From: Candidatus Bathyarchaeia archaeon
Lineage (GTDB): Archaea > Thermoproteota > Bathyarchaeia > 40CM-2-53-6
NCBI GenBank assembly: GCA_049517415.1
Contig: JBEKSC010000010.1
Location: 19,661 to 83,660 of the forward strand
Direction: 5' to 3'
Length of the DNA: 64,000 nucleotides
Shown: positions 1 through 64,000 of the stretch, piece after piece
Layout: each line of letters begins with the position of its first letter
Position numbering within the stretch: the stretch's first letter is position 1
Made by a program: the position numbers and the translations under genes
The notes under the pieces: model-generated
Seen by the model: the letters and a program-made list of their open reading frames with translations, nothing else
Databases searched by the model: none
Told to the model about the DNA's origin: nothing

Positions 1-863
1 CTGTTCTGTCGCGAGGCTAGGAAAAGGTCGCCAATATGGATTCTATCGTATATAGTGTTGGCATAACGCTCCACGTCCAAAATGGTTCCACTCGTCCACC
101 TTTGGAGCAGATCTTCGCTTGAAACACCCGCTCCGTAAACTGGGGTCGGCGAAACGCTTTGAACCCTGTTGACCGTCACAACGTTAGCCTTCGCGTGAGG
201 ATACGAGGCCATTAGTTCAGGTAGTTCTGCGAATAGTGTGTAACGAACGAGATCAGCTCCGACTCCCTCAAGCAAGTTTGGCTGAGCCCACTTGAATTTC
301 CGCTTCCAAAGCGCACGCATTGAGCGCCATCCGTCGATTTTGCGCACTATCTCCCGTGCGAATTCAGCTTCGTAGATGGTGCAATTCTCTTCCCACGGGT
401 ACCCCCAGTCAAGCTGAGCCTGTTTCCATTTCCACACTAAGAACGGATTTGTCTCTAGAAATCTAGGCCTAGGCATCGGACTGTTTTGCGGTTGACAGAA
501 AGAAAGCTCTGTTCCAAGTCGCAGCGAGAATGCTAGCAATTTGTCGTGATCTTGAAACGCTGTTGCCGCGTCGCTGGCTTTCCACTCACTCTTGAATACC
601 GCATCGTCGGAACCAAACATGAATAAGTCGGACTCCAAGCTCTCGAAATATTTCAGCACCTGTTTTCTGAAATCGGTTTCGCGTACGAAACTAACTTCTG
701 GGAAACGAGACTTGAGCGTCTCGTAAGCTCGTTCAAACCCCTCGTTACCGCAAGCGTAAAGCACCGTTAGGGCCAGCGGTTCCTTGCAGGTGCGTGCTAT
801 CGACGTCAAATAGCCTTCTAATTGCAGTGGCCTGTCTTTGCTAAAGCAGAGTACCCCGAGCAA
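1..863 (-). CDS. Putative GT-A-like glycosyltransferase; 3' end runs off the window
   Basis: Not in the ORF track. Manual translation gives LLGVLCFSKDRPLQLEGYLTS...FMFGSDDAVFK, and the same frame is open at the window edge (...NTIYDRIHIGDLFLASRQN). TTG at 863 follows AAGGAG; an alternative TTG is at 908. Located in a glycosylation cluster. Confidence 0.6.
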   Translation of the reverse strand, partial: MLGVLCFSKDRPLQLEGYLTSIARTCKEPLALTVLYACGNEGFERAYETLKSRFPEVSFVRETDFRKQVLKYFESLESDLFMFGSDDAVFKSEWKASDAATAFQDHDKLLAFSLRLGTELSFCQPQNSPMPRPRFLETNPFLVWKWKQAQLDWGYPWEENCTIYEAEFAREIVRKIDGWRSMRALWKRKFKWAQPNLLEGVGADLVRYTLFAELPELMASYPHAKANVVTVNRVQSVSPTPVYGAGVSSEDLLQRWTSGTILDVERYANTIYDRIHIGDLFLASRQN

Positions 864-1004
864 GATACTTATGACTCCTTTCGCTTCCAGTTTTCCCAAG
901 ATTGTCAACTATGACCTTGCCGCTCTTCAGATTGGCGTCATCCGATCTAAAGCCGCGTGTCCCGCTCCGTAAGTGGCACTTCAAATCAAGAAGTCACTAA
1001 TGAT

Positions 1005-2009
1005 TTAACTACTTGGTCCTCGCTCGACGGTTTCTGTCCAATTACGAATTATTCTTCGAACGATCCTGCGCCAAGGGGGGAGAGTGCCTTCGGGCTGCAG
1101 AGATATTCTCTCCTTGTGATTCGGTATCTTGACGTTCTCACAATATTTGGCGAGGAATGCAAACAGGTTGTATTCATCAAGCACAAGATTTCTTGCTAGC
1201 ATTATCTCGTTGATTGACTTTTCATATTGATTCTTCTGAATCGTTTCTTCAATTTTCGACAACGCCGCGTGTGGTTGATTGATGTCTATAGATGTTAATG
1301 ATCCCTTCGGAAAATAATCTAAGATGTTCGGACATCCATAGTAGAACGGGTATGCTCCAGCGAGGTAAGCATCAGATAGCTTCTCGGTCCAGTAGTCGGG
1401 ATACGAACTGTTCTCGAGAACAATATGATATTTGTACCTGGCTATTGCGTCCCACTTGTCTTGCACTTCATTGAGGCCTCTGCCGAATACGTCTATCTTG
1501 GTCCCGAAGTGTCTTCTCAGTTCCCGAACGAAAGCAATTCGTTTCCTGTGGCCTTCTGAGAATGCCTTGTCAGAAGATATTACCGACAAGGACCGATCTT
1601 TCTCGAAGCGTGTCATCGATTTCAATGCATCGTAGTCCAAGGTGAATGGGTATTGTTCCGCGTTTAGAACCACACGGCGACCTACAGCCCAATTTAACCC
1701 CTGCTGGGTATACATTGCGCCTTTGTGTTCGAGATTTCGATGGCAGGTAATTATTGTCGCGAATTGACGCAGAAATGCGGGGTCGTATTTTCGGAAGGTT
1801 GGTGGTTCTCCTGTAATGAAAACGGTATGTTTTCTAGGACAACGTGTTTTCTCCTTGTCCAGCAGTCCCTCGTAGACTACCCAGAAATCGCATTCTTCGA
1901 TATTCCGATTCACTATGAATTGGGAATTGCCCCACACACCATGTCCTCCGGGCGTTTGGCGCAGTATTGGTTCTTTCGGAGAGTTTGTCGTTAGCTTCAC
2001 GGTGATCAC
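1005..2009 (-). CDS. GT10-family (alpha-1,3-fucosyltransferase-like) glycosyltransferase
   Basis: FITGEP and YKYHIVLENSSYPDYWTEKLSDAYLAGAYPFYYG motifs typical of GT10. Confidence 0.8.
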   Translation of the reverse strand: MITVKLTTNSPKEPILRQTPGGHGVWGNSQFIVNRNIEECDFWVVYEGLLDKEKTRCPRKHTVFITGEPPTFRKYDPAFLRQFATIITCHRNLEHKGAMYTQQGLNWAVGRRVVLNAEQYPFTLDYDALKSMTRFEKDRSLSVISSDKAFSEGHRKRIAFVRELRRHFGTKIDVFGRGLNEVQDKWDAIARYKYHIVLENSSYPDYWTEKLSDAYLAGAYPFYYGCPNILDYFPKGSLTSIDINQPHAALSKIEETIQKNQYEKSINEIMLARNLVLDEYNLFAFLAKYCENVKIPNHKERISLQPEGTLPPWRRIVRRIIRNWTETVERGPSS

Positions 2010-2229
2010 CTTGCTTCACGCCCGTTTTCTCACATATTGTTGCTGGAAATCGTCATTTGCCAGCGCTCTTAACCATGTCGTAGTACTCTTGTAAGCTGCC
2101 AAGACTATAGAGACAAGAAGGCCTAGCCACTGTCAACGAGAACGTGGACGCATCGAAGCCGAGTGAGTCTTAGTCGATCTGCCTGACCAGCATCTAACGC
2201 AAAGATGCGATTGGCCAGTCAGAAAAACA

Positions 2230-3570
2230 CTAGCCCAGCCAATTGCTGTCGCCAGCTATTTGGTATTCAATTCCAGCTGATTGCAAGTCGAATCTCCGCC
2301 AAGTTTCCTCGAGATTGTCCAAGACCAACTTGCATTTTTTGAGATGGTTGATGAGTTTGGCTTCAGAGACAGCCTTGTAGATTCTGTGTCCGGCCACAAT
2401 GATGATGCATTCGAATTCGGAAAGACCTTCAGGGAAACGGAAAGTCTCTGCGCCGGTTAGCTTCTTGATCTCTTCAGGCGTGTAATATGGGTCATTTATC
2501 TTGACTTTGACTTCGCGTTCCATGAGCCTCTTTGAGATCCGCAGGGCTGGGCTAAGCACATGGACCTTTAGGTCACCCTTGTAAGATAATCCCAAGATTC
2601 CAACATTCTTGAAACCAGCATTCGCGACGTGGTCCGCAACGAGCGCGGGCAACTCGCTGTCTGTGGCAACAGTATCTTTGAGCAGCGTCAAATATTCCGG
2701 CCTCTCCGCACCCTCTATGACGTACTTGGAAGATAATGGGATGCAATATCCACCACTTCCAAAGCTAGGCTTGTAAAGCCCGACGTTCCATTTCGTTGCG
2801 ACCAACCTTAGCACCTCGGTCATGTTTAGGCTGGGATATGCGAGGCTGAGCTGGTTGGCCAGCGTGATTTCCATGTGTCTGTATGCGTTTTCGACGCTCT
2901 TGACTATCTCTGCGTGTTTGTGGTCTGGAGCTGGGATTAGCTTGTCGCACACGATACCTAGCACTTCGGTCATGAGCTTTGTTGTCTCGGGCGTTGTTCC
3001 TCCCACAATTCTTGGTAGGGACCGAAGGTTCTTTTCTGGACTGATGAACCAGTCACGGCGAGGCGCCACGCCCAGGAAAACATCTTTGCCCACTGCTATG
3101 CCGTTCTTCTCGAAAATTGGAATTACCAAACCGTCGGTTTTGTTTGGTGTTAACGTGGACTCTATGATTACGAGCGGAGGTTCGCCAGATCTTGGAATGT
3201 GTGTCGCGATCTTTGTGATGACATCTTCAAGCGCTCCGTCCCATGGTTTATCTTCCTTCTCGGTGGGTATTGCGATCATGTGGACTGAAAACTCGGGAGC
3301 GAGAACTTCCTTCCAGTCCACCGTTGCAGTCATCATGCCTGATTCTACAAGGTATTTTGTGTCGAAGCCAAGCCAGTATTCCATGTTTGGTACGGGAGTT
3401 TTGCCATCGTTGATTGTTGAAACAATTCTTTCCGAAACATCCGTCCCAACACATGCTATCCCTTCGGCAGCGAAATTTGCCATCGTTGAGAATCCGATGT
3501 ACCCCGTTCCCCACACAGCGATCTTCCGTTTTCCTTCGAGGAGTTGCCGCCGCAATTTTTGCGTTTGCAT
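2230..3570 (-). CDS. Nucleotide-sugar 6-dehydrogenase (UDP-GlcNAc/ManNAc/Glc dehydrogenase family)
   Basis: GTGYIG Rossmann motif, IIEST, AEIVKSVENAYR, catalytic GGYCIP, ILGLSYKGD. Confidence 0.85.
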   Translation of the reverse strand: MQTQKLRRQLLEGKRKIAVWGTGYIGFSTMANFAAEGIACVGTDVSERIVSTINDGKTPVPNMEYWLGFDTKYLVESGMMTATVDWKEVLAPEFSVHMIAIPTEKEDKPWDGALEDVITKIATHIPRSGEPPLVIIESTLTPNKTDGLVIPIFEKNGIAVGKDVFLGVAPRRDWFISPEKNLRSLPRIVGGTTPETTKLMTEVLGIVCDKLIPAPDHKHAEIVKSVENAYRHMEITLANQLSLAYPSLNMTEVLRLVATKWNVGLYKPSFGSGGYCIPLSSKYVIEGAERPEYLTLLKDTVATDSELPALVADHVANAGFKNVGILGLSYKGDLKVHVLSPALRISKRLMEREVKVKINDPYYTPEEIKKLTGAETFRFPEGLSEFECIIIVAGHRIYKAVSEAKLINHLKKCKLVLDNLEETWRRFDLQSAGIEYQIAGDSNWLG

Positions 3571-3623
3571 TTGCGTTCAGCGGGCACTAGCCCCGGTGCG
3601 TAAATTAACCCTTTGGAAAAACG

Positions 3624-4592
3624 TTAACCACCGGTTCGCGTGGAAATTGAATCAATTAGCAACTTCAAACCTTCCTTCAGTTCGACCTTCGGCTGAAATC
3701 CCAAGCCCTCTTTAGCTCTAGTCATGTTTGCGTAACTATGGCGAATGTCCCCAGCCCTGTCGGCGGAATGAGTTGGAGATGTCTCATGCCTCCCAACTAG
3801 TTCGGCTAGGAGTGAGTAGAGTTCGGAGATGTTCGTTGCCCGTCCTGTTCCTACATTGAACGCTTCCCCTGCTCCCGTACTTGCTCGTACCGCTTGGAGG
3901 TTCGCCACGACAACGTCCGAGACGTGGATGAAGTCTCGTGTCTGTTCCCCGTCGCCATAAATCATGGGCGGCAAGCCTTTTGAAAGATGCTTTGCGAAGA
4001 TCGCGATTACTCCACTGTAAGGGTTTGCGCTTTGCCTCGCACCGTAGACATTGAAGTACCGCAGAGCAATCGTGCTCAGTCCATAACTACTGTAGTAGGC
4101 CCCGCAATATTTCTCGCCCGCGAGTTTCGAGACTCCATACGGTGTAACAGGATGAAGAGGGTTGTCTTCGGTTATTGGCAGAAGGCTCTGGTTTCCGTAG
4201 ACAGATGATGAAGAAGCGAAGACTACCCTCTGGACCTTGTACTTGAGTGAGGCGTTAAGCACGTTCAATGTCCCGGTAACGTTGACCGCATTAACAACCT
4301 CAGGTTTCTTCAATGAGAGGTATGGGCTTACAAGGGCGGCCAGATGCACAATTGCGTCAACTCTTTTCGCCAAAGATTCAACTACTTTTCGCTTGACGAC
4401 GTTGCCCTTTCGAAAATGGAGTTTCGGATTCTTTCGCCACACGCGCAGGTTTCGAAGCGTTCCATTGGAAAGGTCGTCGAGGACCCAAACCTCTATCCCT
4501 TCGTTGAGAAGCGCGTCTACCGTATGGCTTCCTATGAATCCCGCGCCGCCGGTGACCAATACACTATCGTAAGTCAAATCCATGCAGCTCAA
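3624..4592 (-). CDS. NAD-dependent nucleotide-sugar epimerase/dehydratase (extended SDR)
   Basis: VLVTGGAGFIGSH, ASSSSVYG, YGVSK, LRYFNVYG, GDGEQTRDFIHV. Confidence 0.9.
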   Translation of the reverse strand: MSCMDLTYDSVLVTGGAGFIGSHTVDALLNEGIEVWVLDDLSNGTLRNLRVWRKNPKLHFRKGNVVKRKVVESLAKRVDAIVHLAALVSPYLSLKKPEVVNAVNVTGTLNVLNASLKYKVQRVVFASSSSVYGNQSLLPITEDNPLHPVTPYGVSKLAGEKYCGAYYSSYGLSTIALRYFNVYGARQSANPYSGVIAIFAKHLSKGLPPMIYGDGEQTRDFIHVSDVVVANLQAVRASTGAGEAFNVGTGRATNISELYSLLAELVGRHETSPTHSADRAGDIRHSYANMTRAKEGLGFQPKVELKEGLKLLIDSISTRTGG

Positions 4593-5296
4593 GAGAACTG
4601 GAATGGGGCTTTTGATCGCTCAACAAGTACGCGAACCTCCTCAAGGTTCTTGAACGTCCCAATATCATAATGCCTCTTGGGCGTTAGGTACGCGAATACG
4701 GGCCTGTGCTTATGGAGTAATTCAGGGATTACGTCGTGCGAGATATCGGTGTTGGGTTTGCAGTAGGAAAGGATCTCGCTCTCACAGACTAGTATGCCCA
4801 TACTTACGGGGTATTCCTTGATTACGGGCTTCTCTTCGAAGTAAGTTACTCTCCCGTCCTCAGCCACGCGTGCGACCCCATACTCTATCGGTACTGTTGT
4901 GCTCATTGCGATGGTACAAACCGGACTCTTGTTCTCATGAAACTGAATCATGGCGTGTAAGTCCATATCTGTGAGAACGTCCCCGTAATACACGACGAAT
5001 CTCTCGCCAAGAACATCGGTGGCTGCACCTAATGCTCCAGCTGTGCCGATCCTATCGGCAACAGAATATTCGATCTTAACACCATACCGGTTCCCATCGC
5101 CTAGATGGTTTTGGAGAAGTTCATGTTCGCTCTCTGAAATCAGCATGACAATCTCGTGGATTGCATGGTGCTTGAGATAGTCTATGATATACTCGATAAC
5201 GTAGCGGCTTCCAATTGGTATCAATGCTTTGGGGATGTATGCGGTAATAGGGTAGAGGCGGGTTCCCGCGCCCCCGGCCAGAATAGCCGCTTTCAA
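4589..5296 (-). CDS. Sugar-phosphate nucleotidyltransferase
   Basis: AILAGGAGTRLYPIT..IPKAL, GTAGAL, YGD, FEEKP. Confidence 0.9.
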   Translation of the reverse strand: MKAAILAGGAGTRLYPITAYIPKALIPIGSRYVIEYIIDYLKHHAIHEIVMLISESEHELLQNHLGDGNRYGVKIEYSVADRIGTAGALGAATDVLGERFVVYYGDVLTDMDLHAMIQFHENKSPVCTIAMSTTVPIEYGVARVAEDGRVTYFEEKPVIKEYPVSMGILVCESEILSYCKPNTDISHDVIPELLHKHRPVFAYLTPKRHYDIGTFKNLEEVRVLVERSKAPFQFS

Positions 5297-5420
5297 CTAG
5301 CAAATCCAACCTTTGAAGCGGAGGCTCAAGTCCGCTGGGTAAAAAGCCTTTGATGCGCTGGGGGGAGCACGCTTCGTGACGAACAGTGATTTCGCTCTAA
5401 AGAGGGAGTGAAATACCTCT

Positions 5421-6752
5421 TTAGCCCAGAGGTAGGTGCCCAGAAGGTTGTTGCTTTGTTTGCGTCTCAGTCATTGTGAAGATGAGCATGAGTAGTAGAG
5501 ATCCAGTGAAGAGAGTTCGAGTAAAGACTTGAACAAATGGCCAGGCAAGGGGCGAAGGAAGAGAGGATGAGACGCCTTCCATTGTGCTATTGAGGTTCAG
5601 AAGGAAGAATAAGCCTTTCCCACCCAACGAACTGTTAGTATCCACAGATAAGCAAGTATACAGGAAAGCTAGCGAGGTAATGATTCCATACCGTTTGATT
5701 TTGACTCGGCTCGCGGCCGTATACACCACGAGGGAAGGCAGCATCCAAAGAAGAAAGTACGCAGAGAACGCAGAGAACGTCGAGAAAGCGAAGTACATTG
5801 CGAAGAATGCGACGACCTCACTTCCGACCTCCCGTCTCCTCCACGCAACGGGTTTTGACAGGAAGTACCCAAGGAATATGCAGGCGGTTGCCGTGAGTGG
5901 AATACCGTACTGGCTAAAGGCTTCTTGGGGGAAAAGGAAGGGGCCCATCGTTCCCCATCCTTCGCCAACAATGATGCCTGGGCGTTGCCCGAATATCTCT
6001 GCAACAGTTTTGAATCCAACAAAATAGCTAGCGAGTAAGAGACTGGATAGAAGTATGACAAATTGGACACCCACAAACACGACGGCTTGGCGAAATTGCC
6101 GTGACCGAGCTAGAGCTAGGGGGTATATCCATGCTAACAGGCTTGGTGCGAATCGGAGAATTGTTCCAATCGCTAGGTGTGTAGCTCCCCGTCCTATCTG
6201 CGAGTTGTAGATCGCGTAAGCTCCCAGCAGTATAAACGCGGCAGGGTAGATTTCGACTGTGTTGAACATTTCTAGGAGGAAGACAAGTGGTGAACCTGCC
6301 CACATCAATCCCGCGACCATCCCCCTCGACAAGGAGCTCGTCGTCCTCGTGACGATATGAACAATCATGAGCATTGTCAGGAGGTCCGCTATTATGAGCG
6401 GGCCCTTCATTGTGAGATTGAATGCCATTAACGATGGGCTGAGTTCTGTCCATATATGAGCGGATGGTGCGGTATTCACCAACTCATATAATTTAGTAGC
6501 AACGATTGAGTCGTTTGTGGCGCGCAGCCATAACCAATACGCTGAGGCGAAAATCAAGCTCGGACCTGTATACACACCGTGAAACAGATGCCCTTGTGTC
6601 ACGGCGATCCCTAGGAAGACCCAGTCCACGAAATCGTGGCTGAATGATATGGAAAGTAGAGCGATTCTGGCAGCACAAACAGAAATAAGAAGTAAGATGT
6701 AACTGGTTACCCGTCCCTTAATCAACGCCAAATAGTTGTGAACTCCTATCAA
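5421..6752 (-). CDS. GT-C fold polytopic membrane glycosyltransferase (GT87/PIG-M-like), paralog 3
   Basis: About 10-12 TM segments; Asp after TM1 (SHDF), KGPLIIAD, WAGSP, EMFNTVE shared with neighbours. Confidence 0.6.
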   Translation of the reverse strand: MIGVHNYLALIKGRVTSYILLLISVCAARIALLSISFSHDFVDWVFLGIAVTQGHLFHGVYTGPSLIFASAYWLWLRATNDSIVATKLYELVNTAPSAHIWTELSPSLMAFNLTMKGPLIIADLLTMLMIVHIVTRTTSSLSRGMVAGLMWAGSPLVFLLEMFNTVEIYPAAFILLGAYAIYNSQIGRGATHLAIGTILRFAPSLLAWIYPLALARSRQFRQAVVFVGVQFVILLSSLLLASYFVGFKTVAEIFGQRPGIIVGEGWGTMGPFLFPQEAFSQYGIPLTATACIFLGYFLSKPVAWRRREVGSEVVAFFAMYFAFSTFSAFSAYFLLWMLPSLVVYTAASRVKIKRYGIITSLAFLYTCLSVDTNSSLGGKGLFFLLNLNSTMEGVSSSLPSPLAWPFVQVFTRTLFTGSLLLMLIFTMTETQTKQQPSGHLPLG

Positions 6753-7996
6753 ATTCCTATGCAGCGAGAGAGTGTTGTGAGAATCTTCGTATGTGTGTTG
6801 ATTAACTGGGCGGCATAGATTAGGCAGATTGATGTGAACAACGCTTGAGCAAGAGGGACGAAGAAGATGGCAAGTAGAGCGTTCTGAGATATTTGGTTGT
6901 AAGACGCGAGAGTTTGCATGAGAAGAGCGTTCCCATTTACCGGAAGGAAGAAGAGGGCCAGGCCGTTGGCGGTGAAATATGATTTGAAGGTGAAGATGCT
7001 GGTAGAGAACGCTGTCATCGTAAGCAATGCGAGATAGATGAGTCCGCGTCTGCTGCCCGCCGTTCTAACAGTTGCAAATGGAATTAACCACAGGAGATAC
7101 GACGGAAACCAATTGGCGAAAGCAAAATAGGCCAGGAATGTTACCAAAATTCCGTCGAATGTGGCCTCCGGGTTTTTCGGCCACTTTTCCAGCATAAGAA
7201 CGTAGGTTACGGTGAGCAATGTGGTTGCAAGGCCGATTCGTATATAATCTTGGGTACTTACGGTAAACTCGTCGAAGAAGACGAAGAACACGTCATATCG
7301 TGTGAATTGAAGTAGGGGATTGTATCCTGCGTAGTATGTCCATGCAAAAAATAATGCCGCACCGACCAAAGCTGATAGAATTGCAATTAGACGTTGCTTT
7401 TTGTCATCGATTGTGGCGAAAAACGCGGGCGCAGATATTAGTGGGAATAGCTTCGCAGCAGTTGCGCACAGTAAATAAAAGTCGCTCTTAAGTCGCCTCC
7501 CAGAACGTAACGCTATCACGGAAGACAATAGAAGTGCTATCGGGAATAAGTCCATCGACCACCACATTTCGTTGACAAGGAGGACGTAGGGGTTCAGAAA
7601 CCATACGAAGAAAGCGTACTTACCTTGTTTCACGAATCCTTGTTGCCTGACGCATTCACCTATCAGTATGCCAGTAACGAAATCGAGGATGAGTAAAGGG
7701 AATTTTAACATGAATACGAGGAGAAAGAGGCTAGGCGAAGGCTGGAAATTATTAACTGTCCACGACGAAGCCAGATTAGGGTGCTCGAGCGGGGTGAGAT
7801 TCCATAAGGCTAGTATTGATCGAAACAAGAGCCCATATGGAGTCATACTCCAAGGCTCCATGCCAAAACCTTGTGATACCTGAAACGCTAGATCTGGGCT
7901 CATCGGCGCGAGCGTCATCAGTACGGCCTTTGTTGCGAAAGCGAGAATCAGGAGTATTACGGACCACTTTGATGAAATCAGCCAACCAAGTTTCAT
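6749..7996 (-). CDS. GT-C fold polytopic membrane glycosyltransferase, paralog 2
   Basis: SPDL after TM1, KFPLLILD, WFLNP, EMWWSMD, KLFP, YLLWLIPF. Confidence 0.65.
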   Translation of the reverse strand: MKLGWLISSKWSVILLILAFATKAVLMTLAPMSPDLAFQVSQGFGMEPWSMTPYGLLFRSILALWNLTPLEHPNLASSWTVNNFQPSPSLFLLVFMLKFPLLILDFVTGILIGECVRQQGFVKQGKYAFFVWFLNPYVLLVNEMWWSMDLFPIALLLSSVIALRSGRRLKSDFYLLCATAAKLFPLISAPAFFATIDDKKQRLIAILSALVGAALFFAWTYYAGYNPLLQFTRYDVFFVFFDEFTVSTQDYIRIGLATTLLTVTYVLMLEKWPKNPEATFDGILVTFLAYFAFANWFPSYLLWLIPFATVRTAGSRRGLIYLALLTMTAFSTSIFTFKSYFTANGLALFFLPVNGNALLMQTLASYNQISQNALLAIFFVPLAQALFTSICLIYAAQLINTHTKILTTLSRCIGI

Positions 7997-7997
7997 C

Positions 7998-9233
7998 TCA
8001 GACCCGACCCTTCCGGATACAAATCCATGAGACCATCATGGAGTATGCAAGGGACATTCCTGACAGCGCCGAGCGGATCCACTGACCAAAAATATTGGAG
8101 AACAACAAGACATTCGATTCTAGAATATTGATTTGTTGCGATTCGGACGGGGCGGTCGGAAATATATTGATGGGAATAAAGAGGAGGCTGCTTCGCGATA
8201 TGAGGACGTCGATGTAAAAGAGTGTGCAGAACACTCCAATTATCATGTAGAGGAGAACAGTCCAGTTAAGTTTTCCATATTTCGCATTCCAGAGGGCGAT
8301 TAGAGGGCCAATCCAGAGAAATGAAGTTGGATATGGATCTGATAGCGCATAGACGAGGAGGAAACCCGACAGGGCGAGCGGGACTAACGACCAACTATCA
8401 CGCGACCAAATCTTACCTGCAAGAACGTAAAACATTGTCACGCCGAGCATCGCAAGGCCTACGTATGTCTGGGGCACAAAATACTCGTTCAGCGTCTGTA
8501 TTACCGGGGAGTACGGTATCGCAAAGCCCGAGTACCCTGGGTCGAAGAACTGTAGCAAATTCAGGATATTCGTCAGGTGCCCTTGAATAAGCCAGTATGA
8601 GTATGCCAGAACGCCTGCAGGACCAGAGACGTAAATTAGCAGCCGGTCCAACCGTCCGATTTCAGATCTGGGCTTTCTCTGTAACCATGCTACTAACGCC
8701 AGCCACGCGATTATCGGGCTCAGTTTGAAAGCGATCCCCGTAAACAAGGACACACAACTGAGTCGAAAATGTCCTAGAATAATGAGGGCGATAGCGGCTA
8801 GACTTAGAGCTACAGGGATTACCTCTACCGACCCCCACATTTCACCAAATAGAGTGTTTAACGGGTTTGCAAGCCAAAGTACGGCGGCGTACTGGGCTGA
8901 GGAAACGGAAAATCGTGACCGAAGGGCTAACAGGTAAACAAGAACCCCGACAGCAGCGTCACAGATGATGAGAGGGAGTTTGATTAGTGCAGTCAGCAAA
9001 TAACCTCCAAGTCCCAAATAGTTCGGTTCTGACACGAGCGCACCTGGAACATTGCCATGACTGATCGGCAGCCAGAGCCAGAACATATAGATGCTATGAG
9101 CGATGGTCAACCAAGGTGACCATGGCACGTCCGTTCCGTTCAGGATAACTTGCGTCATATAGAGGGTATAGTCATTGCCTAAAGGGGTCACTATCGCCAG
9201 TATGAGTTTCAGCAATATTATTGAAGACAACAC
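7998..9233 (-). CDS. GT-C fold polytopic membrane glycosyltransferase, paralog 1
   Basis: GNDY after TM1, KLPLIICD, WLANP, EMWGSVE, KLSP, FLWIGP. Confidence 0.65.
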   Translation of the reverse strand: MLSSIILLKLILAIVTPLGNDYTLYMTQVILNGTDVPWSPWLTIAHSIYMFWLWLPISHGNVPGALVSEPNYLGLGGYLLTALIKLPLIICDAAVGVLVYLLALRSRFSVSSAQYAAVLWLANPLNTLFGEMWGSVEVIPVALSLAAIALIILGHFRLSCVSLFTGIAFKLSPIIAWLALVAWLQRKPRSEIGRLDRLLIYVSGPAGVLAYSYWLIQGHLTNILNLLQFFDPGYSGFAIPYSPVIQTLNEYFVPQTYVGLAMLGVTMFYVLAGKIWSRDSWSLVPLALSGFLLVYALSDPYPTSFLWIGPLIALWNAKYGKLNWTVLLYMIIGVFCTLFYIDVLISRSSLLFIPINIFPTAPSESQQINILESNVLLFSNIFGQWIRSALSGMSLAYSMMVSWICIRKGRV

Positions 9234-9401
9234 TAGCCCGAACCGTTTCGAACTGTTCCTCCCCTCAAATCCCAGTAAACCTACGAAAGGTCACCGAGGG
9301 TTCGTAAGCTTTTGCATATATTGGAAGCAGTGGAAGCTTGATGCTGTGGCTTTAAATTCGTCCACGGCTGAAAATGAATCAAGCAGTCGGAATGGACTCG
9401 A

Positions 9402-10298
9402 TTGGTTCGCAAGCCAAGAATAGTCGCGGGCATACCCGCACTGAATGAAGAGCGAACTATAGCTAAAGTCATAGTGCGCGCTATGGAACATGTCGACGCT
9501 ATCCTGGTAGTAGATGATGGAAGCAGGGATGAAACGAGCGCAATTGCCAAAAAACTAGGAGCAGTAGTTCTGAAGCACACCAGGAACCTAGGGAAGGGAG
9601 CAGCTCTTCGTGATTGCTTCAGATGGGCCAAACGAACGAGTGCAGATGTCTTGGTTACGATCGACGCGGATGGACAACATGACCCGGCAGATATTCCCCG
9701 GCTAGTGGCTGCTCTTAGGAAGAAGCGGGCCGATGTAGTAATCGGAAGTCGACTGTACCGGCCTCCGCAGATGCCTCGTCATAGCTGGATGGCGGCACGC
9801 GCACTCGACGCCGCGGCAGCTGTTAGAATTGATGGAAGACTCTTGGACACCCAGAGCGGGCTCAGGGCATATTCACGCAATGCCATCGAAAATCTTGTTA
9901 TAACGGATCTTGGAATAGGAGCCGATACCGAACTCCTCATGCGAGCAAAGAGTGCACGGCTTAGGATTGTCGAAGTTCCTATAAGAGTAAACTACGGTGG
10001 CTCAAATACCTCAAAAAGTCATCCATTGATCCAAGGGCTGAATGCCTTATTCGGCATAATTAGATTCACATCGATTCAACATCCCCTCACCTTCTACGGG
10101 GGATTTGCTATTGTTTCATTCGTCATTTCGCTGTTCTTCGGATTCAAGACAATTGACTACTTCCAGCGGTCTGGTGAAGTCCTAACTGATTTGGCATTGA
10201 TCTCAATCGCATCAGGCCTGTTGGCATTTCTAGCACTTTTTACCGGTGTAATCTTATTCACACTAATTGGACTAATTCGCGAGAGGCAAGAAAGATAG
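9402..10298 (+). CDS. GT2 polyprenol-phosphate glycosyltransferase (DPM-synthase-like) with 2 C-terminal TM helices
   Basis: IPALNEE, VVDDGSRD, NLGKGAAL, DADGQHDP, DTQSGLRAY. Confidence 0.9.
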   Translation: MVRKPRIVAGIPALNEERTIAKVIVRAMEHVDAILVVDDGSRDETSAIAKKLGAVVLKHTRNLGKGAALRDCFRWAKRTSADVLVTIDADGQHDPADIPRLVAALRKKRADVVIGSRLYRPPQMPRHSWMAARALDAAAAVRIDGRLLDTQSGLRAYSRNAIENLVITDLGIGADTELLMRAKSARLRIVEVPIRVNYGGSNTSKSHPLIQGLNALFGIIRFTSIQHPLTFYGGFAIVSFVISLFFGFKTIDYFQRSGEVLTDLALISIASGLLAFLALFTGVILFTLIGLIRERQER

Positions 10299-10313
10299 CC
10301 GTTTAGGATAGCT

Positions 10314-11438
10314 ATGCGAATCCTCCACGTGGTGCACAGGTTTTTTCCGCCGACCGTAGGGGGGCTTTCATTTCACGCTCACATGCTATCCGTTGAACAG
10401 GCAAGGCTTGGACACGAAGTGGTGGTTTTTACTTCTCAGGAGCATGGTTATCCTGAGTACGAGCGAAAGGATGGGTACGAGATCTATAGATTTAAGCCGT
10501 TAGTTCGACCGATGGACAATCCGCTTAACTTCCGATTGTTGTCATCACTACTCAAGTACGATGCATTCGACATACTTCACGCCCACTCCCACCTGATGTT
10601 CACGACTAACTTCGCGGCTCTAAAAGCGAAAACTTCCAGAAAGCCCTTCGTGATTACAAATCACGGATTCAAAGTAGAACGGGGTAAATTCCTTAACTTC
10701 GTTCAAGACGTCTACCTATCGAGTGTGGGTAGACTCTCTCTCACCGCCGCCGACTCCGTTGTGAGCTTCACTGATTCGGAACGTAAGAAGACGATCAATG
10801 CGGGTGTCGCTTCTAGGCGAGCAGTCCTCATTCCAAACGGGGTTGACACGAAGTTCTTCCGTCCCCTTGCTGTTGAACCTGTCCCTCATAGCGTGCTCTG
10901 GGCAGGGAGATATGTGCCCGAAAAGGGCGTGCGCTTCCTTCTGGAAGCAGCTAAGATTGTCGTGAATGCGTTTCCTGATGCAAGATTTTTCCTTGTAGGT
11001 TATGGCAAAGGTTTGGCTGAGACGATTAGATTCAGAAATGTTCTCGGTCTAAGCAACCACGTAGACATGTTCAATGTAATGGAGCAAGGGAGATTACTGA
11101 AGTTGCTCAACCGGTGCACCCTCTTCGTATTGCCGAGTCTCAGTGAGGGACTTCCAAGCACTGTCCTTGAAGCGATGTCCTGCGGAAAGCCAGTCGTCCT
11201 TACTGCCAATATTGGCCTGGAAGAAGTAGTCGGTGACGCCGGTCTCTATTTCCCTAGGCGAGATTCGAAAGCGTTAGCCAACGCTATAGTGACCCTTCTG
11301 GCAAACAAGGAGTTAGGTGATGAGCTTGGAAAACGGGGGAGGGAGAGGGTAAGATCATCGTACGATTGGCCTCAAATTGTTGAAAAGGTAAACGCATTGT
11401 ACACCAAAGTGATCGAGAATAAGCGACGGTCGGATTGA
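10314..11438 (+). CDS. GT4 glycosyltransferase
   Basis: IPNGVD, GR...EKG, PSLSEGLPSTVLEAMSCGKPVV. Confidence 0.92.
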   Translation: MRILHVVHRFFPPTVGGLSFHAHMLSVEQARLGHEVVVFTSQEHGYPEYERKDGYEIYRFKPLVRPMDNPLNFRLLSSLLKYDAFDILHAHSHLMFTTNFAALKAKTSRKPFVITNHGFKVERGKFLNFVQDVYLSSVGRLSLTAADSVVSFTDSERKKTINAGVASRRAVLIPNGVDTKFFRPLAVEPVPHSVLWAGRYVPEKGVRFLLEAAKIVVNAFPDARFFLVGYGKGLAETIRFRNVLGLSNHVDMFNVMEQGRLLKLLNRCTLFVLPSLSEGLPSTVLEAMSCGKPVVLTANIGLEEVVGDAGLYFPRRDSKALANAIVTLLANKELGDELGKRGRERVRSSYDWPQIVEKVNALYTKVIENKRRSD

Positions 11439-11487
11439 CACAATTGTCTTCCCGACTCCTTGAGTGTCAGAGGACCTCATCTCCTCG

Positions 11488-12570
11488 TTATTCCGGCTTG
11501 TTGTAATCACGACCCCTTAGAAGGTCCCGGAGGGTCATGCGACGGGCATGCTTAAGAATTCGGTCGTCGGAAACGAGTCTAATACTCTGTACGATCACTC
11601 GTTTCTTCCAGTTCTTGCGAAAATCCTTTACGGCTGCTAGAAGTGCAACTGTGAATCCGAATGCTTCGTGCGCTCGTCGTTTGGAAATGAGGTACAAGAT
11701 TGTGGCCACTTGAACCATAAGATGGCCGAGGCCGTACGTTAGGAGACTTCGGCTTTCGAAATTCTTTACGAGTGTCGCGATATAGTTTCGCCCAGAGTAG
11801 AAGCTCGGCACGGTCATTGCGTGAACCTGCTTGCCCGAAGCGGCCCCGGCGATGTGATAAACAACCGAAGAAGCAGCGAACTCAATTGAGTAGCCACGAA
11901 GCCTAAGCCGCCAGGAAAGGTCAATGTCTTCGTAGTACATGAAGTAGTCAGCGTCGAAGCCGTCGACTTCATGAAAGACCCGCTCTCTGACGAGCATTGC
12001 TGCTCCCCTTGCACTGAAAATCTCTCTTTTCGAATCGTATTGTCCTCGGTCGATAATGCCCTTCCCACGAGAATACGGCCAGCCAACTGTACATATGAAA
12101 TCTCCTGCACTGTCCAGCTTCTTCCTATCGGACATCATGAGTAGTTTGCTCTGTGCGGCGGCAACCGACGGATGACCCTCCAAAATTGACACAAGATTCC
12201 CGACTGCGCTGGGCATAGCCTTTGTATCAAAGTTGAGAAAGAACAAGTATTCTCCATTCGCTCTGTGGGCACCTAGGTTAGAGCCAGCGGCGAACCCCAA
12301 ATTTCGTTCACAAATAACGAGCACAACGTGGTCGCTTTTCTTGTACCTCCGGGATAAGTACTGAGCGCTGCCATCGGTTGAAGCGTTATCTACCACTATC
12401 ACTTCTAATTGCTTATAGCTGGACCGAAGTATAGAATCTAGGCAGCGTCCGATAACTTTCATACCGTTGTAGTTTACAACAATAACAGAGACCAGACGGC
12501 CTGGTTCAGCGAGGTATGTGCCGTCGTTCCTTGTGCGCAATGTACGCGCGCTGGGTGACGGGCGCCTCAT
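11488..12570 (-). CDS. GT2 glycosyltransferase (rhamnosyltransferase-like)
   Basis: VSVIVVNYNG, VVDNASTDGS, NLGFAAGSN, FLNFD, FMYYEDIDLSWR; near the rml genes. Start uncertain. Confidence 0.88.
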   Translation of the reverse strand: MRRPSPSARTLRTRNDGTYLAEPGRLVSVIVVNYNGMKVIGRCLDSILRSSYKQLEVIVVDNASTDGSAQYLSRRYKKSDHVVLVICERNLGFAAGSNLGAHRANGEYLFFLNFDTKAMPSAVGNLVSILEGHPSVAAAQSKLLMMSDRKKLDSAGDFICTVGWPYSRGKGIIDRGQYDSKREIFSARGAAMLVRERVFHEVDGFDADYFMYYEDIDLSWRLRLRGYSIEFAASSVVYHIAGAASGKQVHAMTVPSFYSGRNYIATLVKNFESRSLLTYGLGHLMVQVATILYLISKRRAHEAFGFTVALLAAVKDFRKNWKKRVIVQSIRLVSDDRILKHARRMTLRDLLRGRDYNKPE

Positions 12571-13613
12571 TAAGACGCATCCTTACGCCGTGCGATGACA
12601 TTCGCGAATTTCTGGGCTACGACTCTAACCGAATACTCACGGTTTACGGTCTGCCTTCCGCGACCGCCCATGCCATCCCGGAATCTTCCATCTTCGATTA
12701 GTCGAGAGATTTTGTCCAGCCAGTCCGCGGTCGAGGTGGCTAGGTAGCCGTTAATTCCATTACGGATTATGAAATTGTGCTCACCGACAGCGCTGGCAAC
12801 CACGGGAATAGCCATTGACATATACTCTAAGGCTTTCAATGCGCATTTGCTTCTCGACCATAGGCTGTCTGTTAACGGTGAGAGGCCTATGTCTACATCC
12901 GCTAAACTGGCGGGCATCCGTTCATATGGTATCCATTCGTCTCGTCCGAATTCCGTCTGCAATCCAGGTATTCCATTGAATATGCTCTGAACCTTGCGAT
13001 TTCCCATTGACCCGATCAGTTTCAGTCTAATGTCATAACGCTCTGCGAGCTGTGTCAAGACTGGCACTAGGATCCGTAAGCTATGCAGTTGGGTGTACGC
13101 GGTTCCGTGCCAGCCTAGAACAAACTCGCCTCGTCTTCGGCTCCGGACTTTCGGGCTAAAGATCTCTGTCGGGACTGGTGTCGGAATCAAGGCAACCTTC
13201 CTGTTCCATTTCCTGGCGTATGCGGCAAGTTGGTGGCTTCCTACGGTAACTATGTCGCTTTTCGCGGAGAAAAATTCTGTAAGAACCGGATCTTGAAGGA
13301 AGATTGCGTCGTCAATGTCGAATATGGTCGTCTTGTTCGTAGCCCGGCTTGCCAAATGAAGGAACGGTTCGATCGGAGCCTCGGGAACGTTCGTTAGGGG
13401 GAATTGAAGTCTGTGGAAGACAACTACGTCACTTTTTCTAATCTCTTGCAAGAGTCTTGAGAAATCGCGGGTCCTCCGGAAGAGCACGGTGCACGAGAAT
13501 CCTAGTCTGTCAAGTTCACTGGCGAGCTGAGAACATCTGACAATAGTTGAGGGAGTTGGCTTTCCTCTCAATCCCCAGAGTCTTGTAATCTGGCCAAAGA
13601 ACAGAATCTTCAT
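12570..13613 (-). CDS. GT4 glycosyltransferase
   Basis: FDIDDA, DIGLSPL, SKCALKALEYMSMAIPVVAS. Confidence 0.88.
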   Translation of the reverse strand: MKILFFGQITRLWGLRGKPTPSTIVRCSQLASELDRLGFSCTVLFRRTRDFSRLLQEIRKSDVVVFHRLQFPLTNVPEAPIEPFLHLASRATNKTTIFDIDDAIFLQDPVLTEFFSAKSDIVTVGSHQLAAYARKWNRKVALIPTPVPTEIFSPKVRSRRRGEFVLGWHGTAYTQLHSLRILVPVLTQLAERYDIRLKLIGSMGNRKVQSIFNGIPGLQTEFGRDEWIPYERMPASLADVDIGLSPLTDSLWSRSKCALKALEYMSMAIPVVASAVGEHNFIIRNGINGYLATSTADWLDKISRLIEDGRFRDGMGGRGRQTVNREYSVRVVAQKFANVIARRKDAS

Positions 13614-13784
13614 AGATCCGTTAGAACCAGCTTAGCTTTGCTCCAGGAACCGCATTTCACAGCCCGCTCTTGCGGGACAAGGATTTCGGTGCGCGGTATA
13701 ATAGCGTGCAGGCGACCGCGCCAAAGTTTCTTGGCGTCATGTTCAATCCTTCACGCCGGTTAGGAAACAGAGGCCTATTCGTTT

Positions 13785-14669
13785 TCACTTTAGCGTGACT
13801 TCGCTTGCAAATTCCTTGAGTGCTTCATCTATGGCACCCGGTTTCTTATCAAGTAGCTGTGCGGCCTTCCCGACATCGAGTGATGAATCTTTAGGTCTTC
13901 TTGCCTTCCAACCGGTCGCGGAGTGAGTTATCGGTGTCAGCAAACCATCGTTGAAATCGCAGATCCTTGAGAGTTTCAAAGCGAATTCGTATCTGCTTAT
14001 TGGTGCGGCGCCCGCCATATGGATGATGCCAGTCAACCTGCGCTCCGCTGCTTCCAGAAGCATTTTGGCGAGATTAGTGTTGAGAGTTGGGGATGCGATT
14101 TGGTCGGTAACCACACCCACCGGTTGGCCCGCTCGCAACTTGGCGACCAGCCAAGTGGCGAAATTTGGCCGGTAAGCTCGATCCCATCCATACAGTACGC
14201 TCGTTCTGGCCAGTAGGTAGTGGATTGCGTTATGGGCCAGTTCCGTCTCGCCAAAAAGCTTCGAGCGTCCGTACACATTGATTGGGCCAATTTTGTCGTC
14301 CTCTCGGTAATGGCCGCGCTCACCATCGAACACATAGTCGGTTGATAAGTGAATTAGAAAAGACCCGGTCTTGTTGCATGCCCGCGCAATAATTCCCACT
14401 GCCTGGCCGTTCACCCGCATTGCAAGCTCCGGTTGTTCCTCGCATAAGTCAACGTCTGTTAGGGAGGCTGTGTTGAAGACGACATCTGGTTTGATCGATA
14501 AGATGGCCTCCTGCACTTTCGCCTCATTCGTTGCGTCAAGGCAGATAGGAACTCCATAACTCGGTCTATGTTGACTATATGCAGAGGTGACAGCGTGGCC
14601 CGATTGAAGTGCGTACTCTGTCAGTTTTGTTCCGAGAAGTCCGCTGGCGCCGGTGACGAGGACCTTCAC
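13785..14669 (-). CDS. rmlD: dTDP-4-dehydrorhamnose reductase
   Basis: VTGASGLLG, TDVDLCE, STDYVFDG, YGRSK, DQIASPT, RRPKDSSL. Confidence 0.93.
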   Translation of the reverse strand: MKVLVTGASGLLGTKLTEYALQSGHAVTSAYSQHRPSYGVPICLDATNEAKVQEAILSIKPDVVFNTASLTDVDLCEEQPELAMRVNGQAVGIIARACNKTGSFLIHLSTDYVFDGERGHYREDDKIGPINVYGRSKLFGETELAHNAIHYLLARTSVLYGWDRAYRPNFATWLVAKLRAGQPVGVVTDQIASPTLNTNLAKMLLEAAERRLTGIIHMAGAAPISRYEFALKLSRICDFNDGLLTPITHSATGWKARRPKDSSLDVGKAAQLLDKKPGAIDEALKEFASEVTLK

Positions 14670-14670
14670 G

Positions 14671-15675
14671 TCACCATCTCACTTTCCATGGAGCTGAGGA
14701 CAGGATCTTTGGGTCGGCCACCAAGGGTCTCCACCACCATTCATTCTGTACATACCAATCGACTGTTTCCCTGAGCGCCTGAGGGAACGTATGTTTCGGC
14801 TTCCAACCGAGTTGAGACCGTAGGAGGTTCGAGTCGAGGGCGTAGCGGAAGTCATGTCCCGGGCGGTCTTCGACATGTTCGATTAGTGACTGCTCCTTAT
14901 CTAAGAGCTTCAATATCGACGAGGCGACTTGAATGTTTTCGATTTGGTTTCCGCCTGATATATTGTAGATCGCTCCAGGTTCACCTTCACGGAGAACTTG
15001 GTATACGGCCTCACAGTGGTCGCTGACGTGTACCCAGTCCCGAATTTGATGTCCTGAGCCGTAGAGAGGAACTCGAAGGCCAAGGAGGGCGGTGATGATG
15101 GTTTTTGATATGAATTTCTCCGGATACTGGTATGGGCCGAAATTGTTTGTGCATCGCGTGATGTATGTTCTTAGGCCGTATGTCTTGCGGTAGACTTGGA
15201 CTAGCGTGTCTGCGGCCGCCTTTGAACCAGCATAAGGAGATGACGGATCGAGTTTATCCGTCTCCTTGAAGGTGATGTTGGCATTGGCTGAACCATACAC
15301 CTCATCGGTTGAAATCTGTAGAAAAGCTATGTCGCTGCCTCTACACGCTTCGAGTAATGCGAGTACTCCGAATGCATTGTTTTCGAAGAAAATGTTTGGA
15401 GTTGAGATGCTTCGGTCTACATGTGTTTCGGCGGCGAAGTTAACGATAGCGTCCACGTCCTTACATAGGCGTCCTACGAGCTGAGTGTCCGTTATGCTAC
15501 CCTTGATGAATTTGTAGCCCGTACGATTCTCAAGATCGTTCAAGTTCAAAGGGTTAGAGCCGTAACCTAGTTTGTCAAGGTTCACCGCAGTAACAGCGTC
15601 GTCTAATGAGAGGACGTAGCGTAGGAAGTTTGAGCCGATAAAACCCATTCCTCCTGTCACGAGCAGTCTTAGCAA
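14671..15675 (-). CDS. rmlB: dTDP-glucose 4,6-dehydratase
   Basis: VTGGMGFIGSNF, NFAAETHVDRSI, ISTDEVYGS, PYAGSK, DRPGHDFRYA. Confidence 0.95.
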   Translation of the reverse strand: MLRLLVTGGMGFIGSNFLRYVLSLDDAVTAVNLDKLGYGSNPLNLNDLENRTGYKFIKGSITDTQLVGRLCKDVDAIVNFAAETHVDRSISTPNIFFENNAFGVLALLEACRGSDIAFLQISTDEVYGSANANITFKETDKLDPSSPYAGSKAAADTLVQVYRKTYGLRTYITRCTNNFGPYQYPEKFISKTIITALLGLRVPLYGSGHQIRDWVHVSDHCEAVYQVLREGEPGAIYNISGGNQIENIQVASSILKLLDKEQSLIEHVEDRPGHDFRYALDSNLLRSQLGWKPKHTFPQALRETVDWYVQNEWWWRPLVADPKILSSAPWKVRW

Positions 15676-15756
15676 TGTGGCTAGTTTTCTCCCTCTAGGT
15701 TCGCCTATCCTCTCGTCCGATCGGCCTATCCCTGGCTTTTTCGTTTGGCTTGTGCG

Positions 15757-16329
15757 TTAAGCCTTCCGTTTCAACTGGAAGTTGTTGTCAGCGTCTTTGA
15801 GGAGTGGGGCTTCCGAGTCTTTCTTGGATAGGATTGGGTTGGATATGGGCCATTGGATTCCGATGGCAGGGTCATTCCATCGGATGTTTCGGTCATGCGC
15901 CGCGCTGAACTCACACGTAACTTTGTACGCAATGTCAGTCTCCTCCGTCATGCTCAGAATCCCGTGCGCAAAACCTTCGGGAATCCATACCATCGCGGGT
16001 TGCTTCGCAGAAAGGTATGTTGAAATCCAGCGCCCGTATGTTGGCGACCCTTTTCGAATGTCAACGGCCACGTCAAATACTTCTCCCAGAATGCATCGGA
16101 CCAACTTGCCTTGGGCGGCGGGGGCCTTTTGGTAGTGTAGCCCCCTAAGCACGCCCTTCGCAACCGACTTCGAGTGGTTGTCTTGGACAAACTCGTAGCC
16201 TATTCCATGTTCGGCGAACTTGCTCTTCTTGTAGGTTTCCGCGAACCAACCACGCTCGTCGTCGTATGTGTCTGGTTGAATCTTGAGGATCTCAGTAAGG
16301 ATTTTGGAGGGTTTGAAATCAAATCCCAT
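15757..16329 (-). CDS. rmlC: dTDP-4-dehydrorhamnose 3,5-epimerase
   Basis: [45 protein letters not shown]. Start set at ATG 16329 (MGFDFK), overlapping the rmlA stop. Confidence 0.95.
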
Positions 16330-17236
16330 GATCTTCGGCCCCGTGCTGGTCGCTGAATTCGTGTGGGTCGGAGGCGATGGCTCGGAGATAGTCGCCGTAT
16401 TCGCCACTGTATTTTTCTGCGAGCTGTACTAGTTTTCTTGCGTCAATGAAGTGCATTCGGTAAGCCACTTCCTCCAGGCAGGCAACCTTTAGGCCTTGCC
16501 TGTGTTCGATTGCTGCGAAGTATTGCGCAGACTCAAGTAGAGCGTCCGCCGTACCTGTATCGAGCCAAGCGACGCCCCGTCCCAACCGGATCAGCCTTAA
16601 CTTGCCTCGGCGGAGAAACTCTTTGTTTACGTCTGTGATTTCGAGCTCGCCGCGGGCTGACGGTTTTAGGTTGGCCGCGATTTCCAGAACATTGTTATCG
16701 TAGAGGTAGAGGCCGGTGATCGCGTAGTTAGATTTAGGCTCTTTCGGTTTCTCCTGTATGTCAATCAGTCGGCCTTCGCTGTCGAATTCCGCCACACCAT
16801 ACCTCTCGGCATCCTTGACCGCATAACCGAAAACGGTTGCGCCCACATTTTCCGCAACGGCTCTTTGGAACAACCCGGACAAACCTTGACCGTAGAAGAT
16901 GTTATCGCCCAAGATGAGCGCTACTGAATCTGATTTCACAAAATCCCGTCCGATAAGGAAGGCTTCAGCTATTCCAGCAGGGCGAGCTTGCGCCGCGTAA
17001 GCGAGCAAGATGCCCAGCTCAGCACCGTCTCCTAGTAACCGTTCGTACAGAGGTAGGTCCTGCGGGGAGCTGATGACTAGGATGTCGCGAATCCCCGCAA
17101 GCATCAAAGTGCTTAGGGGATAAAAGATCATGGGCTTATCGTAGATTGGAAGGAGGTGTTTGCTGATTGTACGCGTCATTGGGTATAGTCGCGTTCCGAA
17201 GCCGCCGGCAAGAACAATGCCTTTCAAGTCTTTCAC
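16319..17236 (-). CDS. rmlA: Glucose-1-phosphate thymidylyltransferase
   Basis: [58 protein letters not shown]. Confidence 0.96.
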
Positions 17237-17532
17237 GTAGCAACGTCAAACAAAACAATTCGAACAGTTAAATAAAACGCTAGTCCCGAACGTAGAAAAC
17301 GGAAAGCCCAAACGAACTCGCCGTCATTTGTTCCATGAAGAATTCGGCTCATAAACTTTCTTTATGTATGGGGTCTTGGGAAACTCTCGGGTCTTTTCTT
17401 CAGATATGCGACATCTGGTCTCCGCCGATAGTCAAATCTCGGTACGACATCGATTCGGTGTTACTCCTAATAACGAGCTCAAAGTTAACTGTCAAGGAAT
17501 CGCGGCAATAGTATTTGTAAGCTCCCCAGGAA

Positions 17533-18852
17533 TTGCGAAAGAGATTATCGATTATGACATTTCCTGCGAGAAGAAATGAGGGATACCCTTTCCAACCGCA
17601 GAGATGGCGACAGGTTAAGGCTCGTATCGATTCGCAGCTGAGGAAGACCCCGCGCCTCCACAAATGGGTAAGATGGAGTTGGACAACGGGCAAGTGGCTT
17701 ATGCTTTCATGCAAGTGCCGAATTGCGACTCTGTTCGCCAGTGACATAGCAAAGGCGATTGGCATTAACAAGACTCTGTGGGTATCCCCGAAAAAGATAG
17801 TGTATTGTTCCTCTCGCGACTTCGGCATCTACGATTTCAAAGGCGCAGTCATCGGAGGAAATTGGGATCGTCGTGGGAGAAAGTTTGATGACTTGGATGT
17901 TTATGTTGCATTCAAAGAGGTATTTATGGAAGGAAAGAGTTGGCCAGAGACCGTGTTCTATCAGCGTATTCAAGATTCTTTGAAAACCCGCGAATTCTTG
18001 TATGATTGTGCTGATCGGAACGCGATTGAACGCACATGCGAAGAACTTGAGGCTCTATTTTGGGCGATAAAGAGTGAAGGGTACAAATCACAGCGCGAAC
18101 TGCGAAGGTTGGCCACTGATGACGAAGTAACGATCAGCATAGGGCGTAACGGCGAGTTGCTTTTCAGCAGCGGCGCTCATAGGCTAGCTATCGCTAAACT
18201 TCTAGGAATAGAACGGATACCAGTTACGGTAGCTGTCAGACATCCCGGGTGGATAACTTTCGTAGAGGACCTCTTGAACTATTCGGGAAGGCTTGATTGT
18301 GTAACGCATCCCGACCTAAGAGACATCCCGGCTTTGCACAGATGCGAGGACAGGTTCATGATGATCAAGCATAACATGTCAGCTAAAGGGGGGCGTCTTC
18401 TTGACCTTGCGGCGAGCTTGGGCTACTTTTGCCACAGGTTCGAGGATGAAGGCTTCGAATGCTACGCCGTAGAAGACTCAAAGGAAAGACTCTACTTCTT
18501 GCAGAGACTCCGAAAAGCGGAGAACAAGAAATTCAAGATTATGGCCGGGTCAATAGGCGAATGGCCGCAAGTCGATAAAATGCGTTTCGATGTTGTTTTG
18601 GCCTTGAATGTGTTTCACCACGCTCTAAAGACGAAATATTCCTGTTCCCAACTCGCCACTCAGTTGAATCGTCTTAACGTACGCGAGCTATTCTTCGAGA
18701 CCCCCAATGACGCTGATTCTCAAATGAAGGATGCATATAGAAAATACACTCCGTCTGAATTTGTTCAATTCATAATGCGGAACTCCAAATTCAAGAAGGC
18801 AGCACTCATCGGCAAGACAGAGGATGACACGACGATGTATAGACTATCATAA
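17533..18852 (+). CDS. Two-domain protein: N-terminal ParB/Srx-like domain plus C-terminal class I SAM-dependent methyltransferase
   Basis: ISIGRNGELLFSSGAHRLAIAKLLG (ParB/Srx-like GxHR); LLDLAASLGYF and FDVVLALNVFHH (SAM-MTase motifs). Start uncertain. Confidence 0.65.
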   Translation: MRKRLSIMTFPARRNEGYPFQPQRWRQVKARIDSQLRKTPRLHKWVRWSWTTGKWLMLSCKCRIATLFASDIAKAIGINKTLWVSPKKIVYCSSRDFGIYDFKGAVIGGNWDRRGRKFDDLDVYVAFKEVFMEGKSWPETVFYQRIQDSLKTREFLYDCADRNAIERTCEELEALFWAIKSEGYKSQRELRRLATDDEVTISIGRNGELLFSSGAHRLAIAKLLGIERIPVTVAVRHPGWITFVEDLLNYSGRLDCVTHPDLRDIPALHRCEDRFMMIKHNMSAKGGRLLDLAASLGYFCHRFEDEGFECYAVEDSKERLYFLQRLRKAENKKFKIMAGSIGEWPQVDKMRFDVVLALNVFHHALKTKYSCSQLATQLNRLNVRELFFETPNDADSQMKDAYRKYTPSEFVQFIMRNSKFKKAALIGKTEDDTTMYRLS

Positions 18853-18993
18853 GAGTGTACAAAATGAAATGTCGCACATTTTCAGGTTGCTTCGAGTCAC
18901 CTAGACAAGCTGGGTCAAGCTTCGGGTTTAAGTCAGAAGAAGTAATCAAAAGACTATCGCCGCGCTTCAGATAAATTCGAAAGTGGTCACTAA

Positions 18994-20502
18994 TTGACTC
19001 ACTCACAACCTTCTAGTGAACTGCCCGGTGTAAGAATCGCTCGCGGCGCCTCTTATCTAATCCTGAGTGATGTGGCGAATACGTTTGTGGGCGTCCTTAC
19101 ATTCGTAATTGTTGTAAGGCTCCTTACCACGTTCGAAATTGGGTTGATGGCTACCCTTCTTTTAGTTCTCCAACTCTCTCAAACCGCTGTCGCGCTAGGT
19201 TTGCCATCAACACTAACGAAATTTGTTGCTCAAACCAAACGCCACGTCGCAAACCGTTTGATCCGCAATTGCCTGGGAGTGATCTTAACTTGTTCGATTG
19301 TGGTTGGCGCCGTCGTGGTTGTGTACAGTTCGAACCTGTCCCTTTACTTGTCGAAGACCTTGAGCTATTCACCGACATTTGTCGTGTTAGGATTTGCAAT
19401 CATCTCAGGGGGACTGTACCAACCACTCGCGGGAATCTTGATGGGACAACAAAAGATCAAAGAGTTCGCTAAACTGGACACATTGCGCTTTCTAATTCAG
19501 CAGGGACTCGCCGCAACTCTTGTGATATTGGGTTGGAGGCTTCTCGGCGTGATCATCGCTTGGGCTGTCGGATACAGTTTCTTTGCTGTCAGTGGGTATT
19601 TAGTTACTGACCCTCGAAAGGTCGGCAAAGCCGTGATCGGTTTGAAGAAGCTACTATGGTTTTCTGCACCGTTGTACGCTCGTGACTCTTTGACATTTGC
19701 CTATAATTGGGTGGACCGCGCTATTCTTCTACTGTACGTTCCGCTCACTGGGCTTGGAATCTATAATGTGGCCTTCACAGGCTTCGGTATTCTGGCAGCA
19801 ACACCCGGTAATATGGCAATGTCGCTCTTCCCTCATTACTCAAAGTTGTCAAGTGGGACCAGAGAGCGACTACAGCTATCAGTGCAATCAGCTTCGCGTT
19901 ACATCGCGCTTGTCGTTAGCCCGCTTACCCTCGGTATGGCTGCGCTTGCACCAGCGGTTATGCGAATCTTTGGACCTGCCTACCAAAGTGGAGCCGTCGC
20001 TCTAATAATTCTCAGCGTATCGCTGTTTGCTTCGCTGCCCTCTTACTCACTTGGCTCAATCCTTGTCGCTCTTAACGTTCCTTTCAAACAGTCCGCCAGT
20101 ACCATTACAAGTGTACTCATTAGCCTTCTAGTAGGCATCATCCTAGTGCCTCGGTTTGGGATAAACGGAAGTGCAATCGCGCGGGGGTTAGGAATGATCG
20201 CAAGTCTGATAATCATAATATGGCTGGTGAAGAATGAGATCGCTCTGAAGTTCGATAGCCTTGCGATTATCAAAAGCGCCGTCGCCAGCACCGTTATGGC
20301 ATTAGTATTGATTTGTCTCGAGTTCTCGCTCAGGTCGATTTTATTTTTGCCCATATTCGTTTTAGCAGGATCACTCGTTTATGTCACCATGTTGAGGCTT
20401 GAGAAGGCTATTGACCGAGCAGATCTCGAACTCTTCAAAGCTTTTGTCGGTGAAAGGTTAGCGCCGATAGTAGAACGATTCGGAGCTTGGCTAGTGACGT
20501 AG
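18994..20502 (+). CDS. Oligosaccharide flippase (Wzx/MATE-like polysaccharide biosynthesis protein)
   Basis: About 14 TM segments; ARGAS, FSAPL, DR..L, LGIYNVA, LVPRFGINGSAIA. Confidence 0.88.
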   Translation: MTHSQPSSELPGVRIARGASYLILSDVANTFVGVLTFVIVVRLLTTFEIGLMATLLLVLQLSQTAVALGLPSTLTKFVAQTKRHVANRLIRNCLGVILTCSIVVGAVVVVYSSNLSLYLSKTLSYSPTFVVLGFAIISGGLYQPLAGILMGQQKIKEFAKLDTLRFLIQQGLAATLVILGWRLLGVIIAWAVGYSFFAVSGYLVTDPRKVGKAVIGLKKLLWFSAPLYARDSLTFAYNWVDRAILLLYVPLTGLGIYNVAFTGFGILAATPGNMAMSLFPHYSKLSSGTRERLQLSVQSASRYIALVVSPLTLGMAALAPAVMRIFGPAYQSGAVALIILSVSLFASLPSYSLGSILVALNVPFKQSASTITSVLISLLVGIILVPRFGINGSAIARGLGMIASLIIIIWLVKNEIALKFDSLAIIKSAVASTVMALVLICLEFSLRSILFLPIFVLAGSLVYVTMLRLEKAIDRADLELFKAFVGERLAPIVERFGAWLVT

Positions 20503-20714
20503 GCGCGGAAGTATTGCAGATACGCGGTCACATCGGCCGCTGAACTTCACTCAAGAGAGCTTTTCTAGTTCTTGACGAGCGAACGGATTTCCTCTAGACC
20601 CCTGAAGGTGCCAATGTGAAATGGTTCTGAGCACACATCAGAGGCCATCGAACGAGAGAGCGAGGTAAGAACTAATCAGGTAGCATAGGTTACGCAAGTT
20701 GATGTGAACAACGA

Positions 20715-21215
20715 TTGAAGCCAATTCGAGGCCGAAAGCAAATAAGACGACGGGAAAGGGGATGGGTACCCGATAGGCTTTGGAGTCAAGTTAAGGCGAG
20801 TGTGCCGATTGCATGTGTTGACGTGATTATTCCTGACCCTCGCGGCACCGTTTTGCTGGGGTGGAGGACGATCCACCCATACGTTAACGTCTGGGCGCTC
20901 CCCGGTGGTAGAGTTCGCGTGGGCGAGGACGTAGCCACGGCAGCGCGGCGGATTCTCTCCGCCCACAACATCCTTGCCAATGATTTCTATTTGGTCGGAG
21001 TCTTTCCGATCAGATTCCCGTCGCGTTTTGACGTCAGCATTTGTGTTGCAGCAAGGAGCTATTCTGGGACGGCGGTTCCCGATGGAACTGAATTCACGAA
21101 CGTTCGTTGGTTCAATACCCTTCCTAAAGGGATTGGCAAGAATTACAGGAAGATGATAGAAAAGTGGCGACGGATGAAGCGCTTGCCGCAGACAATCAAA
21201 TTCAATCAGATATGA
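20715..21215 (+). CDS. NUDIX hydrolase (GDP-mannose mannosyl hydrolase-like)
   Basis: PIACVDVII, WALPGGRVRVGEDVATAARR; altered Nudix box lacking the REUXEE glutamates. Confidence 0.75.
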   Translation: MKPIRGRKQIRRRERGWVPDRLWSQVKASVPIACVDVIIPDPRGTVLLGWRTIHPYVNVWALPGGRVRVGEDVATAARRILSAHNILANDFYLVGVFPIRFPSRFDVSICVAARSYSGTAVPDGTEFTNVRWFNTLPKGIGKNYRKMIEKWRRMKRLPQTIKFNQI

Positions 21216-21475
21216 CTATTGGCGTTTGCTCTAGTTGTATAGCATATGTTATACAGGTGGATTGGAGTCTCTGATTTCTTACGTTCTTAGTTCTTAGCGT
21301 TAGGAAGCATTCTGGTCCCCACAAGAGCCACCCTCATGCGAACCCCGTTAACAATAACCCGGTCCAATCCGTAGCATGTGTAATCAGAACCTAGAAGTGC
21401 AGAGGTTGGATTTCATCTGGAGATATCTTATAGGATACCTGAGGATTGTCTTGAGTCAGTTGCAATCCTATTGAT

Positions 21476-23101
21476 GTGGTTCGAGGAATCTTTTGGTTGA
21501 GCACTCAAGCTTCTGTAGCGAGAGGCGCAACTTCTCTTTACGCTGCAAACATCATCGCGCTCGTCTCCGCCACTCTCTATTTCCTTATTCTAACAAATTC
21601 CCTTCACTCCACGCTGGCTGTTGGAATCGTGACGGCTCTCAATATTGTGATCTGGCTAATGGTCACTGTTGCCATTCTTGCGCAACCACTCGCCCAGCAG
21701 TCTGCCGTCCCGGCACCTTTGGCTGTGCTGAAATTCCTTCCCGAGCTCCTAACAAAAGGAGCTCGATCTGGAGCCACGAAACTCTTTCTCGTCACCCTAG
21801 GATTTTCTATCGCTATAGGAGGGTCTATTGCGGTAGTGCTGATTGCAGCTCCTGGCCTCATCATTCCTTGGGTCGGCGGATCAGCGGTCTTGCCTAGCTA
21901 CGTGCGTCTTTCAGGAGTCGACGTACTTGTCCTGTCAATCGGACAGGTTTGCATCGGAACACTCATCGCTCTAGGAGATCTGAAGAGCTCTACTCTATAC
22001 CTCATTCTTTGGAGCGTGGTTCGGTACACGCTCGCCTCTATCCTCTTGCTTACTTTCGCAATAACAGGTGTGCTGGTAGGCTGGATTCTAGGCGATCTTG
22101 TGCTGCTAATTCTTGCTCTACAACAATCGATGCGGGCATTGCGGGTTGGGGGCGCTAGGGAAGAGTTCTCCTTATCCGAACTCGTTCGTTACTCGCTCTA
22201 TACTCTTCTTAGTGCACTTATCGGTTTCTCGGTTAATCAGGCGGATAAGGTTTTCACATTAGCTCGGCAGGGATTGCCAGAACTTGCGGTTTACAATGTG
22301 GCTATTGTCGCGGCAAGTTTCGCAGGTTTGGCTCCTTACGTCTTGCTCACTGTTCTCTTACCTGCGCTGTCTTCGTTGCATGCGGCGAAGAGAACGCGGG
22401 AAATGCGTCAGATGGTTCTAGCGAATACCCGTTACGTGTCAATAGTGGTTCTCCCAGTCGCGTTTGGTTTCGCATCGATTATGGAGGTTGTACTGCGAAT
22501 CTTCGGCTCCGAATACATGGCCGGCTTGATGCCTTCCATTATAGTTTCTGTTGCGACGGGGTTAACGGCTGTGGGGGCGGTGTACGCGGGTGCACTGTTG
22601 GCGCTTGGGGAGTTGAAGTGGTTTACGGGCGCGAACGCAATCGGCCTAGTCGGGCTCGTCGTCGTATCATACTTCTTGACGCCTATCCTCGGGTTGAATG
22701 GCCCCGCCTTAGGTCGGGCCACGTTGATGGCGCTCGTGACGTTAGTTTACGGTATTGCGTTATGGCGGAGTGGTTTCTTTGAGTTTGATCTGCGGGCGTT
22801 CCTGTATGCGGCGGTTGGTTCGGGTGTCATGGGCATCCTTGTCTTCTTCGCCTTATCGTTCGCTCATTCGTTCCTAGCGAAACTGGTGATGCTTCCATTT
22901 GTTGTCGTCTTTGGAGCCCTGGTCTACGTGGGTTTCTTGCGGTTCCTTCGGCTTCTTACCGTGGACGACTTGAAGTTCCTACGTGATCTCTTGCCCACGA
23001 GGTTCCATGGTGTTCTTCCGCTAGCGGCCAGGTTGGCTGGTCTAAGCGGGAAGCGAAATAGTCCGCGTCAAAGCCTTGTTTTAAACCGCCATTCGGGATG
23101 A
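21476..23101 (+). CDS. Oligosaccharide flippase (Wzx/MATE-like), second paralog
   Basis: About 14 TM segments; VARGAT, QADK, LAVYNVA, LLPALS, LGLNGPALG. Confidence 0.85.
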   Translation: MVRGIFWLSTQASVARGATSLYAANIIALVSATLYFLILTNSLHSTLAVGIVTALNIVIWLMVTVAILAQPLAQQSAVPAPLAVLKFLPELLTKGARSGATKLFLVTLGFSIAIGGSIAVVLIAAPGLIIPWVGGSAVLPSYVRLSGVDVLVLSIGQVCIGTLIALGDLKSSTLYLILWSVVRYTLASILLLTFAITGVLVGWILGDLVLLILALQQSMRALRVGGAREEFSLSELVRYSLYTLLSALIGFSVNQADKVFTLARQGLPELAVYNVAIVAASFAGLAPYVLLTVLLPALSSLHAAKRTREMRQMVLANTRYVSIVVLPVAFGFASIMEVVLRIFGSEYMAGLMPSIIVSVATGLTAVGAVYAGALLALGELKWFTGANAIGLVGLVVVSYFLTPILGLNGPALGRATLMALVTLVYGIALWRSGFFEFDLRAFLYAAVGSGVMGILVFFALSFAHSFLAKLVMLPFVVVFGALVYVGFLRFLRLLTVDDLKFLRDLLPTRFHGVLPLAARLAGLSGKRNSPRQSLVLNRHSG

Positions 23102-23232
23102 GTAATATGTTTTCCACACAAAGCTGCGCCACACATCGAAACGCCTACCATGACGCGGACTAAGTTTTCGGTGTTGTGAAAAATTCGTTACTATGGGCAA
23201 AGCCTACGATGGTCAATGTCGTGACGGGTTCC

Positions 23233-24243
23233 TTATGATTGGGAGGTGGGCGGCGCATGTCTGGTCGTGGCGAACAGTCCCAACTGTGCGGTTTTCGCGA
23301 TCTGGGGTACTCCAATTAAGTCTTCTACTATTAGCAGGCCTCGTGTAAGGATTGCGAATACTGCGGCGTGAGGGAGGTCTACTCCGAGAAGGAGAAAGAT
23401 TCCAACTATTGCTCCTTCCTGGAATCCTATACCTGAGGGGGTCAGGGGAACAAAGCCGAATGCCGTTAGGAGTGGATGTAACAGGAAGAAACCTAACCAT
23501 CCAACATTCGTGATCCCAACAGCCAACCCCAAGAAATACCATTCGAACCCCTTGAGAACCCAGGACAGCACCGTGATGGCGAGGATTTCAGGTATCGCGC
23601 CACGAGTCTTCGCGGCGTTTTCACCAAACTGGTCCAACTTCGCCATCATGCCACGCGTGAATTGTGCGAGCAACTTCCATTTTGCAATTCTTCGAATTAG
23701 TGCGGCCGTTCTAGGAGACCAGATAATTGCGGCCAACGCGAAACTGCCAAGCAACATGAGCCCAATGCCGACGGAACCGATCCAGACAAGCTGAGGCGGG
23801 AAACTCGTACGGTTGAAAAGAAAGATCAATGCTAGAGCTCCGCCAATGACTTTGACGAGAAACTCAATTGACTGGATGCCCATGATGCAGGAAAGACTTG
23901 CTGAGGTATCGATCTTCTGATTCTTCAGATACAGGGGGGTCAGCAGATACCCAGATCTTCCGGGGGTAACATCGCTCGTTAGCATTCCACTGTACTGCGC
24001 GAGGAGTGTCTTACCGAAAGTAGCCCTGATCCCTTGCCTCTGAAGCACCCTCATGATTCGTATTGTGAAGAGAACGTTGATCAGGAAGTATGGAAGGAAC
24101 GCAAGGAGGACGTATTTTGGTTGCGTCTCAGACAGCGTCGAAATGAGAGTGTTAGCTCCGATGTACCACAGCAACCCTCCAACTATAGCTACCATTAGTA
24201 GAAGCTGCAGCATCAGCCGCAACCTGCTATTACCGTATTTCAT
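23233..24243 (-). CDS. UPF0104 / lysylphosphatidylglycerol synthase TM-like flippase
   Basis: TPGRSG, VPLTPSGIGFQEGA, ILTRG; multiple TM segments. Confidence 0.85.
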   Translation of the reverse strand: MKYGNSRLRLMLQLLLMVAIVGGLLWYIGANTLISTLSETQPKYVLLAFLPYFLINVLFTIRIMRVLQRQGIRATFGKTLLAQYSGMLTSDVTPGRSGYLLTPLYLKNQKIDTSASLSCIMGIQSIEFLVKVIGGALALIFLFNRTSFPPQLVWIGSVGIGLMLLGSFALAAIIWSPRTAALIRRIAKWKLLAQFTRGMMAKLDQFGENAAKTRGAIPEILAITVLSWVLKGFEWYFLGLAVGITNVGWLGFFLLHPLLTAFGFVPLTPSGIGFQEGAIVGIFLLLGVDLPHAAVFAILTRGLLIVEDLIGVPQIAKTAQLGLFATTRHAPPTSQS

Positions 24244-24591
24244 ATAATATCACGGGTCCAACTGAGATCTGCGAATCCCCTCTCTCCTTATTCTACACAT
24301 TCATCAAGAACTCCGAGCAGAAACGACTAATCACGAACACAGCAAAGTAGCATGTTCTCCCCACAAAACTACACCACCCACCTCCCCTCGCCAAAAACGT
24401 GCACACGCAGCCTAGCGTGCGACAGGAAAGGTTGCAAAATCAGCCCCGACGAACCCCAAAAAGTGCACCACCCCCCTAGAGGGTCTTCCAAGCGTGCGCA
24501 CGAAGGCTACGAGGAATACCTAACATAGGCTAGACGTCCGCTCTCTAGCCTGTAAAATTGGTGCCTCCAGGCGCGGCCGAAATCCCTCTAT

Positions 24592-24894
24592 TCAGCCGCT
24601 GCTTGCTGGGAGGGGCAGGCCCCTGCAGCCCACCTTTCCGCGCACGCGGCGGTTGAAGTTCGGGCAGGTGAAACATTCAACGAAGGATACAACCTTTAAC
24701 TTTACGGGGCAGTCAACGGCCTCCTTCTTCATCTTCGCCAGCATCTTGCCCTTAACCGCCCCTTTGATGGCTTCCAAGGATTCCTTCGGGGTCGGAACCG
24801 CCTTGGGTGGAGAGAAGATTTCCACTAGGTACTTGTCATCCGCACCCAACTGAACCGGCGTCTTATCATCCGCAGGCGGAGTAGGTTCGCTCAT
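24592..24894 (-). CDS. Hypothetical small protein with four Cys (possible metal-binding)
   Basis: MSEPTPP...VDCPVK...ECFTCPNF...VGCRG; ATG at 24894. Confidence 0.65.
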   Translation of the reverse strand: MSEPTPPADDKTPVQLGADDKYLVEIFSPPKAVPTPKESLEAIKGAVKGKMLAKMKKEAVDCPVKLKVVSFVECFTCPNFNRRVRGKVGCRGLPLPASSG

Positions 24895-25008
24895 AAGGCA
24901 CTCAGGCTTTGGAATTGGCTTCATGTAATTCAATAAAACACTTTCGAACAAGTATCAGCTGAATATCCAGGCCGTCAATGGTATCGCTAATGCAACGCCC
25001 TACCAAAC

Positions 25009-25785
25009 TCAAACAATCTTATGGAAAAGATCCATTCTCTTTCCTAGAGTTAGCTTTCTCGACAAACCAGGCTGCTCGGCCCTGTGAAGGCGGGGTAACG
25101 CCCTAACAATCGCGACTGGTGTCCGCTCAGTTCCCTGGCCCATAACGAGCTCAGCTGCAGCCGCAACCTCATCCGCCAAACCAACAAACTTGTACCTTAA
25201 CTGGTAACCAAACAGGTCCTCTAGACCCCGGTAATCGACGATAGGTTCCAAACCTGAAACTCCGATGGCGAACTCCACCTGGCCAATCCGAAATGGGCGG
25301 CTGTACGTGTCGGCGACAATTACGGCCAGTTTCCTTCCAGACAAAGCCTCGAGCTTAGCTCTAATTCTTTTAGCTGATGAGTCCGAGTTCTTCGGGAGCC
25401 TAGCGTAACCGAGGCGCCCCTTCACATTCGACTTGTCAACACCCGCATTCACACACACCATCCCGTCCTTCCTCTGAACGATGAGTGCTTGCCCGTCGGC
25501 ACGCAAGATCCGTCGCGTATCCATCAGGATTAATTCAACGAGCCTTGGATCCTTACCAGTCTTCCGTGACAGTGCCCGAGCTCTGTGACTTGGCTTAATC
25601 GTTGAAATGTCAACTTCAAGCCCCTCTGCCTTAGAGACTATCTTCTGGGAAACAACTATAACGTCCCCATCAACAAGTAGCAAGTTCGCGTTTTTCAATG
25701 CGTCGAATATGGTTTGGCCAACATCGTCGCCTGGTTTCACTAAACCGATTCTTTCTAAGCCGACGATTGAAAGCGCCTTGGTCAT
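25009..25785 (-). CDS. cofE: Coenzyme F420-0:L-glutamate ligase
   Basis: GDVIVVSQKIVSKAEG, NAGVDKSN, ADTYSRPFRIG, ADEVAAAAELVMG..ERTPV. Start set at ATG 25785; the longer ORF overlaps hppA. Confidence 0.92.
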   Translation of the reverse strand: MTKALSIVGLERIGLVKPGDDVGQTIFDALKNANLLLVDGDVIVVSQKIVSKAEGLEVDISTIKPSHRARALSRKTGKDPRLVELILMDTRRILRADGQALIVQRKDGMVCVNAGVDKSNVKGRLGYARLPKNSDSSAKRIRAKLEALSGRKLAVIVADTYSRPFRIGQVEFAIGVSGLEPIVDYRGLEDLFGYQLRYKFVGLADEVAAAAELVMGQGTERTPVAIVRALPRLHRAEQPGLSRKLTLGKRMDLFHKIV

Positions 25786-25845
25786 TTCACGCACCTTATC
25801 ATTTCCGGGAACTGTGAGTTCCAACTGCGACAGCTGTACTTGTTG

Positions 25846-25856
25846 CTTAAATAACG
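25846..25856 (+). promoter_or_regulatory. TATA-box-containing motif CTTAAATAACG upstream of hppA1
   Basis: An identical 11-mer occurs at 28281-28291 upstream of hppA2. Confidence 0.55.
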
Positions 25857-25942
25857 TATGACCACTCCGCCCAAAACGCGCCCACAAAAAAAGCTGCAAG
25901 GGTTGATGCAACTGACCAAAATCGCTACAGGAGTTAGGTAGT

Positions 25943-28237
25943 TTGTTTGAAGTGGGCGTATTCACCTTCGAGGGTCTAGTCCCGTGGGCAATTATCGGAA
26001 TTGCCATCATCAGTTTGCTGTATGCTTGGTGGCTCCGTGGAGGAGTTTTGAAGAAAGACAAAGGAACCCCCAAGATGCAAGAAGTCTGGAACTCCATTCG
26101 AGTTGGCGCTGACGCCTACCTGAATCGGCAGCTTCGCACCATTCTCCCACTCATAGGCCTGTTGGCAGTGGCATTATTCTTCAGCGTGTATGTAGTGCAA
26201 CCCACCTCAGAAGCAACGGAGGTTTTCGGGAAGAACGCACAACTCATCGTGGCGGTCGGGCGAATGCTGGCTTTCGTCCTTGGCGCATCATTCAGCCTTA
26301 TCGTAGGCCAGTATGGAATGCGCATGGCGGTTCAAGCAAATGTTCGTGTCGCCTCCGCATCCCGACGAAGCTTCAACGAAGCCTTATCCATCGCCTATTA
26401 CGCAGGAACAATCACTGGAATGCTAACCGACGGCTTAGGCCTTCTTGGTGGGACTTCAATCTTCATTATATTTGGAAAGGCAGCCCCAGATGCACTGCTC
26501 GGGTTCGGTTTCGGCGGCACACTTCTTGCACTTTTCATGCGGGTTGGGGGCGGAATATACACAAAGGCAGCGGACGTAGGCGCCGACCTTGTTGGAAAAG
26601 TGGAGAAGGACATACCCGAAGACGACCCACGTAACGCTGCCGTTGTTGCTGATTTAGTGGGCGACAACGTGGGCGACTGTGCTGGGATGGCGGCGGACAT
26701 CTTCGAATCATATGAAGTAACCATTGTTTCAGCTTTGATCCTGGGCTTGGCAGTGATGGCTTTTGACCCACAGCACAGGCTCATGTGGATACTCATCCCA
26801 CTAATCGTCCGCGGCATCGGCGTCATCTCATCCATTCTGGGCACATTTACAGTTCCGTTTTGGACCAAGTTTCCAATCAAGTTCCTGAGGGCTGACAATG
26901 CAGAAGACGCGATGTTCCGCTCCTACGAGGTTTCCAGCATTAACACCGTTTTTTGGGCGTTTATTGTAGCGTGGTTCTACGGGAATGATTGGCGTCTCGG
27001 AGCACTCGTGGCCATCGGCGTTGGACTCGCGGTAAGCTTCAACCCACTAACCTCCTACTTCACTGCCACGGACAAGAATCCAGTCAAGGATATCGTCAAA
27101 GCCACCGAGGCCGGGCCGGCAACAACAATTCTTTCTGGCTTAGCGAACGGGTTCGAATCATCCGTCTGGGCACTCTTGTATATAGTCATTAGCTTCGTGC
27201 TAGCTGTCCTGCTCTTTCCACCCGAAAACGGTAGTGTCTACACATTGTACGCTATTGCGATGATCGGGATTGGGATGCTAAGCCATACGGGTAACAATGT
27301 GGCTATGGACTCCTACGGACCGATCAGTGATAATGCTAATGGCATTGGGCAGATGGCTTGGGAACAATTGGATGATGAGGAGACGAGGCAGGGCCGGCAG
27401 ATCATGGCGGACCTCGATGCAGTGGGAAACACCACGAAAGCTATCACAAAGGGAATAGCTATTGCCTCAGCCGTAATTGCTGCCGTGTCACTTTTCGCAT
27501 CATACATCACGACCACTGGCCTGCAGGCGATTAGCGTCTCAGACATCAGGGTCTTCATAGGCCTTCTACTGGGAGGTGCGCTGCCGTGGCTGTTCAGTTC
27601 ACTAAACATCCGAGCCGTTTCGAGGGCGGCCAAACTGATAGTTGAGGAGGTTCGGCGCCAGTTTCGAGTCCCGGGCGTTTGGGAGGGTAGAGTGCCTCCG
27701 GACTACCGTGAGGTTGTAGGTATTTCTACGGCTGCCGCGCAGAAAGAGCTGATACCCTTGGCAGTCATAGCGTTGAGCATCCCCCTCACTGTGGGTCTGC
27801 TGTTGGGCGTTGAAGCGTTGGGTGGTTTCTTGGCTGGTATAATTGTGTCGGGTCAACTGCTAGCGGTTTTCATGGCCAATGCCGGCGCAGCTTGGGATAA
27901 TGCGAAGAAGACGATCGAGGATGAGCCACGCGATTTGGCCGCGAATACAGGTAAGGGCAGTGAACGCCACAAAGCCAGTGTGGTTGGGGACACGGTTGGT
28001 GATCCATTGAAGGATACTGCTGGCCCAGCTTTGAATCCTATGATCAAAGTCGTCAATCTAGTTTCCCTGATCATAGCACCAATCATCGTCGCCGCCAAAA
28101 CAAGTTGGGCAACTTTTGTTGTCGCTTTGTTGCTAATCGCTGCTGCGTCGTGGGCCCTGTGGCGGAGCAAACGTGACGTCTCAGTGGAAGAGAAAGCTAG
28201 AACTGAAAGCTCAAACATGCCCGGCTCAACCAAATGA
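25943..28237 (+). CDS. hppA: Membrane-bound H+-translocating pyrophosphatase, K+-independent type
   Basis: GGGIYTKAADVGADLVGKVE..IPEDDPRN, DNVGDCAG, GNTTKA (Lys indicates K+-independence), GDTVGDPLKDTAGPALN. Confidence 0.96.
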   Translation: MFEVGVFTFEGLVPWAIIGIAIISLLYAWWLRGGVLKKDKGTPKMQEVWNSIRVGADAYLNRQLRTILPLIGLLAVALFFSVYVVQPTSEATEVFGKNAQLIVAVGRMLAFVLGASFSLIVGQYGMRMAVQANVRVASASRRSFNEALSIAYYAGTITGMLTDGLGLLGGTSIFIIFGKAAPDALLGFGFGGTLLALFMRVGGGIYTKAADVGADLVGKVEKDIPEDDPRNAAVVADLVGDNVGDCAGMAADIFESYEVTIVSALILGLAVMAFDPQHRLMWILIPLIVRGIGVISSILGTFTVPFWTKFPIKFLRADNAEDAMFRSYEVSSINTVFWAFIVAWFYGNDWRLGALVAIGVGLAVSFNPLTSYFTATDKNPVKDIVKATEAGPATTILSGLANGFESSVWALLYIVISFVLAVLLFPPENGSVYTLYAIAMIGIGMLSHTGNNVAMDSYGPISDNANGIGQMAWEQLDDEETRQGRQIMADLDAVGNTTKAITKGIAIASAVIAAVSLFASYITTTGLQAISVSDIRVFIGLLLGGALPWLFSSLNIRAVSRAAKLIVEEVRRQFRVPGVWEGRVPPDYREVVGISTAAAQKELIPLAVIALSIPLTVGLLLGVEALGGFLAGIIVSGQLLAVFMANAGAAWDNAKKTIEDEPRDLAANTGKGSERHKASVVGDTVGDPLKDTAGPALNPMIKVVNLVSLIIAPIIVAAKTSWATFVVALLLIAAASWALWRSKRDVSVEEKARTESSNMPGSTK

Positions 28238-28280
28238 AAACGGAAGTATCTATTCGAACCTTTGCAGTTCGCCCGGTTCA

Positions 28281-28291
28281 CTTAAATAACG
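28281..28291 (+). promoter_or_regulatory. TATA-box-containing motif CTTAAATAACG upstream of hppA2
   Basis: Identical to 25846-25856. Confidence 0.55.
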
Positions 28292-28339
28292 AAACATCTT
28301 CCTAAGCGAGGTTTGCCTCCCGCGAAAGAGGAATAATGT

Positions 28340-30409
28340 TTGCTAATCGATTACGTCTTCGTAGTCAGCGCTCTTTCACTTGGCGTGGCTGGTTACGTCG
28401 TCACCTGGATAATGAAACAGGACACTGGAACCGAGCGAATGAGGGAGATTTCTCTTGCCATCAAAGAGGGTGCCGAAACGTATCTCGCACGTCAGTACAA
28501 AACCATCAGCATAATCGCCATAATCGCCACTATCCTAATGGCGTTTGGCATAAGGGACGCCACTAACCCATGGCTCGGGGTTGACACCGCCGGAGGCTTC
28601 CTCCTCGGCGCTGTGTGCTCCAACCTGGCGGGTTATATCGCGATGTACGTCTCGGTCCGCTCGAACGTTCGCGCTGCGCGGGGTGCGATGACCAGCCTAG
28701 ACCGCGCGCTGAAGATAGCGTTCCGGGGTGGAATTGTATTCGGGCTAGCGGTCGTTTCAATGAGCCTACTCGGGATCTCAACGCTATTCCTTGTCTTCAA
28801 AGGCGACCCTCGGCTCATTGTTGGCTTCGGGTTCGGGGCCAGCTTTGCAGCACTGTTCGCCCAATTGGGAGGGGGTATTTACACCAAGGCTGCCGATATG
28901 AGCGCCGACCTGGTCGGGAAAGTAGAAGCTGGAATCCCAGAAGATGACCCTCGCAACCCTGCCGTCATAGCTGACCTGGTCGGGGACAATGTTGGCGACA
29001 TTGCAGGGCGTGGGGCAGACCTGTTCGAATCTATCACCGCCGAAAACATCGGTGCTATGATACTTGGCCTAGCACCCGCCGTTTACGCTTTATTTGGGAT
29101 CAACGGGCTTATTTTTCCGCTCTTAGCTAGAACCTTTGGACTGATCGGGACGATGGTCGGTTCGATTTTCGTGTATTCCCGAAAGAAGGAAGATCCTTTC
29201 ACCTCGTTAACTCGAGGCCTAATCATTACTGGCATCATATCTGCGGGGGGCTTCTACTTCCTGACAGTTGTGCTACTCAACGGTGAAATGAATTTCTTCT
29301 TCGCCGCACTTGTCGGAATCGTTGCGGCGGTACTTGTGGCGTGGCTAACTGACTACTACACCTCGTACCGAAGAAAACCCACACTTGAAATCGCCAGCGC
29401 CTCAGAAAGCGGCCCCGCACCCGGAATCGCGACGGGTTTCGCCGTCGGAATGGAATCATCTGCACTATTTATAATCGTAATTGGTGCAGCGATCCTGCTT
29501 GCTTTCGCTTTAGGGAACGGCTTCATTTCGGAAGGCGCGCGGTTAGACCTTACCGACCCTGCTTTCCAGAAGGGACTCTATGGGACAGCGATAGCAACTA
29601 TGGGCATGCTTTCCGTTACTCCAATGGTCCTTGCAATGGATGGCTTCGGTCCCATTACGGACAACGCTGGTGGCATACTCGAAATGTCCGGCGTTACGGC
29701 TAAAGCTAGGGCAATTTCAGACCGCCTTGATTCCGTGGGCAACACTACTAAGGCGTTGACGAAAGGTTACGGCGTCGCATCAGCCGCACTTTCAGCGTTT
29801 CTCCTGTTCAGTGCTTTCCTAGAAGTCGCTGGGTTGAAAGGCGTTGACCTGTCCAGGCCTGGGGTTTTCACAGGCGCCCTCATCGGAGCCATGTTAATCT
29901 TCTTCTTCAGCTCACTCGCGATCAAAGCAGTTGGAAGAACCTCAGCAGTAATGATTCGCGAAATCCGCCGGCAGTTCAAGGAAATGCCCGGCATCATGAA
30001 AGGCACGGTAAAGCCTGACTATTCACGTTGCATTGACATTAGCACTAAAGCAGCGTTGAAGAGCATGGTTTACCCAAGCATGCTCATCGTCATAGCGCCA
30101 ATAATTGTCGGCGTACTTCTCGGGGCAGAAGCAGCGGGCGGGCTTCTAATGGTGGGCACGGTGGTCGGCGTTCTGATGGCACTGTTCATGAATAATGTTG
30201 GCGCCGCTTTAGATAACGCCAAGAAGTACATAGAGGCTGGGCATTTGGGCGGGAAGGGTTCGCAAGTTCACGCCGCAACCGTGATCGGCGACACGCTAGG
30301 CGACCCATTGTAGGATACTGCAGGGCCCTCATTGCACGTCGTAGTGAAGCTCCTAAACACCCTAACCCTCGCGCTGGCACCCCTATTCATCTTAGCCCTT
30401 CTACACTAA
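28340..30409 (+). CDS. hppA: Second membrane H+-pyrophosphatase (AVP2-like subtype) with in-frame TAG at 30311-30313 (readthrough, pseudogene or sequence error)
   Basis: All mPPase motifs present, including GNTTKA. Reads GDTLGDPL*DTAGPSLHVVVKLLNTLTLALAPLFILALLH-TAA(30409); TAG replaces the conserved Lys. Confidence 0.88.
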
Positions 30410-30427
30410 CGAGATTCTGGTTCGGGG

Positions 30428-30573
30428 CCATCGCGCCTGCAATTGAAGCGATGGTGGTAGTTCAAAAGCGCCCAGTCGATGCCGGCGAGTTAACCGATCG
30501 GCATCCGTTGGCAAGTTAACAGTGCCCACAAACGCTGGTGCTCATGGTATTGTTCGCCCATTGAACCATCGCT
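30428..30573. ncRNA. Candidate structured non-coding RNA element (nested stems, two hairpins with GTTAAC loops)
   Basis: Pairings: AGCGATGG(30447-54)/CCATCGCT(30566-73); TTCAA(30461-65)/TTGAA(30561-65); AGCG/CGCT; GATGCCG(30478-84)/CGGCATC(30499-505); GGCA/TGCC. Confidence 0.45.
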
Positions 30574-30685
30574 AGAGTGTGAAATTTCGGCCGATATCGG
30601 TCGACATAGTATTCCTTAGTTTCCACTTTTGTTGTCGAAGAAGGAACCCTATTAAACGGGTTTAGTCGTAGTCGTTTCGGCCTTA

Positions 30686-31894
30686 GTGTTGCAAGAGGTC
30701 ATGCGGGCATCGAGACGAGGGCAGGCGGTCGAATATGCAATTCGCGATATTATGGTTAAGGCAGAGGAAGTTAGGCGAACCGGAAAGAAGATTCTTTACT
30801 TAAACATAGGCGACCCCGTCAAATACGGTTTTGATACACCCACCCACATTAGAAATGCGTTGAAGAAAGCTGTTGATGCAGGCTCAAATTACTACGCCGC
30901 ATCAGAGGGAGTGAAAGAGCTTCGTGAAGCGGTAGCCGAGAAAGAAAATTCAATAAACGGGGCTCATGTTGACCCGCGCAATGTTATGATCACTCAGGGA
31001 ATTTCGGAAGCAATCTCTTTCCTCATGGGTGCGATCGTCAACCCTGGCGATGAAGTACTCCTTCCGGGACCTTCTTACTCTCCTTACATGACCTACGTTA
31101 AGTTCTTCGAGGGAAAACCAGTCCCATACAGAACTATCGAAGATAGAGGGTGGGCACCTGACCTATCAGATCTAGAGAGTAAGTTAACGGCACGGACACG
31201 GCTTATCGTCATTATCAACCCGAACAATCCCACTGGCTCAGTTTACTCAAGGACTGAATTGTCACGAATCCTAGAAATCGCTGCTTCCCACCATATACCG
31301 GTGGCGGCCGACGAAATATACGACAGACTTGTTTACGACGGCGGGTTCACGAGCGTGGCCTCAATTGCCAAAGAGGTTCCACTTTTCGGATTGAATGGTT
31401 TTTCGAAAACGTATATGATGACGGGTTGGCGGCTAGGATACTTGTACCTTCAAGACCCGGGAGATGAAATGAAGGATGTTTGGGATGCAGTGCAAAGAAT
31501 ATCACGTGTACGATTGTGCGCAAGCACGCCTATTCAATTCGCGGGAATAGAGGCACTCCGAGGGCCTCAAGGGCACATAAACGAAATGGTATCGAAACTA
31601 AAACGGCGCCGCGATTTATTCTGGAAACGCGCAAACGAAATTCCCGGACTATTCGCAGCCAAACCGGCAGGCGCATTCTACCTTTTCCCTAGGATCAAGG
31701 CGATAGGTCAGAAATGGAAAAATGATTATGAATTCGTCACTGAACTTCTAAAGGAAACAGGGGTCTTGGTAGTTCACGGGTCGGGATTCGACCCAATGTA
31801 CGGCAAAGACCACTTCAGAGTGGTATTCCTCCCCGACGAGGCAATCCTAACCGAAGCCTTCGACGCAATTGAGGATTTCATGAACCGGCACTGA
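30686..31894 (+). CDS. Class I/II PLP aminotransferase, alanine aminotransferase (AlaA-like)
   Basis: YAIRDI, LYLNIGDP, INPNNPTG, ADEIYD, NGFSKTYMMTGWRLGY, HFRVVFLP. Confidence 0.88.
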   Translation: MLQEVMRASRRGQAVEYAIRDIMVKAEEVRRTGKKILYLNIGDPVKYGFDTPTHIRNALKKAVDAGSNYYAASEGVKELREAVAEKENSINGAHVDPRNVMITQGISEAISFLMGAIVNPGDEVLLPGPSYSPYMTYVKFFEGKPVPYRTIEDRGWAPDLSDLESKLTARTRLIVIINPNNPTGSVYSRTELSRILEIAASHHIPVAADEIYDRLVYDGGFTSVASIAKEVPLFGLNGFSKTYMMTGWRLGYLYLQDPGDEMKDVWDAVQRISRVRLCASTPIQFAGIEALRGPQGHINEMVSKLKRRRDLFWKRANEIPGLFAAKPAGAFYLFPRIKAIGQKWKNDYEFVTELLKETGVLVVHGSGFDPMYGKDHFRVVFLPDEAILTEAFDAIEDFMNRH

Positions 31895-31950
31895 CTAAAT
31901 CCTGTAAAGGTTTAATTTGAGTCTAAAACAAGGAGCGTAGGTTTCAAACC

Positions 31951-32127
31951 ATGTCTGAGGGAAACGAACAACAGCCTGCGGGAATAATGTACGAATGTAT
32001 AAGCTGCGGGCAGCACCTAACGGCGGATCAACTGGCTATGACACCAGAAATCAAGTGCCCATTCTGCGGTTACCGTGTCCTCCGAAAAGCTCGGCCCCCG
32101 ATAGTCAAGCGAGTAAAAGCACGCTAA
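31951..32127 (+). CDS. rpo12: DNA-directed RNA polymerase subunit Rpo12 (RpoP)
   Basis: Below the ORF-track cutoff: MSEGNEQQPAGIMYECISCGQHLTADQLAMTPEIKCPFCGYRVLRKARPPIVKRVKAR; TTTAAT TATA box upstream. Confidence 0.95.
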   Translation: MSEGNEQQPAGIMYECISCGQHLTADQLAMTPEIKCPFCGYRVLRKARPPIVKRVKAR

Positions 32128-32139
32128 CTCTTCACCAGC

Positions 32140-32415
32140 TTAGTCGTTGAACGTAGAGCAACTAGGTTCCTCAGAGATCGGACTGGGTAAGGTCTGCGAC
32201 CTGTCGCATGCTGGGTAGAATGCTAGCGGGGCGCTCATGAGGCCTCCACAAAAACTACATTTCGTGTGCGCAAGTTTTTCCCGTGACGGCTTGCATTCCA
32301 CGGCTCCCTTTTTCTCGTATCGCTTGCCGATGAAGACCGCGGGTTCAAGTAGGATAACCACAGGAACGAATAATGCTATTTTTGGGAATGGCTGACGCTC
32401 AGGTTCCTGGCACAA
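32140..32415 (-). pseudogene. Degenerate membrane protein remnant with zinc-ribbon tail
   Basis: Hydrophobic segment, then CSFCGG...FYPACDRSQ; the third Cys is replaced by Tyr relative to the zinc ribbons elsewhere in the window. Confidence 0.35.
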
Positions 32416-32506
32416 GAAATGGTAAGATTGGTTGAGATTAGCTTTCTGGCAGCGACTATAGCACTGACTCTCGATGCCCTAGGGCAACCAAAGTTTTCTT
32501 CCAGAG

Positions 32507-32788
32507 TTACTTGGCGCTACGGTCGGCGATTTCTTTAGCTATCTCTTCCTTAGTCTTTCCCTCAGTTACAATGCCTAAGCTCTTTCCCGCTACGATTAGG
32601 GGGTCTGCGCTTGCCTCAATTGTGGTCGTCGTGGCGGTAGGCGTATTCATTTCCTTGGCAGCCTTGTCAAACTCCTTCTTTGCAAGGCCTATGGATTTTG
32701 CCAGTTCAGGTAGCTTCTGCGGTCCCCATAGAAATACCACTAGGAGAATACCTACGATTACGAGCCACTCGTAACCAATTAGAGCCAT
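32507..32788 (-). CDS. tatA: Twin-arginine translocase subunit TatA/E
   Basis: IGYEWLVIVGILLVVFLWGPQKLPELAKSIGLAKKEF. Confidence 0.92.
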   Translation of the reverse strand: MALIGYEWLVIVGILLVVFLWGPQKLPELAKSIGLAKKEFDKAAKEMNTPTATTTTIEASADPLIVAGKSLGIVTEGKTKEEIAKEIADRSAK

Positions 32789-32915
32789 CCATCTTCACAC
32801 TCGGGATTGCCATGTCGCCCAATATAAGACTGACGCGTGATTGATGCAGATTTCCGCCTTTTCTCGCGAAGAATGAAATATTCCAATTACAAGGCCATGG
32901 CAAAGACTATTGTGT

Positions 32916-33992
32916 TTATTGTGTCTGGTTTCGATTCGGTCGATCCGAGGTTGGACCTATCACTTTGTACCCATAATGGTATGCGGCTATTCCTGCTACT
33001 GGAAGGTCAAGCCAAAAAGTTACAATCCTTGACAGGAGTGCTGCTGAGGCTGCGACGGCAACGGGGACTCCGAACAAAGACAGCGAGGCAGTGATTGCGG
33101 TCTCATATATCCCAAGCATTCCAGGAACCGCAATAGGCGTCATCTGAATCATTTCACCAATTGCCCCGGTAACTAGCACGACCCAGAGGGAAACAGAAGA
33201 GCCGACGGCTACGAGAACAACCCAGAGTATCAACACTGAGCACGCCCAGTCACCTAGACATGCGGCGAACGAGGTCGCAATAAGCATCCTTGAAGAGAGC
33301 ATCCGACGAAAGGTCGTGTGATAATCCTCCAAGAATTCGCCCGCCTTCCCGTTCATTCTTGCTTGTTTTTGTAGAATTTTGAGTACGGGCTGAACCAGTC
33401 TTAGAACACGGTCCAAGAGTGGTTGCATTATCTTCGGATTCAGGGAAAGAAAGAGTGAGGCGATTAGCCCTGCCACTGCAAGTAGTGGTACTGCTGCTAG
33501 TTGAAAAACTATTGAAGTCGTTACACGGCCTCCAAAGATAAGGACCACGAAGGCAAGGGATGTGGTTGCTAGAAAACCGACGATGTAGAGAACTCGGTGC
33601 AGGATAACCGTGGCAGTGGATTCTCCTAGTGTCATTCCAGACTCCTTCGAGGCCAAGATGCATCTTACTGCTTCAAGGAAGATACCGCTCGGCATAGTGT
33701 AGCTCGCAAAAATGCTCGCGAACGTAATTCCTTGGCAAGTTAGAAACGGAAGTCTAGCATCCGTAGATCGGATTAGGGCATACCATGCAGTCGAATACAA
33801 GGCGAAGCCAAGAAGTTGGACAGTAACCATCGCTAGAATAACGATGGGGTTAACTTGGAGAAGTACGCGGACAAGGGAGTTGAGCCCGACAAAATAGATG
33901 AAAGCCACTAGAATCGATATCCCTACCGCTAAGCTGGCAAGCCTCGTGATTCTTGCTTTGTTGATGGGCTGCACCTCCGATATTGCCGACAA
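32916..33992 (-). CDS. UPF0104 / lysylphosphatidylglycerol synthase TM-like flippase
   Basis: TMPSG, PIAVPGMLGIYE, LLSRIVTFW; multiple TM segments. Confidence 0.85.
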   Translation of the reverse strand: MSAISEVQPINKARITRLASLAVGISILVAFIYFVGLNSLVRVLLQVNPIVILAMVTVQLLGFALYSTAWYALIRSTDARLPFLTCQGITFASIFASYTMPSGIFLEAVRCILASKESGMTLGESTATVILHRVLYIVGFLATTSLAFVVLIFGGRVTTSIVFQLAAVPLLAVAGLIASLFLSLNPKIMQPLLDRVLRLVQPVLKILQKQARMNGKAGEFLEDYHTTFRRMLSSRMLIATSFAACLGDWACSVLILWVVLVAVGSSVSLWVVLVTGAIGEMIQMTPIAVPGMLGIYETAITASLSLFGVPVAVAASAALLSRIVTFWLDLPVAGIAAYHYGYKVIGPTSDRPNRNQTQ

Positions 33993-34415
33993 ACTACGAG
34001 CCAGGCCAGTTGAATCCTGTAATTATCGAATTCATACTTATATTCAGTCGCAACCACCATGAATCATATTTAGCTGAGACCGATTCATTTTGAGTCTTTT
34101 CAGCGACTACGTCCTAGACGAAAAGACGTTGAGTTCACAGAACAATCTAAACAAAAGAGCAGACCGAGCGTGCGCCAGTCCTTTACTCCTATGATGAGCA
34201 TGAGCATCCCGGCGAGGGTCCGTGCTAAAAGGCGTTACATGAAGCGATTGATGTCTGATCCTTCGAGGAGGGACCAAGATCAGCTGTAAAGACTGATTCA
34301 CCATCTACGAGCCCGTCATGACGAAGCTGTCTACATTACGATGAACCCAATAACACTAAATGACTGATTGAGATTCAAGCTATTTGGCGCGATTCATTAA
34401 TCGAAGGGAAAAAGA

Positions 34416-35309
34416 GTGGCGGAAAGTTCTGAACAGACGTCTATGACAATAATGGAACACATATCGGAGCTAATCAAGCGCCTGAAGGTCGTAATCATCG
34501 TGCTTGCGGTGACATGCTCCGTCGGGTTCTTGCCATCTGACCTTCAAGGGTACTCGGATCCAATCCACCAATACCGACCAGTAGTCTCGATAATGATGCA
34601 GAAAATGAAACACGATTTTCTCCCTAAGAGTGCCACCCTCATAGCGTCAGGTCTCGTAGACACGCTTTTTGTTTACATGTACCTCACCTTGCTCATCGGT
34701 GTAGTGCTGGCTTCACCAGTTATCGCGTATGAGCTTTATGCCTATGTCAAGCCAGCTTTGTATCCAAACGAACGAAAATACATCTTGTGGTTCGTAGGGT
34801 CTTTTGTCGGGCTCTTTACTCTCGGACTTATAGTGGCCTATTTCGCGATAATACCGATTACGTTTCAAATTCTGGTATGGTTCATAACTAATGGAGGAGC
34901 AGTTCCGTTCATTGCCATAAAGGACTTCTACAACTGGATCTTCATGCTTCTTCTGGCATCTGGCATTTTCTATACCATCCCTGTTTTCATCGTACTTCTA
35001 GTGCAGTTCAGAATCATCTCGACAAAAGTTCTTTCGGGTAAGACGAAAATTGCAATCTACCTCGGGTTGTGGATGATCATTTGGACCTTCGGTCCCGATC
35101 CAACTCCAATTACCGCTACAATCATAATGCTTCCCTTTTCGGTAATCTTTGAAGTAGCTGCATTCGCAGCACGAAGAATCGAGAGAAATCGTCCAACAGC
35201 GGACACCTATGCTCCACCAAAAACTGAGCTAGGTGCAGTGGCATGCAGGTTCTGTGGCGGCAACGTCGCCTCGTCGTTCTGTGTAGCATGCGGCAAATCA
35301 CAAGTCTAG
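34416..35309 (+). CDS. tatC: Twin-arginine translocase subunit TatC with C-terminal zinc ribbon
   Basis: MTIMEHISELIKRL, SPVIAYELYAYVKPALYPNERK, GPDPTPIT; tail CRFCGGNVASSFCVACGKSQV. Confidence 0.92.
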   Translation: MAESSEQTSMTIMEHISELIKRLKVVIIVLAVTCSVGFLPSDLQGYSDPIHQYRPVVSIMMQKMKHDFLPKSATLIASGLVDTLFVYMYLTLLIGVVLASPVIAYELYAYVKPALYPNERKYILWFVGSFVGLFTLGLIVAYFAIIPITFQILVWFITNGGAVPFIAIKDFYNWIFMLLLASGIFYTIPVFIVLLVQFRIISTKVLSGKTKIAIYLGLWMIIWTFGPDPTPITATIIMLPFSVIFEVAAFAARRIERNRPTADTYAPPKTELGAVACRFCGGNVASSFCVACGKSQV

Positions 35310-35486
35310 ACAAAACGTCATTCTAGAGGTGTAGCGGTCCTGAGCCTCAGGGGGTCTTGAATCTTGAATCTAATGAGTTATCGAACCAATTGTCAAGGTG
35401 ACGGAGTTCTGCGTTTAATTTCCAGACGCCGTAGGAATTCAGCATTCTTATAGGGAACCGAACGCTGCCCATTCCTGTGAAACGAG

Positions 35487-35852
35487 TTGCCACTCTTCGG
35501 ATATGAAGGACTAATTATGGCCGCGATACTCATAACACTTTTCCTGTGGGGTCCATCGAAGATCCCCGAAATGGCCAGAGCAATAGGCCAAGCAAAGAGA
35601 GAGTTCGATAAAGCAGCCAAAGAGGTTACGTCGTTTGCGGATGTGAAGTCCATCACAACTCCTATCACAGATTCTATTAACAAAACTATCACGAGTCCAC
35701 TAACGAGCCCCCCAGTGATTAGTAAGCAGACAACACCCCAGCCTCCTCAAGACCCAGTCATAATTGCCGCGAAGAGTCTGGGCATAAGCACCCTAGGAAA
35801 GACGAAGCAAGAACTCGTAACGGAAATAACTAATCTAACTACAAAGAAGTAA
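35487..35852 (+). CDS. tatA: Twin-arginine translocase subunit TatA/E, second copy
   Basis: FGYEGLIMAAILITLFLWGPSKIPEMARAIGQAKREF. Confidence 0.9.
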   Translation: MPLFGYEGLIMAAILITLFLWGPSKIPEMARAIGQAKREFDKAAKEVTSFADVKSITTPITDSINKTITSPLTSPPVISKQTTPQPPQDPVIIAAKSLGISTLGKTKQELVTEITNLTTKK

Positions 35853-36198
35853 GAGACAGGTCGGAGGGTTTCCTGGAACATTCGGCAAATCTACATCAAA
35901 AGGAAAAGCAATTCAGGTTCCACAATAATCGATCGGTTACTGGGTTCGAGAATGCAGGAACTTCGATGGGAAGCAAGCTACGCTCTTCTAAGACAGTCAA
36001 GAATCATTCTGCGAAACGCACTGTATTAGTCTTACCCACTTGTTCTCTGCCCAAACTTTGATTTCAAGAACAAAGCGCTCTGCCATGTTGCGTATTACAC
36101 TAAATTGCCGATTCATTGAATTGAGTTCGCTCCTAGAGATGGGAGTCGTGTTATCCGGGAGTGTTGCTCTAATGCGCCGCGATCTTTCAGCCGTAAAT

Positions 36199-36609
36199 TC
36201 ATCTCTGCGCTCGGTTGCAGTTTGGGCAAAAGGTTTCATTCGGTTCAATGTAGTGGCCGCAGAACTTGCAGGTGCCACGTTGCACGAGTGAAGACGCCGG
36301 CGCAGGCGATTGCGCGGGGACGGGAGCCGGAGCGGTTACAGGAGCTTGTTGCATGATAGTAATCGGAGCGGGGGTTGGTTTGGAGACTGATGCTATGCAT
36401 AGAAGGAGACCGGTGACTCCAACGAGCCCCGAGAGGATTTGAATGAAGTTTTCCCTATCCGCATTCGTCATACTGAGAGGGATCATGGTCTGAATGATGT
36501 TATCAAGCGTGGGACTTGATGTAGCGCGTATCATGAAGCCGACGAGGAATAGGAAGAAACCCACATAGGTCAAAACAGCCCCCACGAGAAACTTCCTCAT
36601 TGCCAGCAT
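36199..36609 (-). CDS. Two-TM membrane protein with Pro/Ala linker and C-terminal zinc ribbon
   Basis: Two hydrophobic helices; CKFCGHYIEPNETFCPNCNRAQR. Confidence 0.8.
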   Translation of the reverse strand: MLAMRKFLVGAVLTYVGFFLFLVGFMIRATSSPTLDNIIQTMIPLSMTNADRENFIQILSGLVGVTGLLLCIASVSKPTPAPITIMQQAPVTAPAPVPAQSPAPASSLVQRGTCKFCGHYIEPNETFCPNCNRAQR

Positions 36610-36904
36610 ACCTCAAGCAGCCACATGCTCATTATTCCCTTTAAGTGATTTTATGATTCTCACCTCCGGTTTTGCTCGCCTCCCGCTTGTGTCTGCCTCC
36701 CCATTTTCCAGAATTTACATGGCCAGGAATTCTAACAGTGGCGGTGCTCTAAGCTCTTGCAAAGTCACTGACCTTTCTCAAAATTCTAGGCTTATATCCG
36801 CGAGCAGAGCCGTCGAAGTAGCAGAAAATCTTGCAGCGGCTTCAATCCAGCAAAGGTTTTATTCAGCCTCAAAAATACTGCTTCAGAAGGCGGCAGTTTT
36901 CATG

Positions 36905-36922
36905 GGTGATAAATTTATCGCC
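36905..36922. promoter_or_regulatory. Near-perfect palindrome overlapping an AT-rich TATA-like core upstream of cimA
   Basis: GGTGATAAATTTATCGCC (8/9 symmetric), just upstream of GTG 36936. Confidence 0.45.
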
Positions 36923-36935
36923 AAACCAAGCAGCC

Positions 36936-38606
36936 GTGTTCACCGTTAGCGAATTTTCTAAACGATCTGTTCCCGAGTTAGTCGAAGTTTACGACACCAC
37001 GCTTCGTGATGGGAATCAATCAGTAGGCGTAAACTTTACCGCAACTCAGAAGTTGCGAGTCGCCAAGACCCTAATCGAGGCTGACGTCGACTACGTCGAG
37101 GGGGGTTGGCCCAACGAAACGAACCCCACGGATATTGAGTTCTTTCGGATGGCGAAGGCGTTGGACAACACGGTGTTCTCTCGTGTTACGTCCTTCGGAA
37201 TGACTCGCCGCCCTAACACGCACCCGGCTAAGGACAAAAACCTAGAGTATCTCCTAAAATCAGGCACGGGGACCGTCACAATCTTCGGCAAATCGTGGCC
37301 CTTTCAAGTCGAGGCGATCCTTAGGACGACGCCGGATGAGAACAGGAGGATGATTCACGATTCGGTGGAATTTCTGATCTCACGTCAAAGAAGGGTCATC
37401 TACGACGCTGAGCATTTCTTTGACGGGTACAAGGCGAACCCAGAGTACGCTCTGTCCACGCTAAACGCGGCGCAAGATGCGGGAGCCTCAATGCTCGTGC
37501 TCTGTGACACTAGAGGCGGATCCTACCCATCGGAGATCTATGAGGTGATCAAGCAAGTGATTGAACAGGTCAGCGTTCCCGTAGGAATCCACGCCCATAA
37601 CGACCGTGGCCTGGCAACCGCCAACTCACTCTTCGCGGTATTGGCTGGGGCGTCTCACGTGCAGGGAACGATGAACGGCCTAGGCGAACGAGTCGGCAAC
37701 GCCGATCTCATTGAGGTCGTTGCCAATCTACACCTGATGGGCATACGCACTGAACTTCAACCATCCGAGCTTACCAACTTATCGCGTTTCGCATATGAAA
37801 TGAGCGGCTTGCGAGAAAATCCGTTTAAGCCCTTCGTAGGGAAGCATGCATTTGCTCACAAGGGAGGTGTACACGGCGACGCAGTACTCAAGGCAGAAAG
37901 GGCGTATGAGTTCTGTGACCCCGCCTCGTTCGGAAACGCCAGGACTATTACGGTTTCATCCCAGGCTGGTCGCTCAAGTCTGCTGTCCGCAGCCCGGAAA
38001 TTGGGATTCGATCTTTCGAAGAATGACAGTCGGGTGTTAGATCTCCTCAGGGAAGTCAAGTCTCTGGAGGCTTCGGGATGTAACCTTGAGTTTGCCGATG
38101 CATCTCTGGAACTTCTTTTCCTACGGACGCTGACTAAGACGCGAGACACATTTCGCGTCGTCGACTGGGAAGCTTCCGTTCAGAGCCAAGCTGGGAATTC
38201 GTCAGCGCAATGCAGACTCAGCATAGACGTCGGCCAGAAAGTGGTTGAAACTCATGCAAGCGGAAATGGGCCAGTGAATGCGCTTGATCGAGGCCTTCAA
38301 TTGGTGCTGAAGAAATCTTTCGGGTCGAGGTTCTCAGCGAGGCTTATCGGTTATCGAGTGAGAGAGATTGATTCGGAAGCGGCAACCGCGGCTAAGGTTG
38401 CGGTGTACATAGACTTTGCCGACGGTCGAAGAACTTGGACTACCGTCGCTTCTTCGACCAACATTGTGAAGGCAAGCGTAGATGCTCTAGTCGACGGCTA
38501 CGCGTACGCTCTCAGAACAGCGGGGCAGGCAACAGGACTGCAGCGAGATCCGATGCGAAAAGTTCCACTCGGAAAAGCTAGAGGAGATTCCAACGTACGA
38601 AAATGA
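36936..38606 (+). CDS. cimA: (R)-citramalate synthase, bacterial-type CimA
   Basis: YDTTLRDGNQ, EGGWP, DAEHFFDGYK, HAHND, GERVGNA, AFAHKGGVH, GNGPVNALD. Start set at GTG 36936. Confidence 0.85.
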   Translation: MFTVSEFSKRSVPELVEVYDTTLRDGNQSVGVNFTATQKLRVAKTLIEADVDYVEGGWPNETNPTDIEFFRMAKALDNTVFSRVTSFGMTRRPNTHPAKDKNLEYLLKSGTGTVTIFGKSWPFQVEAILRTTPDENRRMIHDSVEFLISRQRRVIYDAEHFFDGYKANPEYALSTLNAAQDAGASMLVLCDTRGGSYPSEIYEVIKQVIEQVSVPVGIHAHNDRGLATANSLFAVLAGASHVQGTMNGLGERVGNADLIEVVANLHLMGIRTELQPSELTNLSRFAYEMSGLRENPFKPFVGKHAFAHKGGVHGDAVLKAERAYEFCDPASFGNARTITVSSQAGRSSLLSAARKLGFDLSKNDSRVLDLLREVKSLEASGCNLEFADASLELLFLRTLTKTRDTFRVVDWEASVQSQAGNSSAQCRLSIDVGQKVVETHASGNGPVNALDRGLQLVLKKSFGSRFSARLIGYRVREIDSEAATAAKVAVYIDFADGRRTWTTVASSTNIVKASVDALVDGYAYALRTAGQATGLQRDPMRKVPLGKARGDSNVRK

Positions 38607-38742
38607 CCAATTTCAGTCGTTGGATGAGCGAAGAAACGAGGCTGATAGGTAAGTCAAGCCTGCGCGATACGCTTATTAGAATCTCTGCCGTGACGTGTTG
38701 ACTTCAAGGTCTACGAGTGCGTTGCAAAATAACCTACACCGC

Positions 38743-38793
38743 TTGACGAAAACGATTGTCCTCATTGCGCTTGTAGACGTTATTCTTCTGTAG
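38743..38793 (+). CDS. Putative ilv leader peptide (MTKTIVLIALVDVILL)
   Basis: 10 of the last 12 codons are Ile/Val/Leu; directly upstream of ilvB. In-frame alternative starts at TTG 38722 and GTG/TTG 38695/38698, downstream of CTTATTA (38672-78). Confidence 0.7.
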   Translation: MTKTIVLIALVDVILL

Positions 38794-38827
38794 CCCGTCC
38801 TCCAACACGGTTGTTCGGAGGGGCGGG
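38794..38827 (+). promoter_or_regulatory. GC-rich hairpin (about 14 bp) between the leader peptide stop and the ilvB start; candidate attenuator stem
   Basis: CCCGTCCTCCAACA-cggt-TGTTCGGAGGGGCGGG; begins immediately after TAG 38793; no poly-U tail. Confidence 0.65.
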
Positions 38828-38841
38828 GTAATCTAAAGGAA

Positions 38842-40575
38842 GTGAATACGCTAGACTTGACAAAGATGTCGGGTGCGGAGGCCGTAGTCGAAGCACTGCT
38901 ACGCGAGGGTGTGGAAGTTGTCTTTGGGCATCCGGGCGGGGCCAACATGCCGATTTACGATGCCCTTTACGACTTCCAGAACTTCAGGTACACGCCGCTG
39001 AATGAGACAAGTCTCCGGCATATTTTGGCTAGGCATGAACAGTCGGCCGCTCACATGGCTGATGGATATGCGCGTGCATCAGGAAAGGTTGGGGTGTGCA
39101 TGGCGACCTCCGGTCCCGGCGCAACAAACCTCATGACTGGATTGGCCACTGCGTACATGGATTCGTCGCCGGTCGTGGCGATCACGGGCCAAGTTCCCTC
39201 CTTCGTAATAGGAACCGACGGCTTTCAGGAGATTGATGTCGTTGGAATGGCGACATCTGTAACAAAATACACTTTTCAACCCCTCCGCGTTCGAGACGTA
39301 CCATATTCAATCAAGGCCGCATTTTACTTGGCCACAACCCGGCGGCCTCAGCCCGTTCTGATCGACATTCCAAAAGACGTTCAGCAAGCGGAGGATGAAG
39401 TGGAGTTCCTCGAATCTGTAAACTTTCCAAATTACGGCCCCCTACCAGACCCTGATCCAATGGTGGTGAAAACTATTAGCCGCGCAATCCTCGATGCACA
39501 GCGTCCAGTAATATTAGCCGGCGGAGGTGTCAAAATGGCGAACGCCTACCGCGAGCTTCAAGCATTTGCTGAATTTCTCGTCGCGCCGGTCGTAACGTCC
39601 TTCATGGGAAAGGGAGCTTTTCCGGAGAATCATCCCCTCTCGCTAGGCTGCATGGGGATGCATGGATCAGAACGCACGAACAAACTCATCCCTGAATGCG
39701 ATGTGCTACTAGTGGTGGGTTCGAGACTTTCCGACAGGACAACAGGCAAGATCGAGAAGTTTGCGCCTAATACGAAGGTTATTCATATCGACGCTGACAA
39801 AGCGGAGATCGGCAAGAATTACAAACTTCCAGTCGTATCACTTGTCGCTGACGCGAAAAAGGCTCTGCAGGCAATAATTCGTGAGGTGGAAACCGGTATG
39901 ATGGGCCGACAGCGCGACGCATGGGTCAAACGCGCACAAGAGGTGGTGGTAACGGCGAGGACAGAGCTCGACGGAAACGGTTCACACTTGAGTGGCCCAG
40001 AAACGATTAGAATGCTTCGCAGATTTATTCCACACGACGCCATAGTGACGACAGAAGTCGGCCAACATCAGATGTGGTGTGAGCAGAACTTTCAGGTAAT
40101 CATGCCGAGAACGTTCTTTAGCTCAGGAGGGCTTGGGACGATGGGGTTCGGATTCCCCGCAGCCCTAGGAGCTAAAGTCGCTAGGCCTGACGTTCCGGTT
40201 TTCGATGTCGCCGGGGACGGAAGTTTTCTGATGACCGAAAACTCACTCGCGACCAGCGTTGAGGAACAAATTCCGGTAACAGTCGTCATTCTGAATAACC
40301 GGATGCTGGGAATGGTAGCCCAATGGCAACGCTTTTTCTACAACCGCCGCTACTCCGCCGTGCACCTTGGCAAGTCGCCAGATTTCGTGAAACTAGCAGA
40401 ATCTTACGGAGCTGAAGGAGTTCGCGTAAGCACAATCCTAGAGCTTGAAACCGCCGTCAACAGAGCAATGCGCTCTCCCGTTACAACCGTCATAGATGTC
40501 CCAATCTCACCGGAAGAGAACGTACTCCCGATGCTGCCGCCTGGGGCTGGAATCAAGGAGATGGTTGTCGGATGA
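38842..40575 (+). CDS. ilvB: Acetolactate synthase large subunit
   Basis: FGHPGGA, RHEQSAAHMADGYAR, TSGPGATN, GDGSFLM...LNNRMLGMV (ThDP motif). Confidence 0.96.
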   Translation: MNTLDLTKMSGAEAVVEALLREGVEVVFGHPGGANMPIYDALYDFQNFRYTPLNETSLRHILARHEQSAAHMADGYARASGKVGVCMATSGPGATNLMTGLATAYMDSSPVVAITGQVPSFVIGTDGFQEIDVVGMATSVTKYTFQPLRVRDVPYSIKAAFYLATTRRPQPVLIDIPKDVQQAEDEVEFLESVNFPNYGPLPDPDPMVVKTISRAILDAQRPVILAGGGVKMANAYRELQAFAEFLVAPVVTSFMGKGAFPENHPLSLGCMGMHGSERTNKLIPECDVLLVVGSRLSDRTTGKIEKFAPNTKVIHIDADKAEIGKNYKLPVVSLVADAKKALQAIIREVETGMMGRQRDAWVKRAQEVVVTARTELDGNGSHLSGPETIRMLRRFIPHDAIVTTEVGQHQMWCEQNFQVIMPRTFFSSGGLGTMGFGFPAALGAKVARPDVPVFDVAGDGSFLMTENSLATSVEEQIPVTVVILNNRMLGMVAQWQRFFYNRRYSAVHLGKSPDFVKLAESYGAEGVRVSTILELETAVNRAMRSPVTTVIDVPISPEENVLPMLPPGAGIKEMVVG

Positions 40576-41084
40576 GCCAAGACGCGCAGTTACGAATCAT
40601 ATCCGCCCTAGTAGAGAATAAACCTGGGGTTCTCTATCGTATCTCTAATTTGGTTCGTAGGAAGTCATTCAACATCGAAAGCATTGCGGTTGGCCATGCA
40701 GAGACCCCTGGGTTAGCAAGAATGACTTTCACAATGTTCTCGGATTACAGCCGGTTCGATCAGGTGATGAAAAACATAGACAACCTGATCGATGTTCGAA
40801 GCGTTGAACCGCTCGAAGAAAGAAACGCAACGATTCGTGAACTTGCCCTCGTGAAGTTTTCGCCCGGCGCTCCGGTCACGAGGCAGGAGGTAATGAGCTT
40901 CATAGAAACATTCCGGGCCAATATCGTAGACATGTCGCCAGAAACTCTCACTGTTGAAATTTCTGGTGACTCGGACAAGATCAATGCGTTCATAGATCTT
41001 GCGAGAAATTTCGGCCTCAAAGAGGTGGCTCGGACAGGTACGGTCGCTCTAGCTCGTGAAATGATAATTAAAAGGGGTACGTGA
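40572..41084 (+). CDS. ilvN: Acetolactate synthase small regulatory subunit
   Basis: ACT domain LVENKPGVLYRIS..RKSFNIESIAVG, RELALVK, EVARTG. Confidence 0.95.
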   Translation: MSQDAQLRIISALVENKPGVLYRISNLVRRKSFNIESIAVGHAETPGLARMTFTMFSDYSRFDQVMKNIDNLIDVRSVEPLEERNATIRELALVKFSPGAPVTRQEVMSFIETFRANIVDMSPETLTVEISGDSDKINAFIDLARNFGLKEVARTGTVALAREMIIKRGT

Positions 41085-41085
41085 G

Positions 41086-42075
41086 ATGGCTAAAGTATAC
41101 TACGATAAGGACATAGATCTTTCTCCAGTTGTCGGAGCAAAGGTTGGCGTGATTGGGTACGGCAGCCAAGGCCGGGCCCAAGCACTAAACCTTCGAGATT
41201 CCGGCGCGGAAGTCTTCGTGGGCTTACGCAAAGATGGAAAGTCATGGAAGATGGCGGAAAGCGATGGTTTTCACCCGTTGACGATTAGGGACGCGACCGC
41301 CAAAGCCGATGCCCTCCTATTGCTAATCCCCGACCCCCAGCAGCCAACCGTCTTCACCTCCGAGATTGCTCCAAACCTCAAAGCAGGCAAGACGCTTAGT
41401 TTCTCCCACGGTTACAACATTCGCTTCGGCGACGTTGTTCCCTCAAAGGACATAGACGTAGTGATGGTTGCACCGAAGAGTCCTGGCCAGAGACTTCGTG
41501 AACTGTACGTGAACGGGTTCGGCGTTCCTGCTCTTTTCGCAGTTCATCAGAATCCATCGGGGCGGGCACGAGAATTTGTTCTTGCGTTGTGCAAGGGGAT
41601 TGGCGCGTCAAGGGCCGGAGTGTTCGAAACCACTTTCAAGGATGAAACCGAATCGGGTCTTTTCGGTGAACAAGCGGTACTCGTCGGCGGCCTCATGCGC
41701 CTCATCATCGAAGGATATGAGACTCTCGTCGCCGCCGGATATCCACCGGAACTATCCTACTACGAAAGCTGCAACGAAATGAAACTCATAATGGACCTCG
41801 TATACCAGTACGGATTCGTCGGAATGTTGCGACGAGTGTCCGACACCGCAAAATTTGGCGGTCTCACAGTGGGACCCAAAGTTATAGACAAGACCGTACG
41901 CGGTCACATGCAAGAGGTGCTGAAGGAAATTCGGTCCGGAGCATTCGCAAAGGCATGGACCGGAGACCGGGAGAAGAGCGCCCAAGCTCTCGACGCTATG
42001 ATGCGTGAACTCGAAAATCATTCAATCGAAAAAGTGGGCAGAGACATTCGGAAACTCTCGGGCCTCGAAAAATAG
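41086..42075 (+). CDS. ilvC: Ketol-acid reductoisomerase (class I)
   Basis: IGYGSQGRAQALNLRDSG, FSHG, MVAPKSPG, SDTAKFG. Note ETESGLFGEQ instead of ETExDLFGEQ. Confidence 0.95.
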   Translation: MAKVYYDKDIDLSPVVGAKVGVIGYGSQGRAQALNLRDSGAEVFVGLRKDGKSWKMAESDGFHPLTIRDATAKADALLLLIPDPQQPTVFTSEIAPNLKAGKTLSFSHGYNIRFGDVVPSKDIDVVMVAPKSPGQRLRELYVNGFGVPALFAVHQNPSGRAREFVLALCKGIGASRAGVFETTFKDETESGLFGEQAVLVGGLMRLIIEGYETLVAAGYPPELSYYESCNEMKLIMDLVYQYGFVGMLRRVSDTAKFGGLTVGPKVIDKTVRGHMQEVLKEIRSGAFAKAWTGDREKSAQALDAMMRELENHSIEKVGRDIRKLSGLEK

Positions 42076-42091
42076 TGCCAGGTGAACAGAC

Positions 42092-43120
42092 ACGAATTAC
42101 ACTATAGCGTTCATGGAGGGCGATGGGATAGGTCCAGAACAATCGCTAGCCACAAAGGAAGCTCTTGCAGAAGTCGACCGCATTTATGGTGTGGCGTTGA
42201 ATATTGTACCGATCGAAGCGGGAGATCGGGCTCTTAAGGCGCACGGGGCGGCCCTACCAGAAAAGAGCCTCGAAACCATCAAGCAAAGCGACTGTTGCCT
42301 CAAAGCCCCAATTGGCGAGTCAGCATACGATGTCATCGTTCGCTTAAGACAACGACTGGATCTTTATGCAAACGTTCGACCGGCAAAATCGCTTCCGAAT
42401 GTGCCGTGTCTGAATTCCCTTACCGACTTGATCATCGTGAGGGAGAATACGGAGGACTTGTACGTCGGTCTGGAGGCAGGCGACAATAATAGGGCAACTG
42501 CTACGCGCGTCATATCTAGAAAGGCCTCCGAACGAGTTGCGAAATATGCGTTCGAGCTAGCCCGCGAGCGAAGAAACTCTGTCACGGCGATTCACAAAGC
42601 CAACGTCATGAGGAAGACCGACGGACTCTTTCTCTCGGCTTGCAAAGAGGTGGCCTCGATGTATCCAGGCGTTGGTTTCTCAGATATGCTCGTAGACGCA
42701 GCAGCAATGAACCTCATACGGAATCCTGAGCAATTCGATGTTCTCGTCACGACTAACATGTTTGGCGACATACTTTCCGACGAAGCGGCTCAAGTCGCGG
42801 GTGGCTTGGGCATCGCAGCCTCGGGGAATATTGGCGACGATTTCGCCATATTCGAACCCGTGCATGGCTGCGCACCAGACATCGCGGGGACCAACACGGC
42901 TAATCCGACTTCGCTCATACTCTCCGCGGCAATGATGCTGAACTGGCTGGGGCGGCATAAGCATGACAATCAAGCGACTCTCGCCTCGCGGGCGCTTCAA
43001 GGAGCCGTGGAAGTTTGTCTCTCGCGTGGAGAAGTTACACGCGACCTTGGAGGTAGCCTTGGGACTCTGGAAATGGGTAGGGCAGTAAAGTCACAATTCA
43101 GCCAGGTGGTCGTGGAATGA
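42092..43120 (+). CDS. leuB: 3-isopropylmalate dehydrogenase
   Basis: GDGIGPE, LDLYANVRP, VRENTEDLY, HKANV, NMFGDILSD, FEPVHG. The conserved strand YTIAF lies upstream of ATG 42113, so the start is probably ACG 42092. Confidence 0.9.
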   Translation, partial: TNYTIAFMEGDGIGPEQSLATKEALAEVDRIYGVALNIVPIEAGDRALKAHGAALPEKSLETIKQSDCCLKAPIGESAYDVIVRLRQRLDLYANVRPAKSLPNVPCLNSLTDLIIVRENTEDLYVGLEAGDNNRATATRVISRKASERVAKYAFELARERRNSVTAIHKANVMRKTDGLFLSACKEVASMYPGVGFSDMLVDAAAMNLIRNPEQFDVLVTTNMFGDILSDEAAQVAGGLGIAASGNIGDDFAIFEPVHGCAPDIAGTNTANPTSLILSAAMMLNWLGRHKHDNQATLASRALQGAVEVCLSRGEVTRDLGGSLGTLEMGRAVKSQFSQVVVE

Positions 43121-44649
43121 GTTCACCTCTCCGAATCTTCGATACAACTCTCAGGGACGGAGAACAGACACCCGGAGTATCCCTAACTCCCGACGAAAAG
43201 GTCAAAATCGCTCGCCAACTCGACAAACTAGGCGTTGACGCAATAGAGGCCGGGTTTCCAATCGCTTCAGCGGGTGAATGGGAATCAGTTTCAGCTGTAG
43301 CGAAAGCAGGCCTGTCATGCGAAGTCGTCGGTTTAGCGCGAGCCAACAAGCTTGACATTGACAAGGCGCTTAGTGCAGGCGTGGAATCCGTTCACGTATT
43401 CATAGCCACCTCCGACCTTCACCTGAAGTACAAGCTAAAACTAACCCGAGAGCAGGTGCTCGACCGCATAGCCGAATCGGTTACGTACGCAAAACGCCAA
43501 GCTCGAATAGTCGAATTCTCAGCCGAAGACGCGACGCGGACTGAAGCAGAATTCCTAAGAAAAGCCTACGAAACAGCCGAACGCTCGGGCGCGGGTCGAT
43601 TGAATATACCCGACACAGTCGGAATCTCCTCGCCCCAAAGCATCGCAAGAATTACGCGAGAAGTTGTGTCTGCAACAAGTGTCCCAGTGAGCATCCACTG
43701 TCACGATGACTTTGGACTTGCGGTGGCTAACAGCCTAGCCGCGATCGAGGCTGGAGCAACTCAAGCACATGTCACCGTCAACGGCCTCGGCGAGAGAGCG
43801 GGCAACACTTCACTCGAAGAGCTAGTGATGTCCCTACACAGACTCTACGATCGACGTACAAGAATCAAGACGGAGCTTCTCAGCGAGACATCAAAACTCG
43901 TAGCGTCACTAACCGGAGTTCGTGTGCAACCCAACAAGGCAGTGGTAGGCGAGAACGCCTTTGGGCATGAATCCGGAATCCACACTCACGGCATAGCAGA
44001 AATGCCACTGACATACGAACCGTACGACCCCGCGCTCGTCGGTCGCCGACGTTGGTTTCAGGCGGGTAAGCATGCGGGCGCGCACGGTATTGCGACTCAA
44101 CTCGCTGAAGCTGGATTCTTTCCCGACAAGAATCAACTAGCGGAGGTTGTTACGCGAGTGAAGGACATCGGGGACAAAGGTAAGACGGTTACTGACGCTG
44201 ACCTAATCGCGATCACCGAAGCCGTGTTAGGCAAAACTACGGGGAGGGAGCGCATCATAGACCTTGTGGATCTTGCAGTCGTGACCGGAAAAGGGCTTCT
44301 TCCCACAGCGTCAGTACGCCTCCGACTGAGCGGGAAGGAGTACACGTGTGCGGAAACTGGCGTCGGCCCTGTTGATGCGGCCATTCGGGCCGTTCAGAAG
44401 ATCACGGATCCGTCCGTTCAGGTGAGTTTGAAGGAATATCGCCTAGAAGCCATAACGGGAGGCTCCAACGCGCTCGCGGAAGCGCTAGTAAAGGTCGAAG
44501 ACGCGACCGGGATAACCGTCTCGGCGAGCGCAGCTCGAGAAGATGTTGTCGTTGCAAGCGTCGAGGCTATGGTCGAAGCGATAAACAAGGTCTTGCTTCG
44601 AAGGCGACTTCACGCTCCGCCCGACCTCCCAGTCTCGACCGTAGGATAG
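43117..44649 (+). CDS. leuA: 2-isopropylmalate synthase
   Basis: [47 protein letters not shown]-terminal regulatory domain GVGPVDA. Confidence 0.92.
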
Positions 44650-44710
44650 TCATGCGAAACAAAATCGAGAGAAGAATGCACATAACAATCAACAAGGAGA
44701 ATGGCGAATC

Positions 44711-46387
44711 ATGTCAAAGAACTCTCGGCTAAGAAGTAGGGACATAACTGACGGTCCAGAACGCGCCCCTAACCGTTCGATGCTGCGAGCGATAGGGTAC
44801 ACAACTGACGACTTTAATCATCCCTTTGTGGGAGTCGCCAGCACTTGGAATGAGATCACGCCGTGCAACTTTCACTTGAACAAACTCACTAAGAAAGTCA
44901 AAGAGGGAGTCAGGGCCGCAAAGGGAACTCCTTTCGAATTTGGCACAATCGCAGTAAGCGACGGTGTCTCGATGGGAACAGAAGGGATGAAAGCATCGCT
45001 TGTTAGCCGCGAAATTATCGCGGATTCGATCGAGATTATGGCTATCGCGCAGAGATTGGACGGCCTCGTTACCGTTGCGGGGTGCGACAAGAGTCTTCCA
45101 GGTTCAGCCATGGCTGCGGCGAGGCTAAACATTCCATCTGTATTCCTCTACGGAGGTACTATTATGCCGGGAAAGTTCGAGGGCCGCGATGTCACAATCC
45201 AAGATGTGTTCGAAGCGGTCGGCTCTTATGCCACGGGCAAGATGACTCTCCAGCAACTTGAGAGCCTTGAATGCTCCGCCTGCCCCGGAGAGGGATCCTG
45301 CGGTGGCTTGTACACAGCCAATACGATGGCGGCGGCCGTTGAAGCTCTCGGTCTCTCGCTTCCCGGTACTGCTTCGCCTCCGGCTATAGATGAACGCCGC
45401 TATCAGGCATCGTACTTGAGCGGCATCGCTGTGATGAGCTTGGTTGAGAATGGGATTCGTCCCAGCGACATTCTGACTTTCGAAGCGTTCGAGAACGCAA
45501 TCTCGGTCGTCCAGGCAATGGGAGGATCAACCAACGCCTTCCTCCATATACCCGCGATAGCATACGAGGCAGGAATCAAGGTCACCTTAGATGATTTTGA
45601 TCGCGTTGGCCGCAGAACACCGAAGATCGCAGACATGAGGCCTGGCGGTAGGTACGTGATGTTTGATCTTGACCGAGCCGGGGGAGTCCCATTGATAATG
45701 AAGAAACTGCTAGGGAAGGGCATCCTGAACGGAGACACTCTCACTGTTACCGGGAAAACCCTTCGCGAAAACATCGAAGGAACGAAGTTTGATCATAGCC
45801 CACAGAATGTCGTGAAAGACCCGTCCGATCCCATCTCCCCGGAGGGGGGCCTAGTAGTTCTTAGAGGAAATCTGGCGCCTGACGGAGCAGTTGCAAAAAT
45901 ATCAGGCGCCTCTAAACGAACACACTCCGGACCCGCAAGGCTCTTCAATTCAGAGGAAGAGGCGTTCGCGGTTGTGAATAATCGCGAGGTCAATCCAGGG
46001 GACGTGGTTGTCATACGTTATGAAGGCCCAAAGGGTGGACCCGGCATGCGCGAAATGCTGGCCGTCACAGCTGCAATTATAGGTCAAGGCATCGACGGCC
46101 AAGTCGCGTTGGTGACAGACGGCCGTTTCTCAGGCGCCACTCATGGATTGATGGTGGGCCACGTTTCACCTGAGGCTCAGGTCGGAGGACCAATCGCTGT
46201 TCTAGAAGAAGGAGATGTCGTGACCGTGGACGCAGAACGGCGCGTGCTATCAGTCGACATCTCTGACGAAGAAATTCGTAAGCGATTAAGAAGGTGGCAG
46301 CAACCTGAACCGAAGTACAAGCGCGGCGTGCTCTTCAAGTACTCGAAACTAGTGCACTCCGCGTCGGAAGGCGCCATCTGCAATTAG
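44711..46387 (+). CDS. ilvD: Dihydroxy-acid dehydratase
   Basis: [54 protein letters not shown]. Confidence 0.97.
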
Positions 46388-46414
46388 GGCATTAATGCGT
46401 GGAGTCCAATCGAA

Positions 46415-47824
46415 ATGCCCAGCACTCTTTTCGAAAAGACGTGGGAAAACCATGTAGTCCACGAGGAGGCGGGGCGTCCTAGCCTAATCTGGGTTGACAG
46501 ACATCTGGTGCATGAAGTCACATCGCCCCAGGCATTCGAAGGGCTTAGATTGTCAGGGAGGCGAGTTAGGCGGCCAGACCTAACCTTCGCTACGGTCGAT
46601 CACAATGTTCCAACAACCGACAGATCCCTGCCCATACATGATCCGATCTCGAAGAAACAGATCGAGGCGCTTGAACGGAATTGTAGAGACTTCGAAATTA
46701 CACTCTTTGATTTGCATAGCCCGCAGCAAGGGATCGTTCACATAATCGGTCCTGAACTTGGCATCACACTTCCTGGATTAACAATAGTTTGCGGCGATAG
46801 CCACACTTCGACCCACGGAGCATTCGGAGCTTTGGCTTTCGGAATAGGCACAAGCGAAGTCGAGCACGTATTAGCCACACAATGCCTTTGGTTTAACAAA
46901 CCGAAATCGTTTGAAGTACGAGTGGACGGCGCAATTCCTAAAGGGGTCACCGCGAAGGACCTCATACTCTCAATTATCGGCTACATCGGCGCCGCGGGGG
47001 GAATGGGGACGGTGATCGAGTATCGTGGCGCGGCAATTACTTCGTTAACAATGGAGGAACGTATGACGATCTGTAACATGTCAATTGAGGGCGGAGCGAG
47101 AGCCGGCCTGATAGCACCCGATGAAACAACCTTCCGCTACGTACGGGGCAGGAAGTATGCACCCAAAAGCGAAGCCCTAGAAGAGGCAGAGAAATATTGG
47201 CGAGAACTACAAACTGACAGCAAAGCAACATTCGACAGAAGCATAAGGCTCGACGCGGCTAAAATGAAACCCCAAGTTACTTGGGGAACATCGCCCGCAA
47301 TGGTTACCGACGTCACGGGATCAATTCCAACTCCAGAAGATTTTCAGGATCCCCTCATGAGAAAGGCGGCGGCTCGCGCGCTTGAGTACATGGATTTGAA
47401 GCCGGGTACGCCGATTCAGTCAATCAAAGTGGATAGGGTGTTTATTGGGTCTTGCACCAACTCTCGAATCACGGATCTCGTTGCTGCCTCCAAAGTCATT
47501 AAAGGGAGAAAAGTTGCGCCGGGCGTACGTGCCATGGTTGTTCCGGGGTCCCAGATGATTAAGTATCAAGCCGAGGCTCAGGGATTAGATAGGATATTCT
47601 TGGAAGCTGGGTTCGAATGGAGGGAGTCGGGATGCAGCATGTGCCTAGGAATGAACCCTGACATCCTAGGACCCGGCGAACGGTGCGCTAGCACCTCAAA
47701 TCGCAACTTCGAAGGGAGGCAGGGACGCGACGGGCGCACCCACTTGGTCAGCCCAATCATGGCCGCGGCTGCCGCGGTTGCAGGCCATTTCGTCGACATC
47801 CGAGATTGGGACCTGGAGGCTTAA
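46415..47824 (+). CDS. leuC: 3-isopropylmalate dehydratase large subunit (bacterial type)
   Basis: [53 protein letters not shown]. Confidence 0.97.
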
Positions 47825-47829
47825 TTGAA

Positions 47830-48447
47830 ATGGAACCTCTCCGACATTACGAAGGAATCGTTGTACCCCTGGATCGAATCAACGTTGACACCGATCAAAT
47901 TATTCCAAAACAATTCCTCAAGCGGATAGACAGAACTGATTTCAGCCAGTACCTCTTCTATGATTGGCGTTTTCATCGAGACGGTGATTCGAAGAGTGAC
48001 TTCATCCTTAATTATCCGCGTTACAAGAATGGCAAGATACTGCTCACGCGAGAAAATTTTGGTTGCGGCAGCTCGCGCGAACACGCGGTTTGGGCTCTCC
48101 GGGATTACGGCTTCAGGGTTCTGATCGCGCCTTCATATGGGGACATTTTCTACAACAACTGCTTCAAGAATGGAACGCTTCCAATAACTCTCGACGATGC
48201 ACTCGTGAACAGGCTTTTCAAGGAAGTCGAAGAGCAAGTTGGTTACACCCTAGAGATTGACTTAGAAAAACAGACTATAGTCAAGCTTGACGGAGAGAAA
48301 GTCCCTTTCGAAATTGATTCGTTCAGGAAAAAGTGTTTGCTGGAAGGACTTGACGATATTTCTCTAACGTTACAGCATGAAGACAAAATCCGCTCACATG
48401 AAATGAAGCTCTACCCATTTCAAAGAGTTGAAGTTAGGAGGCCATGA
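47830..48447 (+). CDS. leuD: 3-isopropylmalate dehydratase small subunit
   Basis: [45 protein letters not shown] at 47830. Confidence 0.96.
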
Positions 48448-48454
48448 AAGTCCA

Positions 48455-49402
48455 TTGTTCAAAGCTCCAGCCAAATTCGTCTGGTTGAACGGCGAGGTTG
48501 TACCTTGGGAGAAGGCGACCGTACACGTCTTCACCCACGCACTGCACTACGGGACTGGGGTCTTCGAGGGAATAAGAGCGTACAAAGTGGAAGACGAGGT
48601 CTTCATTTTCAGGCTCACCGATCATGTTAGACGCATTACGGAATCCGCGAAGATATACAGCTTCGACCTCCCGTACAGCGCCGACGAGATTTGCGACGGC
48701 GTGCTGGAAATCATAGAGAAAAATGATTTCCACGCATCCCTCTACATTAGGCCGATTGCCTTCAAAGGCGTGGGCGGCATAAACTTGGACGCCAGAGCGA
48801 CGCCAACCTCTGTTAGCATCATTGCTTTTCCTTACGAGAAATATTTCGACGAGAACAAACCGGGACTCGACGTCTGTGTCTCAAGCTGGCGTCGTGTCGG
48901 TGCACCCGCTGTCCCTGCAATGGCGAAGGCTTGCGGCCATTACGTCAATTCCGTCCTAGCCAGAACTGAAGCGGCGGAAGGAGGCTTCGATGAGGCGTTG
49001 TTTCTTGACAGCAACGGAAACGTCTCAGAGGGTACCGGAGAGAACATATTCATCGTGAAGGATGGGCTCATCTCAACCCCGGGCTTCTCCAGCGACATCC
49101 TGAATGGGATAACTCGCCAAACGATCATAGAGCTGTTGAAAAATGCGGGCGTACCATTCGAGGAACGCCCACTGGCAAGGGCAGAGCTCTATACTTGTGA
49201 TGAGGCATTCTTCACCGGAACTGCGGCTGAGGTTGCCCCAATCCTCTCAATTGACCGAAAACGAATTGGAGACGGAGAACCAGGTCCAAAGACCAAGGAA
49301 CTCATGAGGGAATATCAGCGCCTTGTGACGGGCCTTAACCAGAAATATCTGCGTTATCTAACCCCCGTTTACAACCGTCAATATGCTCCCGCCCCACGGT
49401 GA
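48455..49402 (+). CDS. ilvE: Branched-chain amino acid aminotransferase
   Basis: HALHYGTGVFEGIRAY, YIRP, AKACGHYVNS, SEGTGEN, ILNGITR, TGTAAEV. Start uncertain (TTG 48428 or 48455). Confidence 0.95.
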   Translation: MFKAPAKFVWLNGEVVPWEKATVHVFTHALHYGTGVFEGIRAYKVEDEVFIFRLTDHVRRITESAKIYSFDLPYSADEICDGVLEIIEKNDFHASLYIRPIAFKGVGGINLDARATPTSVSIIAFPYEKYFDENKPGLDVCVSSWRRVGAPAVPAMAKACGHYVNSVLARTEAAEGGFDEALFLDSNGNVSEGTGENIFIVKDGLISTPGFSSDILNGITRQTIIELLKNAGVPFEERPLARAELYTCDEAFFTGTAAEVAPILSIDRKRIGDGEPGPKTKELMREYQRLVTGLNQKYLRYLTPVYNRQYAPAPR

Positions 49403-49659
49403 TTCCGGGATAAGAGAAGCTGAGAGGCTCTCCAAATGAAAGCTTCACTTTCGAGAAATTACCACTGTGACTAACCGCAAGACTAGCACTAGTTTTGGAG
49501 TCGTACGAGAACTACAGAACGGACAAGTGCTCGTTAGAAAACCATCATAACTTCCTTAATCGTGGAGAAATGCAAGATAATGTGCACTATAGATACGTGT
49601 ACTTATATTCATGCAATACCGCGCATGGCAATCCGCACACCACTTTGGGGTAACGTTGC

Positions 49660-51375
49660 GTGGCAGAAACACTGAGCTATGATGTAGTAATAGTTGGCTC
49701 GGGTCTAGCGGGGCTACGCGCCGCCATCGAAGCTGCTCGTGTTTCGAAGGGCAGATGTAGCGTAGCTGTGTTAACTAAGGTTCAGGCGATGCGATCCCAC
49801 TCCGTATCCGCAGAGGGGGGCACTGCGGCTGTCCTGTACCCGGACAAGGGGGATACTCTTGAATCCCACATATACGACACGATAAAGGGCAGCGACTTTC
49901 TGGCGGACCAGGATGCTGTCGAATTCTTCGTGAATTCTATGCCCGCTGAGATTTACATGCTCGAACATTGGGGTATGCCTTGGTCGAGGACCGATGATGG
50001 GCGAATAGCCCAACGCAACTTCGGCGGATACAGCTTTCCGCGCGCAACCTTCGCAGCAGATCGAGTAGGTTTCTTTGAGATGCAGACACTCTACGACACA
50101 ACTCAAAAGTTCGAAAACATCCAATTCTTCCAAGAATGGTATGTGACATCACTAATTGTGGACAACGGCGTATTCAAGGGTGTAACAGCAATCGATTTGA
50201 AGACTGGTGAATTCCATGCTTTTAGTGCGAAGGCTGGCATTATTGCAACTGGCGGAGCCGGGAGACTCTACAAGTTTGCGACATATGGATATTCATCTAC
50301 CCCCGACGGACTCTCGCTTGTATACAGAGCCGGTGCGCCGATCGAGGACATGGAGTTCGTCCAGTTTCACCCGACCGGCCTGATCCCTTCAGGTGTTTTA
50401 ATCACGGAGGGCGCACGCGGAGATGGGGCGATCCTCATCAATAGTAAAGGAGAGCGTTTCATGAAAAAATACGCGCCCGAAAAAATGGACCTGGCTTCTA
50501 GGGATGTTGTTTCTAGGGCAATTATCACTGAGATTCAAGAAGGGCGGGGAATGACGGATCCAATAAGCGGAATGGATTACTTACTCCTGGACTTGCGTCA
50601 CTTGGGGGCTGAGAAAATCAAGGAGCGCCTTTCAGGCATTAGAGAGATTGCCATCAAGTTCAAAGGCATAGATCCAATTGACGAGCCCTTGCCAATCCGC
50701 CCGGTTTGCCATTACACAATGGGCGGAATCAGAACCGATATGAAAGCTCAAACCCCAATCGCTGCCCTCTGGGCCGCCGGAGAGGCCGCTTGTGTAAGCA
50801 TTAACGGAGCCAACCGCTTGGGTGCGAATTCAACCGCCGAGTGTTTGGTCTTCGGCGCACAGGCTGGCGCAAATGCAGCCCAATACGCTTTGGAAAAGCC
50901 TTCCCATGGCTTGAATCCGCAGCCGGTAGTCGCTGAAGAGAAGCGGCTATTTGACGGAATCTTTCATGGGAGCGGGGGTGAAAACCCGTATGAGGTTCAC
51001 AACGAAGTGCAGGTGATCATGGACAAGTATGCACATGTTTACCGAACAGGAGAAGGGTTGGGGGAGGGATTGAAGCAACTCCGTGAACTTCACAACAGGT
51101 CTTTTCGGCACGTCGACGACCAGGCTAAGGAGTACAACACTAACTTCATCAACGTCCTCGAACTCGAGGCGATGTTTGAGGTCGCTGAAATCGTCCTGGC
51201 AGGAGGGTTGGCTAGGACAGAATCACGGGGGGCACATTCGCGAATAGATTATCCCAAGCGGGATGATGCTAATTGGCTCAAGCACAGCTTGTGCTATTAC
51301 ACCTCGGATGGGCCACGCATCGATTACGCTCCTGTAACAATTACGAAATACACTCCGACGGAACGACATTATTAG
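49660..51375 (+). CDS. sdhA: Succinate dehydrogenase/fumarate reductase flavoprotein subunit
   Basis: GSGLAGLRAA, RSHSVSAEGG (FAD-His), QFHPTG, HYTMGG, GANRLGANS, ESRGAH. Confidence 0.95.
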   Translation: MAETLSYDVVIVGSGLAGLRAAIEAARVSKGRCSVAVLTKVQAMRSHSVSAEGGTAAVLYPDKGDTLESHIYDTIKGSDFLADQDAVEFFVNSMPAEIYMLEHWGMPWSRTDDGRIAQRNFGGYSFPRATFAADRVGFFEMQTLYDTTQKFENIQFFQEWYVTSLIVDNGVFKGVTAIDLKTGEFHAFSAKAGIIATGGAGRLYKFATYGYSSTPDGLSLVYRAGAPIEDMEFVQFHPTGLIPSGVLITEGARGDGAILINSKGERFMKKYAPEKMDLASRDVVSRAIITEIQEGRGMTDPISGMDYLLLDLRHLGAEKIKERLSGIREIAIKFKGIDPIDEPLPIRPVCHYTMGGIRTDMKAQTPIAALWAAGEAACVSINGANRLGANSTAECLVFGAQAGANAAQYALEKPSHGLNPQPVVAEEKRLFDGIFHGSGGENPYEVHNEVQVIMDKYAHVYRTGEGLGEGLKQLRELHNRSFRHVDDQAKEYNTNFINVLELEAMFEVAEIVLAGGLARTESRGAHSRIDYPKRDDANWLKHSLCYYTSDGPRIDYAPVTITKYTPTERHY

Positions 51376-51381
51376 AAAGCG

Positions 51382-52167
51382 GTGAGAGGAACGACTACTC
51401 AAAGAGCGGACAAAATTAGCTTACGAGTTCTACGTGCAAATCCGGCGCAGCAAATCCAACGCCACTACGACACGTTTCAAATCCCGCCAGAACCTGGCAT
51501 GACAGTCCTCGCTGCTCTACTCTATGCGAAAGAGCAACTGGACCACTCGCTCGCGATTCGTTTCTCTTGCAGGATGGCTTCTTGCGGATCCTGTGGGATG
51601 AAAATAAACGGCCTACCAAGATTAGCATGCTATACCCAGGTGGCTGATTTCGGGAACTCACCAATTACAGTTGAGCCCCTTGAGCACTACCCGCTTGTGC
51701 GTGACCTCGTTACAGACTTTCACGGTTTCTTTTCGACACACCAGTCAGTGAAGCCTTTCCTTGTCAGAAGAGATGTGGCCGAGCAAGAAACATTTGAATC
51801 GGAATATTCGCAAAGTCAGCGGGAATTAGACAACTTTCTCCAGTTCTCATACTGCATAAAGTGCGGTCTCTGCAACGCCGCATGCCCCACGGTGGCCACA
51901 GACCCACTCTTCACGGGACCCCAAGCGTTAGGCCAAGCCTACAGGTACACTGCAGATTCCCGAGATGAGGGCGGAAATGCCCGATTGAATGTTGTCGATC
52001 AGGAGCACGGGGTTTGGAGATGCCACTTTGCAGGCGCATGCAGTTTCGTATGTCCAAAGGGCGTAGACCCTGCTCTGGCCATTCAAAGGCTAAGACGACT
52101 CGTAGTCACGTCCTCCGGAGCGAAGAGAGCGGGGGGACGACTAATGCCAAAACACACAGTGCAGTAG
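51382..52167 (+). CDS. sdhB: Succinate dehydrogenase/fumarate reductase iron-sulfur subunit
   Basis: SCRMASCGSC...LAC, CIKCGLCNAACP, CHFAGACSFVCPKG. Confidence 0.95.
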   Translation: MRGTTTQRADKISLRVLRANPAQQIQRHYDTFQIPPEPGMTVLAALLYAKEQLDHSLAIRFSCRMASCGSCGMKINGLPRLACYTQVADFGNSPITVEPLEHYPLVRDLVTDFHGFFSTHQSVKPFLVRRDVAEQETFESEYSQSQRELDNFLQFSYCIKCGLCNAACPTVATDPLFTGPQALGQAYRYTADSRDEGGNARLNVVDQEHGVWRCHFAGACSFVCPKGVDPALAIQRLRRLVVTSSGAKRAGGRLMPKHTVQ

Positions 52168-52227
52168 CCGTGAACTGATTTGGGAATTGATTCGGCATTT
52201 CTTAAGAAAGATAACAGGCTGCTCAGC

Positions 52228-52356
52228 ATGGACGTTAAGTGTGCCACGTGCGGTACAAAGGTTGAGGTTTTTGTTAACGCGATTTCGTCGGCGGGCGACG
52301 TCTGGCCTTTTTGCGCTAAATGCGGGACCTACGTAGATGTCATTCCCGATTATTGA
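52228..52356 (+). CDS. Small zinc-finger microprotein (42 aa)
   Basis: Manual translation MDVKCATCGTKVEVFVNAISSAGDVWPFCAKCGTYVDVIPDY; CTTAAG upstream. Confidence 0.65.
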   Translation: MDVKCATCGTKVEVFVNAISSAGDVWPFCAKCGTYVDVIPDY

Positions 52357-52423
52357 TTATTTTCAGAATTTCTATCGTCATTCTCCCCTCCCCACTTCGC
52401 CCTTTGGCCTCCGCTATGAACGC

Positions 52424-52618
52424 TCATGTATTCGAACTTAGCTTCCTCACCCATTTGTCAGGCCTGTAGACCATGACACTAATGCCGCAGCCTCCGCAAC
52501 GCCACTTCACTTTATCTGGATACAACGGAAAGTTTGAAACCATTAAGTTACCATGCTGGCATGATGTGCAAGTCGAACGCATAATTCGTCCATCAGGGGA
52601 GATGAGGAAGTTTTCCAC
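52424..52618 (-). CDS. Small zinc-finger protein (64 aa)
   Basis: CTSC...WRCGGCG. Confidence 0.55.
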   Translation of the reverse strand: MENFLISPDGRIMRSTCTSCQHGNLMVSNFPLYPDKVKWRCGGCGISVMVYRPDKWVRKLSSNT

Positions 52619-52722
52619 AGCTAATGCGACAATTGAGAGTAACTTTAAGGAAGGCTGGAAAAGATGTTGAGAGTAGACCGAAAGTAAGTGGAGTGCTCCC
52701 GAACAAGGCTGGAAGTTTAGGC

Positions 52723-54483
52723 ATGGAAGGCATCGACAAATACGAACTTCTGTCCGATCTGGCTAAGCGCCGAGGTTTCTTCTGGCCCTCATACGAAATC
52801 TATGGTGGCGTAAGCGGGTATCTTGACCTGGGCCCTTTAGGGGCGAAGCTGAAGAGGCGTATAGAAGACAAGTGGCTGGACCTCTTCGTCTACCAGCACG
52901 GATTCGTAGCAATATCTACCCCTGTCATAACCCCTGAGAAAATCTTCGCCGCTTCCGGGCATTTGGAACACTTCAAAGACTTGATGGTCAGTTGCGAGGA
53001 ATGCAAGAGACATTTCAAAGCTGACTACGTTATCACTGAGGCAATGCCCGGGCGGACCGACCTTGCAGTTGAAGCCATGTCAGTAGCAGAAACAGCTGCA
53101 TTCATCGATGAGAATCACATTCGTTGCCCGGAATGCGGCGGAAAGCTGGGCCGAGCGGAATACTTCTCAACTATGTTCAAAACCAATATCGGGCCCTATG
53201 GCGATGTACCAGGTTACGGTAGGCCAGAAGCCGCGCAAGGAATCTTTGTTGATTTCAAACGCGTCTACGAAACGAGCCGCGAAAGGCTACCGCTAGGCAT
53301 TGCACAGATAGGCACAGTCATGCGCAATGAAATTTCACCGAGGCAAGGCCCAATCAGACTACGAGAGTTCACAATTATGGAAATGGAATTCTTCTTCGAC
53401 CCCGAAGAGAGCGAATGCAAATACCTGAGTACTGTAAACGTGGAATTACCGCTCTACCTCGCGAAAACACGTGAGGAACATAAAACCGAGCTGACCCGCG
53501 TAAAAGCCCAAGAAGCGGTGAAACAGGGGTTCGTTCTAACAGAATGGTCCGCTTATTTCATGGCGTTGTCGGTCAAATTTGTGAGTTCACTTGGAATACC
53601 GCCAGACAAGCAAAGGTTCGAAGAAAAGTTACCAGCAGAACGTTCTCACTACTCAAGTCAAACCTTTGACCATCAGATCTGGCTCGACAGGTGGGGCTGG
53701 GTGGAAATAGCTGGCCACGCATACCGAACAGACTTTGACTTGTCCGCACACGCGAAGTCCTCAGGCGTTGACTTGTCAATTTTCAAGCCTTACTCAACCC
53801 CCGTTGAGAAAAAGGTAACAGTGATCGTTCCTCTAGAATCAGTTCTAGGCCCCCTGCTGAGGGAGAAAGCAAAGGTCGTGATGAGCGCCTTGATTTCGAG
53901 CAAACCAGAAGACGTGAAGGCGGCCTTCGAAAAGTCCGGCTACTTTGATGTGCAAGGCTTCAAAATCTTGCCGTCACACGTGCGCTTCGAAGAACGTTCA
54001 TTGCGCGAAGCGGGTAGGCGGTTCTTGCCGCACGTTGTCGAACCAAGTTATGGTGCAGAGAGGGTGGTTTACTCGGCTTTGGAATATTCATACAGCCGCG
54101 TGAAGGATCGTGTAGTTCTGAAGCTTCCAGCCGACCTTGCTCCCACGCAAATGATGGTCTTACCATTGATGGCGAAGGATGGCCTTGCAGAACTCTCCCT
54201 AAGCATAAGGGAGTACCTCCTTGGACATGGGTTCGATGTTGAGTATGATGAAAGCGGAACTATTGGTAGGCGATACGCCCGGGCTGACGAAGTTGGCGTT
54301 CCGATATCAATCACGGTTGATTATCAGACCAAGGAAAACGGGACAGTTACGCTCAGAGATAGGGATAGCTGGCAACAGGTCCGAATCGGCTGGAAAGCGA
54401 TGCCTGAACCCGCACTACAGTTCCTCCAAGGAAAGCTAACCTTCACTGAGCTCGGGACTCCCGTAAAGGTCGCTTACGAGTAA
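52723..54483 (+). CDS. glyS: Glycine--tRNA ligase (archaeal/eukaryotic alpha2 type)
   Basis: RRGFFWPSYEIYGG, RPEAAQGIF, RNEISPRQGPIRLREF, PHVVEPSYG, IGRRYARADEVG. Start set at ATG 52723. Confidence 0.96.
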   Translation: MEGIDKYELLSDLAKRRGFFWPSYEIYGGVSGYLDLGPLGAKLKRRIEDKWLDLFVYQHGFVAISTPVITPEKIFAASGHLEHFKDLMVSCEECKRHFKADYVITEAMPGRTDLAVEAMSVAETAAFIDENHIRCPECGGKLGRAEYFSTMFKTNIGPYGDVPGYGRPEAAQGIFVDFKRVYETSRERLPLGIAQIGTVMRNEISPRQGPIRLREFTIMEMEFFFDPEESECKYLSTVNVELPLYLAKTREEHKTELTRVKAQEAVKQGFVLTEWSAYFMALSVKFVSSLGIPPDKQRFEEKLPAERSHYSSQTFDHQIWLDRWGWVEIAGHAYRTDFDLSAHAKSSGVDLSIFKPYSTPVEKKVTVIVPLESVLGPLLREKAKVVMSALISSKPEDVKAAFEKSGYFDVQGFKILPSHVRFEERSLREAGRRFLPHVVEPSYGAERVVYSALEYSYSRVKDRVVLKLPADLAPTQMMVLPLMAKDGLAELSLSIREYLLGHGFDVEYDESGTIGRRYARADEVGVPISITVDYQTKENGTVTLRDRDSWQQVRIGWKAMPEPALQFLQGKLTFTELGTPVKVAYE

Positions 54484-54570
54484 TTCATCGTCAAGTGATG
54501 AGGATTGGGCTATGGTTTAATTGCTGAGCCACCCTATTGGTTGTAGGAACCTCGCGGAGATGCAATTGGC

Positions 54571-55230
54571 TTGACCTTTCCCATAGAGACTGAAGCAAAC
54601 ATCAGGCGCAGAATGCTGGAGCTGTGCCAAGCTCATGCGAGGAACGTTGTAGAAATCACTAGGCAATTGGTTGTTCTTCTAGACAACTTGGCGGACAAGA
54701 AGCCTAAACTTGCGAAGGAGAACTACGAGAACATTCTCAAGACTCTGGTGGAGAATGAGAAGAACAAAGCAACGTTCCTTAATGAAGTGGCATCAGTGGG
54801 TAGCTTACTCATAAGCAGGGAGGACTTCCTGCGCCTGCTATTTCGACTTGGCGAAGTGGCAGAATACTGCGAAGCGATGGGTTTTAGGCTGATGGGAGTC
54901 GTTGACCTGAAGTGGAAGCTAGATGACAAACGCCTCGAAGAAATATCTCACTTGATGAGTTCGGTACTCAAAGAAATCTCGAAGGTGAGAGAGACCCTGC
55001 ACTCACTGTCATTTGATGCCGACAAAGCAGTCGAGACCGCTAAAGCTGTGGAGGATTTGGAGCGCCAGATTGACGCTGAATCACGGCAACTCGATCTAGA
55101 CCTGATTTCGAGCAAAATGCCATTGCAAACCTTGCTATTCTTTCGCGACTTGGTAGACCGAGCTGAAAAGATAGCGGACATTGGGGTCGACGTGGTCGAC
55201 CACATAAGAGTACTCGCCCTTACGGCATAG
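54571..55230 (+). CDS. DUF47 / PhoU-like helical protein
   Basis: REDFLRL, VEDLERQID, AEKIAD; all-helical, 219 aa. Confidence 0.75.
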   Translation: MTFPIETEANIRRRMLELCQAHARNVVEITRQLVVLLDNLADKKPKLAKENYENILKTLVENEKNKATFLNEVASVGSLLISREDFLRLLFRLGEVAEYCEAMGFRLMGVVDLKWKLDDKRLEEISHLMSSVLKEISKVRETLHSLSFDADKAVETAKAVEDLERQIDAESRQLDLDLISSKMPLQTLLFFRDLVDRAEKIADIGVDVVDHIRVLALTA

Positions 55231-55802
55231 TGTCGCGGCAAATGAAGAAAACAATCACCGCTGAGTTAATTGGAACTAGGCTCATAGTATGGGATCATAA
55301 AGACGCACTGGAAATTTACAGGCTGGGTTTCTTCGGTAAGCCGGTAGGTATTCCAAAGCCTAAGCCTGAGCAGGAGTTTAAGGCGCCTTTGGTGCTCGAC
55401 CTAATGGAAGCGATGTATCTGCTCGACAAAAGAATGATTCGAGTTGTTAACGTCAAGACCTCGAAGCCCGTAACCCGTGCAATGCTCCTCGCTCTAGCGA
55501 ACAAGACCTACAAACAGTTCAACCTCGGTTACACCGCCTACGAGAACCTGCGTGCGAAAGGGCTGATAGTTACCCCGGGGATAAGGTTCGGGTCGGACTT
55601 TGCAATATACGAGCACGGTCCAGGGATTGACCACGCCCCATTCATTGTTACCGTAAAGAAGGAGGAGGAGACAATGGGCCCCTTCGAGGTTGTCCTTGCA
55701 GGGCGCCTCGCAACAACCGTCCGAAAACAGTTCACGATTGCGGTACCTAGGGGTCGCGGGAAAAAGGTAGACTACCTTGTCTTTCGCTGGTTCAAGGCTT
55801 AG
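55230..55802 (+). CDS. endA: tRNA-intron (splicing) endonuclease, catalytic subunit
   Basis: LDLMEAMYL, PGIRFGSDFAIYEHGPGIDHA, GRLATTVRK (Tyr/His/Lys triad). Confidence 0.92.
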   Translation: MSRQMKKTITAELIGTRLIVWDHKDALEIYRLGFFGKPVGIPKPKPEQEFKAPLVLDLMEAMYLLDKRMIRVVNVKTSKPVTRAMLLALANKTYKQFNLGYTAYENLRAKGLIVTPGIRFGSDFAIYEHGPGIDHAPFIVTVKKEEETMGPFEVVLAGRLATTVRKQFTIAVPRGRGKKVDYLVFRWFKA

Positions 55803-55816
55803 ATTTTTGGGCGAAC

Positions 55817-56692
55817 CTACTGAATAACCGTAAACATTTCTGCTAGCTTGCTCTCCTGTTTGAAACCAAGCTTTGCGAAAAGCCGTCCTGCTATTTCGTT
55901 ATTCTCACTGAACCGAACGGCCAAAGTTTGGACGCCCCGCTTAAACAACCTGTTCATGGAAGTCGCTACCTCAGTCGTAGCAAGACCTCGTGCACGATAG
56001 AGCGGGTGCGTGAAGAGTTCTGCGACCAATGCCTGTCGAAGAGAAGTAAGGGTTACGAAACAGGCACTTACCACGTTTAGGGTCGTACCACTAATAAGCG
56101 AGGCCTCAGCCGCATCAGCTCCGTGCACACCGTCCATAATCTCATGTAACCTTCGTTCCGCGGTGAAAACGGCAGGTAACTTTTCTTCGACACCTTTCTC
56201 GTAGGATTCATGCATCAGCTTGGCAAGGGCGGAGATGTCTCGTTCAGTGGGGCTTACGAGCGGAAGTATGGGCATTAGCTTTGTTTCAATAACTGTCCCG
56301 ACGAATTTGACGATGAACCGCCGTTTTTCAAATCCGTTCTCTTCCAGCGTCTCTACCATTTCTTCCGGAACCCGCAGAGTGAGCGATTGAATCTTTGCTT
56401 TCTTAAGGTCAAGTCGAAGCTCGGGAACAAGCGATTCGATGGAAATTGAAGTTGCTGGATAGAATTTGTCAACAACCGCATCCACTTGCGAAGGCTGTAA
56501 CGTGAAAAGTGCAATCGGTCTATCCGTACGTAGGATATTCCATTGTTCATGGGTTTTCCGTAGTTCTGCGACCAATTCTTCTTTGTTTGAGCATTGGGGA
56601 AAAGCTTCTTTCATGTATGCTTCATTTTCAACAATAAACTCCGCTGTTTGACCTAAGACGTCGGATGAAGCTTTCGAGGTCCTCGTGATCAT
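55817..56692 (-). CDS. Tandem GNAT-family acetyltransferase
   Basis: LFTHPLYRARGLAT, NEIAGRLFAKLGF; degenerate N-terminal GNAT half. Confidence 0.75.
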   Translation of the reverse strand: MITRTSKASSDVLGQTAEFIVENEAYMKEAFPQCSNKEELVAELRKTHEQWNILRTDRPIALFTLQPSQVDAVVDKFYPATSISIESLVPELRLDLKKAKIQSLTLRVPEEMVETLEENGFEKRRFIVKFVGTVIETKLMPILPLVSPTERDISALAKLMHESYEKGVEEKLPAVFTAERRLHEIMDGVHGADAAEASLISGTTLNVVSACFVTLTSLRQALVAELFTHPLYRARGLATTEVATSMNRLFKRGVQTLAVRFSENNEIAGRLFAKLGFKQESKLAEMFTVIQ

Positions 56693-56755
56693 GATTTATC
56701 ACATAAACTCGAAAAAACCCATATTCTGCCCCATATTCAATCCTGTCTGGTTCGA

Positions 56756-57034
56756 ATGTATAGAGGGCTTGTTGCATCAGGAGCTATTTTGGCCTTATTC
56801 GGCGGCTTTCTGGTTTTCACGGATCTTTACGTTCCTCTTGGTGTGTCGATCTTCGGCCTGCCTATTGCAATTGTTGGAGTTCTTATGTTGGTTCTAGGGA
56901 TCTTTCGACCAGAACCGTTGGCAATAGAACCGGAGCAGGGAAAGAAGTTCTGTTGGTATTGCATGACACAGATTCCCAAAGACGCGAAAGAATGCCCAAG
57001 CTGCAGCCTTCCTCAGCACGACGCGGTCGACTAA
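56756..57034 (+). CDS. Small two-TM protein with C-terminal zinc ribbon
   Basis: Two hydrophobic helices; CWYCMTQIPKDAKECPSCSLPQ. Confidence 0.8.
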   Translation: MYRGLVASGAILALFGGFLVFTDLYVPLGVSIFGLPIAIVGVLMLVLGIFRPEPLAIEPEQGKKFCWYCMTQIPKDAKECPSCSLPQHDAVD

Positions 57035-57396
57035 GCTGTCGATCGTCTACTGCTCGACTTTTCCTGTCCGTCGGTTGGTTTTTCTTCGCGGAGGTTAATG
57101 TGCGCTTGGCCTTCCATAATCTTTCGCTGGAGAGCAGTGATTAGTTCGTCAATTGCTACATTATCGAGGCCAAGTTGGCTAAGTGATGACAGAGTTTCGT
57201 CAGAGAGGGTTGCTCCAATATTGGGGCCGCCGTATCCCTCCATTCCTATCGCATCGAACTTCAGTTTGGTCTTCTTGGTTACGAAATGGCCGGAGATGTA
57301 AGTTACTCGTCCCTGTTCGTCCAATTTTTCGATGGAGACCTCAAGGTCCTCGGGAAGTTCTGGCCTGCTCATGATGAATTCTCTCATTGGAGTCAT
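57031..57396 (-). CDS. Hypothetical protein
   Basis: 121-aa ORF with protein-like composition, divergent from the MBL hydrolase. Confidence 0.6.
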   Translation of the reverse strand: MTPMREFIMSRPELPEDLEVSIEKLDEQGRVTYISGHFVTKKTKLKFDAIGMEGYGGPNIGATLSDETLSSLSQLGLDNVAIDELITALQRKIMEGQAHINLREEKPTDGQEKSSSRRSTA

Positions 57397-57453
57397 GAGG
57401 CTTTAATCTTACCCATATACTAGTTTCGGCCGACGACCAGAGAGAAATCACCA

Positions 57454-58356
57454 ATGCTCACTCCACTCAACAACATCGTCTCAATAATCGACACCCGAGC
57501 CTTGGGTACGCCGGGGGTTGTCGCCGCGTTTCTTGTTACAGGAAAGGAGACAGCATTAATTGACATGGGCTACCAATCCTCCGCTCAAACAATTATGGGA
57601 GACTTGGCTGAGCATGGATTTGGTCCGGATCACTTGGATTACCTTCTCCCTACACACGTTCATCTGGACCATTCCGGCTCCTTGGGGACTCTTGCCAAAA
57701 CATTCACAAACGCCTCGATTCGTGTTCACCCCAAAGGTGAGCGCCACCTCGTCGATCCTTCGGCTCTCTGGAAAGCAGCAGGAGAGCTTTTTGGCGAAGA
57801 ACTGATGCATAAATTTGGGCGACCCCAACCTGTCGATCGGAAGCGCTTGAAGAGTGCGGCTGATGGTGACGTGATTGATTTAGGGGATGGGATTCGCCTT
57901 CGCACTATATGGACACCGGGCCATGCATCACATCACTTGAGCTATGAACTGGAAGAACACGGAGCTTTCTTCACGGGTGACGCCGTTGGGGTTTGCTTCC
58001 CTGGTTTCCCAATATTGACTCCCACGACGCCCCCAACACGTTTCAACCTAGAAAAGACGTTACAGTCGCTTGAGCTCATAAGGGCGACTTCTCCTTTAGA
58101 TTTCTATACCCCTCACTATGGCGTCGTTGGAAATGCTACGCAATGGATCAATAACAATGTTGAATCGTTGCACCGCTGGAAGTCGAGCATACAAGAAATG
58201 AAGAAAAAAGGATGTAGTGCTGAGGAGATGTCTCACATCCTCACCGACGAGGCGTGTAGGAAGCTTGGCCGGGAGGGAAGCGAGATGCCAGACCACCTCA
58301 TCAGCTTGATCAAGATCAGCATTCTGGGATTCCTTCGATATTTCGAAGAATTATGA
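57454..58356 (+). CDS. Metallo-beta-lactamase fold hydrolase
   Basis: THVHLDHSG, TPGHASHH, FTGDA, PHYG. Confidence 0.92.
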   Translation: MLTPLNNIVSIIDTRALGTPGVVAAFLVTGKETALIDMGYQSSAQTIMGDLAEHGFGPDHLDYLLPTHVHLDHSGSLGTLAKTFTNASIRVHPKGERHLVDPSALWKAAGELFGEELMHKFGRPQPVDRKRLKSAADGDVIDLGDGIRLRTIWTPGHASHHLSYELEEHGAFFTGDAVGVCFPGFPILTPTTPPTRFNLEKTLQSLELIRATSPLDFYTPHYGVVGNATQWINNNVESLHRWKSSIQEMKKKGCSAEEMSHILTDEACRKLGREGSEMPDHLISLIKISILGFLRYFEEL

Positions 58357-58642
58357 AGGGTCAACTTACATCATCATACCTACATGATCTTGATCCTGCC
58401 GAGCCGGACTGTGCACATTCAAAAACGACCAATCTGAGGCAGAACTCCCGGCATATCATGAAACCCTTCAAAAGTCGAAGTAGTTCGTTCGGGTACCAGG
58501 CCCAGTTATCTTGCGTAGTTTCATTAATTTTGGTTCAGACCGGTCATGGAAATTCACAGGTATCCGGACCAACAATTTAGAGTGATGTTAGCTAAATCAG
58601 CATTGAGGCATTTGGGTTAAGGATTTTCGCCGTGGAGCATAA

Positions 58643-59788
58643 ATGACATTGTTACCCGCATGGAAAGGCATTCTTATTGTATTCATCATGTTGTTTTCCT
58701 TTTTCCCTGTTGAAGTCTTAGCCGAAGACCAGAATCTGGGAAGAGTGCGAATTGCGGGCTTCGTTGGACCAAGACAGGTCGCACCGGACACCGCCTTCTC
58801 GATTAGCCTAGATGTTGAGTACGAAGTCCGAGAAGCGACAATTATACGTGCAGCCATATTCGAAGGTTTGCCAAATGAAGGTGTTCCTCTTTGGCAGAGC
58901 GGTAATGCAAGCGTAGTTGAAGGGGGTGACAAAGTCTGGACAGTCAACTTTACCGCTCCATCCGTCGAAGGCACAATTCAGTTTTCTGCGTACGCATATC
59001 ATCTTGATAGCGGCGTATGGAAGTTTTACAATGATACCGTTCTGGGCCCAGGATACGCGGAGGTCACGATCAAAGTTTCGCGATATGCGATTCTCGAAGT
59101 TGACCTAGGCGCACCGGGACTCGCCGTTACCCTAGGAAACTCGTCCAATATAACAACCCAAACCGGAGATCTAAATGCCACATTACTTGTCGGGATGCCT
59201 TACCAATTATCAGTTCCGTTCGATCAGGAATATGGGAACTCGACACGAATCGTCTTCAACGGATGGCAGGATGGAAACAATAAAACCCAGAGACTCATCG
59301 CTCTGACCGGAAATACGGAACTAATCGGTTACTATCGACCGGAGTACTTGCTCAAGGTAACGTCGTCTCAGTCAGGGCATTCTTACCAGATGTGGTATGA
59401 CCCCGGTTCGAATGTGACGCTTCAAGAGGTTAATTTTCTTCCCACATCATGGCCGTTAGCACTCTTTGGTGGGAAATATGTTTTTTCAGGTTGGTCTGGA
59501 GATGTCAATTCTAGTTCCAGTGAAATCTCTTTCGCGATGAATTCGCCAAAGACAATCTACGCTAACTTTTCCATTGATTATGGCTTCTTGATCTTTCCAA
59601 TAATCGTAGCTTTAGGTATCATCGGAGAAATTATTCTCTTAGCCCTAAAACGTCGGAAAAGAACCCAGCCAACTCTTGAGCCATCGACTCTGAGAGCCAC
59701 ATGCCCAAGTTGCGGTGAGGACGTAGAGAAAGACTGGGCGCACTGTATTCATTGCGGAAACGACCTAGGTTCCTTGGAGGATGCGTAG
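58643..59788 (+). CDS. Secreted, membrane-anchored beta-rich surface protein with cytoplasmic zinc ribbon
   Basis: Signal peptide, FNGW/FSGWSGD..MNSPKTIYANF repeats, TM segment plus KRRKR, CPSCG...CIHCG. Confidence 0.8.
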   Translation: MTLLPAWKGILIVFIMLFSFFPVEVLAEDQNLGRVRIAGFVGPRQVAPDTAFSISLDVEYEVREATIIRAAIFEGLPNEGVPLWQSGNASVVEGGDKVWTVNFTAPSVEGTIQFSAYAYHLDSGVWKFYNDTVLGPGYAEVTIKVSRYAILEVDLGAPGLAVTLGNSSNITTQTGDLNATLLVGMPYQLSVPFDQEYGNSTRIVFNGWQDGNNKTQRLIALTGNTELIGYYRPEYLLKVTSSQSGHSYQMWYDPGSNVTLQEVNFLPTSWPLALFGGKYVFSGWSGDVNSSSSEISFAMNSPKTIYANFSIDYGFLIFPIIVALGIIGEIILLALKRRKRTQPTLEPSTLRATCPSCGEDVEKDWAHCIHCGNDLGSLEDA

Positions 59789-59838
59789 ACTGAATAGCGG
59801 TGGTTCGTAGCCGAGCGAAGCTGCTCAGTGCCGCCGTT

Positions 59839-59870
59839 AGCTTAGACGGAGAGTAAGCTCCCCTTCTTTT
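59839..59870 (+). terminator. Possible terminator (short hairpin plus pyrimidine/U tract)
   Basis: AGCTTA...TAAGCT followed by CCCCTTCTTTT after the CDS end. Confidence 0.3.
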
Positions 59871-60100
59871 CATGTGACTCATTCAGTTCAACGCATCTAT
59901 GTGACAAAGAACCTTCGTCGACCCAGGCGTAATTTAGACAATTAAGTTGACACGTTTCACTGCTTTCCCCTCAAGATATACGCCAGTTATTAGTCTGAAT
60001 AGGCGGAGAACACTGAAGTCTTAAGTAATGTATTCGCACGTTACGTACCATCCGCCGAATGAGAAAACTGCCTGAATATGAATCGAAATGAGGCCCTGTA

Positions 60101-62497
60101 ATGAAGATTGTACGAAATCTTGTAGTGTGTCTCATTTTAGCGTTGGTGCTTATTGCGCCTGCTTTGAGCCCGGTGGAGGCAGCTATTGCTCCTCTGAGTT
60201 CAAATATTTTTCCTTCGGGGACAATCGTTGTTCCAATGGACGGGAAGCAAAATGACAGGATTCATGTTTACGGACTAATTCACGAGTTTCTGAGGTCTAA
60301 CCCAAATTCACAAGTTGCCCGCGTTATTGAGCCCCCTGACGTTACGTTACAGACGCAATTGACTCCAAGCGGTGACGTGTATCAGGGTGGACCGTTCCTT
60401 ATCGACTCTTCGTACGTCGCGGCCATGAATACTATGTTGGGCAACTCCACTTTCTCAAAAGTCACAGTTACGAGGCTCACCGCCTCTTTTACCTCGAACA
60501 AAATTTTCTTCATAAGACAGGCAACCAAGATCTTGGTGATCCTATCAGATAATGGTTGGGGCGACACATTCCTCACCCTTTCGAGGATGGGGATAAGCTA
60601 CAATGAGGTGACCACTGACCAAATATTGGCTAACCCTTCATTGATCAACCAATACACGCTAATTGTACTCGACAGTCCAGGTTGGTACGGAAACCCAACA
60701 GCCTATGTGGCTGCTCGCCGAACGCAGATCCAAGCGGTCTATAACACGATTCAAGCGCGCGTACAGGCTGGAAATGAAGTAATGTTTACTGACGCTGCGC
60801 TGTTGGATTTGAACTCGACGTTCCCTGGCTATATCCATTTAGGACAAAGTGGAGAGGCATCTACCCCAACCGTTACCGTCTATAACCCAGCTAGTGGGGG
60901 ATTTATTCCAGAGTTCCCGAGTCAGTACTACAATTCAGGCCCGAATCCCAACAAAGCAAAGATCCTGACTGAGGAGGGAGCGGGGCAATGGGTGCCCACA
61001 GGTGTTCCGGCGGCGCACGCTGGTGATGTTAGGGTACTCATGGATTCAACTAACTACGGTTACCCAGCCCCACAGATCCCCTACGCGATTCTCGCTTTCT
61101 ACTTCCCCTACGGTAACGGAATAGTTGAAGGCTTGGCGTTCCAGCCCTACCAGCAACTATACCCCACGTATGCTGACGTGAACGGATACTATTCGACCTA
61201 CGAATTATACGGGAACAAATTTGTCGAAGGCCCGCAACCCGGATTCTTTTCCATCGCAGCAACGCCAACAGCAGAGACGGTGTCGCAAGGTCAAACCGCA
61301 ACTTACAAGTTGACTGTGACTTCAACGGGCAGCTTCAGTTCAACCGTTGCCCTTCAAGTGACTGCGGGCTTACCACCTGGCATACAAGCCAGTATCGTCC
61401 CTTCTTCTGTCACACCAAGTATAGGAGGCACTGCAACTTCTACTCTAACGATTCCGACATCCTTGAGTACGCCCCCCGGGACGTATAACCTCACGATTAC
61501 AGGAACATCAGCTCTCGCTCCAACTCAGAGCGTAGTCGTGACTCTCACTATTACGGCAGCGGCACCGGACTTTACGATCACGGCTAGTCCTCGCGCGCCA
61601 ACCCCCTTGGTAGTTGACCAGGGTCAGTGTGGAAACATCAACATCACCATTGGCTCAATTAGTAACTTCAACTCACCCGTCGACTTGACACTCACAAACG
61701 TTCCTGCGCATGTTTCAGCAAGCTTCCTGCCTACCCCTGTAACGCCACCACCGAACGGCACCGTTTTCTCCGCACTGAAGTTATGCCCAGACACCTCATC
61801 TACACCAAACAGCTACACGATGACAGTTGTCGGGACGAGCGGGTCACTTGTTCATACGGTCGACGTTGTTCTGAATGTTCCGCAACCATCGTTTAATCCC
61901 CTCATCTACCTGATCGTGCTGGCGCTTCTTCTCCTGTCCCTTGGCTTAGGCTTGCTCGCCTTCTACTTCTCAAGAAAAGGTCCGAGACGCCCGCCTCGGC
62001 CGCGAGCGCGCTACGTTTTGCCTCTTCCGATAGTACGTTGCCGTTATTGCGGAAGAGCCATGCCTATGCAGGCAGTATATTGTCCCTTCTGCGGAAGAAC
62101 CCAAGCGACCCTCGTACGGCGGCCTCCTAGAGTGGCCTCGGGTAGGTCCGGGAGGAGTGTAATCGGATTTGCACTTTGCCTTGTGTCCGGAATCCTCGTT
62201 CTCCTCAACAGCGCCGTCCTCCTAGTCCCATCATTCTACGGGCCTCCAGTAAACTGGTCGACAATCTTCATCTGGTTACCAACCATAGGACAAAGCTATG
62301 CTTTCGCACTGGGCGTAATCATCGGCCTAACGCTAATCATGGGCTCGATAATCCTGGTCATGGGACACGGTGCGATCGCCGATGTCGTCATCTTTCCGTT
62401 CGCAGTCTTTAGCATCATAATCGGTGGAGGTTTTGTCGCCGGTTTTGTCCTCGGAGTAGTTGGCGGAATTCTTGGGGCCTTGAAACATAGTTCATAA
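60101..62497 (+). CDS. Large cell-surface protein: signal peptide, globular domain, two Ig-like repeats, TM, zinc ribbon, 3-4 further TM segments
   Basis: FSIAATP..VSQGQTATY and FTITASP..VDQGQ repeats; CRYCGR...CPFCGRTQ; C-terminal hydrophobic helices. Confidence 0.8.
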   Translation: MKIVRNLVVCLILALVLIAPALSPVEAAIAPLSSNIFPSGTIVVPMDGKQNDRIHVYGLIHEFLRSNPNSQVARVIEPPDVTLQTQLTPSGDVYQGGPFLIDSSYVAAMNTMLGNSTFSKVTVTRLTASFTSNKIFFIRQATKILVILSDNGWGDTFLTLSRMGISYNEVTTDQILANPSLINQYTLIVLDSPGWYGNPTAYVAARRTQIQAVYNTIQARVQAGNEVMFTDAALLDLNSTFPGYIHLGQSGEASTPTVTVYNPASGGFIPEFPSQYYNSGPNPNKAKILTEEGAGQWVPTGVPAAHAGDVRVLMDSTNYGYPAPQIPYAILAFYFPYGNGIVEGLAFQPYQQLYPTYADVNGYYSTYELYGNKFVEGPQPGFFSIAATPTAETVSQGQTATYKLTVTSTGSFSSTVALQVTAGLPPGIQASIVPSSVTPSIGGTATSTLTIPTSLSTPPGTYNLTITGTSALAPTQSVVVTLTITAAAPDFTITASPRAPTPLVVDQGQCGNINITIGSISNFNSPVDLTLTNVPAHVSASFLPTPVTPPPNGTVFSALKLCPDTSSTPNSYTMTVVGTSGSLVHTVDVVLNVPQPSFNPLIYLIVLALLLLSLGLGLLAFYFSRKGPRRPPRPRARYVLPLPIVRCRYCGRAMPMQAVYCPFCGRTQATLVRRPPRVASGRSGRSVIGFALCLVSGILVLLNSAVLLVPSFYGPPVNWSTIFIWLPTIGQSYAFALGVIIGLTLIMGSIILVMGHGAIADVVIFPFAVFSIIIGGGFVAGFVLGVVGGILGALKHSS

Positions 62498-62921
62498 CGA
62501 AATATTTTGACGCTTGTCACGAATTTTCTAATCCTCGCTATGGCACCTAGCTTTCGGTAATGTGCCTGCTGTTCTAGAGCTAGTATTCATGTTAGAATTT
62601 ACTTAAACACCTCAATGCCTATTGTTGATTTTGGTCATCTCGCCTCGTAATGTTTAGTTCCTCAAATCAATCGCCAGCTTGCCGAGCTTAAGGTCTTGCG
62701 TGGATTTTGCAGTTCGCGGTATCATTTTCTTGCTTCCGAGCCGGAATCTGCACGTGAGTCATGGTGAAATCCCTAAGTCACAAACGGCATTCATCTTGAG
62801 TTGTGGTGCAAAATGGAAGTCATGGAATATTATCGTGATTCAAGTGGATTTTGGCGAATCAAGAACTTCAGAAGACGCCGACGCGCTAGAATCTAGTTCA
62901 TCACAGGCCGATGCCTTTCGC

Positions 62922-64000
62922 TCAGGCCGTGTGAATTTCCACTATGTCTTTGTCGTCAAGCACATGATCGGGGCCCACACGTTCGCCTGCGAACTTGCTA
63001 GTTGGACCCCAAATTCGTGAGTACCGATACCTATCTGCCAAATCTGTATGAATGTTTCGAGCTAACTCCCTAACCGTTGTCCCGGCCCTGACAACAAAAG
63101 GGAACTGCGAAGCTCTGGCTTCATTGGGCTCCTTAGTGTATACCCTGATGATCTCCAAAGTGTGAAAGAGTTTGTCGGCTATATCTTTCAAACCTTGCCC
63201 GGTCAGGCACGAAGTAAAAATGTGTGGCAAGGATTGAGGAAGAGTTCGCGGAAAGTCAAGAGAGGCCTGGCGCGCCTCCGGGAGGTCAATTTTGTTCCCG
63301 ACTACAACTGTAGGCTTATACAAGGTGACGTTTTCAAATATCGCGTCTTCCACATCTTCAGCAGATGCGTCGCCGTATATTCTGACAAGTGCGTTCCTAA
63401 TTCCGTAGCTGTGGAGTATATCACGCATTTCTGCTGGCGTACAGGACTTTTGTTGGGCAGAGGATGCAATGCGAATTTCCCCTGAACCTTTCTCTTGGAC
63501 TATTTCCACTTTCGACAGCGTTTTCTGAGTAGAAACGTGAATCTCTTGGAGGAAAGTCAAAATGAAAAGCAGATGGCTTGAGGGATCGGATGCGAGATCT
63601 ACAACAAGCATGAGGCCGTCTGAAGATCGAATCAGGTCTAGGGCGTCCGGCTGAATGTGATATTTGTTGTCGCTGCCAGGTTGAAGAGCGGGTAACTCAA
63701 CTAATTGAAGTTGAATGTCTTCGTACTGTAGCATTCCTGGAATTGGTCGTTGAGTTGCATAATCGTACGAAGCTACTGTCACCTGGGCATGGGTAAGTGA
63801 CCGGAGCAGGCTGCTACGTCCTGCTTTGGTCGGGCCAATCATAATGAGCTGGGCGGCTCCCTCACGTTCAACAAACCATGCCGAATGGCTGCTGCCACGT
63901 TTGCCCCGCTGAGTTGTGAGTTCCTCTTTGAGATCGGCGATCTTAGTTTTGATCTGCGCCCTAAGTCGTTCGTTCCCCTTATGTCTCGGTATGGCCGAAT
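62922..64000 (-). CDS. DRG/OBG-family GTPase with TGS domain; 5' end outside the window
   Basis: IPRHKGNERLRAQIK, VEREGAAQ, YDYATQRPIPGM, NKID, IIRVYTK, IH..LA, GERVG.DHVLDDKDIVEIH. Confidence 0.88.
   Translation of the reverse strand, partial: SAIPRHKGNERLRAQIKTKIADLKEELTTQRGKRGSSHSAWFVEREGAAQLIMIGPTKAGRSSLLRSLTHAQVTVASYDYATQRPIPGMLQYEDIQLQLVELPALQPGSDNKYHIQPDALDLIRSSDGLMLVVDLASDPSSHLLFILTFLQEIHVSTQKTLSKVEIVQEKGSGEIRIASSAQQKSCTPAEMRDILHSYGIRNALVRIYGDASAEDVEDAIFENVTLYKPTVVVGNKIDLPEARQASLDFPRTLPQSLPHIFTSCLTGQGLKDIADKLFHTLEIIRVYTKEPNEARASQFPFVVRAGTTVRELARNIHTDLADRYRYSRIWGPTSKFAGERVGPDHVLDDKDIVEIHTA

Follow-up and report, generated by a model that had tools for sequence, protein, structure and literature searches.

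Does an archaeal ilv-leu operon carry a leader peptide of the kind with which bacteria adjust amino acid biosynthesis? The question is raised by a short intergenic region in a Bathyarchaeia genome, inside a stretch of 64,000 nt that we call the window (contig JBEKSC010000010.1 of assembly GCA_049517415.1, positions 19,661-83,660 of the forward strand). Leader-peptide attenuation is textbook bacterial control, and no archaeal case was found in the literature searched; an archaeal leader peptide for branched-chain amino acids (BCAA) was likewise not found in the open-access literature. An initial annotation of the region proposed a ribosome-mediated attenuator consisting of an Ile/Val/Leu-rich leader peptide and a hairpin, and here we examine this proposal by comparison with related genomes.

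The ilv-leu locus and the start of ilvB

The genes are found in the order cimA, a gap, and then ilvB-ilvN-ilvC-leuB-leuA-ilvD-leuC-leuD-ilvE (Table 1). The gap measures 235 nt (38607-38841), as annotated initially, when ilvB is taken to begin at GTG 38842. This start is probably not the right one, given that the GTG falls within the Shine-Dalgarno (SD) match and that the conserved start is TTG 38857, the TG of which is invariant in 27 aligned leaders. Gene callers assign ilvB 577 or 569 aa, fitting GTG 38842 and ATG 38866, while the conservation of TTG 38857 indicates that it is probably the true start, with the SD at 38838-45; the spacing between SD and start is 10-11 nt in nine of 12 members of the genus. 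A GGAGG in the 3' arm of the leader hairpin was ruled out as the SD, being 36 nt away from the likely start. No BCAA-rich upstream open reading frame (uORF) was seen by eye before cimA in six relatives.

Table 1. Features of the ilv-leu locus, in coordinates of the window
Feature	Position	Strand	Basis or remark
cimA, citramalate synthase	36831..38606	+	TIGR00977 above cut-off; upstream neighbour; start uncertain
BRE/TATA-like archaeal promoter motif	38665..38680	+	seeded PWM, 48 leaders; consensus CGATAAACTTATTAGA
P1, 5' strand	38709..38721	+	in 5' UTR just 5' of uORF start; pairs with 38766-38778
Leader uORF, 23 codons from TTG	38722..38793	+	(M)QNNLHRLTKTIVLIALVDVILL and stop; start TG and stop TAG identical in all 27 leaders aligned
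Control codons	38755..38790	+	10/12 Ile/Val/Leu; codon count
P1, 3' strand	38766..38778	+	within BCAA codons; pairs with 38709-38721
Hairpin P2, 14 bp	38794..38827	+	folding; abuts stop codon, no U-tract after it
Probable ilvB Shine-Dalgarno site	38838..38845	+	strongest anti-SD duplex, -6.9 kcal/mol; 11 nt upstream of TTG 38857
ilvB, acetolactate synthase large subunit	38857..40575	+	TIGR00118 above cut-off; putative TTG start
ilvN	40572..41084	+	TIGR00119
ilvC	41086..42075	+	TIGR00465
leuB-like isopropylmalate dehydrogenase	42113..43120	+	TIGR02088, 389 bits, below cut-off of 410
leuA	43117..44649	+	NF002085 above cut-off
ilvD	44711..46387	+	TIGR00110
leuC (bacterial type)	46415..47824	+	TIGR00170
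leuD (bacterial type)	47806..48447	+	TIGR00171
ilvE	48428..49402	+	TIGR01122

A conserved uORF upstream of ilvB

Among the 105 genomes of the window's order, 52 have an ilvB orthologue (E<=1e-60), of which 51 were scored (one with only 42 nt upstream was left out). The uORF was counted as present when at least six of its last 12 codons were Ile, Val or Leu, codons -2 to -4 were all Ile, Val or Leu, and a start codon was available. By this rule, 49 of the 51 leaders carry it, across eight families and 19 genera, and in 48 of these 49 a hairpin of -10 kcal/mol or lower starts within 3 nt of the uORF stop. The comparison of orthologous ilvB loci suggested in the initial annotation thus comes out in its favor within the order (small ORF 49/51, stem 48/51), although the leaders share ancestry, so that the counts are not independent and no p-value is given. 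The stop lies 57-78 nt upstream of the aligned ilvB position. The uORF is kept whichever gene precedes it (cimA, a divergent ilvD or a leuA-like gene), with ilvB heading the ilvNC-leu cluster, and the two members of the order that do not have it carry ilvB-ilvN without any other BCAA gene on the fetched contig. Two observations count against a leader of this kind: 11 stand-alone leuA-like genes of the order do not have it, and a genome-wide scan for the same layout found none evident at other amino acid operons of the window's genome. Metagenomic sequences provided 80 further loci, reduced to 64 on removing 16 (10 duplicates, three too short and three without the 5' end); the uORF is present in 40 of the 64, 35 of them with the hairpin, and at identities of at least 70% both elements are found in 17 of 19.

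The frame initially annotated at 38743-38793 is indeed open, but it begins there with a TTG and not with an ATG, and the start that relatives conserve is TTG 38722; a start at 38743 was rejected. In-frame GTG 38695 and TTG 38698 codons exist as described, but the leaderless peptide of 31-32 aa proposed from them is not supported. Neither codon is conserved, and in the aligned close leaders a 1-nt indel just 5' of 38722 changes the frame of all the sequence upstream, while all 27 share the TG at 38723-24 and the TAG stop. The conserved start, the frame shift upstream of it and the position of the promoter together argue for a peptide of 23 residues on a leadered mRNA. When starts were anchored by an upstream motif, a procedure that is blind to frame, 31 of 32 leaders could be anchored, and the distance from start to stop was a multiple of three in all 31, at lengths of 21-29 codons. 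One anchored leader has an internal stop; the ilvB of the same assembly also contains three stops.

The promoter assignment relies on the TATA-like CTTATTA at 38672-78, already recognized in the initial annotation, which forms part of a motif located 117-152 nt 5' of the uORF stop in 48 leaders; the region searched with the seeded profile was chosen by us, which makes this evidence supportive but not independent. In the window's genus the uORF starts 46-49 nt downstream of the first T of the motif, and transcription would begin near 38700-38702. As in attenuators, the leader would then lie between a promoter (with a putative start site) and the first gene, with its frame kept. This pattern of conservation indicates that the uORF is real and under selection. 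The exact 23-aa peptide was absent from the protein collection searched and had no match among the NCBIfam models. In many cases the start codon is a weak TTG lacking a clear SD.

Composition of the control codons

The count of 10 Ile, Val or Leu codons among the last 12 was confirmed (three Ile, three Val and four Leu), as expected of a leader ORF that is short and enriched in codons specifying the end products. Such frames are rare: of the genome's 117,965 stop-ended frames with at least 12 codons, only five have 10 or more I/V/L among their last 12. In a set of 364 candidates where a hairpin directly follows a short ORF and a gene begins 35-95 nt beyond, the ilvB leader has the top I/V/L count. 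Composition was analyzed over 47 leaders (the 49, minus two near-duplicates and an error-prone one, plus the leader L033). Of their last ten codons, 383 of 470 are I/V/L; codons -2, -3 and -4 are so in 47/47 leaders and codon -5 in 46, whereas codon -1 is so in only 22. Second codon positions are 98-100% T and third positions vary.

Synonymous choice is also distinctive. ATA makes up 2% of the Ile codons in the leaders vs 41% in the fetched ilvB sequence of the same loci, ATT 72 vs 24%, GTA 50 vs 21%, GTG 6 vs 21%, and CTG 4 vs 17%. A biased choice of control codons, a known property of bacterial attenuators according to the part of PMC1183508 available, is therefore present here as well, although in related sequences that are not independent.

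Two helices in the leader RNA

The GC-rich stem of about 14 bp that the initial annotation placed directly after the stop codon was recovered by folding (P2, -18.4 kcal/mol, z -2.34, with 3/200 shuffles as good). It is followed by no U-tract in the window, as noted initially, and a search for intrinsic terminators found at least four U within the 12 nt after P2 in 4/47 leaders, the window not among them.

Pairing was assessed for seven leader segments (21 pairs), comparing native partners with partners swapped from other families; these swaps, together with shuffles, served instead of pair-by-pair covariation counts. Only two pairings clearly beat the swapped controls. One is P2 itself, at -16.7 kcal/mol native vs -6.5 swapped, a difference that is partly circular because its arms were defined by folding. 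The other, P1, joins the 5' UTR or start region to the middle BCAA codons (-15.9 native vs -11.7 kcal/mol swapped). In the window it has 13 pairs with probabilities of 0.65-1.0 and a shuffle p of 0.005. Its uninterrupted helix beats shuffles (p<=0.05) in 27/47 leaders and 11/20 groups; its sequences differ between families, and in family f10 only 1/5 leaders pass. Between P1 and the stop, a median of 5.7 codons stay free.

The sequence GTCCTC does occur twice (38758-63 and 38797-802), as had been pointed out, but the idea that the copy in the codons is an alternative partner for the 3' arm of P2 fails on folding both forms: the alternative reaches -7.5 kcal/mol vs -18.4 and has a pair probability of about 1e-10 in the window. 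Over the 47 leaders, the BCAA codons pair with the 3' arm no better than controls (-7.2 native vs -7.8 kcal/mol swapped). In the fold of the window the 5' end pairs with the start codon of ilvB, but as a general feature this was rejected as well (-13.9 vs -14.1 over 46 leaders). No segment paired specifically with the SD region or early ilvB above controls, and no competing anti-terminator and terminator sharing a strand were found among the segment pairs or in early ilvB. RNAalifold gave no consensus structure on a sequence-only alignment of 27 leaders, a result attributable to bulges that shift the stems out of register. The leader matched none of 4,227 Rfam families (best E 8.7), and 20 further loci returned only a tRNA.

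The uORF with its frame, composition and position, as well as both helices, can thus be read directly from the sequences. Conservation, frame, composition and codon bias support the BCAA-sensing leader tied to ilvB proposed initially, from which we infer regulation. Very probably, ribosomes translating the leader would stall on BCAA codons whose tRNAs are uncharged and in this way sense the supply of Ile, Val and Leu. By its features the element is one that would work like a bacterial leader-peptide attenuator and stands outside the classical family, whose intrinsic terminator and competing hairpin were looked for and not found.

FttA-dependent termination as the possible output

The best explanation that we can offer is a ribosome-mediated attenuator without intrinsic terminator, with termination by FttA (aCPSF1) as its output; we infer translation, stalling and output alike, and give the whole an even chance of being correct. 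In this model, the TATA promoter would produce an mRNA whose 5' UTR is about 22 nt long, and the first ribosome would start at TTG 38722 and trail the RNA polymerase. With Ile, Val or Leu in short supply, it would stall on the last control codons, before P2, which could then fold, so that the RNA behind the polymerase would stay double-stranded and the polymerase would get to ilvB. With BCAA plentiful, a ribosome at the stop codon would cover 6-9 nt of the 5' arm of P2 before being released, and the single-stranded RNA beside the polymerase would be cleaved by FttA, terminating transcription. After the ribosome departs, P1 would close over the 5' UTR and limit re-initiation.

The factor, named in the initial annotation as one route to termination, is available, since the gene is found in the genome (TIGR03675, 891 bits vs a cut-off of 580). 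As described in the accessible portion of PMC11616081, FttA contacts nascent RNA out to -36 and favors U-rich RNA, and in that of PMC7261190 the ribosome footprint of Haloferax volcanii ends 11 nt past the A site. With such a footprint, a ribosome stalled at codon -3 or earlier would spare P2, while one at the stop would cover 9 nt. The fixed feature of the leaders is that the stop abuts P2, and reaching the stop means that BCAA are sufficient, from which it follows that intact P2 should correspond to the ON state. Folding of 46 leaders shifts in this direction: in the 22-nt stretch from -15 to -36, 11.0-11.7 nt are unpaired with the ribosome at the stop vs 7.9 with the ribosome stalled, and the gain is at least 3 nt in 28-30 of the 46, a modest effect (3-4 nt) that is partly the result of masking. 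There is no conserved U-tract for FttA, a U4 being present in the loop and 3' arm of 6/47 leaders and in the 12 nt after P2 of 4/47. The most U-rich segment is formed by the last five codons (45% U in 47 leaders), which an early-stalled ribosome leaves exposed, and this is the wrong logic for an FttA output.

Alternative explanations

Other readings accept the sensor and place the output elsewhere. The last BCAA codons might extend P2 and pair with the ilvB SD, as in the LEU element, so that a stalled ribosome frees the SD and termination is secondary polarity. The window itself shows this trend, with 38783-87 pairing with 38836-40 at a probability of 0.56-0.71 and an unpaired probability of the SD that rises from 0.22 to 0.54 when a ribosome occupies the last codons; the codon-SD pairing is long in family f8, and in short-context folds the mean cost of opening the SD, 3.6 kcal/mol, falls to 2.2 kcal/mol when the codons are masked, with a drop of at least 1 kcal/mol in 24/47 leaders. 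However, swapped and recoded codons open alike (3.6 and 3.5 vs 3.6 kcal/mol for native ones), native codon:SD duplexes are no stronger than swapped ones (-6.5 vs -6.7 kcal/mol), and whole-leader folds of 46 leaders give a ribosome-binding site opening energy of 5.97 when free, 5.84 with the ribosome stalled, 5.96 with it at the stop, and 6.17 for chimeras, a value that the native leader exceeds in 20/46. Opening is therefore independent of ribosome position, and a translational switch is unlikely as a general rule, even if the window on its own shows the trend. We consider it quite improbable that the output is mRNA stability or pausing, where P1 would block reloading of ribosomes after the first has left and aCPSF1 or a different RNase would cut the U-rich codons that lie between the two helices, or P2 would pause the polymerase. 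The codons that P1 leaves unpaired are the most U-rich part of the leader, and the preference of FttA for such RNA (PMC11616081, in its accessible portion) fits a cut there; a hairpin just 3' of the cut would, though, be expected to shield the ilv mRNA from 5'-3' decay.

Further readings dispense with stalling on uncharged tRNAs. An arrest peptide, for which TnaC is the model, would sense free BCAA with its nascent C-terminus in the exit tunnel and hold the ribosome at the stop, so that P2 stays open. Its appeal lies in the constant C-terminal pattern V-V-I-L-x-stop and in the stop abutting P2, but I, V and L replace one another freely throughout the pattern, conservation extends to no other residue and the bias among synonymous codons suggests decoding rather than a peptide, all of which makes it very unlikely. 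We hold just as little likelihood for an untranslated RNA element or protein-binding site in which the NUN periodicity is incidental: it would account for the frequently weak TTG starts, and in Streptomyces coelicolor the codons that precede ilvB and leuA did not serve as control codons according to the available text of PMC1262725, but length changes that keep the frame in 31/31 cases, and second positions that are fixed while third ones vary, are hard to reconcile with it. A small hydrophobic membrane peptide with no regulatory role is almost certainly not the explanation. The C-terminus is hydrophobic, but over a run of only about 12 residues, the N-terminal half is not conserved and the position is tied to ilvB whatever gene lies upstream. 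Codons for F, M, W, Y and C occur 0 times among the 470 that make up the last ten of each leader, compared with 14% for 1,011 TM-like segments from this genome, which rules against a membrane peptide; the Phe and Met substitutions that the initial annotation would have taken as the sign of one were tested for and not seen.

Relationship to known leaders

By comparison, the element is closest to the mycobacterial and corynebacterial ilvB leaders. The Mycobacterium tuberculosis ilvB1 attenuator, as far as the accessible part of PMC13236596 describes it, shares a uORF with a few BCAA codons (there LVVI) upstream of ilvBNC, and its stop-bound ribosome masks an anti-terminator hairpin that forms on stalling, the same place and role as those of P2. 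It has an intrinsic terminator with a U-tract, whereas the archaeal leader has neither second hairpin nor U-tract and is preceded by a TATA promoter. The Corynebacterium ilvB-II, ilvB-OMG and Leptospira ilvB motifs likewise have, ahead of ilvB, a BCAA-rich uORF whose length varies; in Leptospira it lies about 70 nt from the gene (available sections of PMC10272879). They are bacterial and two are also Thr-rich, whereas the window's leader has no Rfam match. The portion of PMC13158618 at hand mentions ilvB attenuation by citing a Corynebacterium study.

In the actinobacterial LEU element and cys leaders, following the excerpted text of PMC1262725, the leader peptide has no evident terminator and the control codons are base-paired, as they are here, and Rho-dependent termination has been proposed for the cys leaders. 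The Leu codons of the LEU element pair with the downstream SD in a pseudoknot, while the archaeal codons have their lineage-specific partner in the uORF's own 5' UTR, through P1; codons pairing specifically with the downstream SD were found in single loci and not generally. The same excerpts report that altering similar codons before ilvB of S. coelicolor had no effect. Classical enterobacterial leaders resemble the archaeal one in heading a biosynthetic operon with a run of cognate codons of biased synonymous choice (ilvL, ivbL and leuL; accessible part of PMC1183508). Their four-segment switch, built on 1:2, 2:3 and 3:4 pairings and including an intrinsic terminator, is absent from the archaeal leader.

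The control of tnaC leaders is Rho-dependent. In Rho-dependent leaders such as that of Salmonella corA (available text of PMC13675443), ribosome position and RNA structure gate the termination factor, as proposed here; the factor would differ, being FttA, which reads only about 36 nt beside the polymerase (PMC11616081, accessible portion). An FttA output, if true, would mean conditional, gene-specific termination by this factor and a regulatory use in vivo of coupled transcription and translation in archaea. With control codons, start, stop and two helices in 160 nt, this natural switch makes the attenuation hypothesis testable by reporters or in vitro.

Distribution beyond the order

Other archaeal elements located upstream of amino acid genes are the leuA-Halobacteria RNA motif and the trpY minigene of Methanothermobacter thermautotrophicus. 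In other orders of the Bathyarchaeia class, the rule used for the uORF identified it at 1/51 loci (chosen mainly from 274 matching genomes), and in other classes at 2/44 (chosen from 158). A broader reading joins true archaeal ribosome-mediated attenuation, in which a leader ribosome gates the CPSF73-type nuclease FttA/aCPSF1 by melting a shield hairpin that abuts the stop, to a wide occurrence of BCAA leader uORFs upstream of ilvB in archaea, with at least two forms; as a whole we rate it slightly below an even chance. These forms may be a long I/V/L run, in the window's order and in ammonia oxidisers, and a short one with a single Leu, in other Bathyarchaeia and Sulfolobales. The finding points to cultured ammonia oxidisers and Sulfolobales as groups in which related leaders may be found, and in four of five amoA-positive genomes a shorter I/V/L-rich uORF with a weak hairpin could be recognized by eye.

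Candidate leaders beyond the order of the window

Some ilvB leaders outside the window's Bathyarchaeia order show a second type of uORF, which is very short, is preceded by an SD and has a single Leu codon, as in the peptides MRDRFLQV, MKRDRALQVH and MIGGYTLQV (loci in the table). A search pattern built from the very loci that show this uORF matches 13 of the 51 loci of other Bathyarchaeia and 16 of the 44 of other Thermoproteota, the latter including all five from Sul7d-positive, Sulfolobales-type genomes; none of the 51 ilvB loci in the window's order matches it. The purine-rich start region is a possible pairing partner of the Leu codon, and the short uORF is a candidate second BCAA leader.

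By eye, sequences that precede leuA-like genes standing alone in genomes of the window's order (loci in the table) also seem to repeat the motif family of the short uORF, and one frame of the motif reads RRDRFL, RRDSVL or RDRVL.

The I/V/L-run uORF, the type that precedes ilvB in the window, was found at only one locus from another Bathyarchaeia order (L134), where it lies 156 nt upstream of ilvB, ends in VLLQQVIILL and has a longer hairpin 3' of it. Four loci from amoA-positive genomes (L214, L216, L217 and L218) have I/V/L-rich uORFs of 17 to 20 codons that start shortly after a TATA-like motif and are possibly leaderless; their hairpin is weak or absent.

Locations of the features discussed
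Feature	Location	Type or motif	Basis
Short single-Leu uORF (example loci)	L105, L115-L118, L120-L122, L132, L133; L182-L186, L188, L189, L191, L194-L196; L220-L223, L232
leuA-like upstream motif	L166, L168-L172, L174, L175	AGGAGAGATCG-like	by eye
leuC + leuD	window 46415-48447	bacterial type	TIGR00170, TIGR00171

The ilvB operon and its surroundings

The identity of leuC is about 80% within the window's genus and 33 to 35% against the copies in the order's other families. This drop between families, together with the bacterial type of both genes, suggests that leuC and leuD were replaced within the operon while its leader was retained.

When the single locus of the window is folded, the start codon of ilvB (38856-38860) is an available partner for the leader's conserved 5' end (38704-38708); as an order-wide feature, this pairing is unsupported by the swap test across the order.

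One contig among those compared (L033) is labelled as a Chloroflexota bacterium, yet its ilvB is 84% identical to that of the window and is preceded by the archaeal promoter and leader; the contig is probably misbinned. Upstream of cimA, the window carries (32507-35852) two small, putatively tatA-like genes and a putatively tatC-like gene, named from their sequence features.
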